20,000 bases of DNA from an uncultured virus (IMG/VR IMGVR_UViG_3300022868_000018) (IMGVR_UViG_3300022868_000018), one strand, 5' to 3'. Shown: positions 1 to 20,000, counted from the stretch's first letter. Made by a program: numbers and translations. The notes: generated by a model from the sequence alone, not told the origin.

Positions 1-621
1 GAGTTGGTCGCCTGCGGCATATCGGTGGAGCAGGTAGCGTCGAAGGCGGGCATGGCGGCGGCGACTGTGCAGAGCCGGATCGCGATACATGAGACGGCGG
101 GGCAGGCGGCGCGGCAGGCGTTTATCCGGGAGGACTTCGGCGTGCTGATCCTCGACCTTGTTTCCGAATTGCCAGACCGTGACCTGGCACCTGTGCGGTG
201 TCCGCAGTGTGGGCTCATTCACAGGGAGGGCGTGCAGACCTGTGTGGGCTGTCGACTCGACTTGCGCGGGGAGCCGGTCATCCCGTGTGGGAATCCGCAG
301 GCGGCGGCAGTGAAGCTGTGCCGGGGCCGGCTGTTGGCATCGGCAAAGGAGATCGTCCAGCAGGTGCAGGAGTCATACGGTCTGGCGGATGTCCCGGTAC
401 AGACAAGCCTGGGCTTCGATGACGTGCAGATAAGCGAGGAGGCCGTGAAGGTCAAGTCCGAGTTCGAGCGCAGGCTGGGTGACCTGAGCAAGTTTGAGGC
501 CTGGGCAAGCAAGAACGCGGGGTTACTGGCGGAGTACAGCGGTAGCACACGGGCCGCGATAGGCGCGCAGTGTGCAGCAGGCGAAAACATCCTGAGACGG
601 GTAAGGGAGGCGGTAGCATGA
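1..621 (+). CDS. 5'-truncated protein with HTH and Zn ribbon, possibly the C-terminal part of a ParB/Spo0J-like protein
   Basis: Frame open from base 1. GISVEQVASKAGMAAATVQSRIAI resembles the HTH that follows ParB-N domains; CPQC...CVGC motif. Stop overlaps next ATG (ATGA 618-621). Confidence 0.55.
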   Translation, partial: ELVACGISVEQVASKAGMAAATVQSRIAIHETAGQAARQAFIREDFGVLILDLVSELPDRDLAPVRCPQCGLIHREGVQTCVGCRLDLRGEPVIPCGNPQAAAVKLCRGRLLASAKEIVQQVQESYGLADVPVQTSLGFDDVQISEEAVKVKSEFERRLGDLSKFEAWASKNAGLLAEYSGSTRAAIGAQCAAGENILRRVREAVA

Positions 622-938
622 CCACAGCACGGAAGAGGGCGAAGCTCGCCGGCATGATAGCACGCCTGGACTACCGCGACCGGGAGCAGTTTGAGCGGGC
701 GCGGCGCAACTGCAAGCCGGACCTCGACCATGACCTGTTTGTGGCGAGCCTGCACCTACCAATCGGTGGGGGCGGTCCGAATGTGCGGGCGACACAGTAC
801 CGAATAGGCGAGGCAGTAGACAGCGAGCACGCGGGGCAGTTGACGCTCTGCGAGAACGAAAAGGAGGTTCGGAGGGTGTCGGCGACTACGAGCACACAAT
901 CGGCTACCAGGTCAGCAACGGCGACCTGCGGGCAATAG
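618..938 (+). CDS. hypothetical phage protein
   Basis: SD GGGAGG at 605-610; ATGA overlap with upstream gene; start refined to MTTARKRAK. Confidence 0.6.
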   Translation: MTTARKRAKLAGMIARLDYRDREQFERARRNCKPDLDHDLFVASLHLPIGGGGPNVRATQYRIGEAVDSEHAGQLTLCENEKEVRRVSATTSTQSATRSATATCGQ

Positions 939-1032
939 ATGCAGCAGCGTTAGTCACCTGAGGCCCGGCTTCTGCGCCTTCGCGGGCGTAGAGGCAGGCC
1001 CTCCAACGAGGGTACTATGAGACAGGGAGGCA

Positions 1033-1332
1033 GTGATCGTGTATCTAGTACAGGACACAGCCAACGCTCATTTCCACGTTCCAGAATACTGTTGGCGTGA
1101 CGTTAGTACGCATCGCGTATTGCGTCAGGCAGTTGCGTCAGCGCGGCGTGCGTTGATAGATACCGGCGGCACAGGACGGGCCAACAACGTGCAGATACTG
1201 CGCGACGGGGAACTGTTGTCCGACGCCGAGGAGCGGGAGGCGCACCTGATGGCGGAGTGTGAGCGATGCCAGTGCAAGTTGCCTGCATCGCGCATCGCAC
1301 GTGATCAACTATGCGCTGAGTGTAGCAGGTGA
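1033..1332 (+). CDS. hypothetical protein with C-terminal CxxC...CxxC Zn finger
   Basis: SD AGGGAGG upstream; CERC...CAEC. Confidence 0.7.
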   Translation: MIVYLVQDTANAHFHVPEYCWRDVSTHRVLRQAVASARRALIDTGGTGRANNVQILRDGELLSDAEEREAHLMAECERCQCKLPASRIARDQLCAECSR

Positions 1333-1377
1333 CAGGCAGAGTAGTATCGGACATATCACAGACAGGGAGGCAGTACG

Positions 1378-1668
1378 ATGGATGTCAAGCAGATCGCGGT
1401 ACAGCAGGTAACGTTCATGCGGTGGTACAAGGATTTCGGGGAGGATGGCGCGCCTTTGCTGCAGGTGAACTACAATCACCCGACTGGCCACACGGTGAAG
1501 ATTGACCTGGCCGTGGAGCATGACGAAGTGACAGCGGCGCTGGTGGAGAGCATCGCCGTGCTGAATGGGCTGGTGGCAGTGGATGGGGGATCGCGCGTGT
1601 GGGGCGAGTGGCATACCGGGCCGGACACGTTCAAGTTGCAAGGCTGGGAAGATATAGCGGTACAGTGA
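1378..1668 (+). CDS. hypothetical phage protein
   Basis: SD AGGGAGG 1364-1370, ATG 1378. Confidence 0.75.
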   Translation: MDVKQIAVQQVTFMRWYKDFGEDGAPLLQVNYNHPTGHTVKIDLAVEHDEVTAALVESIAVLNGLVAVDGGSRVWGEWHTGPDTFKLQGWEDIAVQ

Positions 1669-1710
1669 CGTATCCGAGGGGCGCGGCTCTAACGCGCGGG
1701 AGGCGGGACG

Positions 1711-1836
1711 ATGACCATCGACTGGACGCTCGTTGAGCTCGTGCTGTACCTCATCGCCGTGGCGCTGTTCGGCGTCGTGGTGTTGATTGACGACCGGGAG
1801 CAGTACACTGAGGACGGAGAGGGCGATTCCGAATGA
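1711..1836 (+). CDS. 41-aa single-TM membrane peptide (not in ORF track)
   Basis: SD GGGAGG; MTIDWTLVELVLYLIAVALFGVVVLIDDREQYTEDGEGDSE*; ATGA overlap with next gene. Confidence 0.7.
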   Translation: MTIDWTLVELVLYLIAVALFGVVVLIDDREQYTEDGEGDSE

Positions 1837-1953
1837 CTATGGGAGACCGGATCAAAGCAGCGCGGCTGGCCGCCGGAATGTCGCAGGCTGCTGGAACTCG
1901 CACGTCCGAGGGGCGTGGTCGCGGCCACCGAAGAGGAGTGCGATGCCGAATGA
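1833..1953 (+). pseudogene. probable internally deleted, frameshifted XRE-family HTH regulator
   Basis: MGDRIKAARLAAGMSQA is a typical XRE helix-1 start but the HTH is missing. The +1 frame from 1888 reads LLELARPRGVVAATEEECDAE* and ends in an ATGA overlap at 1950-1953. Confidence 0.55.
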
Positions 1954-2039
1954 ACAGCCTCATGGACGCGATAGTGGACGCGCTGACAGAAGTGCTGATG
2001 CAACTGCTCGGACTCGACACTGGAAAGAAAGGGCGATGA
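1950..2039 (+). CDS. 29-aa peptide MNSLMDAIVDALTEVLMQLLGLDTGKKGR
   Basis: SD GAGGAG about 10 nt upstream; ATGA overlap; stop abuts next ATG. Confidence 0.5.
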   Translation: MNSLMDAIVDALTEVLMQLLGLDTGKKGR

Positions 2040-2333
2040 ATGATGACCGTACAAGACGAAGTGCGGAGATTGCGCTTGGGCATTCTGAATGCGGATATGA
2101 GAACAAAACTGACTAACCCGCTCATCTATGCTCACCTAACTGAGTTCGTATTCGGTAACAGGAAGGGCGAGTGGTTGACGGTGGCACTACTCAGCAATCG
2201 GGTACTGCAGATAACCAGGGATGGCGTAACTACAACTGAACCGCCCTATGGTTCTGCCGCCGAGATGCTGGATGCAGCAAGCCACAAAGTTGCGCTCTGG
2301 CTGCGAAGTGGAGAGGAGGCCCCCGATGCCTAA
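2040..2333 (+). CDS. hypothetical phage protein
   Basis: SD AAGGG; 3' end overlaps the recombinase start. Confidence 0.65.
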   Translation: MMTVQDEVRRLRLGILNADMRTKLTNPLIYAHLTEFVFGNRKGEWLTVALLSNRVLQITRDGVTTTEPPYGSAAEMLDAASHKVALWLRSGEEAPDA

Positions 2334-3003
2334 CCGACTACCCCGCGTCGTCACGCGGGAACAAGCAGCGGCGATGCTGGCAATCCCCAGCATCAAAAGC
2401 CCCACCGGCCTCCGCCAGCGCGTCGTCCTTGAAGTGCTCTACCGCGCAGGCCTCCGGGCAGCCGAAGTCACAGGCTTGAAAGCGGAGGATGTTCACATCA
2501 AAGAACTGCGGCTCGACATCAGGGGCAGCAAGCGGGCGCAGTCAAGGGCGGTACCCATCGGGGCAGAACTCGCCGGTTGGTTGCAGTCCTGGGCGCTGAT
2601 GCGCCCGCAGAAGTCGGAGTGGTTCTTCTCCGCATTCCGAAGCAAGGGCGGTGGGGGGCCAGGCAACCGGCTTCAGGAGAGTTGGCTGAGGCGAATGGTC
2701 GGTGGGATCGCGCAACAGGCAGGCATCGACCCGCTGCTTGTGTCGCCGCACGTCTTTCGGCACACCTACGCCACGGAGTTGCTGGAAGACGGGTTCACCA
2801 TCTCCGAAATCCAGTTGCTGCTCGGGCATAGCAGCATCCGCACGACGGCCATCTACCTGCACGTGAAGCTCAGTGAACTCGCGGAGAAGGTGGCGGCAAG
2901 GGACGCGGAGAGAGACGTGCTGGCCGAGGACGTGGCGGCGACGCTGAAAGGTCTCGACCGTGATCAGTTGCAGGGCTTGAAGGAGGTCCTTGGCACTATC
3001 TGA
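2326..3003 (+). CDS. tyrosine recombinase (XerC/D-like), catalytic domain only, 225 aa
   Basis: SD GAGGAGG then ATG 2326 (MPNRLPRVVT). Motifs YRAGLRAAE (R), RGSK (K), PHVFRHTYAT (HxxR), LLGHSSIRTTAIY (H, Y). Confidence 0.92.
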   Translation: MPNRLPRVVTREQAAAMLAIPSIKSPTGLRQRVVLEVLYRAGLRAAEVTGLKAEDVHIKELRLDIRGSKRAQSRAVPIGAELAGWLQSWALMRPQKSEWFFSAFRSKGGGGPGNRLQESWLRRMVGGIAQQAGIDPLLVSPHVFRHTYATELLEDGFTISEIQLLLGHSSIRTTAIYLHVKLSELAEKVAARDAERDVLAEDVAATLKGLDRDQLQGLKEVLGTI

Positions 3004-3053
3004 GCAGCAGGACATCAAACATCCGACGGGCGCGAAAACGCGGGAGGAATGAC

Positions 3054-3317
3054 ATGACGGGAGCGTCTGAGGAAGCAGGACTGTTGGCTGGTATCAAGCG
3101 ACGAGCGCACATTGCGACACTGATACCCAAGCCGGATGTGGTTGCCAAGCTGATGGCATTGCAGAACAAGCTCACCAACGATGCGATAAAGTGCGTCCCG
3201 CATAGAGGCACCCTCGAAACCTGGAAGGCTCTCTTGACGGGGAAGAGGATGGGGTGCTTGCTTGCCGCTGACTACGTGGATGAACTGATAGCGGAAATCG
3301 AAGAGGGTGAAGCGTGA
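3054..3317 (+). CDS. hypothetical phage protein
   Basis: SD GGGAGG 3042-3047. Confidence 0.7.
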   Translation: MTGASEEAGLLAGIKRRAHIATLIPKPDVVAKLMALQNKLTNDAIKCVPHRGTLETWKALLTGKRMGCLLAADYVDELIAEIEEGEA

Positions 3318-3475
3318 TGGGATACCCACAGGATAGACGCTGCCCCTGCAAGCAATGGTCGTGGGGCAAGCAGCGGGCGGCAACCCATTCCGAGGGCTAC
3401 CTATGCCCGCCCCACCACTTGCTGCAGACAGGCGGCACGGGAACCGAACCTGAGAATAAACGGGAGGAAGCATGA
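3317..3475 (+). CDS. 52-aa Cys/His peptide (not in ORF track)
   Basis: MGYPQDRRCPCKQW...LCPPHH...KREEA* fills the gap exactly, with TGATG and ATGA overlaps at its ends. Confidence 0.55.
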   Translation: MGYPQDRRCPCKQWSWGKQRAATHSEGYLCPPHHLLQTGGTGTEPENKREEA

Positions 3476-3780
3476 TGGCAGCAAAGATGAGTGCGTTTGT
3501 TATCAGTGAGCCAGATGCCATTCGGCGAATCGCCAAAACACTGACACGCGACGAGGCTGAAATTGTTGCGCGTGCCCGCGCCAGCGGAATCGTTTCGTCG
3601 GGTGGGTTTTTCCCTAACTTTCCTGGCATAACCCAGGCCATCGCCGGAACACTATCACACGTAGAGGCCGAATTCATTGCGGAATACCGCGTTGAGGATG
3701 CCGAATTCGTGTGCCGTGTACTTCACGCAAAGCAGCAAGCGGAGAAAGAATTGGCGGCGCTTGAAGATGATGGTGAGTAG
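3472..3780 (+). CDS. hypothetical phage protein
   Basis: SD GGGAGG immediately upstream. Confidence 0.7.
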   Translation: MMAAKMSAFVISEPDAIRRIAKTLTRDEAEIVARARASGIVSSGGFFPNFPGITQAIAGTLSHVEAEFIAEYRVEDAEFVCRVLHAKQQAEKELAALEDDGE

Positions 3781-3826
3781 TATGCGCAGGAATCAGACAG
3801 GTGCGAAGAGCGCGGGAGGAAACAAA

Positions 3827-4033
3827 ATGACCATATATGAGCTCAGGGACCTGGCAAACGTATTCGTAGCAAAGGACAACGAGGATATGGAGGTGAAGCT
3901 CGTTCTCTGCCAGACGCACAACAACCTAGAGTACGAGGTCGGCGAAGTTGGTCTGGATGAGAATGGCAACTTGCGGCTTGAGACTGGTGACCAAATTGGC
4001 TATGCCGGTGCCGACATCGTTGAACCGTGGTAG
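3827..4033 (+). CDS. hypothetical acidic phage protein (MTIYELRDL...)
   Basis: SD GGGAGG 3814-3819; start refined within ORF 3677..4033. Confidence 0.75.
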   Translation: MTIYELRDLANVFVAKDNEDMEVKLVLCQTHNNLEYEVGEVGLDENGNLRLETGDQIGYAGADIVEPW

Positions 4034-4044
4034 GACACAGCACG

Positions 4045-4078
4045 AAGCCCTCGGTGTCAATGCCGAGGGCTTTTCTGT
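4045..4078 (+). terminator. rho-independent terminator at the convergence of the two gene blocks
   Basis: AAGCCCTCGGTG-TCAA-TGCCGAGGGCTT stem followed by TTCTGT. Confidence 0.85.
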
Positions 4079-4094
4079 GCCTGCTCGCCGACTG

Positions 4095-4292
4095 TCACAC
4101 TGCCGGCTCGTCTCCTTGCTTCCCAGGCGGGCGCAGTTTGATGGCCTCGGCCCAAAGCTCACGCGCTATCGCCGCCCCGTCTGGATCACCCTCCGCGATG
4201 TACGCATCATTGAGCGTCCACAGGGCCATCGTTGCGTTTGCCAGCGGGCAACCACACTGTTCTTCACCCCGAATGAGTCTTTGTGGTCTCAT
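4095..4292 (-). CDS. hypothetical protein, last gene of leftward block
   Basis: SD GGAGG upstream; overlaps end of previous gene. Confidence 0.55.
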   Translation of the reverse strand: MRPQRLIRGEEQCGCPLANATMALWTLNDAYIAEGDPDGAAIARELWAEAIKLRPPGKQGDEPAV

Positions 4293-5475
4293 GTTTGCTG
4301 CCTCCTTTCGTCGCTGTGCTTCCCGCGAATACCCCCAGGCAGCAGGGAACGCCCTTCTCGGCGCAACGAGCTATGATGTAAGCTTTGGGTAAGCGTGTCC
4401 AGATTACGCACGGTGGCTCAGGTTCGGTCCAAGTGCCAAAACCGTCCAGCCAAGTACCCCATACCGCTACCATGCCACTGTATGACGCGGCTCCGTATGC
4501 CATCTTCGTCACGCTGCGGAACAGAACATCGTGCCCATCGGTATCCTGTAGCGTCACCGTCGGCGGTTCTTCCGTCTTCTCCGGCGGGCACGGGACGCCA
4601 CTCTCTTCACCATCGCACAAGCACTCTATCCATTCGGCTCGCGGGTCCTTGGTCATACATTCCGTGCGCCGCGCCAGGCACTTGAAGAGCAACCCGCACT
4701 CAACACACTGCAGCGTTGTCCATTTCTCGCTGAAGTTCGTGCCATCGCCGAACCACTTGCCATTCTGCAACTCGCCACACCGGGGGCAATAGACCTCGGG
4801 CAGGTCGTCGCGTGATGCTACTGCGCGGCGGGCATCATCCAGTGCTTCCCTCGATTTCTCGGGGAGGCCATCTTTCCCACAGCACGGGACGCCAGTGGCG
4901 GCGCAGGCAGCGAGGGCTTTCTCCACAGGAAGCAGGATGCCCCAACCATCAGCGTGAGACTTTTTGTGGCGTCCATGCCAGAAGCCACCCATATACCGCC
5001 CAGAGCCCCATACCTGGCAAAACGTACCGCCAAGAAAGTAGCGCGGCTCTATGTGAGTGATATGCGAAAACTCCATCGGACAGTCCTTTGCGAATGTCGG
5101 CAACATCACCACCGGCGGCTCCGCCCCCTCGCAACTCCAGGTCGGGCCGAAGGCATTCTCATCACGGGCAAGCAGGGTGATTTCGGCGATAGATTCGGAC
5201 ACACCAACCCAGTCCTCATCCAAGCTATTGTATTTGCCAATGACGCGGACGCCACGGAGGACCTTAGCCAGAGACGTGATTGCGCTGAACACATAGGGTT
5301 GACCCAATGTCACACCGTGCAGCGTCACCGTCGGCGGCTTGTCCTCGGCCAGTTCCCGCTTCGTCCGCTCAAGCCAGACCGTCAGCCTGTTTGCCAGTTC
5401 ATCATCCCCACTGCACGAAATCGCTGCCCTCGCCTTCCGAACATCCTCCATCAACTCGTCTCCCAACTTGCCCAT
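4264..5475 (-). CDS. 403-aa protein with three copies of a repeated FlbD-like domain and a Zn ribbon
   Basis: Repeats begin PPTVTL / PPVVML / PPTVTL; two end CAxxGVPCC; CPRC...CVEC lies between copies 2 and 3. Confidence 0.8.
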   Translation of the reverse strand: MGKLGDELMEDVRKARAAISCSGDDELANRLTVWLERTKRELAEDKPPTVTLHGVTLGQPYVFSAITSLAKVLRGVRVIGKYNSLDEDWVGVSESIAEITLLARDENAFGPTWSCEGAEPPVVMLPTFAKDCPMEFSHITHIEPRYFLGGTFCQVWGSGRYMGGFWHGRHKKSHADGWGILLPVEKALAACAATGVPCCGKDGLPEKSREALDDARRAVASRDDLPEVYCPRCGELQNGKWFGDGTNFSEKWTTLQCVECGLLFKCLARRTECMTKDPRAEWIECLCDGEESGVPCPPEKTEEPPTVTLQDTDGHDVLFRSVTKMAYGAASYSGMVAVWGTWLDGFGTWTEPEPPCVIWTRLPKAYIIARCAEKGVPCCLGVFAGSTATKGGSKHETTKTHSG

Positions 5476-5477
5476 CG

Positions 5478-6092
5478 TTACTCATCTCCCGTCTCTGTAG
5501 TTGGCGGCTGTTCAGTCGCCGCCTTTCGCCCTTTCGCCTTCTCGACCAACCCGCCCCACGCCGCAGCCATGTCCCGTACCGCCGTATCGCAGCGCGGGCA
5601 GACCTGCCCGTACACCATCGCCCCGCAGTACGAGGGCGGCTCCCCTATCACCTGCACGATACCCTCACACCGCTGCCCTATCGACGCATACAGGCGCACC
5701 AACATCAGCCCCGCCTCCGCATACTCAACAGACTCGTAACGACCGCGGAACGCTGTGACCAGCGTGTGCATCAGCAATCCAAGCCCGAACTCCACGACCT
5801 CGCCCTGCCGCACCCGCAACTGGAGCGCGGCATAGTCCTGCGACGACTTCCAATAGCACGCATGACAGAGGCACGTCCAGCCATCGCCGTTCGCGCTCGG
5901 CACCTCAAACTGCCATAACTCCTGCTGGCATCGGCTGCAGTCGGTATTCCGCAGAGCGGTTATCGTGTTCTTGTAGGTCTCGAAATCCGCCGTCCCAGCG
6001 GCATAGGCATCGGTCACGTCGCGCATGATTACGCCCGTCTCCGACTGGTGGTCATCCTTGCGCTCTACGAGTACGCCGCTCAGGTCAAGCAT
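5478..6092 (-). CDS. Cys-rich hypothetical protein
   Basis: SD GGAAGGGG 9 nt before ATG 6092 (MLDLSG); CSRC, CLCHAC and CPRC motifs. Confidence 0.7.
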   Translation of the reverse strand: MLDLSGVLVERKDDHQSETGVIMRDVTDAYAAGTADFETYKNTITALRNTDCSRCQQELWQFEVPSANGDGWTCLCHACYWKSSQDYAALQLRVRQGEVVEFGLGLLMHTLVTAFRGRYESVEYAEAGLMLVRLYASIGQRCEGIVQVIGEPPSYCGAMVYGQVCPRCDTAVRDMAAAWGGLVEKAKGRKAATEQPPTTETGDE

Positions 6093-6105
6093 CGGTATCA
6101 TCCCC

Positions 6106-6113
6106 TTCCATTT
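6106..6113. repeat. 8-bp target site duplication TTCCATTT (left copy)
   Basis: Identical to 8656-8663; abuts the IR. Confidence 0.92.
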
Positions 6114-6136
6114 GGGACCTATATACCTGACGCAAC

Positions 6137-6862
6137 CTAAAGCCGTTCGTGTTTGTCGTACAAGTTGCGGAGATCTTCAGGGGCGATTCGGAATTTGGTA
6201 CCGTGGTTGCGAAGGGCCTTGCTGTTAGGCCGTGCCTCGCGCACATCGAAGTCTATAGCGATCCTACCGTCTGTCAGGGCCTCGGCGAATTCTGAAAGGT
6301 GAATGGTTTCATATAGGTCGGCCCGGTCAAAACGCACCCTCCGCTCACGCCTAACGCCTTGCACGACGACCAGACGACGGAGCTTGCCGCCAGCGATGTT
6401 CAGGAGTGTGTCATGCGACCAGATAGGCACAGGGCCATTACCATTGAGGGGCCGAACGATGATATTGCCTGCATCATCAAAGACCTTGAACCTGTCGGAT
6501 GTTCCCTTGATGGTATGCCGGAAGCTCAACCGCCCATTGTCGTCCAGCCAGCCATACTTACTGACCATGTAGCGCATGACGCGGGTACCGTCGTCACACT
6601 CCTTGTGGAACATGGTAATCAGGTGGGTCTGAGGAGAACACCACTTGACCTCCCAGCCGATGCAGTCGGGTATGTCCTTACCACCAGCCGTCAGGCCCAG
6701 CATGTCTTCAAGGAAATTGCCTGGACCTCCTGTGCCATTGTAGCGTGGCACACCGGGCGTCATGTCCAGCCAACCTATCTCAAGCAGGTTGCGAAGACGA
6801 GCCACCATCTCCCTCTTCGTCGTTGGTGGTTCAAGGGGCGGCACGAACGGTTGTGTGGTCAT
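6137..6862 (-). CDS. MvaI/BcnI-family restriction endonuclease
   Basis: GTGGPGNFLEDMLGL...IPDCIGWEVK (PD-(D/E)xK core) and C-terminal RNHGTKFRI; adjacent to a methyltransferase. Confidence 0.85.
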   Translation of the reverse strand: MTTQPFVPPLEPPTTKREMVARLRNLLEIGWLDMTPGVPRYNGTGGPGNFLEDMLGLTAGGKDIPDCIGWEVKWCSPQTHLITMFHKECDDGTRVMRYMVSKYGWLDDNGRLSFRHTIKGTSDRFKVFDDAGNIIVRPLNGNGPVPIWSHDTLLNIAGGKLRRLVVVQGVRRERRVRFDRADLYETIHLSEFAEALTDGRIAIDFDVREARPNSKALRNHGTKFRIAPEDLRNLYDKHERL

Positions 6863-7674
6863 TCCCTGAGCAGTCCCTTCGCAGCAAGTATGCGTTCCTT
6901 GGCAAGCTTGCCGTAGTCTGCCGAAACATCAATGCCTACCCACTCGCGGCCCAGGCTTTCAGCGGCTATCGCCGTAGAGCCGGAACCCATGAACGGGTCA
7001 AGCACGATCTGCGCGTTAGTTGCCTTGATACACCTTGCCGCCAGTTCCACAGGGAATGGGGCTGGATGGGGGTTGTTGCTCTCTTGGGGTATGTGCCATA
7101 CGTCACCGATTGCGTTTGCCTTCCGGGCCAACTTGAATTCAGGTTTGCAGATGATGTAAATGACTTCGTAAGTCGGCAGGAAGTATCCGGGATTGAAGTT
7201 TATGCCGCCATCGCGCTGCCAAATGATGATTTGACGGACAGGGAACCCATCAACGATGTCGTGGCGATCCTGCAAGAGACCTCCCTGGACGCGCCACTTA
7301 TGGTTGTAGAAGATAGCTCCGTCTTCGCGCAGCAAGCGTATCATTGCGGTTAGGCACTGGCGCTGCCAGGCCACATACTCCGCATGAGGCATGGTGTCGT
7401 CATGGTCGGTATAACCATTGATGAGGGCAGCATTCTTCCACTTTCCGCCGCGCCCGTCTTTCATGCCGTTGCCGGTGCTATTCTTCAGGTTGTACGGAGG
7501 GGACGTTACAATGAGATCAATAGAACCGGCAGGCATCCGGTCCATTAGTTCAACGGAATCGCCACAATGAACCTTGCCGATCCACTTCTCCATCAACCCG
7601 CGAGGAACGCGACTGACGGCGGCGGTGAGAAGATCATCCATGCCCATCGAAATGCGCGTGGCCCTCTCACTCAT
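6859..7674 (-). CDS. site-specific DNA methyltransferase, N4-C/N6-A beta class
   Basis: DLIVTSPPYN (motif IV) precedes HPAPFP and VLDPFMGSGST (motif I), the beta-class order. Confidence 0.95.
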   Translation of the reverse strand: MSERATRISMGMDDLLTAAVSRVPRGLMEKWIGKVHCGDSVELMDRMPAGSIDLIVTSPPYNLKNSTGNGMKDGRGGKWKNAALINGYTDHDDTMPHAEYVAWQRQCLTAMIRLLREDGAIFYNHKWRVQGGLLQDRHDIVDGFPVRQIIIWQRDGGINFNPGYFLPTYEVIYIICKPEFKLARKANAIGDVWHIPQESNNPHPAPFPVELAARCIKATNAQIVLDPFMGSGSTAIAAESLGREWVGIDVSADYGKLAKERILAAKGLLRE

Positions 7675-8582
7675 GCAATCAGCCCCTTATATGTCAGGCG
7701 AAGCCCTGAGGTGTTTTCGAGGAGAGTGTCAACCCGTTCGGTGCCGTCAAGGTCGTTCATGTTCCACCGTGCCTCAAACTCCGCGATGTAACGGTGAATA
7801 TGCTTGGCGGTCATCTTGTGAAAGATACCATAGTGGCCACGCTTTAGCAAGGCCCAAAATGACTCAATGCCGTTCGTGTGGCAATCGCCGTTCACATACT
7901 CGCCGGCTGAGTGGTTGACGCTTTGATGATTGTACCCGTCCAGACCGAGGTAGCTGCTATGATCATCACTATACAGCGTGGAGTTCAGACTCACGTTCTC
8001 CCTGATAAACCTGTGGACCTCTTCTCGATTGGTCCTCCCAATCATCTCTGCGGCAACACGGCCATCACGCTCACGCGCGCCCATGACGGTCAACTTGCCG
8101 ACCGGACCCCGACCAGCATTCAGTTTCTTGCTGGCATGCTTGTTACCTTCCTTGCCGCCGATATAAGTCTCGTCAGCCTCTACTGTGCCGTCCATCGGGC
8201 CGCCGAGATCGCCTACGGCACCGGCTACTTCGCGAAGCCTGCCGAGCATGAACCAGGCCGTCTTCTGAGTGACGCCGATTTCGCGGGCGAGTTGCGTGGA
8301 TGCGATACCCTTGCGGTTCATGGTGATAAGCCAAACCGCAGCGAACCATTTCCGCAAGGGCAGGCGGCTCTCCTCAAAGATCGTGCCCTTGCGGACGCTG
8401 AACTGCTTATTACAGTCGGCACACTTGTAGACATGTCGGCGCTCAATCCGATAGAACTTTCGGGCACTACCGCAGAGGGGACAGATAATGCCCTTCGGCC
8501 AGCGCAGTTTCTCCAGGTGCAAGATGCAAGTCTTTTCGTTGGGAAAGGCTTCCATCAGGGAGAATAGGCTATCGTATCTCAT
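7671..8582 (-). CDS. IS1595-family DDE transposase, 303 aa
   Basis: Start refined to MRYDSL with SD AAAGGGG. LRWPKG..CPLCG..YKCADC Zn ribbon; VEADETYIGG, LYSDD, VNHS..YV, HTNGIESFWALLKRG..G, YIAEFEARWN. Confidence 0.95.
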   Translation of the reverse strand: MRYDSLFSLMEAFPNEKTCILHLEKLRWPKGIICPLCGSARKFYRIERRHVYKCADCNKQFSVRKGTIFEESRLPLRKWFAAVWLITMNRKGIASTQLAREIGVTQKTAWFMLGRLREVAGAVGDLGGPMDGTVEADETYIGGKEGNKHASKKLNAGRGPVGKLTVMGARERDGRVAAEMIGRTNREEVHRFIRENVSLNSTLYSDDHSSYLGLDGYNHQSVNHSAGEYVNGDCHTNGIESFWALLKRGHYGIFHKMTAKHIHRYIAEFEARWNMNDLDGTERVDTLLENTSGLRLTYKGLIA

Positions 8583-8886
8583 GGTTGCGGCCCCTTTCGT
8601 ATCGTACGCAACCATTGTAGCATGTTCCACTGGTTGTGTCAAGTATATATTTCCCTTCCATTTCCGCTGCTTCCGCTGCTTCCGCTGCTCTCGCCACACA
8701 TTCCGGGCAGAAATCGTCCACGTCGGCGTGACAACTTTCCACCCAGAGTTCCGACCGCCAACCATGCTGCTCCAGCCACGCATCAATCGCATCGTTGTCC
8801 CGGACGGTCTCCGGCATCTCCACTTCCCGCCCGCACTCGTCGCAGGTGACGCGCAAGGCACCGTCATGCGTCGGGGTTACGGTCAT
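8569..8886 (-). CDS. Zn-finger protein whose 3' end is replaced by IS sequence
   Basis: SD GAGGAGG; MTVTPTHDGALRVTCDECG...DFCPEC. The reconstructed empty site gives the native end EMEGDDTDA*. Confidence 0.75.
   Translation of the reverse strand: MTVTPTHDGALRVTCDECGREVEMPETVRDNDAIDAWLEQHGWRSELWVESCHADVDDFCPECVARAAEAAEAAEMEGKYILDTTSGTCYNGCVRYERGRNHEIR
8614..8642 (-). promoter_or_regulatory. sigma70-type promoter for the transposase-MTase-REase genes
   Basis: TTGACA (8642-8637, inside the IR), 17-bp spacer, TACAAT (8619-8614) with extended TG. Confidence 0.8.
8656..8663. repeat. 8-bp target site duplication TTCCATTT (right copy)
   Basis: Identical to 6106-6113; abuts the IR. Confidence 0.92.
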
Positions 8887-9730
8887 CGGGGCTGCCCTCC
8901 TCGCAATCCTGCCGGTGGTCGGCCTCCGCGATGCTGTCGGGGTCGCCAACATCATCTTTCGCCCGCCGCTGGCTCTGTTCAACAACCGTGTACCATTTAT
9001 TGATCTCTCGCAACCGACCCATCGACCACTCCACACTGCCGGCACTGCCGCCGCCAACAGCCTCCTGCACATCGCCTGCGCTCAGGTTTGTGGCGATGCA
9101 CAGGGACTTCATTTCGCGATACCGATAATCCATCAGCGCGAGGAAGCCGGTCAGCCCATACTCCGCGTTGTACTGCCTGCCCAAGTCATCCAGCAGCAGC
9201 AGATCGCAGCCGCGATAGGCATTGTCGGCGGCATCCCGGTCGCGGTACAGCTTATCAAACAGGTCAGCGCAGGTAACGTACTGCACCACCGCGCCAGTAT
9301 CTTGGGCCGCCAGCGCAACGAGCGCCAGACAGGAGGTTTTGCCGTTGCCAGGCTGTCCGCTCAGAATCAGCCCCTCGCCATTCTCCAGCTTCGCGGGCAC
9401 GGTCGCGCAGTAGTCCCGCAGTTTACCCGCCACACTCGTTGGCACCCGCTCCCACACCGCGCCAAAATGGCGCTTGCCAAAACCCATAGCCCGCAACCGT
9501 GATCCCTGTCGTCGCGACGCCCGCTCGGCCGCCCACGGACATTTGCCAACTGCGTCTATTGGGCAGGGGTCATATATGCCGACAGAGTTCATGCGCGTCA
9601 ATCCACGCGGCTCTCCCATTGCGTCGAAATAGCCCATGCAATCCGCGCGGTCCTCCGGGCACATCTGGTCATAGTTCGGATTCGCCATTATGCTCTCGGC
9701 CATGAATGCCACCTCGTCATCTCCAGCCAT
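8864..9730 (-). CDS. DnaC/IstB-like AAA+ ATPase (helicase loader)
   Basis: Walker A GQPGNGKT, Walker B LLLLDDLG, RY...IATNL; directly downstream of the initiator (TAATG overlap). Confidence 0.9.
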   Translation of the reverse strand: MAGDDEVAFMAESIMANPNYDQMCPEDRADCMGYFDAMGEPRGLTRMNSVGIYDPCPIDAVGKCPWAAERASRRQGSRLRAMGFGKRHFGAVWERVPTSVAGKLRDYCATVPAKLENGEGLILSGQPGNGKTSCLALVALAAQDTGAVVQYVTCADLFDKLYRDRDAADNAYRGCDLLLLDDLGRQYNAEYGLTGFLALMDYRYREMKSLCIATNLSAGDVQEAVGGGSAGSVEWSMGRLREINKWYTVVEQSQRRAKDDVGDPDSIAEADHRQDCEEGSPDDRNPDA

Positions 9731-10767
9731 TAGAACACCTCACTCCCATCGTCTCTGTACACCGGCACGAAGCTCTCACTCACACGGATCGGCCCTGTTT
9801 GGGGCGACGCCTGCGATCCGGCGCAGGACTTCGGCTGCCAACTCGACGAGGCATTTCTGACATAGTTTAGATTTGGGACACCCGCTTTGTTCGCCGCGTT
9901 CATGCCGTATCGCCACGGCTCTACTCCCACACCAACCGTCTGCCCGTTGCCATCCCGGATTTCAAGTAACTCGCGTGTACGATTCAACCGACCCGGAAGC
10001 GTCATTTTTCCAGACTCATTCTTCCCTGCCAGAAGCTCTATGTATTCATCAACCAGCCCGAGGTCCTCATCTGACAACGGTTCCCGGAGAGCGTCAAGCT
10101 GCTGCTCGATTGTGGCCCTGTCTGGTTTTGGCGGTTTGGCTGGCTCTGGCTTTTCAGGTTCTACTTCATCCAATGGCAACTGAGTGGCTGCGTCCGGTGC
10201 CGGCGAAGCCGGTTCGGACAAGGAGTCGTTTCTAGTCTGGTCTGAGTCTGGGTCTACGTCTGGGTCTACGTCTAGCACGTTTTCGCCGGAGTCCTCCGAG
10301 AGTAGTCCGGGAGTAGTCCGGGACTTCGGCTCTAAGCCGTCTGTGAGCCCGTAGAAGGCCGCTTGGCGGGGACAGTCCTCTTCTTCCATATATTGGCGCA
10401 ACTCCTGCGGCACTCGCCAGCAGGGCGGTAGATTATTGCCGGGTTCACCCACTCTGCCCCACTTGATGCTCTGGTGTTTGTGGAAGTTTATGATGTAAAG
10501 TAGTTGCTTCCCGTTGTCGCTATATGGGTAGAGTAAGCCCGCATTGACTTGAGCAACTATACACTTCTGGACGTCGCTTTTCGTGATGTCCATGCCAGGA
10601 CAAACGCGGGCGCGATACTCCGTAGACGATCCCGGAATGATTGCGTACACGTCTGCCTTTGGCAAGCTCCAAGTGAAGAGAAGCGCGGCCATTGTGTTGC
10701 GTTCGGCGAGACCGCAAAGCTTCTCATCAGCGCCGATCTCCTCAGTTATCTTTGCCCACCTTAGCAT
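9730..10767 (-). CDS. putative phage replication initiator
   Basis: Upstream of DnaC-like gene; wHTH-like N-terminus ending LYIINFHKHQ; low-complexity linker with DNA repeats; C-terminal NLNYVRNASSSW resembling the DnaD-type Y...W motif. Confidence 0.7.
   Translation of the reverse strand: MLRWAKITEEIGADEKLCGLAERNTMAALLFTWSLPKADVYAIIPGSSTEYRARVCPGMDITKSDVQKCIVAQVNAGLLYPYSDNGKQLLYIINFHKHQSIKWGRVGEPGNNLPPCWRVPQELRQYMEEEDCPRQAAFYGLTDGLEPKSRTTPGLLSEDSGENVLDVDPDVDPDSDQTRNDSLSEPASPAPDAATQLPLDEVEPEKPEPAKPPKPDRATIEQQLDALREPLSDEDLGLVDEYIELLAGKNESGKMTLPGRLNRTRELLEIRDGNGQTVGVGVEPWRYGMNAANKAGVPNLNYVRNASSSWQPKSCAGSQASPQTGPIRVSESFVPVYRDDGSEVF
10236..10323. repeat. short direct repeats within the initiator gene (candidate origin iterons)
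   Basis: GTCTGGGTCTAC twice plus partial copies, and GAGTAGTCCGG twice. Confidence 0.5.
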
Positions 10768-10901
10768 GCTTCACCTACTCGCAGACAAAAGAGAAGGCCA
10801 CCTGCAAAACGATACCAATGCCCGGCGAGGGGAAAAGGAGCGTTTCTGTTGCAGGTGGCCTTTATCGGTTGTGGTGAGCGTTGTGGTGAGCGTTGTGGCA
10901 T
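10761..10901 (-). CDS. 46-aa leader uORF overlapping the initiator start (not in ORF track)
   Basis: SD AAGGAG 8 nt before ATG; MPQRSPQRSPQPIKATC...VGEAC*; its TAA lies just inside the rep start (ATGCTAA). Confidence 0.55.
   Translation of the reverse strand: MPQRSPQRSPQPIKATCNRNAPFPLAGHWYRFAGGLLFCLRVGEAC
10794..10862. terminator. large-loop hairpin, candidate attenuator upstream of rep
   Basis: Perfect 14-bp IR AAGGCCACCTGCAA / TTGCAGGTGGCCTT; followed by CTCTTTT on the minus strand. Confidence 0.65.
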
Positions 10902-10936
10902 GAAAAAAACTCCTTTACTCTCTCGCCGGTACCACC

Positions 10937-10965
10937 ATCATACAGCATCCGAACTGCCAAGTCAA
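10937..10965 (-). promoter_or_regulatory. sigma70-type promoter for the replication module
   Basis: TTGACT (10965-10960), 17-bp spacer, TATGAT (10942-10937). Confidence 0.75.
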
Positions 10966-11165
10966 GCATCTTTCCGCACGATCCGGTTCCCGTCTGGCCC
11001 GTACACCAGCACGTCGGCATACCCGCAGCGCGTCCTGGGGCAGCGGCGGTTCTGCACGATGCGCCCGCGCTCAGGAGGTATGGTGGAGGATAGAATGAGT
11101 AGCTGATGCCCGCAGGCGGGGCAGCGTTGCAGCGGTGGTGCGACTGTGGCTGTAGCTGTGGTCAT
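10962..11165 (-). CDS. small Zn-ribbon protein (Ogr/Delta- or NrdR-N-like)
   Basis: CPACG..LILSS....RIVQNRRCPRTRCGY; SD AGAGGAG. Confidence 0.65.
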   Translation of the reverse strand: MTTATATVAPPLQRCPACGHQLLILSSTIPPERGRIVQNRRCPRTRCGYADVLVYGPDGNRIVRKDA

Positions 11166-11181
11166 TGGTTTGGCTCCTCTG

Positions 11182-11403
11182 CTATTCTCTGAGTTTCGCT
11201 ACGATCCCGCCGTCGCCGTCGTCTCTCAACGTCGGCACATACGGGCAAACCTCGCACCCGCACTTGTACCACTTCCTGAGTTCTTCGCCATACACGTCCT
11301 CAATCCAACCGGCTTGGTTTCCGTCATCATCTGTGTGGTATTGCGTCTCAACAACTTCCTCTCGCCATAGCCGCAATTCCCGCCCGCACTTTTCGCACTT
11401 CAT
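11182..11403 (-). CDS. small Zn-finger protein
   Basis: MKCEKCG...CGCEVC; SD GGAGGTG. Confidence 0.7.
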   Translation of the reverse strand: MKCEKCGRELRLWREEVVETQYHTDDDGNQAGWIEDVYGEELRKWYKCGCEVCPYVPTLRDDGDGGIVAKLRE

Positions 11404-11470
11404 CCGTCACACCTCCGTTTTGGTTGTTGTTGGTGCTCGATGGTCGTCTGCGCCGGCTGCCAGTAGGGGG

Positions 11471-11755
11471 TCATTCCGCGTCACCCTCGCCACTCTGCCC
11501 AATGCCGTTCTCATCTGCATCACTGTCCAGCAACTGCCTCACGAATTGCAGCAGTTTTGTCTGGTCAGCCGGGGTCAACCGCATCACTTCATTCTCACCC
11601 GAACAAAACACGATGTCAGCGCCAGGTGTGAAAGACATCCACGCATCGCCCACCAATTGGATATCCAGCTTTTCGGTCAGCGGGTCTGATTTGATGCCAA
11701 GACCATTGCGGCAAAAGTACTTGTCATGGGGGGTTTGCCCCTCGCCATTATCCAT
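11471..11755 (-). CDS. hypothetical protein
   Basis: SD AAGGAG; ends GEGDAE*. Confidence 0.7.
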   Translation of the reverse strand: MDNGEGQTPHDKYFCRNGLGIKSDPLTEKLDIQLVGDAWMSFTPGADIVFCSGENEVMRLTPADQTKLLQFVRQLLDSDADENGIGQSGEGDAE

Positions 11756-11831
11756 TACAATTATCTCCTTCGTTCGGGATCAACACTGCTGTCGCCTTCG
11801 GTTATCTACCAGTGCGGCTGGCTGGCGCCGT

Positions 11832-12437
11832 TCACTCCGCGTCACCCTCGCCACACGCGCCCGGCTCCCCGTCGGCTGTCTCAATCGGCAGGCCGTCCAC
11901 GCGCTTGCGCTCTGCGTCATCCTTCCGCACCTCGCGCTCTGCAATGTAGAGTAGGTGCTGATGGCCTGTGCGCCGGCGTTGTGCTTCTGCCCTCTCGCTA
12001 AGTGTGAGCGGCAAGCTATCTGCAGTTGCTACGCCCGGCTCCCCGTCGCCGTCCAGGTGCGAGTAGGTGTCCGGCAAGATGCCCTGCTCGATCCGCGTCT
12101 GGCGGTCAATTTCGAGGGCTTCACTGTAGGACATTTCATCCACGGAGAATACGCCGTGATTCATCACGATAATCCCATAGCCGAAAGGCCTGCCTTGCCC
12201 GGGGTCGTAGCGTGTCCCCACCATCCTCCCAACCATACCGAGACGTGGGTCGGGCTTCTCGCCGTACTCCTGTACCTGGGCATCCGGCGCGTCGTCGATG
12301 TGCTCCTGGATGACCTCGACGCACTTGCGGGTACCCAGAAACACCCCGCTTGCCCCATTCGACAACGCCTTCGCCTCGACAGCCTTCTCGCGGGTACTCT
12401 CCAGCATCGCATTCAGTCTCTCCATCAGTCCGTCCAT
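11832..12437 (-). CDS. hypothetical protein
   Basis: SD GAGGGG; ends GEGDAE*. Confidence 0.75.
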   Translation of the reverse strand: MDGLMERLNAMLESTREKAVEAKALSNGASGVFLGTRKCVEVIQEHIDDAPDAQVQEYGEKPDPRLGMVGRMVGTRYDPGQGRPFGYGIIVMNHGVFSVDEMSYSEALEIDRQTRIEQGILPDTYSHLDGDGEPGVATADSLPLTLSERAEAQRRRTGHQHLLYIAEREVRKDDAERKRVDGLPIETADGEPGACGEGDAE

Positions 12438-12440
12438 GTC

Positions 12441-12873
12441 TCAGTCCCCTCTCGTTGTGATGCGGTGGCGCGACACAGGCCACTGTACTGGCTTGTAACC
12501 AGCACAGTGCCATTTGCAGACTACACACGCATACTGCCCCGGCTCTGGCTCCCTGTACCGCCGTATAGTACGGTTCCCACATCGCCTCTGGCATAGGCGT
12601 GTTAGGTTCGCCGCCGGGACAATATTCGCCAAAGCAGATTACCTTGGGCATCGGCCAACCAGCACGAGCGCAGGCCTCGATGACTTGGCTCGTGTGTTCC
12701 GTCAGGTGAATGTGGCCGTTTTCCATCAAGCGCTCGGTCCAGTGCCTACCTACACAGCCTCCGATATAGACAGAGGCACCGCCGTCTCCATCCGTATCAT
12801 GGTCAAGCACTGTTATCGCAGTGAATTCCACGGCATCCTTGCTATAGCGCTCATGGAACGTCACAGTTTCCAT
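12441..12873 (-). CDS. protein with N-terminal FlbD-like repeat domain; 3' end uncertain
   Basis: SD AAGGAG, METVTFHE... The frame runs on to 12136, overlapping the next gene by about 300 nt, while another frame stops at 12441 (end used here). Confidence 0.5.
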
Positions 12874-13072
12874 CGGTCTCAGTCTCCTTCACATCGCTGA
12901 TATGCACAATGCGCCCGTTTTGCACGAACATCTTGTCGCCGTTATACTGGCATCGCAACCATCCTTCCCAATATGCCTGCTTTATTTCTGCGAGGGTAGC
13001 CTGGCAGCTTGTGCACACACGCAACCGCCAGAGGATAACCCTGCCAGCGTGTAATGGCCGCCACCCTCGCAT
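12851..13072 (-). CDS. hypothetical protein
   Basis: Fills the gap in the gene array; CxxC; start uncertain. Confidence 0.45.
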   Translation of the reverse strand: MRGWRPLHAGRVILWRLRVCTSCQATLAEIKQAYWEGWLRCQYNGDKMFVQNGRIVHISDVKETETDGNCDVP

Positions 13073-13088
13073 ATCAATGTGCGCCTAC

Positions 13089-13298
13089 TCACCCATCCCT
13101 CAAGCCTTTATCGTAGCCGTACACCATTGCGTCTTTGACAAGCTCGACGAGCTTCTCGGCGTCGGCCTCGTTTGCCACGTCAACGCATTTCGCGTAGTGT
13201 GCGTCAGGCCCGTCGAAGCTCACAGCCCACTTGATGCCATTGCCGGTCTCGGTATTGATAGCCATCACTTGCATTATTGTCACCCTTTCTGGTGCCAC
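13089..13298 (-). CDS. hypothetical protein
   Basis: Same strand and tightly packed with neighbours; start may be slightly downstream. Confidence 0.65.
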   Translation of the reverse strand: MAPERVTIMQVMAINTETGNGIKWAVSFDGPDAHYAKCVDVANEADAEKLVELVKDAMVYGYDKGLRDG

Positions 13299-13891
13299 AC
13301 CGTTTTGTCGCCACTCCGCTTCACGACCGCGAACGGGGCATTGCGCAGCGTCCGCCAGCCCGTGAGCGTGTAGTAGTCCACGTTTGCCACCTCTCGCCTG
13401 CTGGTCACTCGCTTCCTGCAGCCATAGACCAGCGCATAGCCAACCTTCACCCAGCCGCCCCGGTCATTCACATAGCGGAGCCCGTAGGGCGTCCATATCA
13501 AGGTGCCGAAGGGTAGCTCAGGATTGGCCGCGCAACCTCGGGTGTGGACATAGCTACCCGATGAGGTCTGCTTGCCACACCCCTCCCAAGGCCCGTAGCT
13601 GGTAACCTTGGCTGTCCCGCAACAGGTGACCCCCCGGGCCTGTGCCCACTGGTATGCGTCGCGCTGCCAAGGAGGCAAGGTTCCGTAGGCTCCAGCAAGC
13701 GCAAGGACCACGCACCGTTGCAGCGGATCGTCTGGCAGCAACAACCCCGGTGGTGTCGTCGCCTGCGGGAGTGCCTGCAGCGGTGTCTCGGGAGCGACAG
13801 GAGTCTGAGCGGCCTGCGGTAGCTGCTGCTGCGTGTAGGCGGCACTGGATAGCACTGCCAGGGTTATTACTGCTGCGATCTTAGTCCTCAT
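13280..13891 (-). CDS. secreted 3D-domain (MltA-like) cell-wall protein
   Basis: Start refined to MRTKIAAVITLAVLSSAA (signal peptide, SD GAGGAGG); Q/P-rich linker; VTSY..TSSG..AANPELPFGT..VNDRGG..VDYY. Confidence 0.75.
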   Translation of the reverse strand: MRTKIAAVITLAVLSSAAYTQQQLPQAAQTPVAPETPLQALPQATTPPGLLLPDDPLQRCVVLALAGAYGTLPPWQRDAYQWAQARGVTCCGTAKVTSYGPWEGCGKQTSSGSYVHTRGCAANPELPFGTLIWTPYGLRYVNDRGGWVKVGYALVYGCRKRVTSRREVANVDYYTLTGWRTLRNAPFAVVKRSGDKTVWHQKG

Positions 13892-14399
13892 TGGTGGCCT
13901 CCTCAGCCTGCTCTGCCGCCAGTTGCTTCGCGGCCCGCTCCAGCAGGTAGGCAAGCCAGCATTCTTCCTGCTGGTCGCTCCCGCAAGAATTAAAAACTCC
14001 GTCAAGTGCATTGGGGCCTGTTGGACGTGATAGCTTACATCCATCCCACCACGGCGACGGAAGTTCTAAACTATTCGGACATTTGTCCCAGCACAACAAG
14101 CGTACTGCTCTCTCCAGTGCCAGCCGCGTCAGGTCTGGTTCTATGCGTTCCAACTCCATCGCCTCTGCATACGCAGCATCAGCCGCCAACGCAGCATCCT
14201 CCATAGTCTGCGCTTTTCCTTGAGCGGTAACAGACCCGCTATGTCCGTTGTGCCGGTAGGCCCACGGCTTGCGGGCTGACGACCAAGTTCTGAGCACAAC
14301 CCCGTGAGCTGGTAGTTTTCCAAACAGCTTCCGCCAGCCCCACACATAGTCTTCCCAACCATTCGGAGGTTCCTCATCGCATATCGGCGTCTCACTCAT
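13881..14399 (-). CDS. hypothetical protein
   Basis: SD GGAGG; begins MSETPI; overlaps neighbours at both ends. Confidence 0.7.
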   Translation of the reverse strand: MSETPICDEEPPNGWEDYVWGWRKLFGKLPAHGVVLRTWSSARKPWAYRHNGHSGSVTAQGKAQTMEDAALAADAAYAEAMELERIEPDLTRLALERAVRLLCWDKCPNSLELPSPWWDGCKLSRPTGPNALDGVFNSCGSDQQEECWLAYLLERAAKQLAAEQAEEATNED

Positions 14400-14622
14400 C
14401 GGTCTCGCCTCCGTTCATCTTCGCCAGCACTTCTGCCACGCTCTCGGTGACCACCACGGTCTGCCGGGGGATTTCGTGTGCCACATCCAGCCCAGTGTCC
14501 AGCAGGGTGCCTGTGACTATTGCCCCTCCGTCGCGAGAGGGCGTGACCTCTGCGATATCAGTGAATGTAGCTGCCGGGCGATTGCAGAATGTGCCAGGGG
14601 CTACCGTCAAGGTGATAGTCAC
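14392..14622 (-). CDS. FlbD-like small protein
   Basis: SD GGAGGTG, GTG start with GTGA overlap; ends VVVTESVAEVLAKM. Confidence 0.7.
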   Translation of the reverse strand: MTITLTVAPGTFCNRPAATFTDIAEVTPSRDGGAIVTGTLLDTGLDVAHEIPRQTVVVTESVAEVLAKMNGGETDE

Positions 14623-14696
14623 GCTACCCACCTCCGCCACGCGTCGGACAGCATGACCAGGGCGATTATGATTACGAGTGTCGTTCCGTCTGGCAT
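14619..14696 (-). CDS. 25-aa hydrophobic peptide (not in ORF track)
   Basis: MPDGTTLVIIIALVMLSDAWRRWVA*; SD GAGG; GTGA overlap with next gene. Confidence 0.45.
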   Translation of the reverse strand: MPDGTTLVIIIALVMLSDAWRRWVA

Positions 14697-15010
14697 TTTG
14701 CGCCTCGCTTTCGGTGGGCAGGCCGATCCCCGTCGCCGAACAGGTCGCCCTGCCCAGCCGCCTCCGCTGTAGCATCATCGCGCTTTCGTCCGGGGAACTG
14801 TTGCCGCTTGTCATCCCACCACTTTCTCGCATGGTCACGGCTGCAGAAGTGGTACGGGTCTTTAGTCCATGTGATGCGGTATATTGTGTAAAGTTTGCCA
14901 AGCAGATGTCCGCACCAATCGCATGGCTTGTTGAGGTTGCCGTGTAACTCTTCTTTGTCCCGTAGCTGCTCCTCGAAAACTTCATCCCGCTCGATCGGCG
15001 TCTCACTCAT
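14672..15010 (-). CDS. TRASH/MYM-like Zn-binding protein
   Basis: Start MSETPIERDE with SD GGAGG; CDWCG...HFCSRDH. Confidence 0.7.
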   Translation of the reverse strand: MSETPIERDEVFEEQLRDKEELHGNLNKPCDWCGHLLGKLYTIYRITWTKDPYHFCSRDHARKWWDDKRQQFPGRKRDDATAEAAGQGDLFGDGDRPAHRKRGAKCQTERHS

Positions 15011-15164
15011 CGGACTCGCCTCCATCATCATTGCGCTGCCCATCTATCCAGCCGGCATCATCTGGGTGCCAGCGAGTGCTTACGTCCATCCGCTCCAGGT
15101 GCGCCACCCACAATACGATTGCCACCAGCAGCGCCACTACTACGGTCACAACCACTGTCGTCAT
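15003..15164 (-). CDS. 53-aa single-TM membrane peptide (not in ORF track)
   Basis: SD TAAGGAG; MTTVVVTVVVALLVAIVLWVAHLER...GGESDE*. Confidence 0.65.
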   Translation of the reverse strand: MTTVVVTVVVALLVAIVLWVAHLERMDVSTRWHPDDAGWIDGQRNDDGGESDE

Positions 15165-15214
15165 CGCCATCATCTCCTTAGTCGTTGCGCGGCAGGCTGG
15201 CTCCCCTGGCGCGC

Positions 15215-15469
15215 TCAGGCATCATCGCGCTTGCCATCCTCGCACGGTATCGACTTCTCGGCACACAGCTGGCGGATTTTGTCGGGGGATTCGGTGACGT
15301 GGACAATGGCGCTTCCATCCTCGAATGTGCCATTTACAAGCGTTCCCACAAGTTCACTCGCATGATTCCGATAGCAGCCGCACATAGCCTCAATGCGGCT
15401 GAACTTGACGGTCGGCTTGTTGCAGAAGCTGTCCTCGTGAACGGTTAGCTCTACGGTGTTGCTCATCAT
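15215..15469 (-). CDS. FlbD-like small protein
   Basis: SD AGGAG; MSNTVELTV...VHVTESPDKIRQLCAEKSIPC. Confidence 0.7.
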   Translation of the reverse strand: MMSNTVELTVHEDSFCNKPTVKFSRIEAMCGCYRNHASELVGTLVNGTFEDGSAIVHVTESPDKIRQLCAEKSIPCEDGKRDDA

Positions 15470-15600
15470 TATCATCTCCTGTCGCGGCTGGCTGGCTCCC
15501 CTGGTGGGGAGGCGAGGCCCCGTGGATGGGGAACCAGCCATTGCCGCATCGTCTCTGCCAACTGAGCGGGGAGGCATCGCAGGCAGAGACTGCTCGTTAT

Positions 15601-16800
15601 CTATTCGGGCAGACTACCCTGCTCCGCTGGCAACGAACTCACGTACTCGTAGACCTGGAACCGCTCTCCGGCGTCCAAGTGCGCGATCCCCGGCTTCTCA
15701 ATGCCCGCCTCGGAAAGCAGGTCAGGCTGCGCCTCGGGCTTGTAGCGCTTGGCAAGCCACCGGCTGAACTCCATGACCGGGACTTTTTCGCTGCTCCACT
15801 CCTCGGTGTTGTACCCGGTGCCGCTGTCCTCCGGTTCCTCGGGAGGTGTCTCGTCCTCGAATTCACCATCCAGTACGTCGTCATCGCCCTCAGGTGCGTC
15901 CTCAGGCCCTTCGTCGGGTTCGGTGACCGGCAGGACCTCTGCTGCCTCCGCGCCGCCCTCAGCGGCTCCTGGCGCTGCCACTGCTACGCCCAGATTCTCG
16001 CCGAGCCGCCGCACCCACCGGCGAACTTCGGCCTCGCCGCTGACAGGTATCTGCCCCAACTCATTGACGCCAAACGTATCTAACTTCCAGTCGGAGTAGG
16101 ACTTCGCAAGTTTCTTCTTCGCCGCCTGGTCGAGGTTCGCGTCATGCACGATCCGCGTCATCTCCTCGTTGATTTCATCCACGGTATCCATGTCGAGCGT
16201 CCGGTGACGGTCTACGGCCGCCTGCCCGCGCCTCTCGGCCTCCGCTATCTCCTCGGCACTGAGCACACGCGGCTCTGAGAACGCCTCCGGGATGTCCTGT
16301 GCCTCATCGCGTTCGACGCAACCGGCGAGTGCTTGCGGGGCGAACCAGCGGATGGCATTGGTCGTTGCCCGCGCCCTCATCATCTGTTTCGGCCATGTCG
16401 TCCACGCGCCGCCACCCTTGATCAGTCCCGCCTTCTGCGCCTCCGCCAGCAGGAACGTCTCCTCGTGCAGGTCGTCAGGCTGTTCCTTATGGTGTATCGA
16501 GATGGTGCAGCCCTCCGCGTCCTCGCTGACTATACGGATGCGATACCCCGCGTTGATAGCCCGCTCTCGCATGAGTTCTGCCGACATCGAGACGCGCCCC
16601 TTGACGACATACAGGGAATCGAGTGCGTGTCCCATGCCAATCCCCAGCTCGAAGCCGCGCAAAGCGACTAACGCAACGTCTGCTTTGCTCATGCCCTTCA
16701 GCGCAGTAATTTCCTGCGCGTCCATCGCAGTGCTAGCCCACTTGTGGATGCTCGATGTCTCCGCGTCTGTCGGGTAGAGCTTTACAATCTGCGTGTCCAT
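15601..16800 (-). CDS. RecT/Red-beta-like ssDNA-annealing protein with acidic C-terminal extension
   Basis: GFELGIG..AL..LYVVKGR..MSAELM...AQKAGL..W..WPKQMMRARA...R..AP.AL.G; located in a recombination cluster. Confidence 0.8.
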   Translation of the reverse strand: MDTQIVKLYPTDAETSSIHKWASTAMDAQEITALKGMSKADVALVALRGFELGIGMGHALDSLYVVKGRVSMSAELMRERAINAGYRIRIVSEDAEGCTISIHHKEQPDDLHEETFLLAEAQKAGLIKGGGAWTTWPKQMMRARATTNAIRWFAPQALAGCVERDEAQDIPEAFSEPRVLSAEEIAEAERRGQAAVDRHRTLDMDTVDEINEEMTRIVHDANLDQAAKKKLAKSYSDWKLDTFGVNELGQIPVSGEAEVRRWVRRLGENLGVAVAAPGAAEGGAEAAEVLPVTEPDEGPEDAPEGDDDVLDGEFEDETPPEEPEDSGTGYNTEEWSSEKVPVMEFSRWLAKRYKPEAQPDLLSEAGIEKPGIAHLDAGERFQVYEYVSSLPAEQGSLPE

Positions 16801-16801
16801 G

Positions 16802-17482
16802 TCATTCCTCCTGTGCTGCTGGTGGTCGCGGTGTTATTGTGATTTTGTCATCGCGCACGTCTGCTACTGCGAAGCCCAGGACCTCGCCAGTGGCCTTCCA
16901 TGTCACTGCCCCGCCCGGGAGAATGTCCACAAACTTCTTCATATTGCCACGCTTGAGCGCCGTCGTATGTTTCAGCAGCTTGTCCTGTGTTTCGAAGCTG
17001 TCCAACGCCTCGACCCATGCGACCGCAGCCTCCTCGTCGTACTCCAGCACCGGCTGTTGGGTCTTGGCAGAGATACTGCCATTCGGCAACTTCCACGTCT
17101 TGCCACGCCCGAGGATCGCCGCGATGGGTTCGCGGAAGTCATCCCACGCGCCTTCGAGCATCCAGCGGATGCGCGTGTATTCACGTTCGTGGTCTCCGGC
17201 AAGCGTTTTCCGCAGTTCTTTCAGGGCCTCAATCTCGGCCTCGTGCGTGGCGATCTGTTCATCCACGCTCCCCGTGATTGCGCCTATCTCACCGGCCAGT
17301 GCCTGGAGCCGCTTCATGTAGCGGTCAATGATGGGCCGGGCCTGCGCGAAATTGCCCTCCGTTTTCTGCCCGATCCAGCCGTAGTACTCGGCAGTGCTGG
17401 CCTCTTCGCTGAGTTCGTCCTCGAACGGGTTCTCCTCCTGCGCTTCCTGCGCTTCCTGCGCTTCCGTCGGTATGTCAGTCAT
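16802..17482 (-). CDS. Mu Gam-like host-nuclease inhibitor family protein
   Basis: Coiled-coil N-terminal half, then KTWKLPNGSISAKTQQPVLEYDEE...TGEVLG; directly upstream of the annealase. Confidence 0.7.
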   Translation of the reverse strand: MTDIPTEAQEAQEAQEENPFEDELSEEASTAEYYGWIGQKTEGNFAQARPIIDRYMKRLQALAGEIGAITGSVDEQIATHEAEIEALKELRKTLAGDHEREYTRIRWMLEGAWDDFREPIAAILGRGKTWKLPNGSISAKTQQPVLEYDEEAAVAWVEALDSFETQDKLLKHTTALKRGNMKKFVDILPGGAVTWKATGEVLGFAVADVRDDKITITPRPPAAQEE

Positions 17483-17805
17483 CCCAGTCTCCCCTCTCTG
17501 TCCTGTTCGTTCTCCATAACCTCATCCTCGTCGCACTCAGGCTCTGCGGCCTCATCGGTCAGCCGTAACTTCAGGTCGTCGCCGTGCTCCGCGTATAACG
17601 CATTCAGCGCCTCCTTTTTGCCGACGAACGCGGTCAGTTCCTCGACACTCATCAGGTCCAGCTTCTCCTGCGCCTCATCGTACAAGACCGCCGCCGCGTT
17701 GTCCTCACCTATTGCCTCGACGAACTCTGCGACTTTCATATCGTCAACCTGGTCACTGGCCCTCTGCCAGCGCACGTCGTAAGCGTCTACCTGGTGGCGG
17801 GCCAT
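17479..17805 (-). CDS. acidic hypothetical protein
   Basis: SD GGAGG/GAGG; overlaps both neighbours. Confidence 0.7.
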   Translation of the reverse strand: MARHQVDAYDVRWQRASDQVDDMKVAEFVEAIGEDNAAAVLYDEAQEKLDLMSVEELTAFVGKKEALNALYAEHGDDLKLRLTDEAAEPECDEDEVMENEQDREGRLG

Positions 17806-18224
17806 TCGACCTCTACCTCCGTTCGCGGCACTTCGCTAAACGCCTTCTCGATGACCTGCTTCGTGACCTGTGCGTCATCATGCCAGACGTGCATGTCAGT
17901 CATACAGTCCTCGACGAGCTTGCAGACATTGGTGCAGTCGGGCTTGCTGATCCAGTCAAAGGGGAAAGGCTTCGTCTTCGTTGGCCGCTTCGGGTAGCTG
18001 GCCGGCTTCTCCTTGAAGAAGCGGATAGTGAGGATGACCGGCCCGTCGATGGCTGTCCATCCTGGGGGGAATGCCTGCTCAATGCAGGCCCGCACATGGA
18101 CCTTCCAGTCCTTGCGGTCGGGCGTGTCTACGCGCCGCGCATGAGGCCCCATTCGAACCTGCTGCTTCCTCTCACTCTTCGGGACGCCTGGGACGACGAA
18201 CTTGAATGTCGGCATGTCAGACAT
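17787..18224 (-). CDS. rusA: RusA-family Holliday junction resolvase
   Basis: FVVPGVP.S...GPVILTIRFF..KP...KPDCTNVCKLVEDCM..VWHDDAQV...K.F...PRTEVEV. Confidence 0.9.
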   Translation of the reverse strand: MSDMPTFKFVVPGVPKSERKQQVRMGPHARRVDTPDRKDWKVHVRACIEQAFPPGWTAIDGPVILTIRFFKEKPASYPKRPTKTKPFPFDWISKPDCTNVCKLVEDCMTDMHVWHDDAQVTKQVIEKAFSEVPRTEVEVEWPATR

Positions 18225-18426
18225 CCCCTATTCCTACGGTCGGCTGGTCCAGCCCGTCAGCCATCTTCCGAAGGAGAACTGCCCGTATCCGACGCGGTAC
18301 CGGCCACTCTTCACATAGCGTAGTGACGCAGTAGCCCTCGTCGCAAAGCATCGCGGTACCGTCGCATTGAGAAAGGCCGAGTGCCCGTTCTCTCCACAGG
18401 TTTTCCACGCGCTTCGCCTCATCCAT
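18217..18426 (-). CDS. hypothetical Cys-containing protein
   Basis: SD GGAGGTG; overlaps both neighbours. Confidence 0.65.
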   Translation of the reverse strand: MDEAKRVENLWRERALGLSQCDGTAMLCDEGYCVTTLCEEWPVPRRIRAVLLRKMADGLDQPTVGIGDV

Positions 18427-18661
18427 CGGTCTGCACCTCCGGGCACTGCTTCTTGTGGAGCTTCTCGATGCGCTTCGCCACCTCGTAGCTCGGTCGCCGA
18501 CGGCCCTTGCGAAACTGCCGAAGGTGTCCCTCTGCTATATGCAGGGTCTTGGCGAGAGCCTTTTTCCCACCGTAGAGGTCGTATGGCCCCTCCACCAAAT
18601 CCCGCAACTGTTCTCGCCAAATGCCCCGCTTCTCAGTGCGCCGCTTCTTGTCTGACCCCAT
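18419..18661 (-). CDS. Cro-like XRE HTH regulator
   Basis: KKALAKTLHIAEGHLRQFRKGRRRPSYEVAKRIEKL; first gene after a consensus promoter; SD AAGGAG. Confidence 0.85.
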   Translation of the reverse strand: MGSDKKRRTEKRGIWREQLRDLVEGPYDLYGGKKALAKTLHIAEGHLRQFRKGRRRPSYEVAKRIEKLHKKQCPEVQTDG

Positions 18662-18696
18662 GCGATTGTCTCCTTTTGCGTCGCTTTTGCGTCGGT

Positions 18697-18725
18697 AGCA
18701 TACACGACCCGGAAACGGTTGTCAA
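18697..18725 (-). promoter_or_regulatory. sigma70-type early promoter
   Basis: TTGACA (18725-18720), 17-bp spacer, TATGCT (18702-18697); A-tract upstream. Confidence 0.85.
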
Positions 18726-18743
18726 GACATTTTTTCAAGCACG

Positions 18744-18775
18744 AAAAAGGGCGGCCCTTATGAGGTGGCCGCCCC
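18744..18775 (-). terminator. rho-independent terminator of the lysis genes
   Basis: GGGCGGCC-N10-GGCCGCCC followed by TTTTT on the minus strand. Confidence 0.85.
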
Positions 18776-18805
18776 TGTCTATATGGTGTCCAGTAATAGT
18801 TGCGC

Positions 18806-18997
18806 CTAGCGGATCACGAAGTCCTCCGGTGGCCGCCCGTGCTTCAACACCCACTCCGTGGCAGCGCCCAGATCATTCGCCATATCCTGCAGACTCATCG
18901 GTGGCTCAGAGCCCCACTTCCGAAACAGGATCCTCGCCACGTCACCCATCTGCCGCTCGATGTACGGCCACAACTTTTTGATTAGCCAGCGTCTCAT
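18806..18997 (-). CDS. hypothetical protein downstream of endolysin
   Basis: ATGA overlap with endolysin stop; SD AAGGGG. Confidence 0.6.
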   Translation of the reverse strand: MRRWLIKKLWPYIERQMGDVARILFRKWGSEPPMSLQDMANDLGAATEWVLKHGRPPEDFVIR

Positions 18998-19752
18998 AAG
19001 GCACCCCTTCTGCGTAGGTAGATTTTGTTCTGCTTCACCAAGTGGTCTGAGATTACCTCATAGCCCAGGGCCTCAGCCAGCGCCCGCAGGTTGCAGCGTG
19101 TGGTGCCGCCCTCAAGCACTGGTGCGCACGAGATGACTGCGCTACCCGGTAGCATGATGACCTTCAGCGGCCCCGTTGAGCCACCAAGCCGCTTCGCAAG
19201 TTCGGCCCGCACCCATGACATATTGACGCGGCTGCCAGGGCAGGTCTTGTTCGCCACGTCGCGGTGCGCGAAGCAACGCTCAACGGGAATGTCCCAGAGC
19301 TGGTGAACCATCGCCAGCACATCCAGCGACGTCGCCATCGCAATGCTGCTCTTCGGGTCTTCGCTATCGAAATTGCCGACGGTCTCAATGCCGAATGCGT
19401 AGTGGTTCGGCCAGTTGCGGTCGCTATTGCAGAGCGCAAAGACCTTCCTATTTCTCTGCTTGACATCAGCCCACGACCTGCTCACATGCGCATGACACCA
19501 GTTGCCTGCGCTGAGGGCGCGCCCGTTGTACACAAGCCCGTCCGGCGCGGTGTAGGCGTTGGCCGCGATGTCACTCCAGCCGAGGCCGAGGTGATACCGC
19601 CGGATGCCCTCAATGGTGTTCAGGCCTTTGTACTGGCTCGCGTTCGGCGACCACGTATGATGCAGGACTGTGGCCCGTGGTGCGCGGTGTCCCATCTGGC
19701 CGCGCAGGTACTGCTCAAACTCGCTGAGTGTGTGCGCCCGGATTGTGACCAT
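18994..19752 (-). CDS. endolysin, N-acetylmuramoyl-L-alanine amidase (Amidase_2) with C-terminal copper-amine-oxidase-N-like domain
   Basis: VLHHT, GWSDI, GIETVGNFD, AHRDVANKTCPG; C-terminal PVLEGGTT...LRALAEALGYEV. Confidence 0.9.
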   Translation of the reverse strand: MVTIRAHTLSEFEQYLRGQMGHRAPRATVLHHTWSPNASQYKGLNTIEGIRRYHLGLGWSDIAANAYTAPDGLVYNGRALSAGNWCHAHVSRSWADVKQRNRKVFALCNSDRNWPNHYAFGIETVGNFDSEDPKSSIAMATSLDVLAMVHQLWDIPVERCFAHRDVANKTCPGSRVNMSWVRAELAKRLGGSTGPLKVIMLPGSAVISCAPVLEGGTTRCNLRALAEALGYEVISDHLVKQNKIYLRRRGAL

Positions 19753-19758
19753 CGCGCA

Positions 19759-20000
19759 TCACGCCCCTTTGCCCTGTTCGCTATCGTCCCATTCCGTGAC
19801 CATCGCAATATGCTCTGCCGCCTTCGCCGGAGCCCGCGCAACGTCACGGACGATCTTCGGTGCGTACATTGCTACCATTGCGATTGCCAGCACCGCTACC
19901 CATCCAGGCAGGATGCCCAGCACACCGCAGGTGGTTGCGGTCACGGTCAACACCCCCGCGATAGTTGCTGCCCACTCGCCGCCAAGCCCAGGGATCACCC
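19759..20000 (-). CDS. putative holin (two TM segments); start may lie beyond the window
   Basis: Two hydrophobic segments and a charged C-terminus, directly upstream of the endolysin. Confidence 0.55.
   Translation of the reverse strand, partial: VIPGLGGEWAATIAGVLTVTATTCGVLGILPGWVAVLAIAMVAMYAPKIVRDVARAPAKAAEHIAMVTEWDDSEQGKGA

Follow-up and report, generated by a model that had tools for sequence, protein, structure and literature searches.

Among the closest described systems, RNA-OUT of IS10 is transcribed from the opposite strand, and the IncI arrangement places the partner of the loop downstream. In P4, the CI RNA is processed from the same transcript and, as described in PMC4825925 and PMC10111431, causes premature termination at seqA and seqC before the replication genes. 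For guanidine-IV, PMC7736828 describes a 5′ element that pairs into the loop of a terminator hairpin, with antitermination as the proposed outcome. YUNR loops are stated to be common in antisense systems (PMC4737173). Here we describe a short leader of an uncultured phage that bears on these systems. It is a real RNA module that is conserved and so far uncatalogued. We regard it as a variant of leader control on the same strand, infer its function from its sequence, and consider it likely to be an RNA switch that limits the expression of the genes behind it.

The window, the whole stretch of 20,000 nucleotides that was analysed, corresponds to positions 48945-68944 of a 68,944-base virus record that bears 127-nt terminal repeats, and all 24 runs listed for this record are salt-lake metagenomes, with no RNA run among them. 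The replication module of the phage lies on the minus strand of the window, with the following features around the leader:

Minus strand, replication module in order: Cro-like HTH gene, RusA, Gam-like, RecT-like, several small ORFs, then initiator and loader.
10962..11165, minus strand: upstream Cys-rich ORF of 67 codons, on the same strand as the leader.
9730..10767, minus strand: rep, replication initiation protein of 345 aa (phrog_1408, E 2.6e-8).
8864..9730, minus strand: DnaC/IstB-like helicase loader of 288 aa (PF01695, E 1.6e-8; phrog_50, E 5e-23).

The N-terminus of rep shares 34% identity with a "DnaD domain protein" of Paenibacillus phages, and a Pfam search of rep gave no match. A terminator scan listed no site between the 67-codon ORF and the leader, and transcription from further upstream may therefore extend across the module as well. 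The phage encodes a short tyrosine recombinase and a ParB N-domain protein, which hint at a temperate or plasmid-like life. Against the INPHARED phages, the DNA search returned a single chance match (E 4), the amidase had no match and rep had only distant DnaD-domain matches; among GTDB genomes, a relative of rep was found in 0 of 47 candidates and the leader module in 0 of 42 pattern matches. Two further observations concern the cassettes nearby. Behind the loader operon lies an inserted IS1595-family transposase with its own strong promoter (11/12); next come an N6/N4 methylase and an endonuclease of the MvaI/BcnI family, which make up a complete-looking restriction-modification pair (window 7671-8642 and 6137-7674, minus strand). 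Moreover, two adjoining small genes share a 20-nt 3′ end coding GEGDAE-stop (window 11454-11493 and 11815-11854), and a gene end at a related locus, L042, is similar; this shared end is possibly a recombination linker between cassettes.

The leader itself precedes rep and is organized as follows:

10937..10965, minus strand: sigma70-type promoter TTGACT-17-TATGAT (TTGACT at 10965-10960, TATGAT at 10942-10937; 10/12 in the promoter scan).
10930, minus strand: predicted transcription start (+1), placed 6 nt after the -10 box.
10910..10929, minus strand: segment A, the 5′ strand of the long-range helix, from coordinates and duplex energies.
10914-10910, minus strand: Shine-Dalgarno motif (SD) AGGAG of the uORF, in the 3′ half of A.
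10903..10909, minus strand: U-run separating the SD from the uORF start; folding predicts that it pairs with A in a weak local hairpin (about -9 kcal/mol).
10761..10901, minus strand: uORF of 46 codons that runs through the hairpin and whose stop overlaps the rep start.
10868..10897, minus strand: C/A-rich spacer with a 12-nt tandem duplication in its sequence that keeps the frame.
10849..10862, minus strand: 5′ arm of the 14-bp basal stem P1, a perfect inverted repeat.
10822..10840, minus strand: segment B, complement of A.
10829-10824, minus strand: predicted apical loop, complement of +4..+9, holding a YUNR motif.
10808..10821, minus strand: linker L3, predicted alternative partner of B in the upper hairpin.
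10794..10807, minus strand: 3′ arm of P1.
10785..10795, minus strand: interrupted U-rich tail, candidate termination site.
10772..10776, minus strand: SD-like AGGTG of rep itself, from the sequence.

An earlier note on this DNA had picked out the promoter with its 17-nt spacer, two near-complementary segments corresponding to A and B, a perfect 14-bp hairpin and a 46-codon uORF that crosses it and stops over the rep start. The observed feature is real, and all coordinates check out. The upstream 67-codon ORF extends into the promoter, its stop codon overlapping the -35 box, and the uORF stop occupies +4..+6 of the rep ORF. The duplex of A with the loop has a predicted energy of -26.7 kcal/mol, equalled by 4 of 3000 shuffles of A; with A extended by one base it reaches -28.8 kcal/mol, equalled by 0 of 1000. 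Among perfect inverted repeats of the 68.9-kb genome with loops of at most about 120 nt, the 14-bp stem (10862-10849 / 10807-10794) is the longest. The hairpin is missing from the terminator scan because that scan accepts loops of 3-8 nt only. Two details of the earlier description need qualifying: B does lie within the hairpin loop, but folding predicts that some of this 41-nt "loop" is itself paired and that only a 6-nt tip stays open; and the U-rich tail is present but interrupted, with 6 T in the 8 nt past the last G/C. The uORF peptide has no Pfam or PHROG match, and its sequence is not conserved. DNA reads from four runs make variant leaders visible only in part; record 4 of run X11 (window 10787-10945) holds a leader variant that lacks the 12-nt duplication and has a different downstream gene start.

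Across this phage clade, ten distinct copies of the module were found, nine of them complete, with six at replication loci and four at other promoters. A search with the initiator gave relatives at L001/L002 (72%), L041 (identical), L042 (90%), L043 (44%), L044 (25%, best segment) and L056 (43%), along with 13 weak matches. The same leader with different letters stands at L001, L042, L043 and L044, the last without A because its contig starts inside the leader. L056 has no module, either at the locus or in the rest of its 58%-complete record, and the weak rep-like loci L003-L005 and L045-L054 gave no covariance-model match. A letter-free promoter pattern was true at three of eight loci, one of them new (L060), where the leader precedes a 50-aa hydrophobic ORF and a putative initiator without family match. 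The uORF-coupled gene of that locus (L060:1730-1882, minus strand) is the hydrophobic ORF, which is Cys-rich and likewise without family match; in P4 and P1, kil and icd occupy the matching position. A covariance model of six hairpins then found two further copies in the L060 record, and scanning five complete records for a promoter combined with a hairpin added two more, one in G001/G004 and the other in the genome studied here. In IMG/VR, the true matches of letter-specific patterns were confined to the L001/L002 leader (2/14, 2/18 and 0/1 loci), the rest being chance, while a spacer pattern was true in 3 of 36 matches, none of them new. The copies away from replication loci are:

20396-20264 of this genome, minus strand: second copy in this genome (L160), with its own promoter and different A/B letters, preceding a 1471-aa tail-region gene.
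G001:36857 / G004:26440, G003:20142 and G003:24354, minus strand: further copies.

These four copies precede a TnpB-family gene (TnpB/IS605 OrfB family), an HNH gene followed by a zinc-ribbon protein, an unknown ORF and the tail-region gene. The module is not specific to replication, and the replication switch proposed in the earlier note is thus too narrow, given these four non-replication promoters. An SD-like motif in A is absent from three of the four, so that SD sequestration, proposed in the same place, fails as its general job. Their upstream frames also differ, and include two GTG frames, of which one ends on the following start and the other is fused to the following gene, as well as short frames and an ATG frame of 13 codons with its stop in the loop. 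Not all of these copies have a coupled uORF; the tail-region copy of this genome has neither an SD in A nor a uORF through the hairpin.

A nuclease gene stands directly behind the module in 4 of the 10 copies, including L001 and L043, where an HNH gene lies between leader and initiator, and insertions may thus occur preferentially just behind the leader. The C-terminal part of the window rep recurs with two other N-terminal domains (P0004, P0005), and by eye the C-terminal part of the L060 initiator resembles that of L001. The initiators (P0001-P0006 and that of L060) are thus modular, with the leader staying at the locus while initiator domains swap. A promoter and a long hairpin with a clean U-tract also stand ahead of an ORF at 32632 in G000 (genome 32808-32637, minus strand). 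The hairpin (32637-32719) was rejected as a third copy, having a weak model match and no A:B match; it looks like a plain terminator hairpin.

All nine complete copies share one geometry: a promoter of the form TT(G/T)AC-17/18-TAnnnT, a P1 of 11-14 bp, a loop of 37-43 nt and a B that ends 12-16 nt before the 3′ arm. The -35 and -10 boxes are kept across the five aligned replication copies. A:B pairing begins at the predicted +1 or +2 in 9/9. A joint MAFFT alignment of A and B put A out of place, so a script was used to count the A:B pairs by structural register. Over +2..+8, with the register taken from the predicted duplex itself, cognate cells are paired in 63 of 63 cases with several pair types per position; non-cognate cells are paired in 329 of 504 and fully paired in 4 of 72 combinations. 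The predicted +1 is supported by positions -3..-1, which pair in just 8 of 27 cells. Shuffles of A equalled the observed energy in 0/1000 for eight copies and 1/1000 for one. In P1, both sides have changed in 9 of the 13 pairs, and 93.6% of cells are paired, compared with 34-51% in slid controls; over ten hairpins only 5 columns are invariant. The two alternative folds of the earlier note, A:B and the long hairpin, are therefore conserved, and the covariation check that it had called for in homologous leaders shows both A:B and P1 kept by compensatory changes. The structure is well supported by covariation, and from it we infer the function.

On this evidence, a plain terminator or chance complementarity in GC-rich DNA is extremely improbable. 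The loose descriptor that drops the promoter requirement is passed by 4 of about 22 long hairpins in G000, two of which have no promoter in view and so lend this explanation what support it has; compensatory changes over nine copies, with the pairing fixed to +1/+2, already contradict it. In addition, model R2, built from the full set of ten hairpins, has matches in 4 of 47 virus records, and these four belong to this clade.

In 9/9 copies the complement of +5..+8 lies open at the predicted tip of the hairpin, and a YUNR motif lies in the predicted tip in 7/10, namely all six replication copies and one of the four others. The upper stem, formed by B and L3, reaches a Fisher combined p of about 0.001 over nine copies, a value that is optimistic because the copies are related. 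Individually, it clearly beats L3 shuffles in 2/9 copies (1 and 5 of 400 shuffles, compared with 22-209 of 400 in the remaining copies); the window copy does no better than its shuffles (146/400), and none of the first five copies fell below 24/500. Folding predictions make A:B the most stable structure at the point when B exits from the polymerase in 9/9 copies, and at the terminated length they make the hairpin 2-12 kcal/mol more stable than A:B. B is predicted to be unable to pair with A and L3 at once. A and the basal stem do not overlap in sequence, so any exclusion between the two folds must come from the two partners of B and from topology.

The same lack of overlap would allow a static pseudoknot, in which A:B and P1 coexist and protect the 5′ end or define a stable small RNA, with no switch at all. 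The order A, P1 5′ arm, B, P1 3′ arm is that of an H-type fold, the 12-16-nt L3 could span the A:B helix, and the three copies without an SD in A and the five with poor U-tracts would suit such a structure. We consider it unlikely: B has a second predicted partner in L3, with the combined p about 0.001 given above, two stems of more than one helical turn each would probably need strand threading, and the uORF SD would be masked permanently, yet the uORF is open and coupled.

Coupling was claimed in the earlier note for this leader and holds for most replication copies. Their uORFs have 36 to 61 codons and varying peptide sequences, start 18-39 nt before the hairpin and cross it. In 5/6 replication copies, which between them precede four different genes, the uORF stop falls within -4..+4 nt of the next ATG; of 12 readings in other frames none does so, the nearest being at -6. 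The exception is L001, where the stop lies at +80 and the uORF is not coupled; at L044 the uORF start is off the contig and the frame was set by homology. Every downstream gene except that of L043 has a clear SD-like motif; rep has a coupled uORF plus an SD-like motif of its own.

This layout recalls Gifsy-1, where the short terminated IsrK, as described in PMC4825925, binds to the long isoform and thereby turns on orf45 together with anrP, which is coupled to it. The arrangement of promoter, short RNA, uORF and coupled gene is similar here, and the A of a short RNA could bind the B of read-through transcripts, free the uORF SD and turn rep on. Such activation in trans is decidedly unlikely. 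In the account of PMC4825925, the IsrK terminator precedes the uORF and the short RNA holds one partner, whereas here the short RNA would contain A as well as B; in three copies there is no SD that could be freed, and positive feedback on an initiator would be harder to justify.

The reading that we prefer, tentatively and as something still short of probable, is that the leader module is a self-attenuator whose released hairpin RNA shuts down new transcripts. Closing a stem of more than one turn would be slow within a loop that a helix of 17-22 pairs has already shut, while the polymerase still holds the 3′ end. If A captures B first, the hairpin would not close in time and transcription would read through into rep and the loader. 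Given the two partners of B and this slow closing, A:B may be taken to represent read-through, and the hairpin to represent the stop. A ribosome translating the uORF would likewise keep the hairpin from closing and pass on to rep, which has its own SD; coupled ribosomes prevent the formation of intrinsic terminators according to PMC5021804, so that the uORF ribosome would offer a second read-through route. If A is unavailable, the hairpin would close, transcription would stop at the U-rich tail and an RNA of about 105-145 nt would be released. The tip of this RNA, the complement of +5..+8, would bind the 5′ ends of new transcripts, as its geometry, similar to that of IS10 RNA-OUT, suggests. 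Binding in trans would block the cis A:B helix and the uORF SD and would lead to more termination. Initiator would thus be made in an early burst, after which negative feedback without any protein would set in. Because their A/B letters differ, most modules within a genome would act separately.

Several observations count against the attenuator. A GC-rich stem is present as in intrinsic terminators, and the U-tracts are weak: 4/9 copies have 6-7 T in 8 nt and 5/9 only 4 T. The A of a released RNA could occupy its own B, since the short RNA carries both, and the match of the tip to +5..+8 arises partly from spacing alone, the apex lying near the middle of a 40-nt loop. YUNR is absent from three of the four non-replication copies. 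Specificity is incomplete as well. Cross-pairing is weak inside G000 (-6.8/-8.6 versus cognate -28.8/-27.4 kcal/mol) and inside G001 (-14 versus cognate -31/-35); the two extra copies of G003 cross-pair strongly, with the A of G003b pairing the loop of G003c at -29.5 (cognate -34.6). Between the replication leaders of G000, G001 and G003, cross-pairing reaches -22 to -30 kcal/mol, so that these would not be clean immunity groups. The idea that the B tip silences other genes was rejected: the complement of its seed occurs 7 times on the coding strand versus 3.4 expected, but 8 times in G001, for which this seed is not the cognate one.

Much of this would also fit a kinetic switch that works in cis only, which comes close behind the self-attenuator in probability. 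The two folds would compete in each transcript, with polymerase speed, pausing and, in replication copies, uORF ribosome loading deciding between them; once the hairpin has formed, the 5′ end of the same transcript, being free, may pair into the tip and cover the SD, leaving a short translation window with no RNA acting in trans. All covariation data fit this scheme equally well, as does A:B being most stable at B exit in 9/9 copies with the folds within 2-12 kcal/mol; a partner in cis has a concentration advantage, and the incomplete orthogonality needs no explaining. It leaves unexplained the anti-5′-end sequence of the tip in 9/9 copies and the U-turn motif in the six replication copies, and, without an added factor, it senses neither copy number nor time.

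A different source for the RNA acting in trans was suggested in the earlier note, namely IncI-type control by an antisense RNA from the plus strand across 10794-10862. The hairpin would fold on either strand, as weak model matches on the opposite strand indicate, and the G003 replication leader has a 9/12 promoter-like site on that strand. We consider this control very unlikely. A scan for sigma70-consensus promoters found no conserved antisense promoter, the best sites scoring only 6-9/12 at scattered positions with predicted starts 13-165 nt past the hairpin, and no antisense U-tract is conserved in nine copies. The G-U pairs favour the sense strand (90 versus 22 bits, with a model built from that strand). 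The opposite-strand antisense RNA is the defining part of IncI control, and in this part the likeness drawn in the earlier note is not supported.

Rfam models gave no known family for the leader, in answer to the search that the earlier note had proposed. At gathering score, the window and 12 loci had no match except one tRNA; at E up to 10 only snoRNA and IRES noise appeared, and the C4, c4-2 and isrK models did not match. The core of a ligand riboswitch was also sought, and no conserved unpaired nucleotides were found; the pairing is kept while the letters are free. No description of the module was found in the literature, where the supplements of PMC10690425 (files 1, 2, 4), PMC5737381 and PMC2864571 may hold the motif; a search of 6 supplementary files of PMC10690425 for five short motifs gave no match. 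An unrelated leader came up among Oscillospiraceae/Clostridia (L102, L110, L114, L116, L120, L121, L128, L134, L139, L142): a conserved, folded 5′ leader that precedes genes resembling, by eye, secE, nusG and rplK, and whose first bases pair about 80-95 nt downstream. It has no Rfam match in L102, L114 and L120 and is separate from the phage module.

If the self-attenuator is right, a single hairpin of ~65 nt and the 5′ end of the transcript itself would provide negative feedback on replication without a repressor protein or an antisense gene, and the module would be a stripped-down form of P4 RNA immunity that is reused two or three times per genome. A broader reading, possible and rather doubtful, is that this phage clade times its genes with a reusable protein-free feedback unit: an aborted leader would repress the next transcripts of the same promoter, recognised through their first ten bases, and several units with different letters would serve replication, recombination-region, TnpB and tail genes. 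The nine natural A/B pairs make the question of cis versus trans action testable with sigma70 polymerase, and under the self-attenuator the modules would offer compact, largely orthogonal RNA regulators.

Altogether, the leader can be compared with five described systems. With guanidine-IV, as described in PMC7736828, it shares a 5′ element, here A, that pairs into the loop of a hairpin, here a candidate terminator. Unlike guanidine-IV, it has no conserved ligand-binding nucleotides, and the letters of A and B vary freely. Replication control of the I-complex plasmids (repB leader peptide, RNAI and ColIb-P9 pseudoknot; PMC10286972) is similar, as described there, in having a leader ORF before the initiator and a long-range loop pairing. 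Here, by contrast, no separate antisense gene was found, the module is not limited to rep, and the partner of the loop lies upstream, at +1. IS10 RNA-OUT/RNA-IN, in the description of PMC4737173, resembles it in a hairpin of ~60-70 nt whose loop pairs from the 5′ end of the message over the ribosome-binding site; RNA-OUT is fully complementary, whereas here the hairpin sits in the same leader and the match is imperfect.

The likeness to IsrK/orf45/anrP goes further. According to PMC4825925, the two have in common a promoter, a leaky terminator (here a candidate), short and long isoforms (here predicted), two folds, and a uORF of about 45 codons with a variable peptide that is coupled to the next gene. 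The same account places the IsrK uORF start past the terminator, whereas the uORF here starts before the hairpin and runs through it; it has the short RNA activate, whereas the short RNA here would carry both partners; and the target here is an initiator, not an antirepressor.

P4 CI is the closest in working, a likeness that the earlier note had drawn together with P1 C4 and that is supported here. As P4 is described (PMC4825925, PMC10111431), both place an antisense-like element and its upstream target on one strand within one leader, and both have a promoter inside a run of same-strand genes; in P4 control falls on the replication genes and translation through the region is tied to termination, as would be the case here. 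An upstream target on the same transcript, like seqA, is present as A:B in 9/9 complete copies. A downstream target like seqC was sought by pairing the loop with the next 60 nt and was equalled by 96-473 of 500 shuffles (Fisher p 0.92, 9/9 copies), so that a second downstream target as in P4 was rejected. The module differs further from P4 in having a single hairpin with a candidate intrinsic U-tail, a target fixed at the 5′ end of the transcript, and two or three copies per genome with different letters. It is a member of neither the P4 CI nor the IsrK family, since it has no Rfam match and no downstream target and its uORF starts before the hairpin; it works most like P4 CI and seqA, within the isoform and coupled-uORF layout of IsrK.
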